A model generated the notes under the pieces. It did not search any database and had not been told where the DNA came from. It saw only the letters and a list, made by a program, of their open reading frames with translations. Shown here piece by piece: positions 1-64,000 of a stretch of DNA of 64,000 nucleotides. Within the stretch, counting starts at the first letter, position 1. Each line of letters begins with the position of its first letter. The position numbers and the translations under genes were made by a program. The DNA lies in contig CP128815.1 of the NCBI GenBank assembly GCA_051546255.1, positions 1,054,001 to 1,118,000 on the forward strand, read 5' to 3'. The DNA comes from Meyerozyma guilliermondii (Eukaryota).

Positions 1-2503
1 TTTCTGTATTCGCTATGCCTGATTGTTGAAGCGGTGACAAGCGAACAGTGCTTTGACTGATACAGCTTTCTTCAGGCTTCAACGGTGAGTTCAATGGTTG
101 CAACTGATTGTAATTTCTTGAGAGGCTAGGTATTTGTGCCCCAGATGTGTAGTTCAACGAGTTCAGTGAAGTAGGACTATCGAGGTTATTAGACATGTCA
201 CTGAAGCTGCTCATGCTGTTAACTGCGCTGGTTAAACGGCTGTTAATTACGCTGTTCCGGGAAAATTTGGGAGCCCTTTTGGTGGGTTTTTTAATTCCTG
301 TTCGCTTAGGTGGAGAAATCTCAGCCGGTTTTAATATTCGCTGTGGGCTCCTTGAGCTCAAGCCTTTAGCTGGTGATTGGCGATTAATTGCAGCTCTTTT
401 GGGCGAGTAAGAAAGGGGTCGACTAGGCGAATGGGAGTTTCTGCTCTTGTCCGACTTCTTGTTAACGTATTCCGACTCTAGCATTATCACCATCTCAAAG
501 AAATCCTCACCATATGCTTGGAGAGGTTTTTTGCCCTGGCTCAATTGACTGTCATTATACTTGATGACTTCGGACTTCAAGCTATTGATCAAACGAGGCA
601 TGTTTTTGATCAACTTTTTTCTAATTTTTTCCTCGTTAAGTAATATCTTGCATGAATTCTTGCTCAATAGTCTGGAGGAATCTTTCGAAGATTCAGTCAA
701 AAATTGTTGGTCTTTTGCAAGCTCTTGCACTTGTTCATAGATCTGAAGTATTGGTTTCCTTGCCTCAAACTCTTGTTTCAAAGCCGAAAGCTCGACTTCA
801 TGACTATTGAGTATTTCTTCTTTGTCCTCGTCGCTGGTCTCTGCGTCATAATTAAAGTATTTGAAACTTTGTCTCATTTCGGTTGAGTATAGCATATCGT
901 TCCATAACTTTTCTATCTCAGATCTCGCTCTCTTAATGAAATCGTCCACGTATTCAGAGCGCTTCAAGTATAGTCTGTTTAGCTCCATCTTGAAATTGAC
1001 CAAAGAGGTTTCGCTCAAGTCGTTGTTTGAACTCAAAAAGTTATTGATATATGACTCGGATTCGTCAAGGCGCTCCCAGAGCATGGTACAGGTTTTGAGG
1101 TAGTGGTTCTTCCTCCTTTGCTTTGATTCGTGTAGACGTTCAAGAGTACTCACGAATTTCTCGACGAACTGAAGATGACCATCGTGAAGTCCAAATTCGG
1201 TGGGATTGTGCTGTATAAACTGAAGGGTCTCAACATCAAAGTAACCTTCCGAAGCTGCAGAAGAACCATTCCCATTTTTGATTTCGTTCATTGCATCAAA
1301 GTTCTTCTGAATGAGCTGCAACTGCTTTTCATTGAGCAGTAAATTGCCTATCAAAGTCAAACATTTCGAGATCATTTCACTCATTTGATTTTTTCGCTCA
1401 CCCATTGCTGCAGCATAAGAGTTGATTATTTTCTGCAATCTACCGAACAATTCGGTGCTCATTTTCGTTATTCTGAGACATCGAATAACTCTGATGAGCT
1501 TGTAGTTGACGTCTCTGAGTTCCTCAATAGTATCGCTTGACGGCGAAATCTGTGATTGCGGTTCTTTGACTTGATTCTTTCTCGGACTAGAAACAATAAA
1601 CTGAGTAGAGTCATTCATATTCCCCTTCCCATGCTTCGATTCTTTGAAACTACTCATTACCTCTTCAAATTCGTGAATGAGTTTAGCATGCTCTTCCGAT
1701 TCCTGACGATTTGGTAGAGTCTTGAGCAATGAGGAGTCTTCTAAGTTTGTAATATTTCCCACGGTATCATAAATGTCCAAGAATGCAAGATTGAGATCGG
1801 TAAGTTTGCGAAATGGTTTCATGAAACTTTGTAAAACCTGGAGAAATATTCGGTTCAAGTTGGATTTTAACTGAAGCAAGGAGAGCCGTGGAATGCTTTT
1901 TGTCATGTACTCATATTGGTTGGCGATGGTTGGTGAGCTCTCTTCTTCTGGAATGTATGGCGAGGTAAGATTGAATGGAGATGTTGCGTAGAACCGCTGT
2001 TGGCGAGATTGCAAATATTCTAGTCGATCCACGACATCTTCTTTGTATCCTTGCTCATATAAGTTCACGTCTTCAAACACAATTCCACGATCAGAGCACC
2101 GTAAGTTTCGTTCACCCTTGTCGTCGTTTATCATGGCGAGAATGATTCTAATTTGTTGTCGGAGCCATTCGCATTCGTTTTCTATATTGTTCTTTTCTCG
2201 CATCAAGCTGGAGCTGAAATTGGATATCGTATCTTCGATGGCACTAAATATCTCGGCCTTTTTAATCCTTGTTTCTGTGGTCGAATACCCGATCTTTGTA
2301 TATATTTCGTTCAAGTCGGCGATGGCTTGGTTGACATTGGTCGCAATGTGGTCAAATTTGCTTGTGAGTATCTCCTCCGTGGGTTTGGTGTTGGATAAAA
2401 CATGCGATATGTCTGTTGTGTTCTTAGTAGGAGTTTGCGTGGATCCATCCCAATCTTCCACCGGTAAATCCTGTTGATTAATGCGCAGGTTTTCGCAATC
2501 CAT
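1..2503 (-). CDS. ASE1: Spindle midzone microtubule-bundling protein Ase1 (MAP65/PRC1 family); 3' end runs off the window
   Basis: Not in the ORF track because it is open at the edge. ATG at 2503 reads MDCENSRINQQ...LNEIYTKIGYS...; further in, ESSKDSSRLLSKNSCKILLNEEKIRKKLIKNMPRL matches the Ase1 MAP65 core motif. Confidence 0.85.
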   Translation of the reverse strand, partial: MDCENLRINQQDLPVEDWDGSTQTPTKNTTDISHVLSNTKPTEEILTSKFDHIATNVNQAIADLNEIYTKIGYSTTETRIKKAEIFSAIEDTISNFSSSLMREKNNIENECEWLRQQIRIILAMINDDKGERNLRCSDRGIVFEDVNLYEQGYKEDVVDRLEYLQSRQQRFYATSPFNLTSPYIPEEESSPTIANQYEYMTKSIPRLSLLQLKSNLNRIFLQVLQSFMKPFRKLTDLNLAFLDIYDTVGNITNLEDSSLLKTLPNRQESEEHAKLIHEFEEVMSSFKESKHGKGNMNDSTQFIVSSPRKNQVKEPQSQISPSSDTIEELRDVNYKLIRVIRCLRITKMSTELFGRLQKIINSYAAAMGERKNQMSEMISKCLTLIGNLLLNEKQLQLIQKNFDAMNEIKNGNGSSAASEGYFDVETLQFIQHNPTEFGLHDGHLQFVEKFVSTLERLHESKQRRKNHYLKTCTMLWERLDESESYINNFLSSNNDLSETSLVNFKMELNRLYLKRSEYVDDFIKRARSEIEKLWNDMLYSTEMRQSFKYFNYDAETSDEDKEEILNSHEVELSALKQEFEARKPILQIYEQVQELAKDQQFLTESSKDSSRLLSKNSCKILLNEEKIRKKLIKNMPRLINSLKSEVIKYNDSQLSQGKKPLQAYGEDFFEMVIMLESEYVNKKSDKSRNSHSPSRPLSYSPKRAAINRQSPAKGLSSRSPQRILKPAEISPPKRTGIKKPTKRAPKFSRNSVINSRLTSAVNSMSSFSDMSNNLDSPTSLNSLNYTSGAQIPSLSRNYNQLQPLNSPLKPEESCISQSTVRLSPLQQSGIANTE

Positions 2504-2692
2504 GGTAATGGTCAATTAGTATAACAGGCAAATATGGTGTGTGGTTTGTGAGAAATATTTTGAGAATCAGCTTTGAAATCAAGTGCAATTTTTGAGGCAC
2601 CTGGTTCATCAGTCTTTTTCGATTTGGGTAATGTTATCGTCACTTGCCGTTTTCGGACGGAATGAAAATAGTGTATGTGCAGGAATTGGAAA

Positions 2693-4957
2693 TCAGTTTA
2701 TCAACGCCAATAATTCATCGCTGAAATTGCCGCGATGTGAAGAGTCGAGAAACTCTTGTTCGAGTGTCTCTTCTGCATCCGTTTCATTTTCAGATCTCTC
2801 TGGCTTTATAAACACAATGGGATCTTTAAGTAATTTTTTGAGTTCTTCTTTCTTTTTGTAGTTGCGGTGTATGCCTAGTTTTCGATAAACGAACCCGTTC
2901 ACCTCCCATCCCAACTCTCGGGCAACCTTGAAGAGATTCTTGCTTGGTTCTGCATCGCTTTTAACTCCGTGCTTCACCAACTGTTGGTACCAAAGTTCGG
3001 CTTTTTTGTACTCTTTGTGTTCGTAATGGTACATGATGAAAGGGTAGATTTGGTTGAAGGTAAACGGCAAATTAAGACTCCGCGATTCACGGACCATTTT
3101 CGTAGCAAACTCGTAATCTCTGTGAACAGATAGGGCCGTGGTGATGAGTAAATCAAAGAGATATGGGCTCCTGTTGCGACGACTGGTAGGAGCTATTCGG
3201 CTAAAGTAATCGCCAATAATGTCTTTTGCAGTGGAGTAAGCAGCTTCGCTCTTTACCATGCACATATCGTTATTTTCGGGATTCTCCTTAAGTAAGTATT
3301 TGATAATTAGCGTAACCACATGGTCGTTTTGTCTCGATGGCTTGAAGATGGGATGCTCTGCTTTGACCAAAGTTTCAATGTACGTGTCGTACAACTCCTT
3401 CAATAGTTGAGAAGTGAGAACAGATCTGTGAAGAGACGATAGACACATCTCATATGCCTGAGTGAGAGCTTTGGGAGTAATGTTGAAACCCCCAAGTCTT
3501 TCGTCGATATTCGCACGTTGAACTCGAAGCTCCGGGTTCTGAAGCTCGACAGCAGAACCATCTTGGTAAACCAATCCTAGAAGTTTGAGTTTGTTTAACA
3601 CTTTTATTCCATCCTTGAAAACGGCTGCAACATACCCAAACATTATTTTGGGAGTCGTGGGGTATTTAGCCTGAATTAAGCACAATATTTGATCGGTCAA
3701 CGCTAAGCAATCGGATCGTGTGAGCGTTTCGGGACGAATGTTGTTCATTAGCAATAAAGCTTCCTGGAAGTAGCCTTGGTTTCTCAAGTTCTTCATAATG
3801 ATCATCAAGATATCAAATGATATGGTAACGTTATTATGGACCATATACTGCATCATTCTCAAGCATTCTTGTGAGCCTTTGAAAACCATAACATGGTTAA
3901 GAAGGACCTTAAGAAGTAACAGGATGTCGGTATTGATGTCTGAATCTTTAACACGAGGTACGTAATTTTCTTTGCCAACAAGTTTGCACTTTTCCTCAAA
4001 TTTCGTAACCAAGAGACTGACATACATATTTGCGTTCACGATGTCTCTTTTTTCTATCGAATGTGTTGCAAACCGTGCCAAGTCTCTTACGGAAAAGAAT
4101 ATTCTCATTCTGGTGATATGGCTTGGAGCAATGGTTGGTTTCCGAATATCATGCCATTTAGGGTTCAAAAGTCCGGTTTTAGCGACCAATTTTTCAAGAT
4201 TCAGTCCTGCTAAAAGTTCGTGTTTTAGCTTCTCCATATGACTTATGACATAGGTCTGAATGTTCAAAATCACTAGATATGCGTACAACTCGGCAAACTT
4301 TTCTCGGGGCATTATTCGAAGTATTCGCTCGAACAATAGTGAATTCAAGATTAGTGGTTTCTCGTTGCAAACGTTTAATTTCCTCAAGTTATCAAGGTAT
4401 GAGAGAAGAGTGGTAGCCTGTTTCTCTTTATTTAGTTTAAGAATGAAGGCAACTGTTTGGAAAAACTTGGATCGAAAGGTATTCGCCGTATGGTCTATCA
4501 TCATTTCTACCAATGATTCTTTTATTGTATCCGACGCAGCCAACATTCGGAGCTGTTCATTGACTGACTCCTTGAGCTCTGAATTGTCTATGGCAAAGTA
4601 GTAAATGCTCGCTGTTTCCGTATCATCAAGGATCATTCCATCAATTATTTCAGCCATGCTGGTACAGAATTGTTCTGTTTCTCCTACCCATTTGTACGGA
4701 ATTTTGATCAAGTGTAGATACTCGTCCATCTTTAGTCTTCTTATATCGTCTGAGCTCATACCAAACAAAGGGCTGGGATATGTATCTAGAGAAATCTTCT
4801 TCCAGATGATTTCATCATCTTTCTTGGAAAATAAAAATGGTCGTAAACGAGGATGTTGTATGGGTATCAGAGCCGTTTCGTGTGTTGTAGCTGATATGCT
4901 ATTAGCTCTGACAAATCTTCCCACGTACTTGGACGTTAGGAAAATACGTCGGAACAT
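2693..4957 (-). CDS. Mitochondrial helical-repeat (PPR-like) protein, probably an Atp22-like translational activator
   Basis: Likely ATG at 4957 gives an Arg-rich, acid-free presequence (MFRRIFLTSKYVGRFVRANS). PPR-like segments: FDILMIIMKNLRNQGYFQEALLLMNNI and YKKAELWYQQLVKHGVK. The Atp22 call is inferred from proximity to a YPQ gene, as with S. cerevisiae ATP22/YPQ2. Confidence 0.6.
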   Translation of the reverse strand: MFRRIFLTSKYVGRFVRANSISATTHETALIPIQHPRLRPFLFSKKDDEIIWKKISLDTYPSPLFGMSSDDIRRLKMDEYLHLIKIPYKWVGETEQFCTSMAEIIDGMILDDTETASIYYFAIDNSELKESVNEQLRMLAASDTIKESLVEMMIDHTANTFRSKFFQTVAFILKLNKEKQATTLLSYLDNLRKLNVCNEKPLILNSLLFERILRIMPREKFAELYAYLVILNIQTYVISHMEKLKHELLAGLNLEKLVAKTGLLNPKWHDIRKPTIAPSHITRMRIFFSVRDLARFATHSIEKRDIVNANMYVSLLVTKFEEKCKLVGKENYVPRVKDSDINTDILLLLKVLLNHVMVFKGSQECLRMMQYMVHNNVTISFDILMIIMKNLRNQGYFQEALLLMNNIRPETLTRSDCLALTDQILCLIQAKYPTTPKIMFGYVAAVFKDGIKVLNKLKLLGLVYQDGSAVELQNPELRVQRANIDERLGGFNITPKALTQAYEMCLSSLHRSVLTSQLLKELYDTYIETLVKAEHPIFKPSRQNDHVVTLIIKYLLKENPENNDMCMVKSEAAYSTAKDIIGDYFSRIAPTSRRNRSPYLFDLLITTALSVHRDYEFATKMVRESRSLNLPFTFNQIYPFIMYHYEHKEYKKAELWYQQLVKHGVKSDAEPSKNLFKVARELGWEVNGFVYRKLGIHRNYKKKEELKKLLKDPIVFIKPERSENETDAEETLEQEFLDSSHRGNFSDELLALIN

Positions 4958-5030
4958 ATATCCAGAGTTGCAAGTTTTCGATCTAGTGGAAGATGCTGCG
5001 AAAGTATTAATGTATGGAGGTATGGATGTT

Positions 5031-5936
5031 TCACTGGTGGTTCCACAGAGTAAGAGAAATGGGAGGTTCCACCGGCTTTCTATATATGCGACGCTGGTAG
5101 AAGTATGCAAGGTCAAACACAATTGTTCCAGCACTCCCAAGAATGTATGGAAGCTCCTTTATAAAAAATTCATGTCGCAAATCATCATTGACAAAGTCGC
5201 AACTGGTAAGTATTGACAAGGTATAAGTAAGGTTTCCAATAAGTGCTGCACCGAATAAAAGTGGTGATATTCCATCTACTGACTTTCTTTGGTAGTTTTT
5301 GTAGAGCTGAGGACAGCGTGAGGCCATGTAAACGAACGTACATGCCCATGCAAGAAGGACACCCAAAACTTCCCCAAAAGAACTTTCTTTTTCAGGAATG
5401 TTACTTGTCAGCAATGCGCTGGCTCCCTGGGCCATGGAGGAAACTGCAATTGACTTGACAATCGGCAGGTTATCCGTAGAACTGTAGCTCCCGCTGGGCG
5501 AATTGGATATTGACCCTGGTGTAGGAATTGCTCTATGTGAGCCGTCAGTTATATGAGTTTCTGCATCAGTATGGAACAAGCTTTCATGGGTAGTTGTACC
5601 GGAGTCAATTTCCAGGACGAGTCCATTCACGCTTTTGTAATTGTTTGAGGTGCGCACCAGGTAGTAGTAGTATTGGAAACACAAGGTTAAGTCGTTGCAA
5701 ATGAAAAATAAACTCAAGTACACCTGGAACTTGAGTACCACCTTATTGAGCAAGCAGCTCGTAAAACTCAAAAAATCACCGGCAAACCAAAGCGCCAAAA
5801 ATGACGGTGAGATTCCGTCGGCAGACTTGTTCTTATAGTTGGTGTAGATTTGCGGCATCTGGGCACAGATCCAGCTACACAAAGAAACGGTGCTGAAGAA
5901 GTCAGAGACCCCTACGAAATGGCCACATGTGTCCAT
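5031..5936 (-). CDS. PQ-loop vacuolar cationic amino acid transporter (Ypq1/Ypq2/Rtc2 family)
   Basis: Two PQ-loop repeats: AQMPQIYTNYKNKSADGISP and SRCPQLYKNYQRKSVDGISP. ATG at 5936 (MDTCGHF). Confidence 0.9.
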   Translation of the reverse strand: MDTCGHFVGVSDFFSTVSLCSWICAQMPQIYTNYKNKSADGISPSFLALWFAGDFLSFTSCLLNKVVLKFQVYLSLFFICNDLTLCFQYYYYLVRTSNNYKSVNGLVLEIDSGTTTHESLFHTDAETHITDGSHRAIPTPGSISNSPSGSYSSTDNLPIVKSIAVSSMAQGASALLTSNIPEKESSFGEVLGVLLAWACTFVYMASRCPQLYKNYQRKSVDGISPLLFGAALIGNLTYTLSILTSCDFVNDDLRHEFFIKELPYILGSAGTIVFDLAYFYQRRIYRKPVEPPISLTLWNHQ

Positions 5937-6067
5937 GTTATGTTTAGAGTGGTAGTCAGTCAATGGATGTATTTCGGGTAAAGTATGAATGAGTCGCAGC
6001 CTTATCTGAGATCTGCTTATATAAGGGGCATACCTGGATTGGGAAGGTTGCAACCGAGTGGGGGTAT

Positions 6068-7834
6068 TCAGACCTTGTATAAAGCGTCGAGAAATGCCAC
6101 AATGATCCGATTAGCAACCCCAGAGGTGCTAACACTTCCAGCGACACCATAAATAGCGGCGGTATCATTTTTCTTGTTGCCCGATTTATTGGCTGCTAAT
6201 TCTTCGGTACACTCAATCAAATCTCTGATCAATTCATTTACAATTGGAACTGTCAACCTTGTAAAAGCAAAGTGGAGCGCTGCTGGTTTCTGGAGGGCGG
6301 CAAAATGCCATCCTTTGGCCGTCAAGGCATCACCCAAGTCATAAATGTTCACAGAAGCGTTTTTCAGCTTAAACGCAATAACCAGTGCAATCGGGTCCCC
6401 GAGTACTTCAAGATACTGCGATAACTTACCGCTTTTGATTTCTTCTTTCAACTTCATGGTAGCTGTGACAATGTCAAAACAGGACTCTCGGTAGCCCTTT
6501 TCCCCAATGTGCATTAATGTGGCCCAACATCCAACTGCAAGAGCACCAGGCCGCGAGCCAGCAAGTGTAGGGGATCCATACATTCCACCAGCCCATTCGA
6601 CCAGAACATAGTATTGGCATTGACGGAGCTCTGGTGTACGGTACATGATCACAGAAGAGCCCTTGGGAGCGAAACCATATTTGTGGGTATCACAAGAAAT
6701 TGAGGTAACTCCAGCGAGTCTGAAATCAAACAAGGGAATCGATTTAGTTCCATGGACCTTACTCTTTTCCAAAAAGGTAACTATGAACGATCCCAAGCAT
6801 GCATCAACGTGCAATGGGATATTGTACTTCAATGCCAATTCTGATAATGCTTCAATATCGTCGATTACACCATGTGGGTAATTAGGAGCTGAACCAACGA
6901 TGAGCACAGTGTTGTTATTTATGTGCCGCTTGACCAGTTTCACATCCACCTGATAGGTTACCGGATTAACCTCGACCTTGTGAAGCTTCATTCCAAAGTA
7001 GTTGCATGCCTTTTCTATACCAGCATGAACCGTCATTGGTGCGATCACTTCGGGTTCACTAATGCCCTTTTTTCTTTTGCCATATTCACGAGCCGCCAAC
7101 CCCGTCAAGAGCAACGATTCTGTGCCACCAGAAGTAGTGGACCCACACCCAGAAGCAGGAGCATTGAACAATTTAAGTACCATAGACACTATTTCAGCTT
7201 CCATCTTTCGCACTCCAGGGAAGACATCAGGATGTAATTGATTGGCAATTGAGTATTTCTCATATGCTGCTGTCTGTAGTTTCAAGAGCTCGTCTCCACC
7301 ATGGTAGACTGCCCCACTCACACGTCCGTTGGCCCAGTCGGAATGCTTTATGGCCTGAAGACTATCAAGCTCGGATTCGACTTTTGCTCCGGAATACCCG
7401 ATTTCTGGAAGGGTAATATGTTGGTCCAAATCTTTACCCTTTATCACTGTATCCTCGATGAGCTCTATGGTTGATTTGAGCTCGGTATCCACCTTCTTTT
7501 TGATAGGAGGAAGTGATAAAACCCAACTGGAAACCACTTTGAATACTTTATCACGAGCCATTGAAATCAACTTGAAAGTGCCATATCCCCACCAAACCCT
7601 AAACGCTTTTCGGATTCGAATAAAGAATACATAGATTAAAAATACATCTCGAGCAATCATCAAATACCCGAGCAATGGGCTCGAATGTTCTCCGAAATAC
7701 CATGTCTCCGTTTGCTTCACTGTCCTCCAGAAATATATTTGTACGAGAAAAACAAACAGCTGAAAGTCATGAGGGAGATAAGGGACACCGTAATAGTGGT
7801 TTGAGAGCAATTGGACGTCCAAATTCTTTAACAT
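6068..7834 (-). CDS. DPL1: Sphinganine-1-phosphate lyase (PLP-dependent)
   Basis: GRVSGAVYHGG, NQLHPDVFPGVRKMEAE, TSGGTES, HVDACLG and the PLP lysine motif SCDTHKYG. First ATG at 7834. Confidence 0.95.
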   Translation of the reverse strand: MLKNLDVQLLSNHYYGVPYLPHDFQLFVFLVQIYFWRTVKQTETWYFGEHSSPLLGYLMIARDVFLIYVFFIRIRKAFRVWWGYGTFKLISMARDKVFKVVSSWVLSLPPIKKKVDTELKSTIELIEDTVIKGKDLDQHITLPEIGYSGAKVESELDSLQAIKHSDWANGRVSGAVYHGGDELLKLQTAAYEKYSIANQLHPDVFPGVRKMEAEIVSMVLKLFNAPASGCGSTTSGGTESLLLTGLAAREYGKRKKGISEPEVIAPMTVHAGIEKACNYFGMKLHKVEVNPVTYQVDVKLVKRHINNNTVLIVGSAPNYPHGVIDDIEALSELALKYNIPLHVDACLGSFIVTFLEKSKVHGTKSIPLFDFRLAGVTSISCDTHKYGFAPKGSSVIMYRTPELRQCQYYVLVEWAGGMYGSPTLAGSRPGALAVGCWATLMHIGEKGYRESCFDIVTATMKLKEEIKSGKLSQYLEVLGDPIALVIAFKLKNASVNIYDLGDALTAKGWHFAALQKPAALHFAFTRLTVPIVNELIRDLIECTEELAANKSGNKKNDTAAIYGVAGSVSTSGVANRIIVAFLDALYKV

Positions 7835-7968
7835 TTGTGTATCCAGCAATTTGCAAGTGTGGTAATTATGTGCACTAGTTTGTCCCGCGCTTGCCTACAA
7901 AGATGAAGCACCAGGTGATCAGAGATTCATTATGTAAGAATTAGTGACCAGCCTTCAACCTTCAGTAA

Positions 7969-10014
7969 TTACATAGGAGTTGCTGAACGGCTGATTCTAT
8001 TGACTTGCCTGCTTGAAGATCCTCCAGAACTGTCAAGAATACCATTTCTTTCTTTTATGATGGTGTCGAGCTTTTGGGCAAAAATCTCTTCGATAACTCT
8101 ATTCTCTTGTTCAATTCTGTGACACTCTGCCTCGATTTTGTGCAAGCTATCGTCTTTGAATAAGGTAGGAAGAAGTCTCGCACCTGGTCCTGTAATTTTT
8201 TGTTGTAGCTTGATGTTTTTCTCTTGTATTTCTGAAAGTTCACCGGATAATTTGGCGGCCATAGCCGAACTCTCTTGATACTTGTATCGAGTTTCGTCGC
8301 TCTCCCCATTCAACTTTTCAAGCTCCACTGCTACATTGGACAATTCTTTTTCCAACTCAGCAATGTTTGACTTCTGAACAGCGACTGTTTCCTCCGTTGC
8401 ATTTTTAACATTGTCTTCCAAGAACTGCTTCTTTGACTTCAATTCTTCATTTTTTTGCCGAATTTTTTCTACATCAGCATCAATTCGAGCGGATAACTTT
8501 TCTGCGACGTTTGCCTTGTCTATGAGGACTTTCATCTCTCTATAGTTGGCAGCAATTAACTCCTCATCACGGTCTATTTCAAGTTGTCTTTTCGATTCAT
8601 CATTCCTAAACGTTATCAACTTGTCATTTGAAAGAGACCGTTGTGTGCTTTCAAGTTCTCCAGTTCTCTCATTCAAAATAACAGACAACGTATACTTGAA
8701 ATCTTTGTAACTGCGTACTTCTTCACCGAAATTGTAGGTACGCAGTTCACGGTCACGGGTAGCAAGTGCCTCCAAATAGTCCACTCGAAGCTTCTTCATT
8801 AATTTTTCATCGGTAAAGTTGAAGTTGAGCAGAGTGGAAAACTCTTCAAGTCCAAAACTAGGATAAGTTTCGAGAGTCGGATCCGTTATCCAGTTGTACA
8901 ACTCGATCATTGACTGGTGGTTTTTGCGGTAAAAGCCCGCTACACTTTGCTCGAACAAATTGAAACGATTCACAGCATACACATTTAGCGCCCTTAGTCT
9001 CCATTTATGAGCTGGACTCAGTAAGCGATCGATGGAAATGTTGCCCAAATTGCCAGCTGGTTTAGGAATTTGTGTGAGAATATGTAGTATGGACATAACA
9101 GGTACCGGTATGAGTATAGGAGTTTTGCGTCCGTTATTATGCACGTTTCTCGACACTTCGATGCTAGGACTTTCACAGTCGATGGTCTGGTCAAATGAAA
9201 AGATTAGGTTGAATGCAGAGTTTCCAGACAACGACGCTGGAGTATAATGATTGTAGAATTGTTGGGTGGTTGTCAAGTACAAGCAAGTAGCCGCTGAGCC
9301 TGTTTGTGGTCCCTTGCTACTGAATCTCCTCCTTTTGGATTTTGGTTCTACTTCCTTTTGTTCGCTCAGTGGCATGCCTCTGTTGTCTTCATACATCTTT
9401 CCACTGCTCAAATTTTTGTAGTACAATTGCTTGCCTATGATTATGCCCTCCACTAGTTCGAGCTCTTTGACGTTCTCAGCTATAACGAGGATATTGAACA
9501 CTTCAGTCTTCGTTGAGTCCCGTAAAGAATCGATTATACCATCAATTATTTCGTTGAAAAGTTTGAGATTTCCTGAAAGATTCAAAAGTCTTTCGTTAGT
9601 TTCCAGCAATAGAAGCTGCTTGGGCATCAAATGATCAACTAGCAACGATGGGTGTCTAGAAGCGATGCAAAGTTGGTCAAAAAGAAGTTTTATCATGTCG
9701 TAAGAATCTGAGCTTGAAGCTATTCCTTCGGATGATTCTGCTGTTTCCAACAAGCTATTGATACTAGCTCGAGTTCTGCGTGACTCTACACCATTCGTGA
9801 GATGGTGACGCATTATTTGAATGATAATCTCACAAATATCACGTTGCATTGGAGTCAAAACCGTCGGCAAATAATGGACTCCATCATTTGATTCCGCTTC
9901 ATTATTGCTTGTGGTTTCCAAGTCTATAACGGTTGTGGGTGACTCCTCCGTCTTGTAAATTGCCTGTGGAGGGTCGCCCGCCAACATATCTAATAAATTC
10001 ATGGTTGATTTCAT
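7969..10014 (-). CDS. HDA2: HDA1 histone deacetylase complex subunit (Hda2/Hda3 family)
   Basis: YLPTVLTPMQ..., HPSLLVDHLMPKQLL and a C-terminal coiled coil. Adjacent to DPL1, as HDA2 is in S. cerevisiae. Confidence 0.8.
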   Translation of the reverse strand: MKSTMNLLDMLAGDPPQAIYKTEESPTTVIDLETTSNNEAESNDGVHYLPTVLTPMQRDICEIIIQIMRHHLTNGVESRRTRASINSLLETAESSEGIASSSDSYDMIKLLFDQLCIASRHPSLLVDHLMPKQLLLLETNERLLNLSGNLKLFNEIIDGIIDSLRDSTKTEVFNILVIAENVKELELVEGIIIGKQLYYKNLSSGKMYEDNRGMPLSEQKEVEPKSKRRRFSSKGPQTGSAATCLYLTTTQQFYNHYTPASLSGNSAFNLIFSFDQTIDCESPSIEVSRNVHNNGRKTPILIPVPVMSILHILTQIPKPAGNLGNISIDRLLSPAHKWRLRALNVYAVNRFNLFEQSVAGFYRKNHQSMIELYNWITDPTLETYPSFGLEEFSTLLNFNFTDEKLMKKLRVDYLEALATRDRELRTYNFGEEVRSYKDFKYTLSVILNERTGELESTQRSLSNDKLITFRNDESKRQLEIDRDEELIAANYREMKVLIDKANVAEKLSARIDADVEKIRQKNEELKSKKQFLEDNVKNATEETVAVQKSNIAELEKELSNVAVELEKLNGESDETRYKYQESSAMAAKLSGELSEIQEKNIKLQQKITGPGARLLPTLFKDDSLHKIEAECHRIEQENRVIEEIFAQKLDTIIKERNGILDSSGGSSSRQVNRISRSATPM

Positions 10015-10090
10015 GTCTCAAGATTTCCGTTGAAGATATGGTGCTTATGTAAGACGGCCCCGATGTTCTATATTCTATAAATCAGTGGTC

Positions 10091-12094
10091 CTATCTCTTT
10101 CCCTTCTTCTTCACGCTGACTCCTATTCCCTCTAGACTCTCCCACACGCTAGCAGGCACCTTTTTGGTCAATTTGCGGCCATAAAGACACTGGTCAACCA
10201 ACCACATGCCAACGAGAAATTCGGGCTTATTTAAGGTGCCGTCCTTTCTATAATCAACTAATTCCCAAATATCACGTAAAGTCTCCGAAGGTAACCTGCT
10301 TCGTTCCCAAATCCTTTCCACGACCGAGCTGTGTATTAATTGACTGATCTCGGCATTGGTGATGTTGTGAAATTCGGCACTTTGATAGCCACCATTTGCA
10401 CCCAGTACGGTATCAGCCTGCTGCTTTGCAGAAAGTCTTGCCGCCTTCATTGAATCTTCTTCGTCGACTATAATCTTCTGTTCTGATCCTCCTCCGCTAC
10501 CGTAATCAATTCCATTGATTCTAGTTACCACATAATTGAAGTAGGTTCCCCGGTTACTCGCCCACACTCCTTCGTATCTCTTGCGATCAGCTTCCGAGAT
10601 CCGGTCAAGATCACTATGATTCTTCCATGGTTTGTCCACATCAAACAGTTTTTTGTCTTTTTTCTTCTTCTTCGAATCTCTCATTGTGGTCTTGAGCTGG
10701 ACATGTTGCAGCTTCTGATGCACTAAAGGTGGAGCGGTGGCTCTCGAAACAGGAACAGTCGCCTTGGGATACTCAAAATCTGATTCAGAGCCCAGTTCAG
10801 TCATCTTTCCAACATTCTGGTTCGATTCGCCGTGGCGTTTGCGGATCTTAAACTTTGTGCTTGAGGTATCCAACTCTGGATACTGAGGAAGTTTTATAGG
10901 TTTAGACAAGTCACTGTCGTTGCTTCCCATACGGTTGCGGCCCATGCTTTCGTTGTCTGTCAGATAAGAGCCTGCGTCGAGCAGTGAACGTGAACTACCT
11001 GGATTCAAGGACGAACTATCTGAGAAGAATGCCCCATCTAAGTCTGTAGTCGGTTTGAGTTCTGGTGGAGGTTTTCTTTTTGGTTTCTTGTTTTTGTCTT
11101 CGTTCTTCTCCTTCTCCACCTGATATTTCAAGCTCGAGAGATGAGAACGAGCATCGTCGGCGGAGCCTGCCGAATTAGCAGATCTTGCACACGCATTCAG
11201 AGACGGTGGAATGAGAATTGGCGCTGTATTTCTGCGTTCCTGGTCGATATCGGAGTCTTCTCGTGGAGACAGTAAATCATACTGGCTGTTGAACGGGGAA
11301 TCGACCACTATACTTGGAGTTTCAGGACCACGATCATGAAGGTCGATGTTCAGATCTGGATTACTGTATGCCAGAGGAACAGATTCAAATGATGAGTATG
11401 AGTAGTTTGGCGAGTGAGCCTCATATGGTGATCGTAGTTCGTCAGGTGGAGCAAAATTGTAGGGTGAATTTGAACTGGTATCAAGAACAATCATGCTACT
11501 GTTGGCCTGAGTAGTTATACGTTTCAGCTCTATGCTCTCGCGAATTCCATTGATGGTTGCCATGTTTCTCTCGTTCACCTTGGCTTGGTTGGGTATGTTT
11601 CTCGTCCTATCGTTGATCGACTGGCGGATCTTGGTGAGCATATCACTGGGCTGGTTCTCTTGGGCAAGACGTTTGGCCTCAGAAGCGTGCCTTTTGGCCT
11701 CTATAGAGTCTTTCACCGACTTGATCATGTTCAGGGGAAGACTGGCCGAAGATGTAGAAGGTGATGTCATTTGTTTAGGGGTTGTAGTTCGATACAATGG
11801 CAGTGGTGAGCTACTTCGTTGACGATTATTTTCAACATTTTTCTTCGTTTCATGGCCACTTGCCGTTACTACCGATAGTTGGGGCTTTTGTGGAGCCTTT
11901 GGCGGCAGTCTATTAATTGCATTGACAGCTGTAGCATTTCTTGAATTTGTTAGGCGACCAGAAGGATTTCGTTTAACATTGCGTTCAGGTGATTGATGAA
12001 CCTTTGAAGGATTCTGGTCTGTTTTAGGGTGTGTGCTGATGCTCTTAAAAGCAGCCAATGCCGCAGCTTGGCTTGTGGACTGGCCAGCAGACAT
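10091..12094 (-). CDS. IRS4: EH-domain protein Irs4/Tax4
   Basis: Low-complexity N-terminus, LKTTMR..FDVDKPWK..RKRYEGVWASN, and C-terminal EH domain IWERSRLP..IWELVD..EFLVGMWLVDQCLYGRKL. Confidence 0.85.
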   Translation of the reverse strand: MSAGQSTSQAAALAAFKSISTHPKTDQNPSKVHQSPERNVKRNPSGRLTNSRNATAVNAINRLPPKAPQKPQLSVVTASGHETKKNVENNRQRSSSPLPLYRTTTPKQMTSPSTSSASLPLNMIKSVKDSIEAKRHASEAKRLAQENQPSDMLTKIRQSINDRTRNIPNQAKVNERNMATINGIRESIELKRITTQANSSMIVLDTSSNSPYNFAPPDELRSPYEAHSPNYSYSSFESVPLAYSNPDLNIDLHDRGPETPSIVVDSPFNSQYDLLSPREDSDIDQERRNTAPILIPPSLNACARSANSAGSADDARSHLSSLKYQVEKEKNEDKNKKPKRKPPPELKPTTDLDGAFFSDSSSLNPGSSRSLLDAGSYLTDNESMGRNRMGSNDSDLSKPIKLPQYPELDTSSTKFKIRKRHGESNQNVGKMTELGSESDFEYPKATVPVSRATAPPLVHQKLQHVQLKTTMRDSKKKKKDKKLFDVDKPWKNHSDLDRISEADRKRYEGVWASNRGTYFNYVVTRINGIDYGSGGGSEQKIIVDEEDSMKAARLSAKQQADTVLGANGGYQSAEFHNITNAEISQLIHSSVVERIWERSRLPSETLRDIWELVDYRKDGTLNKPEFLVGMWLVDQCLYGRKLTKKVPASVWESLEGIGVSVKKKGKR

Positions 12095-12319
12095 CAGATG
12101 GATAAGATAACAGTTGGGTGCTGCCAGATGAAAGTTAAACTGAAGTCACGTGCAGTGGGTGCAAATGAGGCAGAGTAGAGAGCAGGTAGACGAGAGGTTT
12201 GAAATTAGATGTTGAGTATAAGTATTAGAAGAATGTCTCTTTTGCTATAAATGTAGAAGTGGTTTTTTGTTCTTGAATGTAGTAGATTATTGTTGTTTTA
12301 TGTTACTAGTATAGTATGA

Positions 12320-13777
12320 CTATTTCCGCCGCCTGGAAGAATTGACATAACGTCCTCTACCCACTTGGACTCCGGACGGCCTAATTGTCTGTTGCGTAGT
12401 AAATGGAGACATATAGTTGTCCGCACTGCCTCCTCCTATCCATTCTTGAAGCATTTTTTCATTTTGGCGCCGTTGCCAATCGTCGTCTTTCACCGCTTGC
12501 TGGTATTCCTTCTGGTCTTCTCGAAGAAGAAGTGGATTTTGTAACGATTTGTGACGATTCTGTTTGTTGTGTTGGTAACCACCATTTCCTTGTAATCTTT
12601 GTTGGTTCTTGGACAAAGGAGATGGAAGCGAAAACTTGTTTCCTCGCTTTATCCATTGGAAGTTGGCTTTCAAATGTGGAGTGACTTTACCGGTTTCATT
12701 ATCGATGGAAACCGCACATCTCAAGAGTGTATTGCCTCCACATTTGGGACAGAAATGCTTGGGTCGACCATCCTTGGGAATTGGGGTGAGGCGAAAGCAC
12801 GCATGGCATCGATACATATAATTTCGTACCCTTTTAATTTGTCTTCCAGACATGGCATTCATCAAATTTAAACCAATTTGCATTGCCACGTTCTGACATG
12901 CAAAATCTCCCGTGGCAAGTGCAACTTTGATGAATGGACCAGATTTCTCCTTGGTTTCTTTCACCTGCTCGTTATTATCCTTTAACATTTCTTGCATCAA
13001 GTTCTCGGGAGTGATCCAATCTCCATCGTCTTCTTCTTCATCGTAGGTTTCATTCACATCCGTAGAATCCTTTATTCCTGGTTGAGTAGTATCATTGTCT
13101 TCCAAAATAGTTGCTGGTTCAGATGTCTCTTCTTGGGCATCCAATTCCTTCTGTAACTCTGCTTCTCTCTTTGCTCTCTGCTTCTTTCCTCCTCTCCGTC
13201 TTGGTTTCTTTGGCGCCGTTGACTCTGCTTCTTGATTGGTTTCTTCCTTTTGGGTTTCTTGGGAAATTTCAGATTTCTTGGTTTCTTGTGCATTCTCAGA
13301 TTCTTTGGTTTCCTGACTTTCTTCAGTTGTGTTCGTCTCTGTAGAGTTTTCAGTATTCTTGGTGTCTTCTTTTCTTCTCCGTTCAAATACTTCCCCAGGA
13401 AACTTTCTCAATCTCCAATCTCCCTTATTATATTCGACTTCAAGTTCATAAGCCAAGGCTATAATATGCAAATCATTGAGAGACAACACGGCATAATCTC
13501 CCGTGAGCTTCGCAAAAGAAACCACTTTTTTGATAAATTCGGGCTTGGGGTGTCTTATCTGAAGCTTATCTCCCCACAAGATCAATTGCTGACGAACAGT
13601 TTCATCTTTCAATTCTGCGTGAACACCTGGAGTGGTGAAAAATGTTGTGGCATGCTGTTGTAAGGACGATGCAGGTTGGGTAATGAGCGGACCCGCATCT
13701 AGGACAAGTGTTTTGATGTTTGGCGTCGTTTCGTGGCCTTCAAAACCTGGTTTCAGTTCTTCATGAGCCATAGACAT
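12320..13777 (-). CDS. NOB1: 20S pre-rRNA D-site endonuclease Nob1 (PIN domain plus Zn ribbon)
   Basis: LVLDAGPLI, TGDYAVLS, ATGDFACQNV and zinc ribbon RCHAC...FCPKCG. Confidence 0.95.
   Translation of the reverse strand: MSMAHEELKPGFEGHETTPNIKTLVLDAGPLITQPASSLQQHATTFFTTPGVHAELKDETVRQQLILWGDKLQIRHPKPEFIKKVVSFAKLTGDYAVLSLNDLHIIALAYELEVEYNKGDWRLRKFPGEVFERRRKEDTKNTENSTETNTTEESQETKESENAQETKKSEISQETQKEETNQEAESTAPKKPRRRGGKKQRAKREAELQKELDAQEETSEPATILEDNDTTQPGIKDSTDVNETYDEEEDDGDWITPENLMQEMLKDNNEQVKETKEKSGPFIKVALATGDFACQNVAMQIGLNLMNAMSGRQIKRVRNYMYRCHACFRLTPIPKDGRPKHFCPKCGGNTLLRCAVSIDNETGKVTPHLKANFQWIKRGNKFSLPSPLSKNQQRLQGNGGYQHNKQNRHKSLQNPLLLREDQKEYQQAVKDDDWQRRQNEKMLQEWIGGGSADNYMSPFTTQQTIRPSGVQVGRGRYVNSSRRRK
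13250..13326 (-). repeat. Degenerate 27-bp (9-codon) tandem repeat in the acidic insert of NOB1
   Basis: TCAG units at 13269, 13296 and 13323 (period 27); encodes ESQETKESE/NAQETKKSE/ISQETQKEE. Confidence 0.65.
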
Positions 13778-14612
13778 CTTTCTGAAGCTAGAAGAATTTG
13801 AAATTTATGCGATGATGTACTGCACAGTTGTAACCTACCCCAGAAGTCAGATAATCTGGTGGTAAAGGTAATTGACATTGACTACTGAAAGTAGACTAGA
13901 AGGAATCTCGTAGTGATGTTTTATGCCTTCTGTCGTGAAAAGAGAAGTTTTGATCTTTGTCTCGATATGCTGAAGACTATGATAAGCTGGTGGTCGTAGT
14001 GCAGGTTCCTGTATATCGGTACCCATGAGAAGTTTAAGGCTACTGATCTAAACCAATCCACAGTAGGAAACAATTTTCTCACATAGTTTTTCAATACTAA
14101 TATTTCTTGTGAGAATACCTTAGTTCGAACAACTATATTTGAATATTTGAAACGTAAGTTTACACCACAACCGAAGAAATCCAACTATCATTGATTCAGC
14201 AAACGCAAATATAATCCGAGTATCTGACCTAAATATGAGAGCTCCATAGTTTATAGGCTGAGACATTTCAGATCAGAAAGTGAAAAAATTTGGGTATTGT
14301 TCGGTTTCCAGGAGATAAAGGCTTCAATTTTGCAACCATTCAATCTCAATACGAGCTTAAAAACACATGTAGATATCAAGCGAAACCCTGAACAGCAACA
14401 AATGTGGTTCTGTAGACACATTCAAGCAATCCAGAGTTGAATCGTAAATCGGCATAAATGCAAGGGTCCTTATTTTTACGGGGAATACTGTATATTGTTT
14501 CTGCACCAACTCAGCCTGCATTTTTCGCAGCAATTTTAGTTTAAACGACGTAGGTTTATCACATGACGGGTATATAAGAACCAAAGTCAGCTCGTAACCC
14601 AACTTTTCAGCA

Positions 14613-15391
14613 ATGGGTGATAAAATTATCTTGCACTGGTATGTGGTTACGAAAGTTGATATTTTGCAACTGGAATTGCTTTATATTGCCATACTAACAT
14701 TAGGCTTAATCAATCTCGGTCTCAGAGAATCTTGTGGTTGCTTGAGGAATTGAACCTCGATTATGAACTTAAAACCTACAAGAGGACCAAAGATTTTCGG
14801 GCACCTGCTGAATTGGAAAAGGTCCATCCATTGGGTAAATCTCCTGTCATTGAGGTGATCCGTGATGGTAAGTCACTGGTGATTGCTGAAACTGGACACA
14901 TTATTGATTATTTGATTAAAAACTACGATACGTCCAAGAAACTCGTTCCTGCTACAGAAGAAGACAAGGAACAGGTTGACTATTTCTTGCACTATTGTGA
15001 AGGTACTTTGCAACCACTTTTGGTATCGTTGTTGGTCAATGGTTATGCAGTTCAGATGGCACCATTTCCTGTCAAATTTCTTGTTCGTATGATCACCAAC
15101 GAACTAAACAAGGCTTACTACAAGACTGAGCTCATGAAGAATCTCAAATACTTGGACAACTACTTGGCGAAGAGAAAGACAAAGTTCTTTGTGGGAGACA
15201 AGTTGAGTGGTGCTGATATCATTCTTGAGTTTCCTCTTATTGAAAACTTGACAGATAACAAAAGAATCAAGGAATTTGCTGGTGATGATTTTGACTTGAG
15301 AAAGCTTTTTCCTAACATCTGTGAGTGGTCCGACCGGATTCTCAAGGAACCAAAGCTTATCAAGGCGAATGAAAAGGTTGCGAAATTGTAG
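14613..15391 (+). CDS. Glutathione S-transferase, Gtt1 family, copy 1 (exons 14613-14638 and 14704-15391); C-terminal AKL
   Basis: Spliced N-terminus MGDKIILHWLNQSRSQRILWLLEEL; HPLGKSP, AETGHI and FFVGDKLSGADI motifs. Confidence 0.92.
14639..14703 (+). other. Spliceosomal intron, 65 nt, phase 2
   Basis: GTATGT...TACTAAC-ATTAG; removal restores the conserved HWL..SR start of the GST. Confidence 0.92.
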
Positions 15392-15624
15392 GAAGACTGC
15401 AACGACTGTGTATATGATATGATGTTGATATTCTATGAAAATATATGCTACTGCTTTATGATAAGTACTCCGATACTACCCTATACTCGATACTACTTTA
15501 TAGTCCGGTTCTATTTTTCCCATGCCCGTGCCTATAACCGGGTGAAATTCCCCGCGATATTTCTTGCGCTCAAACCTCGGTAGGGTCCTTCTCGTATATA
15601 AACCGAAAAGTGTTCGCAATTGTC

Positions 15625-16376
15625 ATGGGTGAGAAAATCGTGGTATATGGGTAAGTATATTTTGATCTGATGCAAGGCCATACTAATCCAGCTTCAAAGG
15701 GTCTCGGGCGGATACCATTATCTGGCTCTTAGAGGAATTAGGAGTTGAATATGAAGTCAAGTATGTTCAACTTAAAAGGATGTTCACGGCTCCCAAAGAG
15801 TTCAAAGACTTCCACCGCTTGGGAAAGGCTCCTATAGTGACGATCACAAAGGACAATGGCGAAGTGATCACCCTTGCTGAGTCGGGCCATGTTTGCTCTT
15901 ATTTTCTTAGACATTACGATACCAACAAAAAATTGCTTCCCAATGTCAAAAATGCTGAAGAAAAGGTCGACTATTTCCTCCACTACTTGGAAGGCACTCT
16001 CATGACATCTGTAATTGGACTTGTCGTCACTTTTTCTACCACAAGAAGACACAAGCATCTTCGCGACGATTTTCAGAACATGATTGGTACCTATTTTTTA
16101 CCCGAATTACGCAACAACCTCCTGTATTTGACTGAACAACTAAAAAAATCATCCGGACCATACTTCTTGGGAGACAAGTTGTCTGTCGTAGATATTTACT
16201 TATCGTATCCATTTTCAGGGTTGATTGGACCTACATACGGCTTATTCACCGGCAGCGAAAAGAAGCTTGAAGACGATTATCCAGAGTTGGCAAAATGGAT
16301 GGAAACACTCAAGAATGAGCCAGGAAGAATCAAGGCATATTCCAATATCGATCTGAATATCGTTCTGAAGCTTTAA
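15625..16376 (+). CDS. Divergent glutathione S-transferase, Gtt1 family, copy 2 (exons 15625-15650 and 15692-16376); C-terminal SKL under CUG=Ser
   Basis: Spliced N-terminus MGEKIVVYGFKGSRADTIIWLLEEL is in frame with ORF 15780-16376; HRLGKAP, LAESGHV, YFLGDKLSVVDI. Confidence 0.88.
15651..15691 (+). other. Spliceosomal intron, 41 nt, phase 2
   Basis: GTAAGT...TACTAAT-CCAG; same codon position as the introns of the two neighbouring GSTs. Confidence 0.82.
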
Positions 16377-16531
16377 TATGCGAAGCTGGTAATTTTCTGT
16401 CGTAAATTAAATGTACATGTATGATGCCGCATGCAGCATTGACCCAGTAGACTTGCCCGATTAGGAAATTGTCCCCGCCTTTTCCTAGCCTAATAGAACC
16501 CTCTCTACTCGTAGTTTCTTTATCCTTACAA

Positions 16532-17358
16532 ATGGGCGCTGGAGATCACGGCGACAAATTCATCCTCCATTGGTATGTATTAGACTTTTATTGCAGACAT
16601 GAGAAACTAACCCAAGGCTTAATGAGTCGAGAGCACAAAGAGTAATATGGTTGATGGAAGTGCTTGATTTGGAGTACGAGGTAAAAGTGTACCTTAGACA
16701 TCCTCAGACTTGGCGTGGGCCCCCTGAGTTGTTCAAGGCTCATCCTCTTGGAAAAGCGCCCGTACTCGAAGTTATTTTCGGCGATGGCTCACCACCTTTA
16801 AAGTTGGCTGAAACTGGATTGATTTTCCAATACTTGTTAAACAATTATGACCATGAAAACTTGCTTACTCCAACAGATCCCCGTGATAAGCTCAAGGTTG
16901 ACTACTTTTTACACTATGCTGAGGGCACATTGCAGGGACTTTTAATCACCCTTCTTATCAACTCTGTCGCAAAGAAGATTGCACCTTTTGGATTCCAGAC
17001 TCTCGCCAAACTTGTTACTAGAGGTCTTAATAACGGTTACTACTTACACGAATGGTACCTTAGTGTCGATTTCCTCGAAAGTGAGCTCAAGAAAAATGGA
17101 ACCGGATATTTTGTGGGAGACCGTTTGTCGGCTGCTGATATCATGCTTTCGTTCCCAGTCTATGAAAATATCTTTGACAATCCTGGCGGTATAAAGGAGT
17201 GTGTGGGAATAACCGATGATTTGTACAAGCTTTATCCAAACTTGGGAGGATGGTGTTGCCGCATCAGAGACGACCCAGTGTACGTTAAGATTGGAGCTAT
17301 GATGGACGAAAAGGTAGAACAGTTCAAGCAGAAAAAGGGACGTAGAAAGAGCAAGTAG
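16532..17358 (+). CDS. Glutathione S-transferase, Gtt1 family, copy 3 (exons 16532-16572 and 16617-17358); basic C-terminal tail
   Basis: Spliced N-terminus MGAGDHGDKFILHWLNESRAQRVIWLMEVL; HPLGKAP, AETGLI, YFVGDRLSAADI. Confidence 0.9.
16573..16616 (+). other. Spliceosomal intron, 44 nt, phase 2, AAG acceptor
   Basis: GTATGT...AACTAAC-CCAAG; this acceptor restores HWLNESR in frame with ORF 16651-17358. Confidence 0.85.
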
Positions 17359-17453
17359 TGTTTTATAGTGGTGTTAGAAACTCAATATGATGTAAATTAC
17401 GTTAGTTGTTTTGGGTGCAAATTTTTCGAAATTTGCAAAATTTGGTCTTTTGA

Positions 17454-18842
17454 CTATTCTTCGAAATATGAAGTGTCCTTACTACTCATCAGCAATTGAA
17501 ACCAGTTTGCCATACAGTTTTGATCATCAAGGTGTTTCCATCGACTGAATTTACCCGCTGTACATCTTGAAGTTTTTGGATTGTTGGGACAGTTATAGTA
17601 TGGGTCATGTTCGTATCCAAGATCACGGAACCAATGAATGTCTCTTTTATCGGCAAAAAGTGCCAATCCTATCGAGTGTACTGGGGCATCACCCCATCTC
17701 TCGTAGTAGAATTTTCCAGTGGAATCAAGATACTTGAACCATTCACTATAGGCCTCCGACCGAAAAAAGTCCATATCACCAATTTCGAAATTTGACCAAA
17801 AATGGCACGTTGAGTAACCACCAGCTACCAGATTCTTCTTGGGGTTCTGCTTATTTTCAAGCAACCATTGATGGGCACCATTCGGGTTCACGTACTTGTA
17901 ATTGTCTCCTTGGTTCAAGAAGTTTAACGTTTCTGGCCATAAGGTTGCAACCGTTTCATCAATGTCATAAAGGTTCACAGTGAATCCGTACACTTTTTTC
18001 GCCTTCTCCATATACTTCAACACATCATACTGAACATCGGTAAAGAAGTCGACATTTGGTTCAATACGCCAGTAGTATTTGAATTGCTTGAGTTCAGGAA
18101 CATTGTAAAAAGTTCCCAGGTAGAATCGACACATATTGTGGTACGACGCTTTTTTAGCGTAGGCTATATTGTGATTCGCCATAATGTTCATGGCCTCCAG
18201 CTCTCTAGTCACATCTATAAACTCGGGTTTGTCCCAGAGCTCTGGAGGAATGACAACAAAGTTTAAGGGTGCTTCAGTTGTTTGAGCCATCTTGTCTTTG
18301 AATCTTTGTGTGAACGGTTCGTCGTTAATAAAGGTATAGGGGTAGCGATACTTGGAATTGAACGACTTTTCAAAGCGCCGAATCGTTCTGCGAATACTAG
18401 TCATCTCTTGATTGCGCACGAGTGCAATAATAGTGGCATTGGCCCTAACATATTGATCAATGTGTTTTTTATCTGGAGGTCTCAAATCGGTGAGATCGAT
18501 ATCTTTTGGTTCTGTGACTTCTTTTGCCAATTCAGCTTCGTACACTGCCTTGTTATTTTCCAATACTTCCTCAGGGGAACCACTTTTACCCATGGGGTTC
18601 GTAAAGCGAAATTTGACATTTGCCGGTTCGAGGTGCCAGCCCCATTGGCGATAGGTTTCACTAGTATACATGAGAGGATCGAGGTGTTGTCCCAACTTCT
18701 TGAATGCCGTAGATGAGTATAAAAGGGATTTCGCATCCTCATGCTTATAGAGTAATAGTAAAGGGATCAAGATCAACACGTTAACTAGTCCCACGATCAA
18801 TAGTACGGTTTTCGAAACCTTCACGGATAATGCGTTGATCAT
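17454..18842 (-). CDS. Alpha-1,2-mannosyltransferase, GT15 (Kre2/Ktr/Mnt family)
   Basis: N-terminal membrane anchor, RANATIIALVRN, YPYTFINDEPF, SYHNMCRFY(S)G, YYWRIEP, CHFWSNFEIG, YERWGDAPVHS. Confidence 0.93.
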   Translation of the reverse strand: MINALSVKVSKTVLLIVGLVNVLILIPLLLLYKHEDAKSLLYSSTAFKKLGQHLDPLMYTSETYRQWGWHLEPANVKFRFTNPMGKSGSPEEVLENNKAVYEAELAKEVTEPKDIDLTDLRPPDKKHIDQYVRANATIIALVRNQEMTSIRRTIRRFEKSFNSKYRYPYTFINDEPFTQRFKDKMAQTTEAPLNFVVIPPELWDKPEFIDVTRELEAMNIMANHNIAYAKKASYHNMCRFYLGTFYNVPELKQFKYYWRIEPNVDFFTDVQYDVLKYMEKAKKVYGFTVNLYDIDETVATLWPETLNFLNQGDNYKYVNPNGAHQWLLENKQNPKKNLVAGGYSTCHFWSNFEIGDMDFFRSEAYSEWFKYLDSTGKFYYERWGDAPVHSIGLALFADKRDIHWFRDLGYEHDPYYNCPNNPKTSRCTAGKFSRWKHLDDQNCMANWFQLLMSSKDTSYFEE

Positions 18843-19044
18843 TTTTTATCAGTATAAAAAGGGCATAAGGATCGAATCTAGTTCCGTGGATGCCCGGAAT
18901 TGAAAAAGAATAGGGCTTTTTGTATGCAAAGCCTCGTTATAGGCTATGCTTGCCGGCGCATTATAACTGGCAATTGGAATCGCACTGGTTTTCCGGCAGA
19001 TAAGTTCATCGAACAAGAAATCGTTAAACCTACAAACTAGTTGG

Positions 19045-21108
19045 ATGATACAACGGGTGATATACGGCTCTTTGAGACGTGAGATTTGGCATACGTATAC
19101 ACCCAGGTATATCAGACACATATCTAACACCAATTTTCTCAGAAGCAAACTCCCTCCACCAGAATTTGTTCTTCCTCAATTCAACTTTCCGGCTGCAACT
19201 CATTCGATTCAAGCTATTACTAGCAACTTGGATTCATATCTAGACAACAAGGATGTCATAGTCTTGCATGGACACCTCAATAGAACACCTAGGATTCGTT
19301 CCAAGATCAGCTTCGCTGAATTGCGAGACGTAAGTGGAGATACTGTTCAGCTCATCTTGATGCCAGATCGGACCCCTCCAGAATATTTCGACATATTAAG
19401 CAAGACATCTACAGAAGATTCAATATGTGTCAGTGGCACAGTTCAATTGAAAAAGCTTGTTGCAGGTGAACTGCGCAAGTGGGAACTCGTGATAACTAGC
19501 ATTCAACTTCTTAATCTGGCCAATGAAGAGGCAGCACGTTTAGACAAACTCAAGCATTCAGATCCGAACAAATTGCCTCCTCATTATAGATTTCTCCAGC
19601 TTCGTACCAAAGAGCTTCAAAAAAATCTACGTACAAGGTCCAAAATGGCAGCTGTTGTTAGACATGTCTTAGGAGAGAAGCACAATTTTACCGAAATTGA
19701 AACCCCATTGCTTTTCAAGTCTACACCAGAGGGAGCCCGGGAATTCTTGGTTCCTACCAGGAGCCCAAACAAGTTCTACGCTTTACCTCAATCTCCCCAA
19801 CAGTATAAGCAAATTTTGATGAGTTCGGGCTTCACAAGATATTATCAACTCGCCAAATGCTTTCGTGACGAGGACTTGAGAGCCGATAGACAGCCGGAAT
19901 TTACCCAAGTGGATCTCGAAATGAGCTTTATAAGTCACTCTGACCAGGTCTTGTGCGTGGTAGAAGACGTCATTTATGGCATTTGCAACAATGTTGCCTC
20001 GAAGCCTGTTTACACATTAAACGAGGACGGTTACATTATCGAGGCTCAAAAGAATGGCACAAGTCCTTCCTTCTACAAATTATCCTATAAAAGTGCATTA
20101 GAAAAGTACGGCATTGATAAGCCAGACTTGAGATCATCTTTGCAGTTCGTGAATCTTTCATCATATTTCAAGCCTGTTAACTGTCCCGATGAGTTTAATA
20201 TTATAGAGGCTTGCATTTTGAAAGGTGCTTTGGCAAAATGTGCACATTGTGATATTCCAGACTCTTTGACGAATCCAGACAACTATTCTCGCAGAGCTCC
20301 TTCAATAATCCCAATAACAAATTCATCTGCAACAACCTGGTTTGAAACCCTCACTAAAGATGGTGTCATGGTCCCAGTTGACTCTTTTGACCCTCAAAAG
20401 TTGAATGAGCTGCTCGGCCTCGAAGAAGGTGACATAATAGCTATAAGCAACCGAAGTGAACATCCTTATGAAAATCCAACGCCTTTAGGTAGGTTCAGAA
20501 ATCTCGCCATGGCTGAGTATCCCGATAAATGGAAAAGAAAGCTTATTGACAGTTCTGGAAATACTTCTGTACCGCCTTCAGACGCTTTTGTTTCCTGTTG
20601 GGTTCATGACTTTCCCTTATTCAGCCCAAGCGAAGAAAACAGTGGCAGTAATGATCTTTATCCAAAATACAATTGGGACCATCGAGAGTCGACTCACCAT
20701 CCATTTACTATGGTGAAGTCGGAGGATTATTCACTTTTGGAATCTGACCCATACTTGGCACATGGTGAACACTACGACCTTGTCATAAATGGCGTTGAAG
20801 TCGGCGGTGGATCTAGAAGAATTCACAACCCATTGGTGCAACAGTACGTTTTGGAGGAAGTTCTCAAGATTAAAAATTATAACAGCTTATTTGGCCATTT
20901 GTTAGAAGCATTATCTTTTGGATGTCCTCCACATGCTGGATTGGCATTAGGTTTTGATAGACTATGTGCTATGGTTGTTGGAACTCAATCCATAAGAGAC
21001 GTTATTGCTTTCCCCAAAAACCAATCTGGTGTGGATCCAGTGGTTTCTAGTCCTTCAAATGTGGATTCTGAGACATTGGCAGACTACTATATCCAAACTA
21101 TAGATTGA
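19045..21108 (+). CDS. MSD1: Mitochondrial aspartyl-tRNA synthetase
   Basis: Presequence, EIETPLLFKSTPEGAREFLVP, ALPQSPQQYKQ, CFRDEDLRADRQPEFTQ, PPHAGLALGFDR. Confidence 0.95.
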   Translation: MIQRVIYGSLRREIWHTYTPRYIRHISNTNFLRSKLPPPEFVLPQFNFPAATHSIQAITSNLDSYLDNKDVIVLHGHLNRTPRIRSKISFAELRDVSGDTVQLILMPDRTPPEYFDILSKTSTEDSICVSGTVQLKKLVAGELRKWELVITSIQLLNLANEEAARLDKLKHSDPNKLPPHYRFLQLRTKELQKNLRTRSKMAAVVRHVLGEKHNFTEIETPLLFKSTPEGAREFLVPTRSPNKFYALPQSPQQYKQILMSSGFTRYYQLAKCFRDEDLRADRQPEFTQVDLEMSFISHSDQVLCVVEDVIYGICNNVASKPVYTLNEDGYIIEAQKNGTSPSFYKLSYKSALEKYGIDKPDLRSSLQFVNLSSYFKPVNCPDEFNIIEACILKGALAKCAHCDIPDSLTNPDNYSRRAPSIIPITNSSATTWFETLTKDGVMVPVDSFDPQKLNELLGLEEGDIIAISNRSEHPYENPTPLGRFRNLAMAEYPDKWKRKLIDSSGNTSVPPSDAFVSCWVHDFPLFSPSEENSGSNDLYPKYNWDHRESTHHPFTMVKSEDYSLLESDPYLAHGEHYDLVINGVEVGGGSRRIHNPLVQQYVLEEVLKIKNYNSLFGHLLEALSFGCPPHAGLALGFDRLCAMVVGTQSIRDVIAFPKNQSGVDPVVSSPSNVDSETLADYYIQTID

Positions 21109-21164
21109 TAACATTCTGCCTAGCAGTATATATCATACATGTAAATAGACTCAAGACAACTTTT

Positions 21165-23186
21165 TTAACGAATCCGTTGCCGTTTATTTCTTTCATCGTT
21201 ATTCGTAGAATCAAGAGAGCTTTTCTCGTTCTTCTTGGCCAACTGCTCCATTTTCAATTCTATCGGCCTTTTCACCCTCTCCGTTTCAGCCTCTGCACCT
21301 TCGTTATGATATTCCTCATCCTGAACTTTGATCAATTGACTCCAGTCGTACTTTTTTCTCAAGAAAAGTTCCATCGACCAATTCTTCCAAACTAGGCGAC
21401 CATAGGTGCTTTCCTTCACCTTATGAGACTCAGCCTTCATTTCAGTTGCAAACCGTTCCTTATACATTTTCATCAAGACTGTGAATGACCAAAGCTTGTC
21501 GACTATGTGTGACCCATAAGCGTTACATGCCAAGCTGACGATACTACCTTGGAAGACATTTAGTAAGCGCTTCCTCAAAATATTAACTTCTTTTGACTCA
21601 CCAATGGAAGCAGGAATAACTGCCAATGCATGCTCCACGACGTGAGAGAATACACCATGAAAGCACATTTGCAAGAACCGTTCTTTTGGCATGGCAAGAA
21701 AACTGGTCCACACCGCCAACAAGAACGAAGTATCGTAGTCAAGCAATTTTTCAAGAAACAATGCGTTTCTGCGTTCTTCAGCAGTAGGCCAGTCATCTCT
21801 GGTGTTGCCCAAAGTAGACAGCGAAAGAAGGAGGGTGTTTTCCAATAAGTCATAATTGTCGTTTTGCGAAGGATTTTTGGGGTTAAAGTTGGGAGCAAAC
21901 TTTGAAAGAAGTTGGCTAATAATGTCATCTCGTCTATAGTTGGAGCGAGAGATGGAGGCATCAATAACTGATCTTCCAAGATCAATATTTTGATTATCCA
22001 CAATCGACACAAGATTTGAAAGTTCGGGAATGACTTCATCTAAAATGAACTCCACCTCATTAGGTCTGAGTTTAAACATGAGTGCTTGAACGATGTAGAC
22101 ACCGGTAGTAGACCGCCTTGCTAGCTTCATTATACGATCCTTCATGTAGAGCTTGTACAAACGTTCAATGTACTTTGGTCTCGCACCTCCATTTTTGATT
22201 ATAGACTCGAAGAAGTGTGATCCAACCGAGTCCGATAAGAGATGTTCAACGAATGCTTCTTCTTGAGGATCCTCGGAATTCAGTTCGGGGAGAAACACCA
22301 AATGCCAAACACTACGTTCTTTATCCACTAGACCTTCTACTTGAATCACAAGCTGTATAACTGGGGAAGCGATTTTGTGAATGGAAAGCTCGCGCATTTC
22401 TTTCATGGTCTTATTCTCGCTGATGCATTTACACACCTTTTTGAGTTCATCTTTGAACGATGGGGGTGTTTCGAACGAGCGGTCGAAATCTTCGTTGTCT
22501 TTAATTTCGATCATCTTACGAGCAATTTTTGACTTTTTGGATCTCAAGGTAGAGTTAGCAGTCAATGCAGATGGAAGTTTTTTACTGGCCAAGATGAGAA
22601 TGAGTAGCCGGAGTACGTGAGATGCATATTGGTGAGTGATCATCTCATTTATGTGAGGATAAAACTCCTGCATCATCGTGATGAAGAGGTGCTCCACAGT
22701 AACCTCTTGGTCAGCAGCATCTTCTGCACTTCTGGCCAATTCCTTTTCAACAAGACCTGCTATTCTCACTAGCAAAGTCTCTAACACATGTGAAGAGTAC
22801 TTGTGGTGTGCAAGAGATACAAAATGATTGCTGAACAGCTTAAATATTGATATGAGTTGTTGATCACCACCGAAGAGGATAATTCTTTCCATCAATTTTG
22901 AACAGATCTGGTTCGTCACAAGCTTCAATTCCTTGCCACTTGCCTCATCAAGCACAGAGTTTATGAAGGCATCTCTTTCTTCCGTAGATTCAAAGCTCGT
23001 AACGTTTAAAGTCGATTCGGCCAGCTTGAAATATTCGATTTCACTAGCATCTACAAGTCCAAAAAAAGGAGTTGTCAAGTTGCTAGTTGGCTCAGAGATT
23101 TGCTCATCCTCCACAAGATCTTCTTGTCTTTTGGCTTCGCGGGTCTCCCTGTTAGGGGCACGTCTTCCTCTTACTTTAGGGCCCAT
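21165..23186 (-). CDS. NOP9: Nucleolar PUF-like protein Nop9
   Basis: PFFGLVD, SKLMER, YSSHVLETL, NAYGSHIVDK, YGRLVWKNW. ATG at 23186 chosen because PAC/RRPE motifs lie just upstream. Confidence 0.92.
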   Translation of the reverse strand: MGPKVRGRRAPNRETREAKRQEDLVEDEQISEPTSNLTTPFFGLVDASEIEYFKLAESTLNVTSFESTEERDAFINSVLDEASGKELKLVTNQICSKLMERIILFGGDQQLISIFKLFSNHFVSLAHHKYSSHVLETLLVRIAGLVEKELARSAEDAADQEVTVEHLFITMMQEFYPHINEMITHQYASHVLRLLILILASKKLPSALTANSTLRSKKSKIARKMIEIKDNEDFDRSFETPPSFKDELKKVCKCISENKTMKEMRELSIHKIASPVIQLVIQVEGLVDKERSVWHLVFLPELNSEDPQEEAFVEHLLSDSVGSHFFESIIKNGGARPKYIERLYKLYMKDRIMKLARRSTTGVYIVQALMFKLRPNEVEFILDEVIPELSNLVSIVDNQNIDLGRSVIDASISRSNYRRDDIISQLLSKFAPNFNPKNPSQNDNYDLLENTLLLSLSTLGNTRDDWPTAEERRNALFLEKLLDYDTSFLLAVWTSFLAMPKERFLQMCFHGVFSHVVEHALAVIPASIGESKEVNILRKRLLNVFQGSIVSLACNAYGSHIVDKLWSFTVLMKMYKERFATEMKAESHKVKESTYGRLVWKNWSMELFLRKKYDWSQLIKVQDEEYHNEGAEAETERVKRPIELKMEQLAKKNEKSSLDSTNNDERNKRQRIR

Positions 23187-23199
23187 ACTTGTTATCAGG

Positions 23200-23228
23200 A
23201 AATTTTCAGGTGATGAGGATACGATGAG
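23200..23228 (-). promoter_or_regulatory. RRPE plus two PAC cores upstream of NOP9
   Basis: AAATTTTCA at 23200-23208; GATGAG at 23212 and 23223. Confidence 0.7.
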
Positions 23229-23278
23229 GTCCTGCATAAAACAGCGAGGTTGCAGCATTTATGATGGGTGCAATTATA

Positions 23279-24457
23279 TTAGAAGGCCAAACTTGACAGT
23301 GTTCCGGTTCCTTCCAATTGGTCCAAGTAGCGACACTTTCTAAGAGGATCAATCTCTGTTAATGACTGAAGCATTTTCCGCGACATATCGTCTAGAGCAC
23401 CAATTTCGGACGTTTCTTCACGGATCAAACTCTTAATGAGAAGAATGCAGCGTAAGCACCAACGATGGTCCCAGCCCTTGGGATGATCCTCGCGTTCGAG
23501 TTCATTAAGCTCTTCCACTATTGCGAGTTGTGCATTGAGAACATCAAGGTAACATGTTGGTGAGACTTTACGTAAATCATCGACGAAAAAAGGGTTCGTC
23601 AAGAGCCATTGTAGATAGAGCCAGATCGAGGTATCGTCAGAATCCATGAACATGCCAGTTTTGACCAACTCTAGCTCATGTTGCAAAATTGTCTGCGGTC
23701 TGGCAAACACATGTCTGACATCAGCGTGATCATTGGTAGTATCGAGCTCACCAAATAAGTCATAAATCTTAGGAATCAATTTGGTGCGATTGTGCCATGC
23801 TGAAAAATTGGAAATGTTCTTGTTGATTTTGGAGGTGGTGAATTTATACTCTTCGATGTTTATCCGAAGAAGAGCCCTCGCCTCCTTCTGTCCCAGATTA
23901 CTGGACTCGCTAGATTCGAGCAAGGTATCTTCTTCCATATTATTGATGACGAAGCGTCGGTACTGCCAGCAGTGGTAATTGCGACTATCAAGGTCAAGAA
24001 ATTTGGACACTATTGCCAACTCCACATTCCAATTAGCCTCTCTTGTCTGCTGTAACTGGTCCAAGCACCAAATCCTATGGTTCCAGATCCAGTAACATTT
24101 GGGGTACCGCTTCAATAATGCCACTATCAACTTCAAATCGTCTTCCAAAGTATCCTTCTTCTTGATCTTTTCGGCATCCACCAAAGCCACGATAATATCA
24201 CGCCGGTAGTTCCATATCGTATAGAACTCGGGGTTTTTCAATAACAAGTCTGTGGTAGCCTGTAACGTTGCAATATCACGAACATCCTTATCTTTCTTGT
24301 CCAATAGGTCTTTACAAAGAGCACGATAATTGGCAATTTTCAGTTTATCTCTTTGAATCTTTTCCTTACGAGCCTGTTCTGAGAGGCTGATACGCTTGAC
24401 TCCGTGTTGCTACGTTAGTATTTTTGAGCATTTTGGGTGAGCTGAATGACTTACCAT
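23279..24457 (-). CDS. BET4: Rab geranylgeranyltransferase alpha subunit (exon 1 is the ATG at 24455-24457; exon 2 is 24409-23279)
   Basis: Spliced start MQHGVKRISLS; PFTA repeats NPEFYTIWNYRR, PKCYWIWNHR, DSRNYHCWQYRR, NISNFSAWHNR; C-terminal IDPLR. Confidence 0.93.
24410..24454 (-). other. Spliceosomal intron, 45 nt, directly after the BET4 start codon
   Basis: Minus strand ATG|GTAAGT...TACTAAC-GTAG|CAACAC. Confidence 0.92.
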
Positions 24458-24511
24458 TTTAAAGTTTAAATTAGATCAATCTCAATTTTGCGCGAAAGCG
24501 TGAATTTATAT

Positions 24512-25129
24512 ATGACAGACGTTCCCAAGTTGGCACTAAAAGGATCGTCCAAGGTGGTTGCAGACTACTTTGAGTTCGCCATAAACAGCATCTTGTTCCA
24601 GCGGGGTATATATCCTCCAGAGGACTTCAAAACTGTCCGCAAATACGATTTACCATTATTGATAACTGCTGACGATGAGGTCCAAGACTATATAAACAAG
24701 ATTATGACCCATGTGAAAAAATGGCTATATGGCAAGAAACTCTTGAAATTGGTGGTTGTTCTCGTAGCCAAGTCCACGGCGGACGTAGTTGAAAGATGGG
24801 AATTCAATCTTCAAATTCTCGAGTCTGAAAATGTGAAAGTTAGTAAACCCAAAGAAGACATACTGAAGGAAATACAGGCAATTATACGTCAAATTACTAC
24901 CCTGGTTTCATATCTCCCGGTGTTGAAGAATGACGATTATACATTCAATGTGCTAGTCTACACTGATCCCAATCATGATACCAGAACCATTCCAAGAGAG
25001 TGGTGCGACACCGAAGGAGATGGACGTTACGTTCTTGGCGACAGCGTTGAGTCTGTCAAATTCAAGTCATTTAGCACCGATATTCACCAAGTAGGTACCC
25101 TGGTGAGCTATAAGTTACAGGACAGTTGA
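24512..25129 (+). CDS. MAD2: Spindle checkpoint HORMA protein Mad2
   Basis: [46 protein letters not shown](S)VSYLP. Confidence 0.95.
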
Positions 25130-26266
25130 GCTGGGAGGAGCTTTTGAGTCGGTTGTTGCAAGCGGACTTGCAAGCTCTGCGCGAGTCTCAGTTTCGAACC
25201 GTCGCCTTTTATTGCCCAACATGAATCGGGCTGAGCCCTTGATGCTGGTGTTGTAGTCCCATACCTGGAGATATTCATCTTGTTTGAGTAGTGCTGCAGA
25301 ACTGCAAGACCGTTCAGATAGCACCTTGAGGTCGTTGAACTTGGACTTCAAGTTCATGAACTTGAAGATTTGTTCCTTGCCGGTCTCAGCATCGATGGGA
25401 GGCATGAACTCGTTGAGTATAGAAAAGTTCATCTGATGCACATAGTAGTCTAGAATGTAAATGATAGCTTCGTTCACCAATGTCTCTGGACATTTGAAAT
25501 CGCCATAACAGTCTATCAGCTCCAATATTTTGCTGAGGTATTCTGTTTCATGCTCTGGCGACGTAAACTTGGTCATCAACTCCCTGGGCCGTAAATTGAG
25601 CGTCACTATGACAATTGCCATGGCCATGCAGTGGGGTGGAATCATGAGGCATGATGGAGTCGACATGATATCAAAACTTATGAGCCAGCAATGGAACGTG
25701 AGCTTGTAATCAATGTCTAATTGTTTGCAAAAAATCACCACGAGTTGGTCAATCGATGGAATGCTAGAACCATTTATAAAATCAAACTTGATAGTTTGAA
25801 GAAGCTTATATTCGATGCCCATGATGGCTTTTCGTTGTGCATCATTATAAGGGACGGCAGCATCATTTATGACTATTTTGCGGGTCTCGTCAATTTCTCG
25901 GAGCTTATTTGCTACGGCTTGAATATCTCTGAGTTTTTTGATGCAATCTTCGTTCTTCGAAGCCAAAAATAATGATGTCAATGCAACGGTGAAGGGGTCT
26001 TTTTCCAAATCTTCGTTTTCAAAATCGTTCATTTCTTGGAACATGTTGAACAAATAAAATCGCTGGAAGTAGTTCATGGCGGTGCTAAGTACACGAAGTG
26101 GAAACTTTAACTGTCTAACGACCTGAAAAAGGAACTGAAAAACCTGATGTTTCCTCTGGTTATAAACTAGTTTTTTCTGGTCTGGAATAGTCAACGAGTG
26201 TAGATACGAAAGTTCTGCCGGGGCAAAGAACGGCCTCGAGATCTGGAGGACTGATGGTTCAGGCAT
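25115..26266 (-). CDS. CTK2: Cyclin subunit of CTDK-I (cyclin K-like)
   Basis: Cyclin box [22 protein letters not shown]...[17 protein letters not shown]. Confidence 0.85.
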
Positions 26267-26391
26267 GTTGCGATAGAAATAGAGAAAGGAAAGATATTGA
26301 GTTTGGTGTTGGTGTGTGGATGTGGCATAGTATTTCTATGTAGGGGGATACAAGATGCCGATTTATCATGTAATTGTTATAGCTAAAACTC

Positions 26392-27240
26392 TTACGAGGA
26401 GAAAGACAAGGAGAAACCCAACTTGTGGACAGGCTCAGCCAACTTGAGGGCGTCGAAAGAAGCACCCAAGCCCAAGGTGACACCTGGTCTCAAGAGTTGA
26501 GAGTAAGACAAAGCAGCCAAACCAGAGTCAGCAATCTTGGCCTTGACAAACGCGGTGGAGTCCAACTTGTACTTGGTGGCGAATTCCACGTTAACGGCGG
26601 AAGACTTGACAGAGTCCCAGGTGGCCTTAGCACCAGCTTCCACAAGAGGAGAGACCTTGTGGTAGTAAGAAGCGGTGAACACAGACAAGTTGGAGGTGGC
26701 GGTGGCAGCCACGTTGTAAAGAGGGTGAGCGTAACCGACACCAACGGAGTACTTGTTGACGGTGGCGTCGTTGATGTCGTAACCCAACTCAGCACCGGCG
26801 GTGAAACCATCGTGAGCCACAGCCAAGTCAGCGGTAGCAATTGGACCCTTCAACAAGTCGAAGAACAAACGAGCATTGACTTGGTTCTGTTGGTAGAAAA
26901 AGTTCAATTTAGCGTTTCTGGCGCCATTGGGGACCACAGAGGTCACCAATTCTCCCTTAAGTCCGGGAGTCAACAACTCAGACAACTCAATCTTGGTGTC
27001 CAAGGCATTGGCATTGTTCCACGCCTGAGTCAAAGTCAAGCCGGTAGACTTGTCAGCGTATTTGGCTTCGACGGAAGCGGCGATGGCATTGGCAGAGTTG
27101 GTCTTTCCCTTAACGGTGAAACCGACGCCATTTGGAGCCACAGTCTTCACATCAATGGCTGCGGGAGCCAAGTGGAAGAAGTCACGGGTCAACAAGTCGT
27201 TGGAAGACTTTTGGATGTCAGAGAATGCTGGTGGTGCCAT
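26392..27240 (-). CDS. POR1: Mitochondrial outer membrane porin (VDAC)
   Basis: MAPPAFSDI..DLL..DFFH start, LRPGVTLGLGASFD..HKLG end; strongly biased codon usage. Confidence 0.96.
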   Translation of the reverse strand: MAPPAFSDIQKSSNDLLTRDFFHLAPAAIDVKTVAPNGVGFTVKGKTNSANAIAASVEAKYADKSTGLTLTQAWNNANALDTKIELSELLTPGLKGELVTSVVPNGARNAKLNFFYQQNQVNARLFFDLLKGPIATADLAVAHDGFTAGAELGYDINDATVNKYSVGVGYAHPLYNVAATATSNLSVFTASYYHKVSPLVEAGAKATWDSVKSSAVNVEFATKYKLDSTAFVKAKIADSGLAALSYSQLLRPGVTLGLGASFDALKLAEPVHKLGFSLSFSS

Positions 27241-27616
27241 TTGTTGTGATTTATGATTTGTGGGGAGGTGCCGGCGCGGGTGTATTTATTGTTGGGGGAC
27301 GCCCGCCGGGTAACGCACACGAGGCTGGTGTTGGGGTGTGTGGCGAAAATTCCCGTTCCGACTGCGGGTTCCATTGGTCGGAATCATTTGTTGCGATTCG
27401 GGGTCCCGCGGTGGATGGAGGTTGCCTGTGCGATTATTTTCTCACATTTTCAACTTTGTTTTTCTCGCTTTGCACCTCACTTGTGGTGGCCCGTTGGTGA
27501 GCCATTCTGCAGGATCCCACGGTACACCATTCGGTGCGAGCGGTCCCCACTATTCGGGCTTTAGTCACGAACAAGCGATCAGTCAAGTGGGGTTGAGGGT
27601 GTCAGTTTTTTTGATT

Positions 27617-27624
27617 TGACGTCA
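27617..27624. promoter_or_regulatory. CRE palindrome (candidate ATF/CREB-type bZIP site) in the POR1/macrodomain divergent spacer
   Basis: TGACGTCA, 14 nt upstream of the ATG at 27639. Confidence 0.4.
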
Positions 27625-27638
27625 CGCAAACGTACCGA

Positions 27639-28373
27639 ATGGTATCTATCGTATTTGTCAGTACCGATGCCGTTTGGTGCCAGTTTATTCGCAGTCATCT
27701 TCCGCCGCAACTTTTCTCGGTTTCTGTAAAAAATGCCCCAATAGATAAGGTGTTGCAGCAATGTAGTATAAATCGTCCTTCGGCCGTAGTGACGCCCGCT
27801 AACTCCTTGGGGTATATGGGGGGTGGTTTTGATCGGCTGATACTCGAATGTATTAACAACAAGAACTTGGAACAAAAGATTCAAGAATTGCTCGCCGAAT
27901 CGCACCGTGGATACTTACCGATTTCTAGTGCCAAAATCGTGGATTTGGCCCATTTGGTGCTGGGTCCGCTGTTCGACTTTCTCATATCTGCACCATCAAT
28001 GACAGTACCAGAACCAATTGCTCCCAACCACGCAAAACAACTAATCTTCGATACTATTTGGAACGTTTTAGTGGCTGCGAAAAATGCACCTCGCACCATC
28101 TCCACACTAATTATCCCTGCATTTGGAACCAATTGGGGCCAGGTCCACCCCCATGTATCTGCTGCATCCACATTGGCAGCTACAGCCATATTCCATTGGC
28201 CCTTGAATGACATGGCGTCGAGACAAAGTGGGCTTTTAAGAAGCTCGCTCGCACTAATGTACTTGGAAAAGGACATTACCAAATTTGGTATTCCAGACCA
28301 TGTGAAGGAATTAGGGGAATCGTGCCAACTTTCCCAAGCTGTGCCGTTAAGAGAGTGGCTTTGCACGTTATGA
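27639..28373 (+). CDS. Macrodomain protein (ADP-ribose-1''-phosphate phosphatase-like, YMR087W-like)
   Basis: VVTPANSLGYMGGGFD macro loop, APSMTVP, IIPAFGTNWG. Confidence 0.85.
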   Translation: MVSIVFVSTDAVWCQFIRSHLPPQLFSVSVKNAPIDKVLQQCSINRPSAVVTPANSLGYMGGGFDRLILECINNKNLEQKIQELLAESHRGYLPISSAKIVDLAHLVLGPLFDFLISAPSMTVPEPIAPNHAKQLIFDTIWNVLVAAKNAPRTISTLIIPAFGTNWGQVHPHVSAASTLAATAIFHWPLNDMASRQSGLLRSSLALMYLEKDITKFGIPDHVKELGESCQLSQAVPLREWLCTL

Positions 28374-28499
28374 GCAACACATCTATTTTGTGTCTACCGC
28401 ATTTCCTCTCTTTACCACCTCTCATTAGCATCTCAGCGCGCGCACTGATTTGACTGCTTTTACTGATTTGTACTGATTCGCACTTATACCAGAGTGCCC

Positions 28500-29003
28500 A
28501 TGTACCAGAAATACACCTTGGGGTTCATACGATGTCCAGAAACAAATCAGGTACTTCTCTTGAATAGAGAAAAACTGCCATGGATGGGTAGATGGAACGG
28601 GGTGGGTGGAAAATTAGATGCTGATGAGACTCCATTGCAATGTATAATCCGAGAGACTTTAGAAGAAACTGGTTTGAACGTAGATTCATATATAGATAGA
28701 GGTGTTTTATTGTGGAACGTTGATGGTGAGGATAAAGGTGGAGTGCATTTATTCACTGCTGACATTTCCCGGCAGCAATTGGAAAAATACCCAACTCCAA
28801 TTCGTTACTGCCATGAAGGTGTTCTTGACTGGAAAAACTTGGATTGGGTGTTACACGAGGAAAATACGGGAGTGGTGGATAATATTAAGATTATGTTCCG
28901 AGACGTATTTGATGCTCAACTGCAAGCTGTGTTCACATCTAAATACTCAAATAATTTTCTCATCAGCTTTGTCTACTACCCGCAGGGACAGTTAATAAAA
29001 TAA
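28500..29003 (+). CDS. Nudix hydrolase, MutT-like
   Basis: Nudix box GGKLDADETPLQCIIRETLEETGL; ATG at 28500. Confidence 0.9.
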   Translation: MYQKYTLGFIRCPETNQVLLLNREKLPWMGRWNGVGGKLDADETPLQCIIRETLEETGLNVDSYIDRGVLLWNVDGEDKGGVHLFTADISRQQLEKYPTPIRYCHEGVLDWKNLDWVLHEENTGVVDNIKIMFRDVFDAQLQAVFTSKYSNNFLISFVYYPQGQLIK

Positions 29004-29057
29004 TCCCGAAAATAAAGTAGCCTACATCTGTAACAAACATGCTATACTTTATTATCG

Positions 29058-31430
29058 TTACGTGGTCCACAACCGAGCGGTTCCGTCGGCTCCCGCTGTG
29101 AACAACCATGCTTCCTTAGGGTGCCATACCAAGTCCAACACTCCCAAACTATGAACAACTTTATGTCCCGTCAATTTTTTCAATGGAACCAATAATGGGT
29201 TCGTCATTAAGTCGTCGTAGACTGTGCCATGGAATACATGGACGCTGCCATCGTCGGAAGCTGATGCAAACAAGGGTAAGCGTCCCTTGTGGAACTTGAT
29301 GTTTCTAACGGCTTTTTCGTGATACCTTAATGTCTTATATGGGGTATTAGACAAGTCCAAATCGTGCCACAAGACTCGCTTGTCGTAGGAAGAAGCCAAG
29401 AGATGATCACCACGAGGATGGATATCAATTCCCGATAAATAACGGGCACCAGGCATCAACTTTTTGGTCAAAACTTGCTGAGACAAGTCGTAGATCTTGA
29501 TACTTCTTTGCGAAGCCACGAAAAGTTGAGGCTTAAATGGGTGGAATTTGGCATCGACGATAATACCTTTGGACTTGCGGAAAGGAGATTGTGACAAGTG
29601 CTTGGAAAGTTGGTGAATTAACACCGAAGTGTTTCCACTATCGGGAGATACAGTGACAAAATAATCTCCCTTACGATGCCACGACAAGTTTTTAACAGCC
29701 TTTCTGCACTGTATAATTGCAGCAATACCTTGTTGAGATTGACCTTCCATTGGTGTCAACCATTTGGTGACTTCTTTCTTCACCTCATTCGCACCACTCT
29801 CATTATCCTCTTCTCCATTAACATTGAGATCTCCTCGCTTATTCTTGTTACCATAAGTATCGTAACCCCATCCTACTTCAATCTTCAGTCTTCCAGCGTT
29901 CTCAATTTCGTATCCCAAAATTGTAGGTACCAACAAGTATACCGACTCACCAGCAGCCACAGCTAATATACCAACACTGGCATCTGGATTCCATTCTAAG
30001 CTATCAATGTTGTCGTCATCTTTCTTCTTGTCAACGACATCACAATGGTAAACTTGTCTTCCCGTAAGAATCTCCCACACTCTGACTGTACCGTCGTCTC
30101 CTCCAGTAGCGAGCCACAATCCCAGTGGATCAATGGACAACGTTCTCACTCTGCCAATATGGCCCTGGAATATAGTTGAGCATTTGATAGGGAAAGGACG
30201 CAAATCTTTGGGAGATGGTAAATCTGGAATCAATGAATCGGGGTCAATGTTCAACTTGTTGTGACGAACTCTAGGAGCCAAGTATAAGTCCAAACTTCTT
30301 TCGAATCTTTCTCTCAAATTCTCCTGGTATGCTGGAACTTTACGGAGAGATCCATACTTTTGTGGAATAAAGTTTGTCTCTCTCTCAGAAGGATCGGTTT
30401 CTTCCCATTTCTTTCTTTCCTCTTCTGTCATAAGATACTCTTCTGGTGGGTTATACGACTCCTCGTTAGTGGGTGGAGGAAGTTTGGGAGCTCTCAAGTT
30501 CATGATATGTTCATTGGGTTCATCGGTGTTGTCGTCCCACAAGTCGAAATTGTACTGTTCTTCATCTTGTTGTTCTTTTCGCTTCTCAGGTGGAACAATT
30601 CTACCGTCTCTTATAGCCCTTACAATTTTCATGATACGCTTAGCCTCATGTTTCGAAGGAACAAAACGTCTTTTAGGCTCAGGGACTGCTGTGAGAGGCA
30701 TGACTTCGGTCTTAGACGTAAACCACTCGATGGTGGGTTCGTATGGATTGATATTATCGTCGGTGTTTTCGTTGTGTTGAATCTTACGAATCAACTCCAA
30801 CTCTTCGTCGGTAAGTTTCAACGAAGAGCCAGTGTTCTGGTCGAGAAGTCCTGTCCAGCCTTCAGGAAGGTCAATGGACTCCAACAACTGGTCCAAGGCT
30901 GAACCCTTAGCAGGTCTCATGATCCTCTTACCATTGATATCGTACCCAATGTGGGGCATTTCCTCATAGGCAGACAAGGGAATATTTCCAATGGTATTGA
31001 AGTTTTCGTGATCACTGTCGTCGCTGTCGTAAACAGGTTCTATTTCCGGTTTTATTATACGTTCGGTTCCATCTGCAAATAATCCATGAACGTTTTCATT
31101 CGAACTCTGCGATGAGGTCCTGATACGAACATTGGTCAATTTGTCAGTTATGCTATTCGAGTCGTCTTGAAGCTCGTCCGAGAAGTCCTCCGAGTCCACG
31201 TCGCTAACGTCTTCTTCTTCTCCAATCAAATTGTTGAGTTCCTCGTCGGAATCGGCGTCAGAATTCTCAAATACTTGGTCTTCGCTCTCAACTTCATCCT
31301 CAGAATCTTCGCTGGCTTCGTCATCTATGAGTCCTTGCACGTCAATTTCTTCTGACTCCGAAACCTCCGGTGACTCATCTTGTCTTTTCCGCTTTATTTT
31401 CGAACCAGTAACGGTGTTTTTCTTCGCCAT
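29058..31430 (-). CDS. ERB1: Ribosome biogenesis WD40 protein Erb1/Bop1
   Basis: [59 protein letters not shown]-terminal WD40 repeats. Confidence 0.97.
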
Positions 31431-31459
31431 GGCACAGTGCTGATTATGGTCGCTGCGAC

Positions 31460-31478
31460 CTCATCGCGATTTTTTTCA
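31460..31478 (-). promoter_or_regulatory. PAC plus RRPE-like element upstream of ERB1
   Basis: CTCATCGC (GCGATGAG) at 31460-31467, followed by TTTTTTTCA. Confidence 0.75.
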
Positions 31479-31544
31479 TGGCATCGTTCCTGCAGAAAAC
31501 ACAGAGATGCCCCAGAGTTCAATACAAGAGGTGATTGATAGGCC

Positions 31545-32189
31545 ATGGCAGCAATTCAAAAAATAATCGACATAAATAAGCGCGAGCTTGAAGCCAATGT
31601 CAGTGACTCGGCTTCGTGGCATGCAGATTATCGTGACACATCGTATATTTATGTGGGGTACCTTCCGCTTGAGCTCGAAGAGAAAGATATCGTAGCCATA
31701 TTCTCTCAGTATGGCAATCCTACACACATAAACTTGGTACGAGATCGAGAAACTGGAAAGTCGAGGGGTTTCTGCTACTTGAAATATGAAGATGTAAGAT
31801 CTTGTGTGTTAGCAATTGACAATTTCAACGGAGTGCAGTTATTGAACAAGAGAATAAAAGTGGACCATGTATACTATAAGCTTCGAGAAGGACAAAACGA
31901 GGACGATTTCTTGGTCCATTACGATACGGTGAAGGAAATTGAACCAGAAAATGACATAAAGTTACTAGAGTATAAAGATACGAATAACGTTGAAGATGCG
32001 GACGACGAGTTTAAAGATCCAATGGAGGCGTACATTGCAGAAAGGAAACAAACCGAGAAGAAACGAGAGAGACACCGACATAGAGACAGAAGTAAGCACA
32101 GTTACAGAAAGATAAATGAAGACACTCACAGAAAACATGAAGACAGACAAGAAAATCGAAAACGTTCACGAAGCCCCAGTCCTCATTAG
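31545..32189 (+). CDS. IST3: RES complex / U2 snRNP RRM protein Ist3 (Snu17)
   Basis: SWHADYRDTSYIYVG, RDRETGKSRGFCYLKYED.RSCVLAIDNFNG. Confidence 0.92.
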   Translation: MAAIQKIIDINKRELEANVSDSASWHADYRDTSYIYVGYLPLELEEKDIVAIFSQYGNPTHINLVRDRETGKSRGFCYLKYEDVRSCVLAIDNFNGVQLLNKRIKVDHVYYKLREGQNEDDFLVHYDTVKEIEPENDIKLLEYKDTNNVEDADDEFKDPMEAYIAERKQTEKKRERHRHRDRSKHSYRKINEDTHRKHEDRQENRKRSRSPSPH

Positions 32190-32190
32190 T

Positions 32191-33072
32191 CTATTTAGAT
32201 ACCTGGTAATCCACAAAATAACTATAAAACTTGCGCTTTTCTTGAATGTCAAGATCCTTACTTATTACATTGAGTTGCGCCAACTCGAATGAAGCCGAAG
32301 CTTCATCTATATTATATCGATCTCCATATAAGGACCTATCGTGGTTGATAATTTTGGCCCTTATGTAGCTATTGTGGTCATAGTGTGAAATCACCTGGTA
32401 CAAGTAGCTGAATGGACTCACCACAGGAATGGGTGTGGTTAAATATGGTGGAAAGATTCTCAACGCTATGGTTTTAAATTTGAATCTAAGCTTGGCTGGA
32501 ACTGGAGGAATATTTGGAACAAACGACAACAACGCCTTGTTATTAGAAGGGGTTCCCTCGGCAAATAAAAAAACCAATTTGTTGGTGTACTTTGAATAAT
32601 CAGCTTTAATGTTCAGCCTTGAAACACCAATGTCTCTTGATAACGTCAACCAGAAAAAACTCCAAATGGAGTACTCGTACAATTCTCCCTTTTCATCTGG
32701 TACCAATAATACTATTTTGTACCAAAAAGTATTGGATAAACCAGCCAAGAAAAATCCATCGAGAGGACTGGTATAGTTTGTGACCACAAAATCTCCCACG
32801 CTGGGTCTCAGTCTATCAATTTCATCAAGTTTTGACCTCCTAACTCCTTCCACAGACAAGTCGTATCGATTGAATCCCAAAAGTACAAGAGTAATAAATT
32901 TTGCAACGATTTGAATTGGAAATACAACGTAGAGTAGTCCGGTGAGAATAACCACAGGAAGCCTTAAGAGAAAAACCAAACTGGCCATTGAGCTAGAAGA
33001 CCGAGGAACCGGCACCGGCATGAACGGCGATATTCCAGTGCCCTTATCACGCCAATTTGAAAACTTCTCCAT
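32191..33072 (-). CDS. LOA1: Lysophosphatidic acid acyltransferase Loa1 (Vps66)
   Basis: MEKFSNWRDKGTGISPFMP start, NYTSPLD and FAEGTPSN acyltransferase motifs. Confidence 0.88.
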   Translation of the reverse strand: MEKFSNWRDKGTGISPFMPVPVPRSSSSMASLVFLLRLPVVILTGLLYVVFPIQIVAKFITLVLLGFNRYDLSVEGVRRSKLDEIDRLRPSVGDFVVTNYTSPLDGFFLAGLSNTFWYKIVLLVPDEKGELYEYSIWSFFWLTLSRDIGVSRLNIKADYSKYTNKLVFLFAEGTPSNNKALLSFVPNIPPVPAKLRFKFKTIALRIFPPYLTTPIPVVSPFSYLYQVISHYDHNSYIRAKIINHDRSLYGDRYNIDEASASFELAQLNVISKDLDIQEKRKFYSYFVDYQVSK

Positions 33073-33239
33073 GATAGCCAATAAACTAAAGAAAGAAGTT
33101 CACATGCGACAGTGCGAGTCGCGATATCCAGAAAATACTGGCAAGTGTAAAATACATAGTTAGATTTCTAAAGTCTGACAAATATTCATTACTAATATAC
33201 ACAGCTCCTAGCAAGCAACAAGCAGCACTAACCAGAAAC

Positions 33240-33632
33240 TTACAATTCTTGAGAAGCACCCTTGATAGACTTCTTAGATGGCAACAAGGATTGGTGAATG
33301 TTTGGCAAGACACCACCTTGAGCGATGGTGACGTGACCCAACAACTTGTTCAATTCCTCATCGTTTCTGATGGCCAATTGCAAATGTCTTGGGATGATTC
33401 TCGACTTCTTGTTGTCTCTAGCAGCGTTACCAGCCAATTCCAAGATTTCAGCAGTCAAGTATTCCAAAACGGAAGTCAAGTAAACTGGGGCACCAGAACC
33501 AACTCTTTGTGCGTAGTTACCCTTTCTCAACAATCTGTGAATTCTACCGACTGGGAAAGTCAAACCAGCCTTAGCCGATCTAGAAGTTGAAGCTTTTTCG
33601 GATGAACCGACTTTTCCTTTACCACCTGACAT
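33240..33632 (-). CDS. HTA: Histone H2A
   Basis: [30 protein letters not shown] and C-terminal SQEL. Confidence 0.98.
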
Positions 33633-34066
33633 TATAATTTAGTTATTTGTGATGAACCTAAAATAAAAGAAGTCCCGTCACGAGCTATCGTCTGGTTTAA
33701 ATACGCAAGCTGGGGAAAATAAAACAGACGCCCACCCCCTCGCCGGAGTGTTTGTTGCCACTACGCGGCGCCAGACGCGGGCGCACAACTACGCACCGTA
33801 CCTTCTTTTACGCGTTGCTGAAACCACCGCATTTCCATGGTGCCGAGTGCGAATGTTAGTGCCAGTACTTACTCGGGCGCTGGGTAACTCTCAGTCCCAA
33901 CTTCGCACTGCGCGCGGACGGGTTTGCGGCGGGTAACACGACTCCCCGCCACCCTCACCGTGATCGCGGCAGACTCCATGTTTTGGTTGATTCATTAATA
34001 TATAAAGGGATCGTCACTGGTTGAGAATTTTTTTCTGGTGTTTTTATTAAACTAACAAATTCGATC
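33633..34066. promoter_or_regulatory. Divergent H2A-H2B promoter
   Basis: GC-rich spacer with an MCB (ACGCGT, 33810-33815), Reb1-like CGGGTAA (33930-33936) and TATATAAA near 34000. Confidence 0.7.
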
Positions 34067-34456
34067 ATGGCACCAAAGGCTGAAAAGAAACCCGCTTCCA
34101 AGGCTCCAGCTGAGAAGAAACCAGCTGCTAAGAAGACTGCTTCTTCTGACTCCAAGAAGAGAACCAAGACCAGAAAGGAGACTTACTCTTCTTACATCTA
34201 CAAGGTGTTGAAGCAAACTCACCCTGACACTGGTATCTCGCAAAAGGCCATGTCTATCATGAACTCTTTTGTTAACGATATCTTTGAGAGAGTTGCTTCT
34301 GAGGCTTCCAAGTTGGCTGCTTACAACAAGAAGTCCACCATCTCTGCTAGAGAAATCCAAACTGCTGTTAGATTGATCTTGCCCGGTGAATTGGCCAAGC
34401 ACGCTGTTTCTGAGGCTACCAGAACCATCACCAAGTACTCTTCTGCTGCTAACTAA
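34067..34456 (+). CDS. HTB: Histone H2B with an atypical C-terminal helix
   Basis: [46 protein letters not shown]. Confidence 0.98.
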
Positions 34457-34537
34457 GATTGTCCGCTGTCTTAAACCCTTGGGTTGTGTATATTAGTAAT
34501 GAATAATTAAGATATTCCTTATGATTTTGATTGTAAT

Positions 34538-37489
34538 CTAATTATTGGTTTCCACTTCTTGAATGAACAAGATGCAAAACATCAAGTTTAATAAATGGTG
34601 GATCCAAAATGTGTGCCGGATACCGTATACAAGACAGTATAAGGTAAAGTACCCGATATAGCCGTAAAACACTTTAAGTCCAGCACTGCCTTTTTCAAAC
34701 TTTGGCAAGTAGTTTCTATTGGCATGTCTGCCCACCACCAACATAATTGGCAAAATCGCCAAAAAATTGTGATGAGAAGAAAATGGAGTAGTCCAATCCA
34801 CACTGAGATTATGAACAAACACGATTATCACGGGAATATTTATGGGAAGAACCCAAATCATCAAAAGCAACACTGTCATATGATAGTTGATCAAGCTTCG
34901 ATTTCCTGTGCAACTCAATTTCACCACAACTACTGCCTGGATAATGCAACATACAACATATGCTAGTTGGTACGGAAGGTAAATTGAAGTGCAGAAACAA
35001 GCGGCAAGGAATAGCAATATTCTGTTTCTGTCGTATGAGTTAACTTCAATGGTTTCCTTGTCGTTGATTTCCTTTTTATTTGGCTTTTTAGAAAAGCGTA
35101 AAATAATGAAACTCAACAAAATTGTAGCTCCATACATTATCCAGTAAGTTAAACTGACAATGCCCACACCAATGATGTAGAAAAGTGGACCCACAAACCA
35201 AAGGGTATTTTCCTCGAGTCCAAGATAATATGAATTGAGCTTGAAGTCAGTATGCAAACTCATATTGATCTCGTTTCTATCTTGAAGTACCACAGGGTCC
35301 ACCATATCCAAGATCTTTTGCACCGTTGGTAATCTGGCAAGAGGGGTCAAAATTGAAAGAACCAAGCAACATAAGCCAAATATTTTGGGCGAAGTCAATT
35401 CGGATAAGGCATAGGAAAAACCTGGAAACGTCTTGGATTGAAGAAAAGTGTTCATTTGAATCGCGAATACGGCTAGTGTGATCGCAACACAAAAGGCTAT
35501 GATTGCAAGACGGTAACGTAAAACGAGCAACCGCAAGCTCAGTATTATGTCAACTTTCAACGTCAAACGCAATCTTTGCTGGCTCGGTTCTGATACCGAC
35601 CACAACTCAAGATTAAGCCCTTGGTCGTGATTTTTCATGTCGTACTTGAACGGTGTGAATGGAGCAACACCATGGACGGTGAGCAAGACATTGGTTGGTT
35701 GTAGATGCCATTTTGTTTCATATGGGTTGGATTTCCATTGTCTCAATAATGGAGCAAACGGCTCATTTTCTCCTCTGTACCCATCAAAGCTGAGTCTATA
35801 TGCCAAGATACTGCTCCATGCCCCACGTACCTTGATATTGGATACCAATGGACGGTCCAGAGGTATTTCAATGTTTGTATCTCCCAAAATTAGGGACAGG
35901 AGACTCTCTGAGGCAACGAGTTCCAAGTCTGGTTTCACATCAGCAGCCACAAAATCTTCTGATTCACCGGTGAAAATGAATGCGTATTCATAAGATGCCA
36001 AGTCTTTACTGTTATACCGTATTGCGTCAAATGGTTGTTTTCTTCCACCGCTGGAAGTTTCTCTGAGTGTGTCAGCTTTTGAGTTGGGTATGACATGAGT
36101 ATCGTCCTTTGCATCAAAGCAGACATAAGTAAGTTTGTCGCTAGATTCTTGGTCACTTAGCACAAATACCTTCGAAGTTGGTACCTCTTTCAGGTATTTG
36201 TTACATAGTAAGACGGAAACATGACGACGGTTTTCCGCAAACTTGTTCCACGATTGAATATTTGAGCTGACAAGACTAAAACTTGTTTGGTCGCTAAGAT
36301 CAAAAGCATGGATAAGTTTTGGGGTTGGTTCCGATATGCGCAACTGTTCGTGACTCTGCAAGAACTTGACTTGCGAGTCGTCAACTACTAGTTGAATTGC
36401 TCTGTCCAGCAGAGTGTTTTGAATATTTTTATCTTGATTGCAAACATCTTCAAATCCTGTGAGCAATCGTCTTCTGGCAATTTTCATTCTATCTTGCAAT
36501 GGTTTCTGTTTAGTAGGGACCTTGTCGTCGGCAAATTCCAATAACATTCGCAGAATTTGAGTACGAAGCTGGCTGCACCATACAATTGCTAGATGGTCCA
36601 CCGGAGTCCAAACGTGGTTTATGCCAGTAGTGTAAACGGTGAATCCATGAGACTCAGGAACAAGAAATCCCAAAGTTGTGTAGTCGGCAGGAAGAGTATT
36701 GTCTAGTAGACCCCCAGTAATCGATATGAGAGTCACGTTCAGTAAGCGTCGGTTTTGAATGGAGTCTTTGGGAAGGTGATATCCTTCGTACCAAAATCTG
36801 TCAATTGCAGAGTAAAGACGCAAGATGTCACCATCAGTAGTAAGTGGAGCTGCTGCGTGAGGCGAAGCCAACGTCACTATAGTCTGAACTGAATCTTCGA
36901 TGTAATTCGGCAATGTGAGCATGACTCTTGCTACTATTCCGCCCATTGAATGTCCAAGTAAAAGCACCGATTTTGGAGGATTTGGTTTGGAACTGTAAAG
37001 AAAAAGAATGTACTTGATGGCTTCATTCAAAAACTCGGCCTGGTCGAGCAAAGTTCGACCATGGAATGCAGAAAAGTCCTCGTTAAACTCGGCGGAAAAA
37101 AAGTCATAATTTTTGGCACCGACGTTATCGTCAAAATACAAATTGGAAGTTTCTGCCGCTATTGATCTGACCTGGCGGTAGCTTCCAGCGTTTCCAGGGA
37201 TAAATAAAGCAGGAATACCATCGAGAAATTCAGCAGCATTGTCTGCTGGAAGAGGATCTTTACCCTGTTCTCGATACAAGTACAATGAATATTTGGATGC
37301 AAATTTTGTATGCGATTCGTCAAAGGCACGGATCCGAGCATAAGACGGGCCCATGAACACCTGGCGGCACCCAGGCGAGTCAGCCCCTTCCAAAGTTTGG
37401 GTGAATAAATGGGCCGTCAGGATGAATACTATGATGCCCACCACGGCAATACCATGTGAATATATTCGAGCATAACGTTGTCTGGCCAT
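34538..37489 (-). CDS. BST1: GPI inositol deacylase (PGAP1 family)
   Basis: KYSLYLYREQG, FIPGNAGSYRQVRS, lipase motif GHSMGG, multi-TM C-terminus. ATG 37489 preferred; an in-frame ATG also exists at 37684. Confidence 0.93.
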   Translation of the reverse strand: MARQRYARIYSHGIAVVGIIVFILTAHLFTQTLEGADSPGCRQVFMGPSYARIRAFDESHTKFASKYSLYLYREQGKDPLPADNAAEFLDGIPALFIPGNAGSYRQVRSIAAETSNLYFDDNVGAKNYDFFSAEFNEDFSAFHGRTLLDQAEFLNEAIKYILFLYSSKPNPPKSVLLLGHSMGGIVARVMLTLPNYIEDSVQTIVTLASPHAAAPLTTDGDILRLYSAIDRFWYEGYHLPKDSIQNRRLLNVTLISITGGLLDNTLPADYTTLGFLVPESHGFTVYTTGINHVWTPVDHLAIVWCSQLRTQILRMLLEFADDKVPTKQKPLQDRMKIARRRLLTGFEDVCNQDKNIQNTLLDRAIQLVVDDSQVKFLQSHEQLRISEPTPKLIHAFDLSDQTSFSLVSSNIQSWNKFAENRRHVSVLLCNKYLKEVPTSKVFVLSDQESSDKLTYVCFDAKDDTHVIPNSKADTLRETSSGGRKQPFDAIRYNSKDLASYEYAFIFTGESEDFVAADVKPDLELVASESLLSLILGDTNIEIPLDRPLVSNIKVRGAWSSILAYRLSFDGYRGENEPFAPLLRQWKSNPYETKWHLQPTNVLLTVHGVAPFTPFKYDMKNHDQGLNLELWSVSEPSQQRLRLTLKVDIILSLRLLVLRYRLAIIAFCVAITLAVFAIQMNTFLQSKTFPGFSYALSELTSPKIFGLCCLVLSILTPLARLPTVQKILDMVDPVVLQDRNEINMSLHTDFKLNSYYLGLEENTLWFVGPLFYIIGVGIVSLTYWIMYGATILLSFIILRFSKKPNKKEINDKETIEVNSYDRNRILLFLAACFCTSIYLPYQLAYVVCCIIQAVVVVKLSCTGNRSLINYHMTVLLLMIWVLPINIPVIIVFVHNLSVDWTTPFSSHHNFLAILPIMLVVGRHANRNYLPKFEKGSAGLKVFYGYIGYFTLYCLVYGIRHTFWIHHLLNLMFCILFIQEVETNN

Positions 37490-37850
37490 CTTTATTGGTT
37501 CTTTAGTGGGAGGCCAATTGAGGATTGAGGCGGCAACGGCGGTATTAGGGGCGTGGTGGAGAAATGATAAGTGGTGGAAACCCGATGAAGACGAGGCTTT
37601 TTTTCTCGCGGTGCGACTTGGGTGCAAAAAAGGCAGGAGAACAAGCGAGGTGCAGAGGCCCAGTATTGGGTCAAAATAAGCCATTGGGCTGAGAAAAATG
37701 AATGAGAATGATCAAATAGGGAGTGAATATGCTCACGTTTAGTCCTTTGATTGTTTCATATGATAGTTACAACATGCGATATATTTACTCATAAAGGGTC
37801 TACACCCAGGTCGTACTAGCGAGGGCTTCATGGATTCTATACTTGGTTCT

Positions 37851-38387
37851 TCATTTGTTCTTTTCTTTCTTATCTTGTTCTTGGTTCTTCTTCGCTTCCT
37901 CCTTGGTTTCATCTTGTTCTTCACTTTCTGGGGGCTCTTCCAGAATGATAACTTTATCACCTATCTGGTTTCTTTCAAGCACCTTCATTCGCACATCTTC
38001 ATCCAAAAGACCCTCATCTTGTGCCATCAGAATCAATTGGTCAACCTCTCGTGCAGAGAAATGGCCATCCAACGGTATTTTACCGGCGGGAATCTTGAAC
38101 CCATCAGCGTCATATTCTCCTTCGCTCTCGTCTTCCTTTTCGCTCTCCTTTTTGGTCTCCTTTTCGGACCCATTGTCATTCTTCTTACCACTCTTATGAA
38201 CAGTTTCATGAGAATATACCCTCGAAGGACTAGGAGAACGCTTTAATTCTGCAGGTTCTTCTTTGTCTTCTTTGTTCTCCACTGAATTTTCATCTGCGAG
38301 TTTTTGGAGTTTTTCAAGAGTTTCCTGAGCCAGGGGCCTACGGTCGGCCTGTTCTGGCTGTGCTATCAATTGAACTTTGTCAGACAT
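37851..38387 (-). CDS. Hypothetical highly charged (E/K-rich) protein, 178 aa
   Basis: Clean ATG-to-stop ORF filling the gap between BST1 and MRP8; no family recognised. Confidence 0.65.
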   Translation of the reverse strand: MSDKVQLIAQPEQADRRPLAQETLEKLQKLADENSVENKEDKEEPAELKRSPSPSRVYSHETVHKSGKKNDNGSEKETKKESEKEDESEGEYDADGFKIPAGKIPLDGHFSAREVDQLILMAQDEGLLDEDVRMKVLERNQIGDKVIILEEPPESEEQDETKEEAKKNQEQDKKEKNK

Positions 38388-38478
38388 GCTATAGGCGAAT
38401 TGAGTGTTATCAAATTGTCACGGGCTTTCAACGGGATCTCGTCACGTAAGCGGTCGATAATCTGGTATAGATTGCTCG

Positions 38479-38486
38479 TGACGTCA
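38479..38486. promoter_or_regulatory. CRE palindrome in the divergent spacer upstream of MRP8
   Basis: TGACGTCA in the 160-nt spacer 38388-38547. Confidence 0.4.
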
Positions 38487-38547
38487 TTGCGGTGCGGTTC
38501 CTGCAGATTTTCCGCGACGTGGAGAGAGAAGACAACTACTTAACAAC

Positions 38548-39129
38548 ATGTCAGAAGTTCAATACTTGTCCAAAAGGGTAGACGCCTTGACGGCGTATGT
38601 CGAGAAGCAGGCCAAGATGATTGGCAAAACAGGAGAACAATTGGTTTCCATGCAAGTTAAAAATGTAAAGGAAGTGATGGGCGGCGGTGGATCGAAAATT
38701 GACATGGAAGATTATATCACCAATGACGACATTGTGCAACTTGTGGGCGAACTCCAGGGTCAATTGGATGCTTTGGAAGAAAGAACTACACGGAGAATGT
38801 TCAATTGTCATTTATCGGTTGAAAATGATGATGGACTAATTGCACCCATCACCAACCAGGACGGTGAAACTCCACTGGAATTGCTCCCTAAGACTGTAGG
38901 AGAGTTCAAGAGCCTCGACAAGAAGAGTATTGTTCAATTGTGTCACTTCTATGAAATTATCAAGGAAGTTTTACCTGAAAACTTTCAACCTGGAAACGAA
39001 AGTAATGGTGAAAGTGAAGAAGAATTCTGGAAAAGAATGGAAAATCTCAGCGTAAAAGAAGTCGATGAGTACCATGACGAACTAGCAAAGTATTTGGGCC
39101 TTCGAGTCCGCAAATGCGGAGGATGGTAG
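38548..39129 (+). CDS. MRP8: Mrp8-family protein
   Basis: KQAKMIGKTGEQ, YITNDDIVQLVGELQGQLDALEERTTRR, IAPITNQDG resemble yeast Mrp8. Confidence 0.8.
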   Translation: MSEVQYLSKRVDALTAYVEKQAKMIGKTGEQLVSMQVKNVKEVMGGGGSKIDMEDYITNDDIVQLVGELQGQLDALEERTTRRMFNCHLSVENDDGLIAPITNQDGETPLELLPKTVGEFKSLDKKSIVQLCHFYEIIKEVLPENFQPGNESNGESEEEFWKRMENLSVKEVDEYHDELAKYLGLRVRKCGGW

Positions 39130-39370
39130 AAAAAGAGGAGAAAATGGAATGAGAATACGAATTTAATTACAGTTATAGAACGAGTTTTCGCTTGAAGAAA
39201 ATAGTCAAGGTTGATTCTGGTTGTATGAGATCAATCTTCCTTCACATCATCTATTCTCTTCGTATTTGAACTTTTTTCACAGTATGTTCTGCTTGTATTC
39301 TGTTGTCCTGCACGCACTGCCAAGTCGCTACGTGGAAATTTTAGTTGCAAGCCGTCTTACTCTCTTAAAC

Positions 39371-40012
39371 ATGGACGAGGAAACGACACAGGAACAAATC
39401 AAGATCTCCGTGGTCACTCCGTTGATCTATGTGGGGGTGCTTCTTGGTGCGTTTGTGATGTTTTCGATTTTTTATAGACGTAATAAGATCCAAAAGTTGG
39501 CGGAAATCGAGCCCATTTTCAAAGAGAATCATCCAGCTTCTCTTTATGCCTTTTTGAAGCTGCAATACGTGGACCCTGAAGTTCCCAAAGACCAGAAACC
39601 ACATGAAAAAGTGATGAAAGCAGCTTTGTTGCGTCGGGGTGTTGAAGCCATTCGCAGATCGTTGAAGCTCAAAGAGAACGAACCCATATTTAACCGTTTA
39701 TATCAGGAAGGACTCATTGGAGACGACGTGTTCCGTCAGTTTGAATTCCAGGCTAAGTTCCAGGAAATTGAGATCAAGCAAATTGTTCAAGAATGTGAAT
39801 CATATAAAAAAGGATGGGCCCAACTGTTCTTTCCAGTAGCCCAAGAAATATGCTTTAATGAGGCATTAAGAAGGAGATTGAATGCTATGACTGAAAGGGG
39901 AAACAGCTTGGCGGAAGTATGGGGCTACCAGGTTGATCGGATCGAAAAGGCTGCTGAGGTTGTGGACGACAAGATTGAGAAGAGTGAGAAGAAGAACAAG
40001 AAGAAGAAGTGA
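39371..40012 (+). CDS. SEC66: Sec63 complex subunit Sec66
   Basis: ISVVTPLIYVG TM segment, HEKVMKAALLRRGVEAIRR, EICFNEALRRR. ATG at 39371. Confidence 0.9.
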   Translation: MDEETTQEQIKISVVTPLIYVGVLLGAFVMFSIFYRRNKIQKLAEIEPIFKENHPASLYAFLKLQYVDPEVPKDQKPHEKVMKAALLRRGVEAIRRSLKLKENEPIFNRLYQEGLIGDDVFRQFEFQAKFQEIEIKQIVQECESYKKGWAQLFFPVAQEICFNEALRRRLNAMTERGNSLAEVWGYQVDRIEKAAEVVDDKIEKSEKKNKKKK

Positions 40013-40297
40013 GAAAAAGAAGAAGAGTGAGATAAGGAGACCAGAATAAGCTCTGAGAACGGATTAGAGCGAAGTTAGAGTAGAATAGGTAGCCAATGTA
40101 CCATAACAGAATGCATATCGTCGCACCAGCAGATCTGCTGCACTCCACTCACCGCGAAAAACAAAAAAACAATCTACAATCAACCTTGCCAACAAATAGA
40201 CCTCGATTATTAGTGCTATACACCAACCCTACAGGCAATCTGGACCATTATCTATATTCCCATTGGCATTGTTCTTCGTAGTCTACCTTAAATTGCC

Positions 40298-43200
40298 ATG
40301 AACTATCCTCGTGGTCCCCAACAACGAGCCCCAGGTCCGTCAACAAATCAGGTTCCCAGACCTGGTTTCCAGGCACCCAGACCAGCAGGATACCGTCCCC
40401 AGGGTCCTCCTCCGGGTCCCCAGGACCCAGCAAGAATGCGTAGGATGCAAGTTGATAAGATAATTGCCGATTGCTACTCAAAGGTGGTTCTCGATAAGAA
40501 TGGAAAGCGAGTCACTGAAGCATCATATCAAACCCACGTCAATGTCCGCGAGTATTCTGCATTTCCCACGCATCCTCCGCCACCTAATCTTCCGCCCAGC
40601 CAAGTTGGAACGCCTAAAGACAGAATCTTGACCATCTGCACCCGCTATACTGGACGAACGTTGATCCAAAAAGGTAAACTCAACGACAGCAAAAATGTGT
40701 ATCAACTTGGACGAACGTGGGATATGGACGAACTTAAAGCCATTACTCGAGCCGGAGAAAGAGGCATCATCTTGTCCTTGAACAAAGACTATTACTGGTT
40801 AATTCCAGAGAGCGCCGAACGAGCGGTGAAATTTGCTAGGCATTTAGCGCAGGCCTATGGAGCGTTTATGGGTCGCTATCCTGTGCTCAATGGCTACACT
40901 TTGCAGGACTTGAAGCTTCCTCCCATTCAAAAAAAACCGACTGGCGATGCAGTGGCTCCGCACTCTGAAGATATCCAACTCAACGAGCCACGTCCAAATC
41001 CACAACTATTGAAAACGAGATCATTGAAAAGAAAAAACCTACCCAACCCGGTATTGCCGCCTCAACCGCAAAATGCGGACTCTCCACAAGCCAATAACCT
41101 CTACACGGATTTGGACTTTACTGCCAATGGTAATTTACCTTCCAAGCCCATGAAGGTCATGCTGGTAGATAGACCTCTGGCCAACTCGTCAGTGACAAGT
41201 GTCAACGATCTGGCCTCCTCTGATTACAGACGCTTGCAACTGGACAGAAGTCAGCATACATTCTATCTGGATTTAAGCAAAGAGAACGTCGCTGAATCAT
41301 CAAACTTAGACCAAGACCATTCTGCTGCTCGATCCCATAAGTCAGACGACTCGGCTAATGACTCCCACAGTTTTGTCTTCACACCGAACACAGCTTCTAC
41401 ACAAAAGGAGCCATATCTGCCAGAGAGGTTGCAAGACTACGTACGCACGTCTGGTGGAAGAAATTCACCATTGCGCAATTACAAACACCGTGCTGATTCA
41501 ACAGAGCAGAATGCTCGTAAAGTCTCGGAGAATATGGAGTCTTCAGCAGCCTTAGGAATGCAGCTAGAAGATAAACTTCTGGGAAAATCCTCATCTTCAA
41601 GGTCTCATAGAAGGCAAAGTCTGCGTGGGCATCAGCGACAAAGACTGGCTGTTCAACCCAACGATTCGCCAGACTTTGGAATTGAGGAGGTTGAAGATGA
41701 TGATATCGACGAGCCTGCTCTTCAACTGAAGCGCATCGAGCCAGAAAAAAATGACGATTTCATAGAAGAGTCCACAAAACTTGGTGACGATACTACAAAT
41801 GCAATTGATAGCTCGATTCAAGATATTGAAGACTTCATGGACTCTCAATTGAACTTTGACGGCCATCACGACCTGTTCAATCGAACTGCAGAGATCTCAA
41901 GGGAATTGAATTCATCTACACTCGACGAAACTATTGAAGAGACTAGCTATTCCCAGGAAGATAATTCTACCGAAAACCATCGTCCTTTAGAGTTAAAACT
42001 GAAATCGAAAATCGATTCGGGTCTCATGGGTGAGAAGGATGCAGAGGTGGAGGAGATCTTGGATGATATTAATTGGTCAACATCAGACAATGGCGATATC
42101 TTAATCAAAAAGTTGTCACATGAATTGAGCGCACTCAAGTACAACAACGTGAAGCAGCTCGTGACTTTGGACTTTGGTCACAATAGCATATCAAAGGATA
42201 TGACCGATTCTTTGAACGAGCTCTCAAACTTGTCAACCGTTTTCAAGCGCGCTGAGTTAGGTTTCAAGTTCCTTTCTCATGAAATCAACTCCATCGAAAA
42301 TGACTCGAAGGGTTTACAAGTCAAATCCATAAACAAGAAGTTACTATACAATGACCTCAAAGGAGTATTGAGTAAGATTTCGATCAACGCCGATGATCTT
42401 CGGGATATAGAATCGTTCACGCAGTTTGATCGGTTGAATTTGCTCGAGCCCTTGGAAGAAAAGTTGCTTGATTTGCATTATGCTTTGGGCGCTATAAGAA
42501 ATGATTTTGAAGAAGATTCGAAGCCCACTGGCCTTGGTACAATGAAAGCATTGACCCAATATCAAAGCAAATATGAATCTGTAACTACGAGGTTCACAAA
42601 GCATTTCCTCAAGTTTATGGAAAGCCAGTTTGACTTACTTTTTGAGCAGTTAAACAGTGCCAGTGACAAATTCTACCCGAGCGCAATTTATCACGAGCTA
42701 AGCAACCAATTGATATACTCCAGTTTTGTCTTTTTCTTGAAGGATGTTTCGATTTCTGACTTTTTGGATTTGAATGGCATCTTTACAGAGAAAATGAGCA
42801 CTATCTTAGAAAAGGTACTTATTGGAAGGGTAAGAACGATAAAAAACTCTTCAACTGGAGTTTCACATGTTTCGAAAGTACTCGAACAGACGCTGACACG
42901 GAGATCTCGAACACTTCGCTTGTCAGCGAGAAAGGAGCGCTTTTTGCACAAGCGGTCGCTGGCTGAAGGACTGCCTGAATTTCACGTCGATACCATTTCA
43001 AACAAGAATTCCTCTGAGGTGGAAGACCCCAGGGCTGTCATCGAACTACTCAATGAAACGAAAGATTTGATTACAGTACTCCAATTCTTCCTTGCGAGCA
43101 TGTTTCATTACGACAACAACGTCTTAGACTTTCAAGATTTTATGAAGCAATTTCCATTTTCTCAAAGACGAAGAGCATTGGACAATACGACATTGGATGA

Positions 43201-44203
43201 TGCAGTCACAAAAACGTTTACCAATGATTTAATTGCAAATTTGAACGGTGTATTTGGAGGATATCTCAACGTCTTATTGCAAAAAGTTAATGTTGCCGAC
43301 TTGACACTTCCAGTCATACTTGCATATTTGGAGACTTACATCTTGGAAAATGAAGAAAACCACGAAAATATTTTCTGCGTGGATGTATTCAAAAAGATCA
43401 GCGAAAAGTACAAGGGCAACTGGAATAAGTTTGTCCGGACCCAAGTCGAAATTATAAACAAGTCCACCGTTGTGGCTGGATGCGGTGTATTACCTTCTAT
43501 GAAGAATGCTGTACAACTTTTATTGGTGGCCGAGTCATCGCTTGAACAAACTTCCAGGGGTATGAATGAGCCTTCTGACACACTCACTCGTTCTCTACTC
43601 GATGATACCTACAAGCAGTTGACAGAGGCTATTATTCATTTGTTCATGAGGGACGATCCTCTTTTGAAGAAGCATGAATTTGATGATAAGGAGAGAGAAT
43701 TAAGAAATGTGAGCATCCTTCAGAACTTGTTCTATGTTACTGAGCAACTCTCTGTTTTCAACTTGAAGAGAGTCAATTCCATGAGAAGTCAGTTAGGAGG
43801 CATTTTCAACAAAGTTCAGGACGTCTATTTCCAAAAAATTTTATCCAAGTCAATTGGAAAGTTGATTGAATTTGTTACCAACTATGAGTCCTTGAGTAAC
43901 ATGGGTGATGGCAAATCAAAGAAGTACAACAAAAAATATGTCAAAACCTTGTTATCTGCATACACCAATAAGGATGTAACGGCAAAAGCACAAGAGTTGC
44001 ACAAGAAATTGGAGAAGCATTTCGTTACTGGTAATGACATGCTTGAAAAGGATTTGCTTGATAGGCTTTGGAAGGATATGGAGAGAAAGTTTGCCGACTA
44101 TTTCACCAGGTTAAACAACATTCTTCGTCATGATTTTGACCGGGACATTGATTATAACATCTCAAAGCAAGACATTCACTCCATGTTTGCTTCCATATAC
44201 TAA
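40298..44203 (+). CDS. SEC3: Exocyst subunit Sec3
   Basis: N-terminal PIP2-binding PH domain (YQLGRTWDMDELKAI), IENDSKGLQVKSINKKLL, LHKKLEKHF; neighbourhood shared with the S. cerevisiae SEC3 region. Confidence 0.92.
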   Translation: MNYPRGPQQRAPGPSTNQVPRPGFQAPRPAGYRPQGPPPGPQDPARMRRMQVDKIIADCYSKVVLDKNGKRVTEASYQTHVNVREYSAFPTHPPPPNLPPSQVGTPKDRILTICTRYTGRTLIQKGKLNDSKNVYQLGRTWDMDELKAITRAGERGIILSLNKDYYWLIPESAERAVKFARHLAQAYGAFMGRYPVLNGYTLQDLKLPPIQKKPTGDAVAPHSEDIQLNEPRPNPQLLKTRSLKRKNLPNPVLPPQPQNADSPQANNLYTDLDFTANGNLPSKPMKVMLVDRPLANSSVTSVNDLASSDYRRLQLDRSQHTFYLDLSKENVAESSNLDQDHSAARSHKSDDSANDSHSFVFTPNTASTQKEPYLPERLQDYVRTSGGRNSPLRNYKHRADSTEQNARKVSENMESSAALGMQLEDKLLGKSSSSRSHRRQSLRGHQRQRLAVQPNDSPDFGIEEVEDDDIDEPALQLKRIEPEKNDDFIEESTKLGDDTTNAIDSSIQDIEDFMDSQLNFDGHHDLFNRTAEISRELNSSTLDETIEETSYSQEDNSTENHRPLELKLKSKIDSGLMGEKDAEVEEILDDINWSTSDNGDILIKKLSHELSALKYNNVKQLVTLDFGHNSISKDMTDSLNELSNLSTVFKRAELGFKFLSHEINSIENDSKGLQVKSINKKLLYNDLKGVLSKISINADDLRDIESFTQFDRLNLLEPLEEKLLDLHYALGAIRNDFEEDSKPTGLGTMKALTQYQSKYESVTTRFTKHFLKFMESQFDLLFEQLNSASDKFYPSAIYHELSNQLIYSSFVFFLKDVSISDFLDLNGIFTEKMSTILEKVLIGRVRTIKNSSTGVSHVSKVLEQTLTRRSRTLRLSARKERFLHKRSLAEGLPEFHVDTISNKNSSEVEDPRAVIELLNETKDLITVLQFFLASMFHYDNNVLDFQDFMKQFPFSQRRRALDNTTLDDAVTKTFTNDLIANLNGVFGGYLNVLLQKVNVADLTLPVILAYLETYILENEENHENIFCVDVFKKISEKYKGNWNKFVRTQVEIINKSTVVAGCGVLPSMKNAVQLLLVAESSLEQTSRGMNEPSDTLTRSLLDDTYKQLTEAIIHLFMRDDPLLKKHEFDDKERELRNVSILQNLFYVTEQLSVFNLKRVNSMRSQLGGIFNKVQDVYFQKILSKSIGKLIEFVTNYESLSNMGDGKSKKYNKKYVKTLLSAYTNKDVTAKAQELHKKLEKHFVTGNDMLEKDLLDRLWKDMERKFADYFTRLNNILRHDFDRDIDYNISKQDIHSMFASIY

Positions 44204-44597
44204 AGGTCTGGTGAGTGTTGAACAAATAGTACTGTAATTATACAACGTATTTCTTTACACTTTTTTGGCTCCTAATACCTCTTCTAAATACTCTAAAGAG
44301 ATGCAATTTTGCAACACACGATGAACGAAAAATATAGTTCAATTGCGTATTAACTGGGTTTAGTGAGACAACATTAACTAAAGAAACAGTTTTTAATCCC
44401 AATTGGTTTTTATTTGTTCTTCAATCTTATTTTACCATTATTTGAATTAATACCGATTTTAAACTTGTTTTCAAGAATTCAAATTTTTGCAACAATTAGA
44501 AATAATGCGAAAGTAACGGAGAGACAGATTTCAAGGTTACATACTCTAATGACGATTTCTTGTCGATGTTGCTTATTATTACGGTTTATTTATCGAA

Positions 44598-45872
44598 CTA
44601 CGCTTGCCTTTTACCTTCTAGCAAAGACTGGGGTAGGAAAGTGTCCACAGTTGATGTTGGAATGGCCGCACCCGTCGGCCACTTTGTGTCTTTTTTGGCA
44701 TCCTTCCAGTCAACTATATCTTCAAAAAACAAGTTATCATTCTCTTTTGTTAGTTTTAAATGTAGCTGAATAAGCTGATCGAAAAGAAAAGTAAGATCTT
44801 TCAAAAAGGCTCCGGAGCTCGATTTGAAAAGCAGCTTATCAATATTCAAGGTGGTCACAGACTGTAAATCTTTAATATACAGCTCATTCTTGTGCGAGGC
44901 AAACTTGGTCTTAAACCTGGTCACTATATTCTTGTTTTTGCCGGGCTTTTCCATCTGTTTTGCTTGAAGGGATAATAGACCATAATTTATCAAACCAAGC
45001 GCTAGTCCTAGTTTGGACTGCTGGTAATAGTCAATTGAAAGAAAGAGAACAGAGTAAGCTGTTGCGTAACTCTGCATGAGGTTCAAGTATGAGAGCCAAT
45101 TTTCATGGCGGAAAAAAATGCAGTTTCTGTCAAAGCTACCGACAAGTTTTTGACAGAATTTCAATTCATCAAGGGCATATATGGCGACTCGAGACAAGGT
45201 ACCATTATTTTTTGTGCTGAAGGAGCCTGCTCTATTGAAATCAAGTCGATTAAGCCATGAAGACTTCACAAGCATGGAGATCTGGGTACTGACGTTGGCC
45301 GTTTTTTCAAGAAGGATAAAGCAATTAGGGTCAATGGCAACTAGATCCAGAGTGCTAGCATGACTCAAGCATTCTAGACCAAAGTTAGCGAGAGAAACTG
45401 CGCTTTTGTACTGCTTAATAACGGGTGTCCATGCTTCAGCTGTATCTTTAAGATTCTCAGGTTCCGTTTCCACCAAGTCATCAATGATTTTGGACGATAA
45501 ACAGGAATGGTTGAGACTCATAGCAGCAGCAACTGTGACGATTTCATGCATTAATGTCCAAGAAATGGCTTCCAGTTTCTTTCCAAATGCCACTTTAGGA
45601 CGTTCAATTCCATGCCATGGAACAGTATCCGAAATTATAATGGACTCTGCAAAATGTATGCTAGACAGTAGCAGCTGGTGATCTTTCGTGGACACGTATT
45701 GGAAGATGGTTTCAAGGTAGTTATTCAATAAGTTCAAATACAATATGAAATCATGGCGACTTTCTAATGATATATCCACGAGCTGTGTTCTTGCTGAAGT
45801 CAATTCTGGAGGTAAATTTGTTACTTTTCTCTTTGTGTTTGACAAAAATGGTGTCCCTGGAAGGACAATCAT
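44598..45872 (-). CDS. Bro1-domain pH-signalling protein, PalC/Rim23-like
   Basis: Helical protein with LSRVAIY, LGLALGLINYG and C-terminal KENDNLFFEDI..P.G.AIP resembling PalC/Ygr122w; recalled similarity only. Confidence 0.6.
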   Translation of the reverse strand: MIVLPGTPFLSNTKRKVTNLPPELTSARTQLVDISLESRHDFILYLNLLNNYLETIFQYVSTKDHQLLLSSIHFAESIIISDTVPWHGIERPKVAFGKKLEAISWTLMHEIVTVAAAMSLNHSCLSSKIIDDLVETEPENLKDTAEAWTPVIKQYKSAVSLANFGLECLSHASTLDLVAIDPNCFILLEKTANVSTQISMLVKSSWLNRLDFNRAGSFSTKNNGTLSRVAIYALDELKFCQKLVGSFDRNCIFFRHENWLSYLNLMQSYATAYSVLFLSIDYYQQSKLGLALGLINYGLLSLQAKQMEKPGKNKNIVTRFKTKFASHKNELYIKDLQSVTTLNIDKLLFKSSSGAFLKDLTFLFDQLIQLHLKLTKENDNLFFEDIVDWKDAKKDTKWPTGAAIPTSTVDTFLPQSLLEGKRQA

Positions 45873-45996
45873 CGCTGGAGGCAGTGGTGTATTAACGTCT
45901 GCCTGTAAGCTTTATCAGGAAAGCTACCTGAATTTCAATGAAAATCAGTGCGAACTTGAGAAAAGTTGAAATCATTGCAAAGACTCATACGATTTA

Positions 45997-48000
45997 ATGA
46001 GGCTCCCAAGCAAGGATTCTGGTGACCAATATGGTATAGTGATAGATGCTGGATCGTCAGGATCACGTATCCAGATCTACAAGTGGCAGAATGCCGACTC
46101 TGCCATGAAAGGTGCCAAAGAAGAAGTGGTATCGTCACCACCTAAAATCGTCCAAGAGAAAGGATGGTCCCGAAAAACCAGTCCAGGTATATCCACATTT
46201 GGTGGTAAGAGAGTAGACAAAATCTGGGATGATCACTTTGAAGATCTTATGGAACACGCCGAATCAATCATACCAGCCGATAAGCATCAAGATACCCCAG
46301 TTTTCGTTTTAGCAACTGCGGGAATGCGTTTATTGAAGAGCTCAGACCAGAAAAAAATCTTGAAAAAAACCTGTAGTGTGTTACGGAAGAAGACAAAGTT
46401 TAGTATTCCCAATTGCAGTGAAAACGTTCAAATCATAGATGGAGAAACTGAAGGTATCTACGGCTGGCTCGCATTGAATTATTTGATGGGTCAGTTTTCA
46501 AATTACTCGCCAGGCAGCGAGGTCCACGAGTCAATTGGGTTTATGGATATGGGTGGCGCCTCTACCCAAATTGCTTTCGTTCCTTCTTCTGCTGAGGAAA
46601 TAAAAAAACACGACGAAGACTTGTCCACTGTAACGCTTAGAAACATTAATGGAGTTACTCAGGAATGGAAACTTTTTGTTCAAACCTGGCTCGGATTTGG
46701 AGCCAATGAGGCTCGCAAGCGATACTTGAATCAGCTTATCAACCTTGCATTGGTGAATTCCGACTTGAAAAATGTCATCAATGATCCTTGTATGCCAAAG
46801 GGCGCAGAGCTCAAGTATAACGTTAAGGAGGGAAAATATACCATTAAAGGAACTGGAAACTACGAAGTTTGCCTCAAGACAATTTACCCGCTTCTTCAAA
46901 AAAATATACCTTGTCCTGAAGAACCCTGTTTGTTCAATGGAGTTCACGGTCCGAAACTCAATTTTGAAAGAGACAAATTTGTCGGTATTTCTGAATACTG
47001 GTATACTGCAAATGATGTGTTTCAAAGTGGAGGAGAGTACAACTACCACAGTTTCAACGAAAAGGTTAAAGAGTACTGTGAGAGTAACTGGAAGGATATC
47101 TTGAAGAATTCAGAAACTGGCAAATATTCCAATCTTGACCCAGAAAAGTTTTTGAAAGATGCATGTTTTAAAGCTAGCTGGGTTTTAGACATTTTGCACG
47201 AAGGGTTTGAACTTCCGAGATTAGGGTTGGAGACTTCTGGCGATAGCAACGAGAAGGACAAAGAGACGATGGATAAGATTGAAAAAACACATGTTCCTTT
47301 CAAGTCAGCAGACTCCATTAACGGAGAGGAACTTTCATGGACATTAGGAAAAGTTCTCTTGTACGCATCGTCCAGAATACAACCAGATAGTCAAGATGCA
47401 CCAACAATTGGGATCAAGCCTAGTGACCTTTCAGGCAAAGCGTTCATAGCCGCGGGCTCCATTCCTAAAAGTTTCAAGACCCCTCAAGACACAGAAAAGG
47501 ATGAACATTTTGGCATGTGGCATGTTTTCTCTCTCATCATTTTCTTCGCTCTCGTATACGTCATTGGTGGAGCAAAATTAAGACATTTATTCGGTACCAA
47601 AATCGTCCCCATTCCTGGCTACCTTCAATTGAAGAGAAAGTTTCAAGATTCGGTACCACATTATTCATTTTTACATTCCTTATTTCCTCAGACTGCTTCA
47701 CGACGTCCCAATGATATCGAAATAGACTTGGAAGAGGGTTTAGTCTCTCAGTCTCCTTCCATGCCGTCTACACCAGCACTTTCAGTACTTCGAACAAGAT
47801 CTAATATTAACCTCGTTGAGGACCCTGAGACTTCACCGGTAGAAGGTGGACAAAGAACATACAACAATTTTATCAACAAACCATTCGTTGTGCCTAAGAA
47901 GAGTCCCTACGGTTTTTCCTATTCGATAGGCGATAACTCAAGCAGAGAAAAACTTTCTCGAACTATGAGCGATACTTCCGTTGCGCGAGCCAAAAAGTAG
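45997..48000 (+). CDS. YND1: Golgi apyrase (GDA1/CD39 family)
   Basis: Apyrase conserved regions IDAGSSGSR, ATAGMRLL, GETEGIYGW, DMGGASTQ, SWTLG; single TM followed by a cytosolic tail. Confidence 0.95.
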   Translation: MRLPSKDSGDQYGIVIDAGSSGSRIQIYKWQNADSAMKGAKEEVVSSPPKIVQEKGWSRKTSPGISTFGGKRVDKIWDDHFEDLMEHAESIIPADKHQDTPVFVLATAGMRLLKSSDQKKILKKTCSVLRKKTKFSIPNCSENVQIIDGETEGIYGWLALNYLMGQFSNYSPGSEVHESIGFMDMGGASTQIAFVPSSAEEIKKHDEDLSTVTLRNINGVTQEWKLFVQTWLGFGANEARKRYLNQLINLALVNSDLKNVINDPCMPKGAELKYNVKEGKYTIKGTGNYEVCLKTIYPLLQKNIPCPEEPCLFNGVHGPKLNFERDKFVGISEYWYTANDVFQSGGEYNYHSFNEKVKEYCESNWKDILKNSETGKYSNLDPEKFLKDACFKASWVLDILHEGFELPRLGLETSGDSNEKDKETMDKIEKTHVPFKSADSINGEELSWTLGKVLLYASSRIQPDSQDAPTIGIKPSDLSGKAFIAAGSIPKSFKTPQDTEKDEHFGMWHVFSLIIFFALVYVIGGAKLRHLFGTKIVPIPGYLQLKRKFQDSVPHYSFLHSLFPQTASRRPNDIEIDLEEGLVSQSPSMPSTPALSVLRTRSNINLVEDPETSPVEGGQRTYNNFINKPFVVPKKSPYGFSYSIGDNSSREKLSRTMSDTSVARAKK

Positions 48001-48068
48001 AAAGCTGTTTGTGGTTTCACGTTTGCGAACGAAATTTATTCTGAAAAAGACAATAATTTCCCTGAAAT

Positions 48069-48488
48069 ATGAAATATTTATCACTCTTAGTGACCGGTAT
48101 GGCCATGCTCCGTTCCATTACAAATGCTGATCCAGAGGTAAATCTGGTAAATGTGGTTATTACAGGCGACGATGTAAAAGATGCTTATGAGTATGCAAAA
48201 GAAAAAGTTCCAGAGAAAGCACGGGGTGTGAAGAATGCCTTTAGGAAGAAGTTGCTTGCTCATTTAGGAGCGGTTGAAATAGACCAAGTTGCCCAAAATG
48301 TTCCAGGACCGGATCTTGCCAAAGCTGCAGCGGATGAGGTCTCACTGCATGCCGAGTCAGAACTGGATTCGGATGACGAATACGCTGGAAGATACAATTC
48401 TCGGCGCATAAGAGCGGGTCTGAATCCGTATTCACAACCAGACGAACCAGAGGAACCTGAAGATAGCGAAATTGACCACTCCACATAG
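48069..48488 (+). CDS. Hypothetical orphan protein, 139 aa, with a hydrophobic N-terminus
   Basis: ATG-to-stop ORF between YND1 and NUG1; CTG read as Ser gives a coherent acidic tract (SSHAESESDSDDE). Confidence 0.6.
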   Translation: MKYLSLLVTGMAMLRSITNADPEVNLVNVVITGDDVKDAYEYAKEKVPEKARGVKNAFRKKLLAHLGAVEIDQVAQNVPGPDLAKAAADEVSLHAESELDSDDEYAGRYNSRRIRAGLNPYSQPDEPEEPEDSEIDHST

Positions 48489-48554
48489 GGCTTGTTATCG
48501 GTTGCAAATCAAGTAGTGCATATAACAATCTCATCTCCATATTTTTTTTTAGCG

Positions 48555-48562
48555 CTCATCGC
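48555..48562 (+). promoter_or_regulatory. PAC element upstream of NUG1
   Basis: CTCATCGC preceded by a T-tract, 26 nt before the ATG. Confidence 0.7.
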
Positions 48563-48588
48563 GGCTTCGAGTAGTAGTACCCTATACC

Positions 48589-50133
48589 ATGAGAGTAAAG
48601 AAACCGACATCCAAAAGGGTGACGACCCGCATGCGGGAAGGTATCAAAAAGAAGGCTGCCGCTCAACACAGAAAAAATAGAAAAGAAGCTAAGAAGGACG
48701 TCACATGGAAGTCGAGAAAGCCAAAAGACCCTGGTATTCCTGCAAGTTTTCCATATAAAGATCGGATTATCAGCGAGTTAGAGGAGAGTAGAAGAGCTGA
48801 TAAAGAGAAGAAAGAACAGCAGAGGCTCCAGAAACAATTGGAGCGCGAGGAGGCTTTGGCTAGAGGCGAAGAGGTAATGGAAGATAACGACGAAGACGAC
48901 ATTGACGATGGTAACGGACTTGGAGCATTGCTTGAATCTGCTCAAAAAGCAGCCAAGGAGTACGATGGAGAACCCGAAGAGACTTCTGATATGGAGGTAT
49001 CTGACGAAGATGTAGAGTACAATATCAGCGAACCAGAAATCGACGAGGATGCCAAAACTGAATGGGAACAATCTCGTAAATTATACGATAAAATCTTCAA
49101 GAATGTTGTTGAGGCTTCCGATGTGGTTCTATATGTCTTGGATGCAAGAGATCCAGAAGCCACCAGATCTCGTAAAGTGGAACAAGCTGTTCTTCAGAAT
49201 CCTGGTAAGCGGTTGATCTTGGTGTTGAACAAGGTTGATCTTATTCCTGCTCCAGTTTTGAAACAATGGCTCAACGTTTTGAAATCTTCCTTCCCAACCG
49301 TGCCGGTGAAAGCATCAATGGGCTCAACCAATTCCACCTCGCACAACAAAGAGCTCACAAATTCGATCACTGCCAAAAACCTTCTTCAAGCATTGAAAAG
49401 CTATGCAGCAAAATCAAATTTGAAGCGTTCAATTGTTGTTGGTGTGATTGGGTACCCCAATGTTGGAAAGTCTTCTATTATCAACGCCTTAACTAACAGA
49501 CACGGAAATAATGCTAAAGCTTGTCCGGTAGGAAATCTCGCAGGTGTAACTACCTCGATGAGAGAAGTCAAAGTTGACAACAAATTAAAGATTTTGGACT
49601 CTCCTGGTATTGTTTTCCCCGACGAGTGGTCTCTGGCTAAAAAACTGAGGTCCAGTACTGAAGCAAAGTTGGCACTTTTATCGGCAATTCCTCCCAAGCA
49701 AATCACCGATCCTTCTTCTGCAGTGAAGCTTCTTTTGAAGAAATTTTCTCAGGATCCTCAAATGGCTGATGGCATGAAAGAGTACTACCAGCTTCCCCCA
49801 TTACCGTCTTCGGACCTTGAAGAGTTTGCAAAGCACTTACTTATTCATGTTGCGAGAACCCGAGGTCGTCTTGGTAGAGGTGGAGTTCCCAATTTGGAAT
49901 CGGCAGCGTTGGCTATTTTAAACGACTGGAGAGATGGTAGACTTATTGGTTGGACCATACCAAAGGCTTCTAAGGCCACTGACACCCCAGCACCTGATGC
50001 CCCAAAAAGTTCGTTGAGAGGAGAAGTTGAACCACCAAAGGTTGCACAAACTACGGTTGTTTCTAGTTGGGCTAAAGAGTTTGATTTGGATGGATTACTC
50101 GGAGACAACTTTGGTCTTGATAACACAGAATAA
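48589..50133 (+). CDS. NUG1: Nuclear 60S-biogenesis circularly permuted GTPase Nug1
   Basis: KDPGIPASFPYK, VLDARDP, NKVD (G4), GYPNVGKSS (G1), DSPG (G3). Confidence 0.96.
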   Translation: MRVKKPTSKRVTTRMREGIKKKAAAQHRKNRKEAKKDVTWKSRKPKDPGIPASFPYKDRIISELEESRRADKEKKEQQRLQKQLEREEALARGEEVMEDNDEDDIDDGNGLGALLESAQKAAKEYDGEPEETSDMEVSDEDVEYNISEPEIDEDAKTEWEQSRKLYDKIFKNVVEASDVVLYVLDARDPEATRSRKVEQAVLQNPGKRLILVLNKVDLIPAPVLKQWLNVLKSSFPTVPVKASMGSTNSTSHNKELTNSITAKNLLQALKSYAAKSNLKRSIVVGVIGYPNVGKSSIINALTNRHGNNAKACPVGNLAGVTTSMREVKVDNKLKILDSPGIVFPDEWSLAKKLRSSTEAKLALLSAIPPKQITDPSSAVKLLLKKFSQDPQMADGMKEYYQLPPLPSSDLEEFAKHLLIHVARTRGRLGRGGVPNLESAALAILNDWRDGRLIGWTIPKASKATDTPAPDAPKSSLRGEVEPPKVAQTTVVSSWAKEFDLDGLLGDNFGLDNTE

Positions 50134-50255
50134 TTAGCATCGGAAAAGAAAGCATAGGAAAATTGTGTAGATATATGTACCATTGCAATTTTCAGTACCG
50201 ATTGGAAATTTCGCAGTCGCAAAAATATTCATTTCTTTGTGCTAGTATCTTGTGG

Positions 50256-51755
50256 ATGGAGGTTGCAAAAAACGACCGCGTCCGAAGTAAAGATGGTTTT
50301 TTAGCAACCGTCAAGTACGTAGGATACCTAACCGATATATGGGGTGAAGAATTGGTTGTGGGGGTGGAATGGGATAAACCAGAAAGAGGAAAAAATAGTG
50401 GAGATATCAAGGGCAAGCATTACTTTCAAACTGAAATTGCTGGTGCTGGATCGTTTCTAAAGCTAAATTCAGGCAAACTAGAGTATGAGCGACTAACATT
50501 TGCTCAAGCTCTATTGAAAAGGTATGGAAAGCAAGTGATTAAAAATGAAACAATTACGTTCGGAACAAAAACAGCGGAGAATTATGGGTTTGACAAACTA
50601 GGTGATTATCAAGCCCATTTTGAAACCCTCTTGTCGGTCTCTTTGGATGCAAGTAACGTGGCAATTCCATTGCTTGAGGGAGAGAAAATTGTTGTTTCAA
50701 GGCTTAAAAATCTCAAGTACTTGGATATAAGTTTTTCGCTCGTCAATCTGTTGAAATTAGTTTGGGAAGTAATTGACTGCATTCCAACGCTTGAGGAGCT
50801 CAGCATAGGCGGTAATAGGTTTTTTGACGTCGAAGATGTATGTTTTTGTGGTGGTTCACCCCATGAACTGTTGAAGATTCTTCGACTCCCAGCATCCAAT
50901 TTTCCGTTCAAGATTCTACCTTTGATATTAAAGAAGTTCCCCAATATCGAAGAAGTTTCACTTGCAGGCAATGGCTATCAAGACTCGGACTTGAAGAGTT
51001 TGAACATCTCGACTTTGAACCGACTTGATTTGTCATTTAACAAGTTAACCACCTTTCCTTCTTCCTGCTCCAACATTCCCTCCATAAACTTGGAAGGAAA
51101 CTTGATATCTTCTTATAAACTAGGAGATATCTCGTCAAAGTCCATCGATTTAAGAGGCAACAAAATAGCCGACTGGGAGTTTTTGGACCAACTCTCAGAA
51201 TCAGCAACGCAGCTTACAGATTTACGCATTAATCGAAATCCTCTCTTTGAGGAAATGTCAATTGATGAGATGACTTTCCTAACAATGGCACGCTTCAAGT
51301 GTGGTCCTAATGGACTTGAAAGTCTCAATGGGTCGCAGCTCAAAAAATCAGAGATTCACGAAGCAGAGTTGTATTTTATATCACAAGTTCGTTCTGGCAG
51401 AGCTCATATAAACCAGGATCGTACTCGCTGGCGAGAAATATCTACGAAGCACAACATAGAAGACTTCACTACGATTACAAAGTCCAACATTAGCGAACTA
51501 GCAAAGAAAAGAATTCAAATTCGTATTCGAAACGGTGAAAATGTGAAAGTCAAACAATTCCTCATTGACAATACAGTTCTTCGCTTGAAAGGAGTCGTTG
51601 CAAGATTATTCCATGTATCCGTTCCCGATTTTGAATTATACTATTTTATAGATGGTCTTGAAACCCAGGAGAAGCAATACCTCGATGATGATATTGCTTT
51701 GCTCGACAGATTCAGTTTTCGGCAAGGTCAAGAGATATTTGTTTCGTTCAGCTGA
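50256..51755 (+). CDS. PAC2: Tubulin folding cofactor E (CAP-Gly, LRR, UBL)
   Basis: GVEWDKPERGKNSG..G..YF CAP-Gly motif, LRRs, AELYFI; ATG at 50256. Confidence 0.9.
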   Translation: MEVAKNDRVRSKDGFLATVKYVGYLTDIWGEELVVGVEWDKPERGKNSGDIKGKHYFQTEIAGAGSFLKLNSGKLEYERLTFAQALLKRYGKQVIKNETITFGTKTAENYGFDKLGDYQAHFETLLSVSLDASNVAIPLLEGEKIVVSRLKNLKYLDISFSLVNLLKLVWEVIDCIPTLEELSIGGNRFFDVEDVCFCGGSPHELLKILRLPASNFPFKILPLILKKFPNIEEVSLAGNGYQDSDLKSLNISTLNRLDLSFNKLTTFPSSCSNIPSINLEGNLISSYKLGDISSKSIDLRGNKIADWEFLDQLSESATQLTDLRINRNPLFEEMSIDEMTFLTMARFKCGPNGLESLNGSQLKKSEIHEAELYFISQVRSGRAHINQDRTRWREISTKHNIEDFTTITKSNISELAKKRIQIRIRNGENVKVKQFLIDNTVLRLKGVVARLFHVSVPDFELYYFIDGLETQEKQYLDDDIALLDRFSFRQGQEIFVSFS

Positions 51756-51761
51756 TTGACA

Positions 51762-52301
51762 TTACTCGGTGAAATCCCATAAACCATCACCAAGATAGTG
51801 AACCAATTCAATACCAATGCCCTTGTTCTTTTCTTTGATTTCATCAGTGCCCATTAACAACTTCCCAATGGCCAAAGCATGTTCTTTTCCCTCAGCATAT
51901 ATCACTACTATGCTGTTCTGTGGTAATGGCTCTTCAGGCAACTTTCCTCCAGCAGAAGTGAGTCCAGGCGACATCACATTGGCTCCAGACAAGACAAACT
52001 TGATTGCTCCACGATCAACTTGTACAGAAGGAAATCCCTGAGGATACTTGTGTACGGTCTTCAAAGTGGGAATGAGATCGTCAAAGTACTGGAATAACAC
52101 CACCTCTCCATCTAAGGCATACAATTGAATTTTGTCTTCACATTTGATCAAAGTTAACTGTGACTTTTTCGGTATGACATTGTCTATGGCAGGCTCCAAC
52201 CCTTCGTACTGGTCAACAAATTTGGCCTTTAAACCTCGTTGAGCAGACGACTTGATATTGGAACGAGAGTGAACATCTTCCTTGGTGAATTTTTTGAACA
52301 T
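51762..52301 (-). CDS. TMA20: PUA-domain translation re-initiation/recycling factor Tma20 (MCT-1)
   Basis: MFKKFTKEDVHSRSNIKSSAQRGLK, VDRGAIKFVLSGANVMSPGLTS, HYLGDGLW; no intron in the coding sequence. Confidence 0.95.
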   Translation of the reverse strand: MFKKFTKEDVHSRSNIKSSAQRGLKAKFVDQYEGLEPAIDNVIPKKSQLTLIKCEDKIQLYALDGEVVLFQYFDDLIPTLKTVHKYPQGFPSVQVDRGAIKFVLSGANVMSPGLTSAGGKLPEEPLPQNSIVVIYAEGKEHALAIGKLLMGTDEIKEKNKGIGIELVHYLGDGLWDFTE

Positions 52302-52384
52302 GATGATCACTTTCTACAAAAGTCGATTTTTCAATTAGGGTCCGAGATTACATAAGCGAATATAGCCCTAGATTTTTATCAACC

Positions 52385-52631
52385 AAATGTCTAGGTTTAT
52401 AATTACAATACCACCATAGGCACGAGCCAGATGTAATCGCACTCAAAGGAAACCGTGTTTGCTTTAGCCCCTTACAAACATTACCCAAATTGAGAAAAGT
52501 TGCATCCAGCTCAAGACCTGAAAAGCGAAAGACAAGCCGAGCGAGGCACGAGGCATCTACATACTACAGTGGAAAAGTTTGTTATTCCTTAAAGACAGGC
52601 AATGTCCTCACTGCAAGTCCCTAAATGGATT
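52385..52631 (-). ncRNA. Candidate box H/ACA snoRNA, snR42-like (3' end approximate)
   Basis: 5' hairpin with upper stem CAGUG-AGGA-CAUUG (52613-52600), pocket strands GGGACU (52621-52616) and CCUGUCU (52599-52593) complementary to 25S rRNA AGACAGG-UU-AGUUUU; H box AUAACA (52585-52580) 14 nt from the pocket; ACA at 52390-52388. Confidence 0.6.
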
Positions 52632-52668
52632 GGTGACCCCTGAAAAAGGTGTCATTCAATGAAAAAAA

Positions 52669-52804
52669 AAGTTCCAAAAATTCCCTGGACGCAGATACCA
52701 CAAGGATACCACATCAAGGAGCTGTCAGGTTGTAGTTTTCAACTAGCAAAAACATGATCTCGGACGAATCCTCACTGATACACGTAATATCCCTGCATAA
52801 AGAT
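52669..52804 (-). ncRNA. SNR14: U4 spliceosomal snRNA
   Basis: Minus strand AUCUUUAUGCAGGG...UAUCAGUGAGGAUUCGUCCGAGAU..UGUUUUUGCUAGUUGAAA...GGGAAUUUUUGGAA closely matches yeast U4 (U6-pairing arms, k-turn stem-loop, Sm site AAUUUUUGG at 52682-52674). Next to TMA20, as in S. cerevisiae. Confidence 0.95.
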
Positions 52805-52829
52805 GAAGAAACAGAGGTGGATGCGATGC

Positions 52830-52860
52830 TTTTATAGCAGCAGACGAGTGCCGGGTAACC
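52830..52860 (-). promoter_or_regulatory. U4 promoter: TATA box and Reb1-like site
   Basis: TATAAAA at 52836-52830 and TTACCCGG at 52858-52851 on the minus strand. Confidence 0.65.
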
Positions 52861-52940
52861 GAAAAGTTTCTGGAACAAAAAATTCAAGATCAGTACACCT
52901 ACACTGAAGGATAAATGCCATTCATGATATTCATTATGTC

Positions 52941-55700
52941 TTAGTCGGGAACAATTACTTCAGATTTGAAATCCTGAACAGTTATTGATTTGTAGTTCGA
53001 GATTAATTTGCGTGATTCTTCGTATTTCATTCTTCTTATGCACTCCAATACTTGTAAGTAGCTGTGGTTTGCAGCCAGAAAGCGAGTGGTAAATTGTTGC
53101 AGTTGGGCAGTAGGATCGTAAAACAGAACCATGTCATTGGCAGACAATTCTGTATAATGTGATGTGTAAAGCTCCAAGCGCTCCTCCTCGTTCAAGAAGC
53201 CTGATTCAGGCGAGAAATTATTGGGGTAAAGTTCTTCCTGCTCCAAATTGAATTTGTCATTGAACGACAGAGTAGTATTTGCAATCTGGAGAAGTTCATC
53301 ATCTAGGCCGTCGTCAAAACTGTCCTCTTCATTATCATCAGTTTCTGGTAAGCTAGTGTGGTGAGACTGTTTGGGATGGTCTTCTTGGTGATCACGAATG
53401 AAATCCTTCAAGGTCGGTTGACGACTCACTTTACGAACGCCAAGCGAAGCAGCATTTCGCAGTTGCCTTGGAAAATAGTCTGGCGCTTTGGTCGAACCTT
53501 CTTTACGGTAAGAAGTCTGTTCCACTTCTGATTCAGAACTTGAATCATCGGGTTGTAGTATTTTCTCCAAGGTGTCGTTTCCCGAACTTGGATACTCCTT
53601 TTCTTCAGTCGCTAACGGCTTGGCTTCTGGATCGACGAGTTGATGAGCAGACCGAAATCCGGTGACCACGTTGTCTGGCATAAAGAATTGTTTCGCAGGC
53701 TTTTTTGTCACCTTAGTGGTGGCTCGTTTCGAAGTTCCTTGAGTCATATATGTGGTAGCAATACGGATAATTTCGTCCTCATCTTCCACCTCTTTAATCT
53801 CATTGTTCTCTTCCGGAATCTCTATGAATTGTCTCTCCACTATTGGTGTGAACGACTGAGGTATTATTCGATTGCGAGGCAACAAAGAGATCATTTTTCC
53901 AGCCATAATGTGTTTTTGAATGTATTCATACCCACCCATGGCTTTGTCAAATTTCAGTTCTTCATTGCCTGAAAATAAAAGTAGGACTTTTCCGTCTCTT
54001 TTTCTTCCTGTTCGACCCATCCGTTGAATATTTTTTATTGGAGAACTGGTTGAGTCATAACATACTATGAGATCGACCTCTCCAATGTCCAAACCCTCTT
54101 CTCCAATAGAGGTAGCAACTAGAACATTAATGTCGCCCAGTCTGAATTTTTTCACAATCTCTTTTTGCACTTTTTGACTCATACCTTTCGCCTGTGCTAC
54201 CTCAGACGTTGACCGAGCAACTAGGGACGAATCTCTTGATTTGCTTTCAGTTTTCTTCTTTTTGGACTTGCCTTTGCTCAAGTAGGCATCTTCGTCGAAC
54301 TTTTCTTTCTCCTTAGCTTGTCCAATAAATATGTGAGGTTTCAATCCGTGTCCAAATTTTTCAATTGCGTTTACAATGTCTAGAGCCGACAGGCGAAACT
54401 CTGTGAATATGATAGCCCTCGATCCTAAGGCATCACAATGCTCACCAAAGACAGCCAACTCGTTCATTAAAACCTCCAACTTAGGATGGTCTGTTCCTTC
54501 CCCATCACTTGAAAGAGCACGGCATTTATCGCGGAGAGCCATGATACTGGGATGAAAATAAAACTGAACGGCGTTCTTGTTCTTTGAGGCTTTTTTCTTA
54601 TGTTTTGTAGTAAACTCTCGGTGCTTTTCAGAGAAATAGTCATAGAAAGCCTTGATACCGTAAATATTAAGTCGCCTGAAACATTGTCCTGCCACATTCA
54701 ACAACTGTAATATAAAATAGTTTGCCCATTTCAATCCTTCTGGAATAGTGGGATCAGCCTGTATGCGCTTCTGAGCTGAAAGCACAAGAAATGCATTGAT
54801 CTTCCTTGGATCAGTCATGTCGTAGATTTTGCGCTGATTTGCAAGCTTCAAGACCGGGGAAATAGCGTCAGCTAGTAACTCTTCGCATTCTCGGATATCT
54901 AGAGAGCTACCCACAGAAACTCTTTCAATTCGTTTTCGCTTCATGTACTTGGAAATGTCTATGCTTTCTTCTGTTCTCACTTCAACCTTCGAAATGTTTA
55001 AATTGTCAATAACTTCCTGAACACCCTCGACGTCTGATGCCGGTGTCGCAGTCAAGGCGAGAATACGATAGGAGGAATTGAACCGGTTCAAGAATTTGGC
55101 AACATTGTTGTATGCATAATTTCCACGAGCTCGGTGCGCTTCATCAATTACAAGCAACACTATCGACTTGGGGTTCACAAGGCCAGAAGCAAGGTCATTT
55201 TCGACCACTTGTGGAGTGGTGAAGAACACCGATTTGGATCTCCATATTTCTCCTCTGTTTCGTCGAGTCTTATCCAAAAGAATTGCCACGCTGGAAGAGG
55301 GAAGTCCCGTTATTCCGCAACACGCCTTGATTTGCTGAGCCACCAATGGCCGCGTGGGAGCCATAAATATGATTTTTGATTGAGGAAACCATCGGTAGAA
55401 ATTGAGCATTACTGTGCTTGCAATGAAGGTTTTACCCAAACCTGTGGGAAGCGCCACCAAAAGATTGTCGTAGAATGCCCTTTGAACAATATTGTACTGG
55501 TAATCACGTACTTCCAAGTTGGTAGGATAAATGTAGGTGGAAAGTGAGTCGTAGTCTATTACATGATGGCAATTATTCGAGCTTTCCTGAGATGTGTTTG
55601 GAGTCTTCTTTGAAGTTGCAGCCGCCTCGGATTCTCGAATCTGGTCTATATCGATATCAAAGTCATCAAAATCAGAACCGTCGGCATCGCCTACGTTCAT
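52941..55700 (-). CDS. MPH1: FANCM-family DEAH DNA helicase
   Basis: RDYQ, LPTGLGKT, DEAH, LTATP, ATSIGEEGLDIG, QRMGRTGR; ACGCG (MCB-like) at 55721. Confidence 0.96.
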   Translation of the reverse strand: MNVGDADGSDFDDFDIDIDQIRESEAAATSKKTPNTSQESSNNCHHVIDYDSLSTYIYPTNLEVRDYQYNIVQRAFYDNLLVALPTGLGKTFIASTVMLNFYRWFPQSKIIFMAPTRPLVAQQIKACCGITGLPSSSVAILLDKTRRNRGEIWRSKSVFFTTPQVVENDLASGLVNPKSIVLLVIDEAHRARGNYAYNNVAKFLNRFNSSYRILALTATPASDVEGVQEVIDNLNISKVEVRTEESIDISKYMKRKRIERVSVGSSLDIRECEELLADAISPVLKLANQRKIYDMTDPRKINAFLVLSAQKRIQADPTIPEGLKWANYFILQLLNVAGQCFRRLNIYGIKAFYDYFSEKHREFTTKHKKKASKNKNAVQFYFHPSIMALRDKCRALSSDGEGTDHPKLEVLMNELAVFGEHCDALGSRAIIFTEFRLSALDIVNAIEKFGHGLKPHIFIGQAKEKEKFDEDAYLSKGKSKKKKTESKSRDSSLVARSTSEVAQAKGMSQKVQKEIVKKFRLGDINVLVATSIGEEGLDIGEVDLIVCYDSTSSPIKNIQRMGRTGRKRDGKVLLLFSGNEELKFDKAMGGYEYIQKHIMAGKMISLLPRNRIIPQSFTPIVERQFIEIPEENNEIKEVEDEDEIIRIATTYMTQGTSKRATTKVTKKPAKQFFMPDNVVTGFRSAHQLVDPEAKPLATEEKEYPSSGNDTLEKILQPDDSSSESEVEQTSYRKEGSTKAPDYFPRQLRNAASLGVRKVSRQPTLKDFIRDHQEDHPKQSHHTSLPETDDNEEDSFDDGLDDELLQIANTTLSFNDKFNLEQEELYPNNFSPESGFLNEEERLELYTSHYTELSANDMVLFYDPTAQLQQFTTRFLAANHSYLQVLECIRRMKYEESRKLISNYKSITVQDFKSEVIVPD

Positions 55701-56345
55701 GAATTAGTGGTGAGATCGAAACGCGCGCGACTGAAAAATCGCATCGGTTTCATTAGTGAAGGACAGAATATGTACACAATTACGATCAAGAAAGAAGATA
55801 AGAGTGGCAAATCTGAACAAGAATAACATTGAGTAGATTAAAATCTTAGGTTTCTTCAAGTTGCAGATCTCGGTCTAGCACTGCAAAAAATACATGTAAG
55901 TGCCGGGTATTGCCTATATACGTTCCACGCTTACACGGCTATTCAAATCTTCTAACGCCGAAACGGTGCTTCATGAAAACAAAAAAAATCACTCAACTCG
56001 TTCAACCCTAAGTTGTGCCGACCGTTTGAACCGATCGGGGTCTTGGGTGCAGGAACGAGAATTGGTGCACTGGATGTAGTTTCCAACAGGCTTACTGATA
56101 TAGCACCATTTAAGGGTATGCGGAAGATGTGTTGACTATTAGGCACTTCTAGTACACCACCAGCCTTTTATAGCTGTTCCAAAGCTATTTTTATGAACAA
56201 GAAACTCACCTTTAAATAAATCGTAAGCCACCATCTATATCTGGTGCGGCTCATCTCGTGCGAAAAATGCCTCATTTTGCAGCCGACCTTGCATTATACT
56301 CACCAGTATAAATAGTATGGTCTACGACTCCAGGGTTTCAAAACG

Positions 56346-58031
56346 ATGGAGTCAGATAACCACTCAATTAGCTCGGGTATCACCAATAAAGCATCTCCCG
56401 TCGAGAAGGCTTCTGAAAGTGAAGAAGTTCTCCAGTACATAGCCACCAATGAAAAAGTCAAGCGGGTTGTAGACGATTTACTGCGAGATGCTGGAGCCCT
56501 TGGTGAACTCGAACAGCCTTATGATATAAAACGCTACCAGTCACACCCAGACCCTCATACCACGTACCATGAAAAAGATAAATGGCATTACCCCATTGAC
56601 CAAAAAACTGGGTTAAGAATAGTTGAGTTTGTAGAAGATGACAAGCAGAACCCTAAGAATTTCGGTACCGGAAGAAAGTGGATGATTACCGTGGTGTTGG
56701 GAATAATTTGTTTTGTGGTGGCTCTTGGATCTGCCATAGTAACAGGTGACTTGGAGGGACCAGCGGCTACATTTGGTGTTTCTGAAGAGGTGATTATTCT
56801 TGCCTCAGTCACCATGTTTGTGCTTGGTTTTGGCTTTGGACCATGTATATTTGCTCCGTTGTCCGAAGAAGTTGGAAGAAAACCAATTTATTCGGTTACT
56901 CTCTTTTTGGGAGTCATATTTATCATCCCCTGTGGATTAGCACAGAATATTGCAACCTTACTTGTGTGCCGTTTGATTGATGGTCTCGCATTTTCAGCAC
57001 CCATGACATTGATTGGGGGTTCATTGGCTGATATATGGAAAGATTCCGAGAGAGGAAAAGCCATGGCTATTTTTTCAGCAGCTCCTTTTCTTGGTCCGGT
57101 AATGGGTCCCATTTTCGGTGGTCTTTTGGGAGATTTTGCACCCACTTGGAGATGGATTTATTGGTGCTTTTTGATCGTTGCGGCGGTATTTTATGTCGTG
57201 TTATTGATTCTTGTACCTGAAACTCACGCCAATACCCTCTTGAAGAGAAGAGCCAAGAAATTACGCAAACAAACCGGTGATGAAAAGTATCGCGCTATAT
57301 GTGAACTTAAAATTAGAACCCTTCAACAAGTGGCCAAAGACTCTCTCTTAAGACCTTTTGTCTTGTTAAGTGAACTCATTGTGTTTTTGATCACTTTGTA
57401 CATGTCTGTCATTTATGGGCTCCTTTACATGTTTTTCTTTGCTTACCCAATCGTGTACATGGAAGGTAAAGGATGGTCCGCTTCCAAAACAGGAATTATG
57501 TTTATTCCTATTGGAGTTGGAGTGTTAGCTGCTACCGCTGTAGCACCCCTAGTCAACAAGGACTATAATAAAAGGGCACAAAAGTACCGTGATCGTGGAG
57601 AAATTCCACCCGCTGAACTTCGGTTAATTCCCATGATGATTGCTTGCTGGTTTATTCCTGCCAGTTTATTCAGTTTTGCTTGGTCTTCCTACCCCCTGGT
57701 GTCATGGGCTGGACCATGCTTCAGTGGATTTGGAGCTGGAATTGGTTTCTGTACTTTGTACAACCCTGCTAACAATTACATTGTCGACTCATACCAGCAT
57801 TATGCTGCTAGTGCATTGGCCGCGAAAACTTTTGTGAGATCTATTTGGGGTGCTTGTGTCCCATTGTTCACTATCCAAATGTATCACAGATTGGGTTATG
57901 AATGGGCTACCAGTCTCATGGCATTTATAAGTCTTGCATGTTGTCTTATTCCATATTTGTTTTTCTATTATGGAGCAAGGATTAGAAAGTTTTCTAGGTA
58001 TGCCTACTCGCCTGACCCTAAAGATAGCTAA
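56346..58031 (+). CDS. MFS drug:H+ antiporter, DHA1 family (Tpo/Nag3/Nag4-like)
   Basis: Multiple hydrophobic TM segments, [23 protein letters not shown] (motif C), WRWIYW, PET. Confidence 0.92.
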
Positions 58032-58772
58032 ATAATTTAATACTAATTTTCAGTAAAAAGTTCGATGCTAAGATGCACCGAGAAAAGTTTATTTACTATT
58101 CCCAACAATAGCTTCGCAATATCCGTTTATAGACTCCGCAATTCTATTTCCGCATTCTCCACTTGGGGTTCCCCGCCAGCTGCATTCTTCCAAGCCGCAA
58201 TTGAAATTGGAGGTAGTTCTCCGACATTTTTTTTATCATTCCGCAGCCCCCACTTCCCAAAGCGGAATGGCTACCGACGATAAGGTTACGAGCGCATCGC
58301 GGATTAATTGGCCTAGCCGAAATTTTTTTAGTTTAGGTTAAAATTAGGAACACCGAATATGGCGTTGAGGTGCGTATGATACGAGGAGCAACCTTATTAG
58401 CAAATACCAGTGAAATCGGTTTTTTGAAACTTGACGGATTAATCTATTTGCAGCTTCTCCTCAACCGCGCAGGTCTCTCCTCAACTGCGCGTAGCGGCTT
58501 TCCACCAATGCAGGCGAAGGAAAATTATGCACGTCCGTGCGGCACCCACGCGCACTAAATAGCGAAAACACCGATGCAGGACCAACGGGTCGTAGGGGAA
58601 ACTGACAGCGCGGCTGGGCGCTTCCATCCCCTCAGCCGAGCCATGTGAATGATTGCGAAAAAGACGAGAGCAACATGGCCACAGTATCGGCGGAGCGGAT
58701 AGGGTACAGGGGTTAAAGCTACAAATTGATTGAATAGTGAACGTCCAATGGTGTATTATGCTGTTGTAGTAA

Positions 58773-59387
58773 TTACGCTCTAATATCCAAAAAGTCATAA
58801 TCAAAGGGCCGGCCATTGATTATCTCTCGAGAATTGACAATATCGCAAAACTTGACGGATTTGCGTTTGCCAGTAGAGGCTGTTTTTAATGAAGATTTTA
58901 AATCGGAGTCTTCAAGATCGCTCAACGACAGTGACCATGATAAATTAGTTAACGATAACGAGCTCGTGTGTGAACAAACATCGTCTTCGCTTTCACATCT
59001 TTGCAAATCGTTGTTGTGGAGATTTTTTTCGGTGAGTTGTGGTTCTGGAACCAACTCGAATTTCGAATCATTAGTGAATTTGGGGCCGTAAAGCCATGTG
59101 ATATCTTGGTCTTTATACCAATTGATTTCGCTGGGAGGGATCTCTCCAAGGCTTTTGATCGACTTGTACCATCGCCTCCAGCACACATTTTCTAGCCGGC
59201 GGGAAATGGTGGAAGGAATGATAACGGAAATATCATCTTGATAGCATCGGATTGACTGGGAGTTATTTTGTCTCCAACATTGGTACAAATGAAAGTCATC
59301 AATGGTCTTGGGATCCATATAGTCAATGTTCTGATCGAACGAAGGACCCACAGCCAAGGTATTGATATCGTCAAAGGAGTATAACAT
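58773..59387 (-). CDS. Small Reg1/Reg2-like protein (DUF1752) with an RVxF-type PP1 docking motif
   Basis: RRLENVCWRRW..EINWYKDQDITWLYGP and KRKSVKF near the C-terminus. Confidence 0.75.
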   Translation of the reverse strand: MLYSFDDINTLAVGPSFDQNIDYMDPKTIDDFHLYQCWRQNNSQSIRCYQDDISVIIPSTISRRLENVCWRRWYKSIKSLGEIPPSEINWYKDQDITWLYGPKFTNDSKFELVPEPQLTEKNLHNNDLQRCESEDDVCSHTSSLSLTNLSWSLSLSDLEDSDLKSSLKTASTGKRKSVKFCDIVNSREIINGRPFDYDFLDIRA

Positions 59388-60077
59388 GGAAGTTGGAAGG
59401 CGGTATAAAAAACACGCTTATTTTTTTTGGATGGAATATATGATTAATTCGTTGATATCTGGCACAATTTTGGTATTTATAATGTACCCGTGAAATAAAA
59501 ATAACCTTTTATCGGCTTATAATAAACAATAGTTTGAACAACAAGAGTCGTCGTCTCCTCTTTATACCAGTCATCTATCGCCGCGCCGCATCCCCCACCA
59601 ACCGTGGAGAAAGGAGGTGCATATGCATGCCGGGAAGTGTTTCCGAAAGTGTCATGTGCGGGTTGCCGCATCGAGCCCAGAGGGGATACCGAGGCGTTGC
59701 ACGCAATAATTGCCGGCGGAATTTTAGAATCGGGGATGCTGCACCGAAGCACGTTCGGATTAGTTATAGCGATAAAAATTACGAATATTTGAGAAGTGAA
59801 ATTTTTTTAGCCACCAACAATCCGGAATTTAGAAAACCTGCGCTTTTGACACTTAGTCATGTGGAAGTCGGAATGCCACTAAAGTATGTTGTCTTGTTTC
59901 CTCATCTAACTCCGAGGCTGGTTTGCCCTCCACCCGAGATTTCCCGGGGATATTCGCGCGGTCCGCCTCACGTCAGCTTTGGCGAAGGCTTGGTCAGCAT
60001 TTTTCAGCCACCCACGACAGCCCCATTTGTCGGAGCCGCCGTAGCCGCAGCCACCGCTTTTGATGCCGCGCGGTAAC

Positions 60078-60086
60078 TCACGTGAC
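60078..60086. promoter_or_regulatory. Cbf1/bHLH E-box upstream of the AVT transporter
   Basis: TCACGTGAC about 55 nt before the ATG; another GTCACGTG lies upstream of IRS4 (12145-12152). Confidence 0.5.
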
Positions 60087-60137
60087 CTCGCTACATCTCC
60101 ACAGTCTCAATTTTGATGTTTTACCACTTGATGCATC

Positions 60138-61988
60138 ATGTCCAAACCGGCTCACACAGGTACTCCCATGAGTCGTGAGTCTACGAGCAGCTTCCAGCGT
60201 ACGGGATCGCCTCCTGTGCCGACGCTGAGCTCTCCAAACTCTACGCAAGATTCTATTCATGGCACTTTGAACAATAAAGACATCGATTTTAGGGCCGTTT
60301 CGAAACACTTGGTAAATCAAGAAGATACTCTTAAACACCAAGGAGGTGACGTGGCCCGTCACATATACCAGCAAATGGACCACGTATATCGGAATGAAGA
60401 CCAGCGACCAAAACGAACAAGAAGCTCTTCATTTTCTACATACTTGGATGAAGCTCGCAGAAGAGAAAGTACTGCTAGTGATCTAAATGTTCCCGGTGGA
60501 TTCCGCCGTGAGTTTCTCATTAATAAGTCCTTGAAGGAAAACCAAGAACCTCCAAACTTTCTCACCAGCAATTTTATGGAGTTTTTGAGCATTTATGGTC
60601 ATTTTGCTGGTGAAGATTTCAATGATGAAGACGATACTAATGAAGATAACTATGATGAAGTTTTCGATGAAGAATCTCTGTTATTGGGCGATCGAAGACA
60701 CGGACAATCGAACTCCCAACCTCGAAAACAACCAAAGGGTTCAGCATCTGTTGCCAAGACATACTTTTTGGTGTTTAAAGCACTTGTGGGTTCCGGAGTT
60801 CTCTTTCTTCCTCGAGCATTTTGCAATGGAGGACTTGTTTTCTCCATCTTCACACTTTCCCTCTTCGGGTTCTTGACATTCATGTGTTACATTATACTCA
60901 TCAAGACGAAAAAGATTTTGAATTTGTCATCGTTTGGTGAATTGGGTTACAAAACTTATGGTAAACCACTCAAGTTTTGTATATTGATCTCGATCATTAT
61001 TTCGCAAGTGGGGTTCGTTGCCACTTACATCTTATTCACGGCGGAAAACATGACGTCGTTTTGTCGCAATTTCCTCAGCATAGACAGCCCTTACTTGACC
61101 ACAGCAAACATTGTCATCATTCAATGTATTTTCTTGGTTCCTCTCGTTTTGATTCGAAACTTGGCCAAATTATCACTCATATCTTTAATATCTTCGGTGT
61201 TTATTGTGGTGGGTCTTCTTATCATCTTTTACTATTCCGGTCTTCAACTTGCTGAACAAGGATTGGGTCCCAATATTGTGAACTTCAACTCCAAGAGTTG
61301 GTCTATGCTCATTGGTGTTGCAGTTACGGCATTCGAAGGAATAGGATTAATCTTACCAATTGAAGCCTCCATGGCCAAACCAGAAAAGTTCCCTCAAGTT
61401 TTGTTCATAAGTATGGTTTTGATTACCACTTTATTTGTTTGCATTGGTACCATTGGCTACACTGCATTTGGAGAAGAGGTAAAGTCGATCATTATTCTCA
61501 ATTTGCCCAACGATAGATTATCGGTCAATATGATTATGGTGCTCTATTCGTGCGCCGTATTTTTGACGGCACCGCTTCAATTGTTTCCTGCAGTCAAGAT
61601 AGGAGAGTCCACTCTTTTTGGGTTTCTTGTGTCGGCGGACTACAAAGGTTTCAAAGATGAAGATGGTAGATTGTACCATGGTTCAGGAAAATACTCTACC
61701 AACATCAAATGGTTGAAGAATTTGTTCCGAGCCTTGTTTGTCATCGTGATATGCACGTTGGCTTACGTCAATTCAAAGAACATCGACAAGTTTGTATCTT
61801 TCAACGGCTGTTTTGCATGCATTCCATTGGTGTACATTTATCCTCCACTTATTCATTTGAAAACCTACCAATATGACAAACAAGAGACTAAAGTGGGTAA
61901 GTTTTTGAAAGTGTTTGATGTGATTCTTGTGGCAGTGGGAATTGTGGTGGTCACCTACACAACGTACCAGATTCTCTTTCTCAACTAG
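60138..61988 (+). CDS. Vacuolar amino acid exporter, Avt3/Avt4 family (AAAP/SLC36)
   Basis: LNVPGGFRREF, NFMEFLSIYGHFAGEDF, KALVGSGVLFLPRAF, FEGIGLILPI, PLQLFPA; acidic dileucine-like DEESLL. Confidence 0.93.
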   Translation: MSKPAHTGTPMSRESTSSFQRTGSPPVPTLSSPNSTQDSIHGTLNNKDIDFRAVSKHLVNQEDTLKHQGGDVARHIYQQMDHVYRNEDQRPKRTRSSSFSTYLDEARRRESTASDLNVPGGFRREFLINKSLKENQEPPNFLTSNFMEFLSIYGHFAGEDFNDEDDTNEDNYDEVFDEESLLLGDRRHGQSNSQPRKQPKGSASVAKTYFLVFKALVGSGVLFLPRAFCNGGLVFSIFTLSLFGFLTFMCYIILIKTKKILNLSSFGELGYKTYGKPLKFCILISIIISQVGFVATYILFTAENMTSFCRNFLSIDSPYLTTANIVIIQCIFLVPLVLIRNLAKLSLISLISSVFIVVGLLIIFYYSGLQLAEQGLGPNIVNFNSKSWSMLIGVAVTAFEGIGLILPIEASMAKPEKFPQVLFISMVLITTLFVCIGTIGYTAFGEEVKSIIILNLPNDRLSVNMIMVLYSCAVFLTAPLQLFPAVKIGESTLFGFLVSADYKGFKDEDGRLYHGSGKYSTNIKWLKNLFRALFVIVICTLAYVNSKNIDKFVSFNGCFACIPLVYIYPPLIHLKTYQYDKQETKVGKFLKVFDVILVAVGIVVVTYTTYQILFLN

Positions 61989-62276
61989 CTAGAATAACCG
62001 ACAGATAGAAAATAATGAGAGAAAATAATTGAAAAAAATATATTTTATAGACAATACGCAAATATGGAAATAACGCAAAACGCAAGTAACGCTCAACTAC
62101 CCTATTCACTTGTAAACTTACCGTTTTCGAAGATCCGCCCATTTTTCAGCTTTTCCATTTTCGAATCTTACCCATCTTAATTCGCACCCATTTTCCAGTA
62201 TTCGGCTCTGTTTTCGGACCTGCACACAGTATCGTATAATCCCCCACATCATGAAGAGCAGACTTTAACAACAACA

Positions 62277-64000
62277 ATGCCTCCTCGCAAGAGGTCTTCT
62301 GACGGCGATTCAGGAAAGGTGTTATCGTGCCAAAGATGTCGCATACGAAAAGTGAAGTGTGACTTGAAGATACCTTGTACTAATTGCAAAAGATTGGGTG
62401 TAGAATGTGAACGGACTTCCTCCGACATGAGAAAGAAACGTCCTCCAGCATCTTATGTGGTTTCTTTGGAAAGACAGGTGCGACTTTTCACCGGCTTCTT
62501 TGAGAAATTCAAGTCTATGGACCCAGAAAGCAGAAAAGCTTTTCTTGAGTCCAATTCGTTAGAAGAGTTCTTGAACGAAACAACAGAGCAAGCAGGAATG
62601 ACACCTTCTCCAACACAAAATGGTGCTGAAGCAGCAGATAACATCGACGATCCAGTACCCACGCGATCTGTTTATGGTCCTATGTCGGTTTACGATAGCG
62701 ATATTGCTTCGAGACATCAAAGACTGGTGAAAAAACGAGAAACGGCGATGATCAATGCACTTAATAAAGATCCCGATATCATTCATTGCTTGAAATTGTT
62801 CTTCACGTGGCAGTATCCCGACCATAATATGTTCGTTTTTCGAGAAGCGTTCTTGATAGATTTCTTTAACCCGAAACCTGCTAGTCTCTACTGTTCTCGA
62901 GTACTTGTGCTCAGTATATGCTCTTTGGGAGCACGAATGTCTGATAACGAGCTGGTATTCAAGAAATCAAGAAAGTACTACCAGGAGGCTCGTGACATAC
63001 TTCTTGCGCAACTCGAACAACCTTCCATAACTTCTTTGCAGAGCTTCTTGCTTCTAGCTTTTTACGATATTTGCAACGGTTCCAACGCTTCAGGGTGGAT
63101 GCTCTCAGGAAATGCTATACGGATGGGGTTTGATTTGGGATTCCAATTGAACCCAGAAGTGTGGTTTGTACGTTCACAGAGCGATTTGAGTCCTCTAGAT
63201 GTGGCTATTCGAAGCAGAATATATTGGGGCTGCTATATGGCTGACCATTTTATTAGCTTGGTACTTGGACGTCCGTCCTTGCTTAAAATATCTGACGCAA
63301 CCATACCGGAAACAGACCACCTTCCAGACTTGGAGTGGATTGATGATTACATGTATAGAGGTCCCAATGACGAGGGAAAGCCTCGCAAGGAAATGTCAAA
63401 GATTTCTGGAACCTTACGAAATATCACCTCGCTCACGACAATCTCAGAGAACATGCTTAATGATATCTTCACGAGAACGGAAAATGATCCAGACCTTAGT
63501 AATAACGAAGATTTGAATCTTGCGTCTAGGTTGGACAAATTGTCAGAATATAACTATCAGATCAAAGACTGGAAAAGGAAGCTACCAAGTGACTTGCAAT
63601 GGGACCGTCGCTCGCTTGAAGCAACGGGAGAAGACCCAACTTTGCTGACAATACGATACTATTACTACATTTTGGTTCTATGCCTCAATCGTCCTTTTGT
63701 GGGTATAGATGTGGCTATGATCGAGGAACATCATTTGGCTCCTGCCGTGGTATGCATGGAGGCTATAGAAGATTTATACGCTGCTATTCGGCGATTTAAA
63801 CAGATCCATGGAACTCGACGTATGTCGATTTTTATCGTTTACTGCTGCATTCTCTCTATTTCAGCACTTTTATTGATCAATAGAGACAAGCACATTGTCC
63901 CAAAGAAGAGAGAATTATTGCACTTTTTCATGGATATTCTTCAAGATTGTTCAAAAACATGGAAATTGGCAGAAAAATCTTACAAGTTGATCAGGTTAAA
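62277..64000 (+). CDS. Zn(II)2Cys6 transcription factor, Tea1/Cha4-like; runs off the window end
   Basis: Not in the ORF track. MPPRKR..SCQRCRIRKVKCDLKIPCTNCKRLGVEC..DMRKKR, LFFTWQYPDHNMFVFREAFL, and in-frame middle homology region RSRIYWGCYMADHFISLVLGRP near 63200. Confidence 0.9.
   Translation, partial: MPPRKRSSDGDSGKVLSCQRCRIRKVKCDLKIPCTNCKRLGVECERTSSDMRKKRPPASYVVSLERQVRLFTGFFEKFKSMDPESRKAFLESNSLEEFLNETTEQAGMTPSPTQNGAEAADNIDDPVPTRSVYGPMSVYDSDIASRHQRLVKKRETAMINALNKDPDIIHCLKLFFTWQYPDHNMFVFREAFLIDFFNPKPASLYCSRVLVLSICSLGARMSDNELVFKKSRKYYQEARDILLAQLEQPSITSLQSFLLLAFYDICNGSNASGWMLSGNAIRMGFDLGFQLNPEVWFVRSQSDLSPLDVAIRSRIYWGCYMADHFISLVLGRPSLLKISDATIPETDHLPDLEWIDDYMYRGPNDEGKPRKEMSKISGTLRNITSLTTISENMLNDIFTRTENDPDLSNNEDLNLASRLDKLSEYNYQIKDWKRKLPSDLQWDRRSLEATGEDPTLLTIRYYYYILVLCLNRPFVGIDVAMIEEHHLAPAVVCMEAIEDLYAAIRRFKQIHGTRRMSIFIVYCCILSISALLLINRDKHIVPKKRELLHFFMDILQDCSKTWKLAEKSYKLIRL

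Follow-up and report, generated by a model that had tools for sequence, protein, structure and literature searches.

A predicted peroxisomal targeting signal with a CTG-spelled serine in a tandem glutathione S-transferase gene of Meyerozyma guilliermondii

Within a 64,000-nucleotide stretch of the M. guilliermondii genome, here called the window, positions 16365-16376 of the forward strand read CTG AAG CTT TAA and close a 236-codon gene for a glutathione S-transferase (GST). In the standard code this gene ends in Leu-Lys-Leu (LKL), whereas in translation table 12, where CUG is Ser, it ends in Ser-Lys-Leu-stop (SKL), the canonical type 1 signal for targeting to peroxisomes (PTS1). The first-pass annotation had noticed both readings and proposed that ambiguous decoding of this one codon might split the enzyme between peroxisome and cytosol. 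The locus raises the question of whether the signal is real, whether the spelling of its Ser is unusual, and whether a misread CUG could matter for sorting. The letters of the gene end were borne out by the sequence, and the SKL reading by the tests of the code.

The gene, copy 2 of an array of three, spans 15625..16376 on the forward strand, as do all features given below in that orientation, and encodes 236 aa ending in IVSKL. The gene model has two exons (15625-15650 and 15692-16376) and a 41-nt intron (15651-15691, GTAAGT..TACTAAT..CAG) that is joined in the RNA contigs of two of four public runs, and the spliced translation is identical to NCBI protein P0025. It contains three CTG codons, at positions 153 (16122), 230 (16353) and 234 (16365). 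The last of these was covered by RNA contigs of three of the four runs, with no other letter there and no variant in the SKL-stop; the fourth run was gapped over the CTG and is uninformative. As the RNA evidence consists of contigs only, it gives neither expression level nor strand. In Pfam, the full protein matched GST_N and GST_C domains above cut-off (PF02798/PF13409 and PF00043/PF14497), and its best solved relative was 4hz4 (E 5.9e-14). A wrong frame or a pseudogene was ruled out by the spliced open frame and the transcript, and an alternative last exon by the RNA contigs, which hold no such joint. The tripeptide stands at the extreme C-terminus of this spliced, transcribed gene and agrees with the PTS1 consensus (S/A/C)(K/R/H)(L/M). 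Another entry for copy 2 in NCBI/UniRef, P0026 (198 aa), is shorter: its first residue is an internal Met, and exon 1 is missing together with the N-terminal strand-helix (window 15625-15779); the RNA contigs back the spliced 236-aa form rather than this one.

The code itself was assessed on the whole genome and on the window. A genome search with a short pattern had a sole match, a tRNA gene with anticodon CAG (L004), which takes a cloverleaf fold whose long extra arm is GC-rich and has G33, G37 and the discriminator G73. These identity elements are the ones given for tRNA-Ser(CAG) in the accessible part of PMC8178436. ARAGORN calls the gene Leu, on the anticodon alone, and when the genome was searched for tRNAs with Rfam, the 63 of 644 candidates that were scored did not include the CAG tRNA. 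When Pfam scores of 19 window proteins were compared between tables 12 and 1, Ser was favoured (by at least 1 bit) in eight and Leu in one, eight lay within 1 bit, and two had no family. The NCBI protein whose sequence equals that of spliced copy 2 under table 12 is labelled Meyerozyma guilliermondii. The genome reads CUG as Ser, as the first-pass annotation had held, and the standard code is ruled out by the tRNA(CAG) and the Pfam scores.

The choice of code is visible in the protein records. The cluster of copy 2 has 10 members, eight of which end in LKL and two in SKL; the latter are both from NCBI and have S at all three CTG sites. The warning that standard-code annotation would miss the signal thus holds for the standard-code records, but not for the NCBI annotation of the species, which already shows SKL. 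A small annotation point follows, namely that proteins of CUG-Ser yeasts can lose a visible PTS1 in standard-code databases. Two records near-identical to GST 1 and 2 (P0027 and P0190), with L at the CTG sites, carry the NCBI name Naganishia cerealis. This species is a basidiomycete, and the records probably stem from a mislabelled or contaminated assembly.

We consider it likely that copy 2, a Gtt1-like GST from a yeast with CUG-Ser decoding, carries an ordinary PTS1, and that the Ser codon simply happens to be CTG. How much Leu is placed at CUG is disputed, and the earlier statement that a small fraction is decoded in this way finds mixed backing in the literature. The review PMC8178436, in its accessible part, lists C. 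guilliermondii among ambiguous decoders and gives 2.96% Leu at CUG for C. albicans. G37, present in the tRNA here, is the feature linked to leucylation. On the other side, the accessible text of a proteogenomic study (PMC8645108) describes CUG as no more ambiguous than other codons, with Leu at background, and that of PMC11420639 gives 0.17% Leu at CUG in wild-type C. albicans (2/1197 codons), with Ser-to-Leu as the sole substitution there. As far as these partial sources go, the reported values for C. albicans range from background to about 3-5%.

Nor is LKL clearly a dead signal, and there are homologues that end in LKL and VKL. According to the accessible part of PMC4882508, LKL yields peroxisome-type products in S. 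cerevisiae in an indirect assay, at a level below SKL, which beat other tripeptides including LKL; in PMC3427985, again in the portion available, LKL is among the validated plant PTS1. Piggyback import, by which signal-less proteins enter peroxisomes with a partner, is established in the accessible text of PMC9549241. The residues upstream of SKL in copy 2, YSNIDSNIV, include no basic residue. Under the PTS1 rule, such a non-basic context means that the LKL form could import poorly in copy 2. GSTs are dimers, and with dimerisation assumed from the family, 3% Leu would make LKL/LKL dimers 0.09% of the total by our computation.

A small fraction of LKL chains, less well imported, might exist as unselected noise without function. 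We regard this as possible but somewhat doubtful. In its favour are the finding that wild-type C. albicans shows no substitution at CUG other than Ser to Leu, which occurs at 0.17% (accessible part of PMC11420639), and the advantage of SKL over other tripeptides including LKL (PMC4882508, same limit); against it, the second proteogenomic study, in its accessible text, has no Leu bias (PMC8645108), and any LKL fraction would be masked by heterodimer import.

The first-pass annotation took SKL to be a PTS1, and comparison across the family supports this. A canonical [SAC][KRH][LM] end was found in 20 of 70 yeast-like cluster representatives, picked by rank and name with one truncated match excluded, versus none of 94 mostly bacterial matches. 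The looser end x[KRH][LM] was present in 29 of the 70, with A at position -3 in 14, S in six, L in four, and G, T, I, V and Y once each. Orthologues of copy 1 end in AKL, except for one with SKL; the collection behind that record renders CTG as L, so its Ser is spelled by a non-CTG codon. The PTS1 of copy 2 goes beyond chance because it is a family trait, seen in the AKL of copy 1 and in the ratio of 20/70 to 0/94, and the SKL is likely a real signal. On the most likely reading, the Gtt1-like GSTs in this group of yeasts are probably enzymes of the peroxisome. Literature searches on Gtt-type GSTs in peroxisomes and on this species gave no matching title. The other 41 yeast-like homologues do not have even the looser end x[KRH][LM], and 12 of them end in PNI; therefore the family is not uniformly peroxisomal. 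The PNI end, conserved in twelve Candida/Lodderomyces-type homologues (P0042-P0062), may be a non-canonical signal or a lost one. Three GSTs, P0153, P0060 and P0163 (C. orthopsilosis, C. metapsilosis and C. parapsilosis), end in PLKL in NCBI records; this is either LKL acting as a natural signal or a CTG that the records conceal. If the NCBI records of this group were translated with table 12, as we presume, the Leu would be a true Leu; NCBI and Logan records of the group have no S/L difference, and so the code behind the NCBI ends is not proven.

Copy 2 lies between the two other GSTs of the tandem array. The three genes are the only matches of the protein genome-wide and have one short intron each, close to the gene start. 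Copy 1 (14613..15391, 237 aa, intron 14639-14703) ends in VAKL, its last codons, GCG AAA TTG TAG (15380..15391), giving Ala-Lys-Leu-stop, a canonical and CTG-free PTS1. Copy 3 (16532..17358, 260 aa, intron 16573-16616) is PTS1-less and has the basic tail KKGRRKSK. Both of these introns were joined in all four RNA runs. A similar three-GST array on a contig of another yeast (L291) has ends of SKM, VKL and a basic tail, and the Ser of its divergent SKM copy is spelled AGT; this was the only such locus among the metagenome matches listed, which included no Meyerozyma orthologue DNA. In copy 3 (16532-17358) and in its L291 counterpart (4295-5059), basic tails, KKGRRKSK and KKSKKRR, respectively, take the place of a PTS1. 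Judging by these ends, the paralogues of the array may be sent to different compartments.

Copy 2 is a fast-evolving paralogue, 38% identical to copy 1, and in a tree of 46 rows picked from the matches its lineage sits on a very long branch of 1.35 changes per column. The grouping of copy 2 with a PLKL/DGKL clade in this tree was set aside, since its support of 88/78 is on a long branch. Such divergence, together with the motif missing from 41 of 70 yeast-like homologues, could mean that SKL is a vestige, masked or unneeded in an enzyme that is mainly cytosolic or membrane-associated like Gtt1, which in S. cerevisiae is associated with the ER. We find this improbable. In the alignment, all nine Meyerozyma-type sequences, whether of copy 1 or of copy 2, have K-L at their very end, despite only 34-36% likeness between the copies there, and the tripeptide stayed terminal when a duplication extended the linker ahead of it.

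That duplication is a 12-nt tandem repeat (16344..16367, 11 of 12 bases alike), which encodes NIDS-NIVS before KL, and each unit ends with a CTG. Codon 230, outside the PTS1, and codon 234, within it, are both part of this one event. The 66% orthologue P0003 has a single unit, NIDLKL in its standard-code record, and the 89% orthologue P0030 has both units, with L at both CTG sites in a record of the same kind. The L at -3 in these two proteins may stand for a retained CTG or for a genuine codon for Leu. The non-signal CTG at codon 230 behaves like that at codon 234, being L in the 89% orthologue too. Under table 12, the nine one-step neighbours of CTG include no Ser codon and four Leu codons. 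With no synonymous one-step neighbour, CTG should be conserved at any site that needs Ser, and its conservation would be no sign of regulation. The comparison of orthologue codons proposed in the first-pass annotation is therefore one-sided: a kept CTG shows a need for Ser, not regulation.

We then asked whether CTG at the -3 codon departs from chance. In 27 window genes, CTG accounts for 8.5% of the Ser codons (111 of 1303); a Ser-rich gene of 667 aa with 14 CTG codons (window 10091-12094) ranks among the densest in this count. All 52 CTG-Lys-Leu-stop sites of the genome were read, and only copy 2 lies in a long open frame, the next two frames having 101 and 98 codons and no Pfam match. Distinct Ser-Lys-Leu-TAA/TAG sites numbered 246 (33 with CTG and 213 with other Ser codons), where two identical contig-end copies were counted once and TGA stops were included for CTG only. 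The sites L093, at the end of C1, and L094, at the start of C2, have an identical short reading and pattern context, which fits shared subtelomeric repeats. The set of SKL-ending genes was made from 17 frames of at least 200 codons, minus one antisense-looking frame without a Pfam match, plus a 131-codon SCP2 gene. The resulting 17 genes comprise 15 with the kind of Pfam matches that metabolic enzymes have, one unmatched long frame and copy 2; this count misses genes that are short or have a short last exon, as well as other tripeptides, with SRL, SHL and SKM uncounted. A wider pattern, with CTG ahead of other PTS1 variants, gave 832 matches, of which 100 were listed, and no count was drawn from it. 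Some SKL-ending genes were less expected: a cytochrome P450 (L241), a glucosamine-6-phosphate isomerase (L087), a Cys/Met PLP enzyme (L197), a beta-lactamase-fold protein (L160) and a long protein that lacks any Pfam match (L120).

CTG spells the Ser in one of the 17 SKL-ending genes, where 1.4 would be expected (P of at least one, 0.78). Copy 2 is singular in its genome, yet its CTG looks like an unsurprising spelling at chance frequency, and a dual-targeting switch element enriched over chance is not seen, with CTG in 1/17 SKL ends against 8.5% of Ser codons.

It is very unlikely that CUG ambiguity serves as a localisation switch, in which Ser would yield SKL enzyme for the peroxisome, Leu would yield LKL enzyme for the cytosol, and stress would shift the balance between them: to G33 and G37 in the tRNA(CAG), the naming of C. 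guilliermondii as an ambiguous decoder with about 3% Leu in C. albicans (accessible part of PMC8178436), the dual targeting of fungal minor isoforms by readthrough or splicing (PMC9549241, likewise), the non-basic context ahead of the tripeptide and the L at -3 in the standard-code records of the 89% and 66% orthologues, one must oppose the chance frequency of CTG at SKL ends, the like behaviour of the non-signal codon 230, Leu at background or 0.17% by proteomics (accessible text of PMC8645108 and PMC11420639), the activity of LKL as a PTS1 in S. cerevisiae (indirect product assay) and plants (validated) in the partial sources above, a copy 3 that is already PTS1-less, and the consideration that a signal-losing minor form would scarcely enlarge the amount of enzyme already kept in the cytosol by incomplete import. 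The split between peroxisome and cytosol proposed at the outset is not supported as meaningful or selected, given that CTG occurs at chance frequency, that Leu is small and disputed, that both CTGs lie in one duplication and behave alike, and that LKL is not clearly dead. That stress-raised Leu-tRNA(CAG) would act as a targeting dial, moving a detoxifying enzyme from peroxisome to cytosol, seems equally unlikely; if it did, dual targeting would have a further route, through codon ambiguity, beside readthrough and splicing. The literature searched, mostly open papers, contained no description of codon ambiguity used for organelle sorting. Apart from this, a native gene with a CUG signal residue offers a simple natural read-out for the disputed question of Leu at CUG.

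An ordinary PTS1 with a Ser that happens to be CTG can be put into a sequence of steps. Copy 2 is a rapidly evolving member of an old array of three GST genes in a CUG-Ser yeast, and tRNA-Ser(CAG) reads its last codons as Ser-Lys-Leu, as the sequence, the tRNA and the code tests show. From PTS1 biology, Pex5 would bind SKL and bring the protein into the peroxisome, where it might conjugate or reduce oxidised lipids and xenobiotics. The signal would be inherited from the family, while the -3 residue drifts between Ala, Ser and others; CTG, as one of seven Ser codons, would persist since each one-step change alters the residue. Misreading as Leu would produce at most a few percent of LKL chains, mostly paired with SKL partners and presumably co-imported, so that no regulated cytosolic pool would form. 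Counterpoints to this ordinary-PTS1 account are that the GST family is not uniformly peroxisomal, that copy 2 is a singular case in its genome, that L is retained by its two closest orthologues in standard-code records, that the non-basic stretch ahead of the tripeptide could make an LKL form import poorly, that the tRNA has G37, and that the review, in its accessible part, names C. guilliermondii an ambiguous decoder.

Among known systems, copy 2 resembles the PTS1 cargo of Pex5 (PMC4882508, in its accessible part) in having SKL right before the stop and a paralogue with AKL. It differs in that its Ser is spelled CTG, giving LKL in the standard code, and in that import is here a prediction. 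With the fungal Gtt1-like GSTs, such as the tandem Candida GTT genes GTT11-13, it shares GST_N and GST_C domains and a tandem array, and homologues in CUG-Ser yeasts are named glutathione S-transferase; unlike them, copy 2 is on a long branch, and the C. albicans-type homologues end in PNI rather than a PTS1. S. cerevisiae Gto1 is of the omega class, whereas copy 2 matches Gtt1-type and bacterial GSTs, so that the likeness between the two is functional only. It lies in Gto1, a Pex9 cargo, being a glutathione transferase in the yeast peroxisome (accessible text of PMC7474679). As in the cryptic dual targeting of Pgk1 in U. maydis and Gnd1 in C. albicans (PMC9549241, accessible part), one gene could yield peroxisomal and cytosolic forms; in those cases, however, the minor form gains a PTS1, whereas that of copy 2 would at most weaken one, and no alternative 3' splice form of copy 2 was seen in the RNA contigs. 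Finally, as at the functional CUG sites of C. albicans, such as LeuRS residue 919 (PMC8178436, in the part available), Ser versus Leu at a CUG could matter, but those sites concern activity, at a level of ambiguity that is itself disputed, and the codon in copy 2 concerns targeting.

Follow-up and report, generated by a model that had tools for sequence, protein, structure and literature searches.

A U4 spliceosomal RNA gene and a box H/ACA snoRNA gene of the snR36 family lie in tandem on the minus strand of the window, the whole 64-kb stretch of DNA analysed here, and are separated by a hairpin of the type cut by yeast RNase III. Because this hairpin is conserved between U4 and snR36, both RNAs probably come from one transcript; judging from the comparison of sequences, we put at roughly 65% the probability that they arise from a single dicistronic precursor. 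From upstream to downstream, the features are as follows.

52852–52858, minus strand: Reb1-like motif TTACCCG, 54 nt upstream of the U4 start (motif scan)
52830–52836, minus strand: TATA box TATAAAA, 32 nt upstream of the U4 start (motif scan)
52655–52804, minus strand: U4 spliceosomal snRNA (Rfam RF00015)
52674–52682, minus strand: Sm site of U4, AAUUUUUGG (read in the sequence)
52634–52654, minus strand: small hairpin of 4 bp, a bulged A, 4 bp and the loop UUUC (MFE fold)
52589–52624, minus strand: RNase III (Rnt1/Dcr1)-type hairpin (fold, shuffles and covariation)
52557–52588, minus strand: putative 5' leader of pre-snR36 that an RNase III cut would leave (Rfam boundary and fold)
52385–52556, minus strand: snR36-family box H/ACA snoRNA (Rfam RF01242)
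51762–52301, minus strand: TMA20-like ORF with Pre-PUA and PUA domains, given as context

An earlier note on this DNA had proposed a U4 gene here, and Rfam bears it out: RF00015 matches on the minus strand from a start at 52804, with 96.1 bits against a gathering threshold of 46 (E = 2e-20; model positions 1–138 of 138). The last stem of the model aligns poorly, and so the mature 3' end of U4 is probably nearer 52663 than 52655. Besides the conserved 5' stem-loop and the U6-pairing segments, the gene carries an Sm site that is identical in all six species aligned, and its 5' 90 nt are 81–91% identical to the U4 of five related species. Both promoter motifs named in the earlier note are present, TTACCCG at 52858–52852 and TATAAAA at 52836–52830. 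TTACCCG also lies 64–74 nt upstream of U4 in three relatives (L013, L033 and L051), making four of six species with the window included, and TATA[AT]A[AT] lies 32–90 nt upstream of U4 in five of the six, L073 being without it; motif scans find the two motifs together upstream of U4 in four of the six.

The downstream gene matches RF01242 with 75.4 bits against a gathering threshold of 43 (E = 3.3e-12; model positions 1–180 of 180). It has two hairpins, with the H box AAAGCA, of ANANNA type, in the hinge at 52465–52460 and the ACA at 52390–52388, three nt before the 3' end, the match ending at 52385. Orthologues in the five related species score 57–90 bits with the same model, and the blocks UUGAGU[AG]CG and GYAAUU are common to 69 fungal snR36 loci. 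The annotation of 52556–52385 should read snR36 and not snR42-like, the identity first suggested: an Rfam scan of 52250–53000 lists U4 and snR36 only at E up to 10, one lower-scoring overlapping match of the same clan having been left out. snR42 guides Psi2975 of 25S rRNA. The target of S. cerevisiae snR36 is Psi1187 of 18S rRNA (PMC8307265, table).

The region had also been read as one large paired domain followed by an ACA. The two strings said to close that domain, CCACUGUAG (52572–52564) and CUAUGGUGG (52419–52411), are present, as is the ACA, but 52556–52385 is a canonical two-hairpin snR36 with no long-range closing helix. We rejected the proposed helix: the Rfam alignment places AUGGUG in the upper stem of the 3' hairpin of snR36, and its upstream partner is, by eye, not conserved. 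The ATG of the TMA20-like ORF lies 83 nt beyond the 3' end of snR36.

The same tandem recurs in related yeasts. We sampled 84 metagenome loci with an snR36 motif; 69 of them look like snR36, and 58 of these 69 have at least 600 nt of upstream sequence. U4 lies upstream of snR36 on the same strand in seven loci, representing five species, and all seven share with the window the order MPH1-like, U4, snR36, TMA20-like. Rfam confirms the U4–snR36 order in each of the five representatives. The MPH1-like ORF has eight CTG codons, with which 19 cells align in the seven related loci (five species): serine codons stand in seven, other polar or small residues in ten, isoleucine in one, CTG in one and another leucine codon in none. 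These eight codons suggest that the locus belongs to a CUG-Ser-clade budding yeast. No tRNA genes were found within the 64-kb window.

Published annotation contains the tandem as well. In C. parapsilosis, C. orthopsilosis, L. elongisporus and C. albicans, U4 and snR36 are placed in tandem, 244–336 nt apart (PMC5033589, supplementary file 3). The guess in the earlier note that such a linkage might already be described in C. albicans thus holds for the published coordinates, but the main text of that paper never names snR36. Donovan et al. tabulate U4 and snR36 as separate 'non-genic exons', snR36 being so classed in all four species, and leave the pair out of their five polycistronic clusters (PMC5033589). 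Our literature search found linked processing of U4 and snR36 described nowhere, although older primary RNase III papers might mention the linkage.

One line of evidence for a shared precursor is the hairpin in the spacer. A hairpin about 40 nt after U4, with strands containing GGGACU and CCUGUCU, had been seen before and is indeed present. It consists of 8 bp, a 2x2 internal loop, 6 bp and an AGGA tetraloop at 52608–52605, about 16 paired positions in all, and its folding energy of -17.3 kcal/mol is matched by one of 150 dinucleotide shuffles of the window's spacer. All six species have an NGNN-capped spacer hairpin (AGGA, CGGA, AGGU, AGGA, UGGA and AGAU), with energies of -15.5 to -18.4 kcal/mol, and in each species none or one of 150 dinucleotide shuffles is as stable. 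Two of the tetraloops, CGGA and UGGA, differ from strict AGNN. By the G2-loop (NGNN tetraloop) definition of Rnt1 substrates (PMC4334505), the window hairpin is of the Rnt1 type, with an NGNN loop on some 14–16 or more paired positions.

Covariation was counted in the five alignable hairpins, the window's included; that of L073 was left out, being unalignable to the others. In 16 of 24 pairs both partners have changed. Pairing holds in 78.3% of cells, compared with 42–48% when the partners are slid; none of 500 shuffles attains any of the five covariation measures. The apex UG-NGGN-CA is invariant across the alignable species. This pattern of substitution indicates that the structure of the spacer hairpin is kept by selection. 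Rnt1 cleaves 14–16 bp from its tetraloop, so that RNase III cuts would be expected near 52623/52622 and 52589/52588.

We infer a transcript that spans both genes, together with the enzymes that would cleave and trim it. A single Pol II promoter, composed of the Reb1-like site and the TATA box, would drive U4, and transcription would run on through the spacer of about 98 nt into snR36. Yeast RNase III (Rnt1, or Dcr1 doing the work of Rnt1 in Candida) would then cut the spacer stem. The upstream product would keep its cap and be trimmed 3' to 5' by the exosome as far as the Sm core, giving U4; the downstream product would bear a 5' monophosphate and be trimmed 5' to 3' by Rat1/Xrn1 as far as the H/ACA particle, giving an uncapped snR36. 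The idea of one precursor was already in the earlier note, with an snR42-like RNA as its second member. Its core, a unit of promoter, U4 and H/ACA snoRNA, gains comparative support because the tandem and its synteny are found in five more species, the hairpins covary and five of the six spacers have neither a TATA nor a Reb1 motif; the snoRNA in the unit, however, is snR36.

The most serious alternative is that the two genes are independent neighbours, which we consider unlikely while giving it real weight. U4 would then end at the hairpin, by RNase III-assisted 3' end formation with fail-safe termination, and snR36 would have its own TATA-less promoter; this promoter may be weak and lie in the spacer or in the 3' region of U4, and the hairpin may also be a 5' processing site. 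U4 of S. cerevisiae carries the same kind of hairpin, which works there although no snoRNA follows, and its presence is thus by itself no proof of a shared transcript. Rat1 'torpedo' termination is another possible outcome of RNase III cleavage, and it would oppose expression of a gene downstream of the cut. TATA-less promoters exist, and the spacers of the relatives (134–331 nt), like those of the published species, are long enough for a small promoter; that of L023 contains TATAAAA, 181 nt after the U4 start. The published annotation of the two RNAs as separate exons also favours independence.

Against this, the window's own spacer has only about 40 nt on the U4 side of the hairpin and 32 nt on the snR36 side, and a pre-initiation complex for snR36 would consequently be forced onto the U4 gene itself. 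Motif scans find no TATA[AT]A[AT] in five of the six spacers, the window's included, and no Reb1 motif in any of the six. Apart from the two hairpins the spacers of the six species do not align, so that no conserved promoter block is visible. By contrast, where snR36 does stand alone, at an S. cerevisiae-like locus, inspection by eye shows TATAAA and an extended run of T in front of its hairpin. We also rejected an additional small-RNA gene within the longer spacers, as no other Rfam family matches there at E up to 1 in any of the five representatives. GUA[AG] motifs, which we take to be Nrd1 sites, number 3 in the 725 nt from U4 to the hairpin against 11 in the 600 nt after snR36; these Nrd1/Nab3 counts are too noisy to do more than weakly favour the dicistronic reading.

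The components of the proposed dicistronic unit are known singly: an RNase III site in the 3' flank of U4, 5' processing of snR36, and snoRNA polycistrons cut by RNase III. We have not found their combination described, in which a capped snRNA comes first, an H/ACA snoRNA second, and one cleavage stem is shared. In S. cerevisiae, the 3' flank of U4 (SNR14) and the 5' leader of snR36 are both known Rnt1p substrates, which PMC4334505 (table S1) credits to Allmang et al. 1999 and to Chanfreau et al. 1998, respectively; in rnt1-delta there is over-expression of a segment that starts from SNR14 and reaches into TMA20 (PMC4334505, supplementary tables S1 and S9). The SNR14 flank resembles the window in that a G2-type (NGNN) hairpin stands between U4 and TMA20 on the strand of U4, and its apex GUG-AGUU-CAC (PMC4334505) is similar to the GUG-NGGN-CAU of the window's clade. 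The window differs from SNR14 in that snR36 begins 32 nt past the foot of the stem. To our knowledge, nothing functional lies between the SNR14-flank hairpin and TMA20 in S. cerevisiae.

The snR36 gene of S. cerevisiae also resembles that of the window, being of the same snoRNA family and having a 5'-extended precursor with an AGNN hairpin. Three S. cerevisiae-like loci, L012, L043 and L047, have the same hairpin ahead of snR36, with 90 nt from its loop to the 5' end of snR36. Unlike in the window, S. cerevisiae snR36 is on chrXV and U4 on chrV (PMC4334505), and snR36 is preceded by TATAAA, a long run of T and a hairpin of different sequence, GGAA-AGUA-UUCC.

Other systems resemble the proposed unit in part. 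According to the available parts of two papers, snR190-U14 and snR72-78 of S. cerevisiae are polycistrons that Rnt1 cleaves and Rat1/Xrn1 trim (PMC5934358, PMC5033589), and the mechanism proposed here is like theirs: Pol II makes a single transcript, the cistrons are separated by stems for RNase III, and exonucleases trim the pieces as far as the particle boundaries. As far as the available part of PMC5934358 goes, those clusters consist of box C/D snoRNAs only, unlike the cistrons of the window, a capped spliceosomal snRNA followed by a box H/ACA snoRNA. In C. albicans without CaDcr1, U4 precursors accumulate (Bernstein et al. 2012, via the available part of PMC3579876), a case that concerns U4 in the clade of the window and in which RNase III is needed to remove U4 precursor sequence; the available part of that account mentions neither snR36 nor a downstream snoRNA. 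It also has AGNN loops as perhaps dispensable in the 3' ETS of the Candida clade (PMC3579876), whereas NGNN is conserved here in six of six species. The U3 snoRNA gene of Euglena gracilis is linked to a U5 snRNA gene, on the available part of PMC2784804, and so provides another physical linkage of snRNA and snoRNA genes, though one that differs in organism, RNAs and gene copy number.

These likenesses invite a broader idea, which we offer tentatively and with more doubt than confidence: that U4, hairpin and snR36 made up one ancient dicistronic gene in budding yeasts, of which S. cerevisiae keeps the remnants after its break-up. In the ancestral unit, one RNase III cut would have made both the 3' end of U4 and the 5' end of snR36, and the output of a part of the spliceosome would have been tied to that of a part of the ribosome-maturation machinery. 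The Rnt1 site between SNR14 and TMA20 would be one stranded remnant, and the unusual state of S. cerevisiae snR36, Rnt1-dependent and uncapped, a second. The combination of U4 and snR36 on one cleavage stem, if real, would give a simple reason why snR36 is among the few 5'-processed H/ACA snoRNAs of S. cerevisiae; those credited to the 1998 paper among known Rnt1p substrates are snR36, snR43 and snR46 (PMC4334505, table S1). A dicistronic U4–snR36 precursor would also point to a likely substrate and phenotype for the RNase III of the Candida clade (Dcr1), and the U4 'precursors' that accumulate without Dcr1 could include snR36. Recognition of NGNN loops would then still be under selection in a clade where it has perhaps been thought dispensable.

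A different function for the hairpin was suggested in the earlier note, namely that it is an H/ACA guide for the 25S site of snR42, its H box lying 14 nt from the pocket. Such an extra guide hairpin would make a composite snoRNA; we regard this as very improbable. The strings exist in the window: CCUGUCU exactly complements AGACAGG as quoted there, three G-U pairs would let GGGACU bind the quoted AGUUUU, and AUAACA is of ANANNA type at roughly the expected distance. In the MFE fold, however, the two supposed pocket strands are paired to one another and form the lower stem of the AGGA-capped hairpin, and no H/ACA model other than that of snR36 matches over 52557–52640 at E up to 10. The other four alignable species show different, mutually compensating sequences at the same stem positions, which confines CCUGUCU to one species of six, and an AUAACA box follows the stem in the window only. 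The note had itself named conservation of the pocket and H box as a check on the guide; both were found in the window alone, one of six species, which contradicts the idea on its own terms. The invariant apex fits recognition of the tetraloop by a protein and not a guide, and snR42 is annotated at unlinked loci in all four of the CTG-clade genomes tabulated (PMC5033589).

Scarcely credible, finally, is an snR36 hosted by an intron, in the 5' UTR of TMA20 or in a non-coding host, and freed by splicing and debranching: a perfect GUAUGU (52564–52559) does lie in the leader 3 nt upstream of snR36, CUAAU and UAG precede the TMA20 ATG, and about half of CTG-clade yeast snoRNAs are intronic, mostly box C/D (available part of PMC5033589), but we rejected this origin since GUA[UAC]GU directly upstream of snR36 is found in one of six species, the window, and the stretch from snR36 to TMA20 holds a strict [UC]ACUAA[CU] branch site in none of the six, and this origin is further opposed by the 'non-genic exon' class of snR36 in four of four species and by the exonic location of most H/ACA snoRNAs according to the available part of Donovan et al. 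(PMC5033589).

The small hairpin that directly follows the U4 match has counterparts in the relatives. Similar hairpins, formed by ACUUC, a loop of 2 or 3 nt and GAAG(G/A), follow the Sm site at a distance of 19–27 nt in L013, L033 and L051 and of 142 nt in L023.

On the minus strand of the window, 52200-53100 holds a U4 snRNA gene and an snR36 gene in tandem between an MPH1-like and a TMA20-like ORF. Read 5' to 3', the features are:

55700-52941, minus strand: MPH1/FANCM-like helicase, a long ORF whose end is the first feature in 52200-53100
52858-52852, minus strand: TTACCCG motif, Reb1-like (sequence)
52836-52830, minus strand: TATAAAA (sequence)
52804-52655, minus strand: U4 snRNA, RF00015 (Rfam 96.1 bits; gathering score 46)
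52654-52634, minus strand: small hairpin with a bulged A (fold; CCUU-UUUC-AGGG version)
52624-52589, minus strand: larger hairpin (fold; 8 bp, 2x2 internal loop, 6 bp, AGGA tetraloop at 52608-52605)
52556-52385, minus strand: snR36, box H/ACA, RF01242 (Rfam 75.4 bits; gathering score 43; model positions 1-180 of 180)
start 52301, minus strand: TMA20-like ORF with Pre-PUA and PUA domains, its ATG 83 nt past the snR36 3' end

U4 and snR36 are the only two Rfam matches at gathering thresholds across the full 64-kb window. The wider gene order (48589-55700) is Nug1-like GTPase (+), CAP-Gly/LRR Pac2-like (+), TMA20-like (-), snR36 (-), U4 (-) and MPH1-like (-). Because the 8 CTG codons of the MPH1-like ORF face Ser or other polar codons in relatives, never another Leu codon, the organism is, judged by these codons, a member of the CUG-Ser clade.

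Folding predicted both hairpins in the 98-nt gap between the U4 and snR36 Rfam matches. The larger one has the shape of a yeast RNase III substrate, a stem of about 16 positions beneath an NGNN ("G2") tetraloop (PMC4334505). The most stable NGNN-capped hairpin of each spacer was compared with 150 dinucleotide shuffles; the window hairpin reached -17.3 kcal/mol, where its shuffles averaged -7.1 and one of the 150 did as well.

A metagenome scan with a pattern of two conserved snR36 blocks returned 84 loci, 69 of them with the conserved snR36 3'-hairpin block; the remaining 15 were G+C-rich chance matches. At least 600 nt of upstream sequence was available in 58 of the 69. Searches by blastn and with an nhmmer profile placed a same-strand U4 upstream in seven loci (L013, L023/L031/L036, L033, L051 and L073), which represent five species, L023, L031 and L036 being near-identical. 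All seven have the order MPH1-like, U4, snR36, TMA20-like, as in the window, with a TMA20 identity of 68-78%. In each of the five representatives U4 and snR36 both exceed the Rfam gathering score, and no other Rfam family appears in their spacers at E up to 1. Between the U4 and snR36 matches lie 134, 142, 317, 319 and 331 nt, compared with 98 nt in the window, which thus holds the most compact version of the tandem; the TMA20-like ATG lies 131-474 nt past snR36 in these relatives, compared with 83 nt.

An NGNN-capped spacer hairpin is present in all six species (loops AGGA, CGGA, AGGU, AGGA, UGGA and AGAU), with energies of -15.5 to -18.4 kcal/mol, each equalled by at most one of its 150 shuffles. 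The hairpin of L073 differs in sequence and was excluded from the alignment; the other five, window included, can be aligned gap-free on a UG-NGGN-CAUU apex that does not vary. Under a plain 24-pair stem model, 78.3% of cells in these five pair, as against 42-48% with partners slid by 1-3 columns; 16 of the 24 stem pairs change on both sides, and none of 500 shuffles reached the observed value on any of five measures. The tetraloop lies 87, 87 and 89 nt from the snR36 5' end in L013, L023 and L051, and 90 nt from it in L012, an S. cerevisiae-like locus that stands alone; the window has 48 nt, L033 has 200 and L073 has 42.

With these gene identities, their order, their conservation and the hairpin in hand, we put at about two in three the probability that U4 and snR36 form a dicistronic Pol II unit. 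In the single transcript that we infer, U4 would come first and carry the cap, and snR36 would follow as an uncapped second cistron; cleavage of the one RNase III stem between them would open U4 to trimming at its 3' end and snR36 at its 5' end. Such a mechanism would match the known snoRNA polycistrons processed by Rnt1; the novelty lies in an snRNA with an H/ACA snoRNA behind it.

The main rival, that snR36 is independently transcribed from an unrecognised promoter, we consider unlikely. Reb1-like and TATA motifs together stand upstream of U4 in four of six species, and TATA alone in five. Motif scans found no Reb1 motif in any of the six spacers and no TATA[AT]A[AT] in five; the exception, L023, has the motif upstream of its hairpin. 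The spacers are unalignable outside the two hairpins. The window is the hardest fit for such a promoter, leaving about 40 nt before the hairpin and 32 nt after it. An intron-hosted snR36, examined because GUAUGU lies three bases ahead of snR36 in the window, was rejected: one of the six species has that motif, and none has a strict branch site past snR36. An apparent 7-nt duplication (GUAGUAUGUAGA) creates this GUAUGU, and UGUAGU abuts snR36 on its 5' side in the window (52557-52572, minus strand), L013 and L051.

The earlier note had proposed an snR42-like RNA downstream of U4, an identity that we have dropped. A permissive Rfam scan of 52250-53000 (E up to 10) returned no snR42 or additional family, one weaker overlapping same-clan match being excluded. 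In S. cerevisiae, the snR36 family guides 18S Psi1187 and snR42 guides 25S Psi2975 (PMC8307265 table). In the tables of Donovan et al. (PMC5033589), each of the four CTG-clade genomes has its snR42 annotated at an unlinked locus. The supposed pocket strands, GGGACU and CCUGUCU, are opposite sides of one lower stem and pair with each other; their positions are among the covarying stem pairs. CCUGUCU occurs in one of six species, and the "H box" AUAACA after the stem in the window only, a lack of conservation that the note itself had named as counting against its proposal. Its "large paired domain" is an ordinary two-hairpin snoRNA, since the snR36 match has a regular H/ACA layout: 5' hairpin, hinge with AAAGCA (52465-52460), 3' hairpin and ACA (52390-52388) three bases before the end. 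In the 5' hairpin of snR36, GCCUCGCUCGG and CUUGAGCUGGA are blocks whose conservation far exceeds what a plain stem requires (L001-L084).

The tandem has published counterparts. U4 and snR36 lie on one strand in four species (PMC5033589 supplementary file 3), with gaps that range from 244 nt in L. elongisporus through 274 in C. orthopsilosis and 329 in C. parapsilosis to 336 in C. albicans; the main text leaves snR36 unnamed and counts five polycistronic clusters, all others. The L023 group (U4-to-snR36 start distance 471, snR36 length 185) and L073 (480 and 250) may be C. albicans and C. parapsilosis respectively, because these values equal those tabulated. The literature searched, whose coverage stopped short of several key papers, including Mitrovich 2010 and Chanfreau 1998, yielded no description of the linkage or of a shared precursor. 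U4 precursors build up in C. albicans without CaDcr1, according to a portion of PMC3579876; most H/ACA snoRNAs retain their cap and every Rnt1-cut snoRNA cluster is box C/D, in the relevant part of PMC5934358.

Known Rnt1p substrates of S. cerevisiae include U4 (credited to Allmang 1999) and snR36 (credited to Chanfreau 1998) (PMC4334505 table S1). There the U4 hairpin lies on chrV beside TMA20 on the same strand, an adjacency shared with the window, and snR36 on chrXV (tables S2, S9); rnt1-delta over-expresses a segment running from SNR14 into TMA20 (PMC4334505). The S. cerevisiae U4 hairpin has the apex GUG-AGUU-CAC, similar to that of the window clade, and we therefore regard the window hairpin as corresponding to this U4-flank Rnt1 site. 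The printed S. cerevisiae snR36 hairpin is identical to one upstream of snR36 in L012, L043 and L047, where 90 nt separate the loop from the snR36 5' end; these loci have no U4 within 2.5 kb. A further 58 snR36-like loci among L001-L084 share the two 11-nt blocks and the 3'-hairpin blocks with no U4 nearby; to judge by their different lower stem (GUCU..AGAC type), they come from other fungi. In L058 (3-739), of budding-yeast type, snR36 (119.7 bits) begins 58 nt past the stop of a same-strand IF-2B family ORF, with no U4 in 567 nt of upstream sequence and no obvious NGNN hairpin. Which upstream transcript carries snR36 may vary from one lineage to another.

A further conserved element, a short hairpin with a bulged A, separates U4 from the RNase III hairpin: ACUUC, a 2- or 3-nt loop and GAAG(G/A), of which 52654-52634 is the window's version. 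Counted from the Sm site, it begins after 19-27 nt in L013, L033 and L051 and after 142 nt in L023. It could form a 3' terminal stem of U4, or signal termination or processing. GUA[AG] motifs (Nrd1 sites) are scarce between U4 and the hairpin, at 3 in 725 nt, and commoner past snR36, at 11 in 600 nt, which is weak evidence for the dicistronic unit. The sole TATA-like string ahead of the window's TMA20-like ATG, UAUAAAC, sits inside the conserved snR36 3' hairpin (52301-52420, minus strand); given this and the short gap, the TMA20 promoter may overlap the snoRNA gene.
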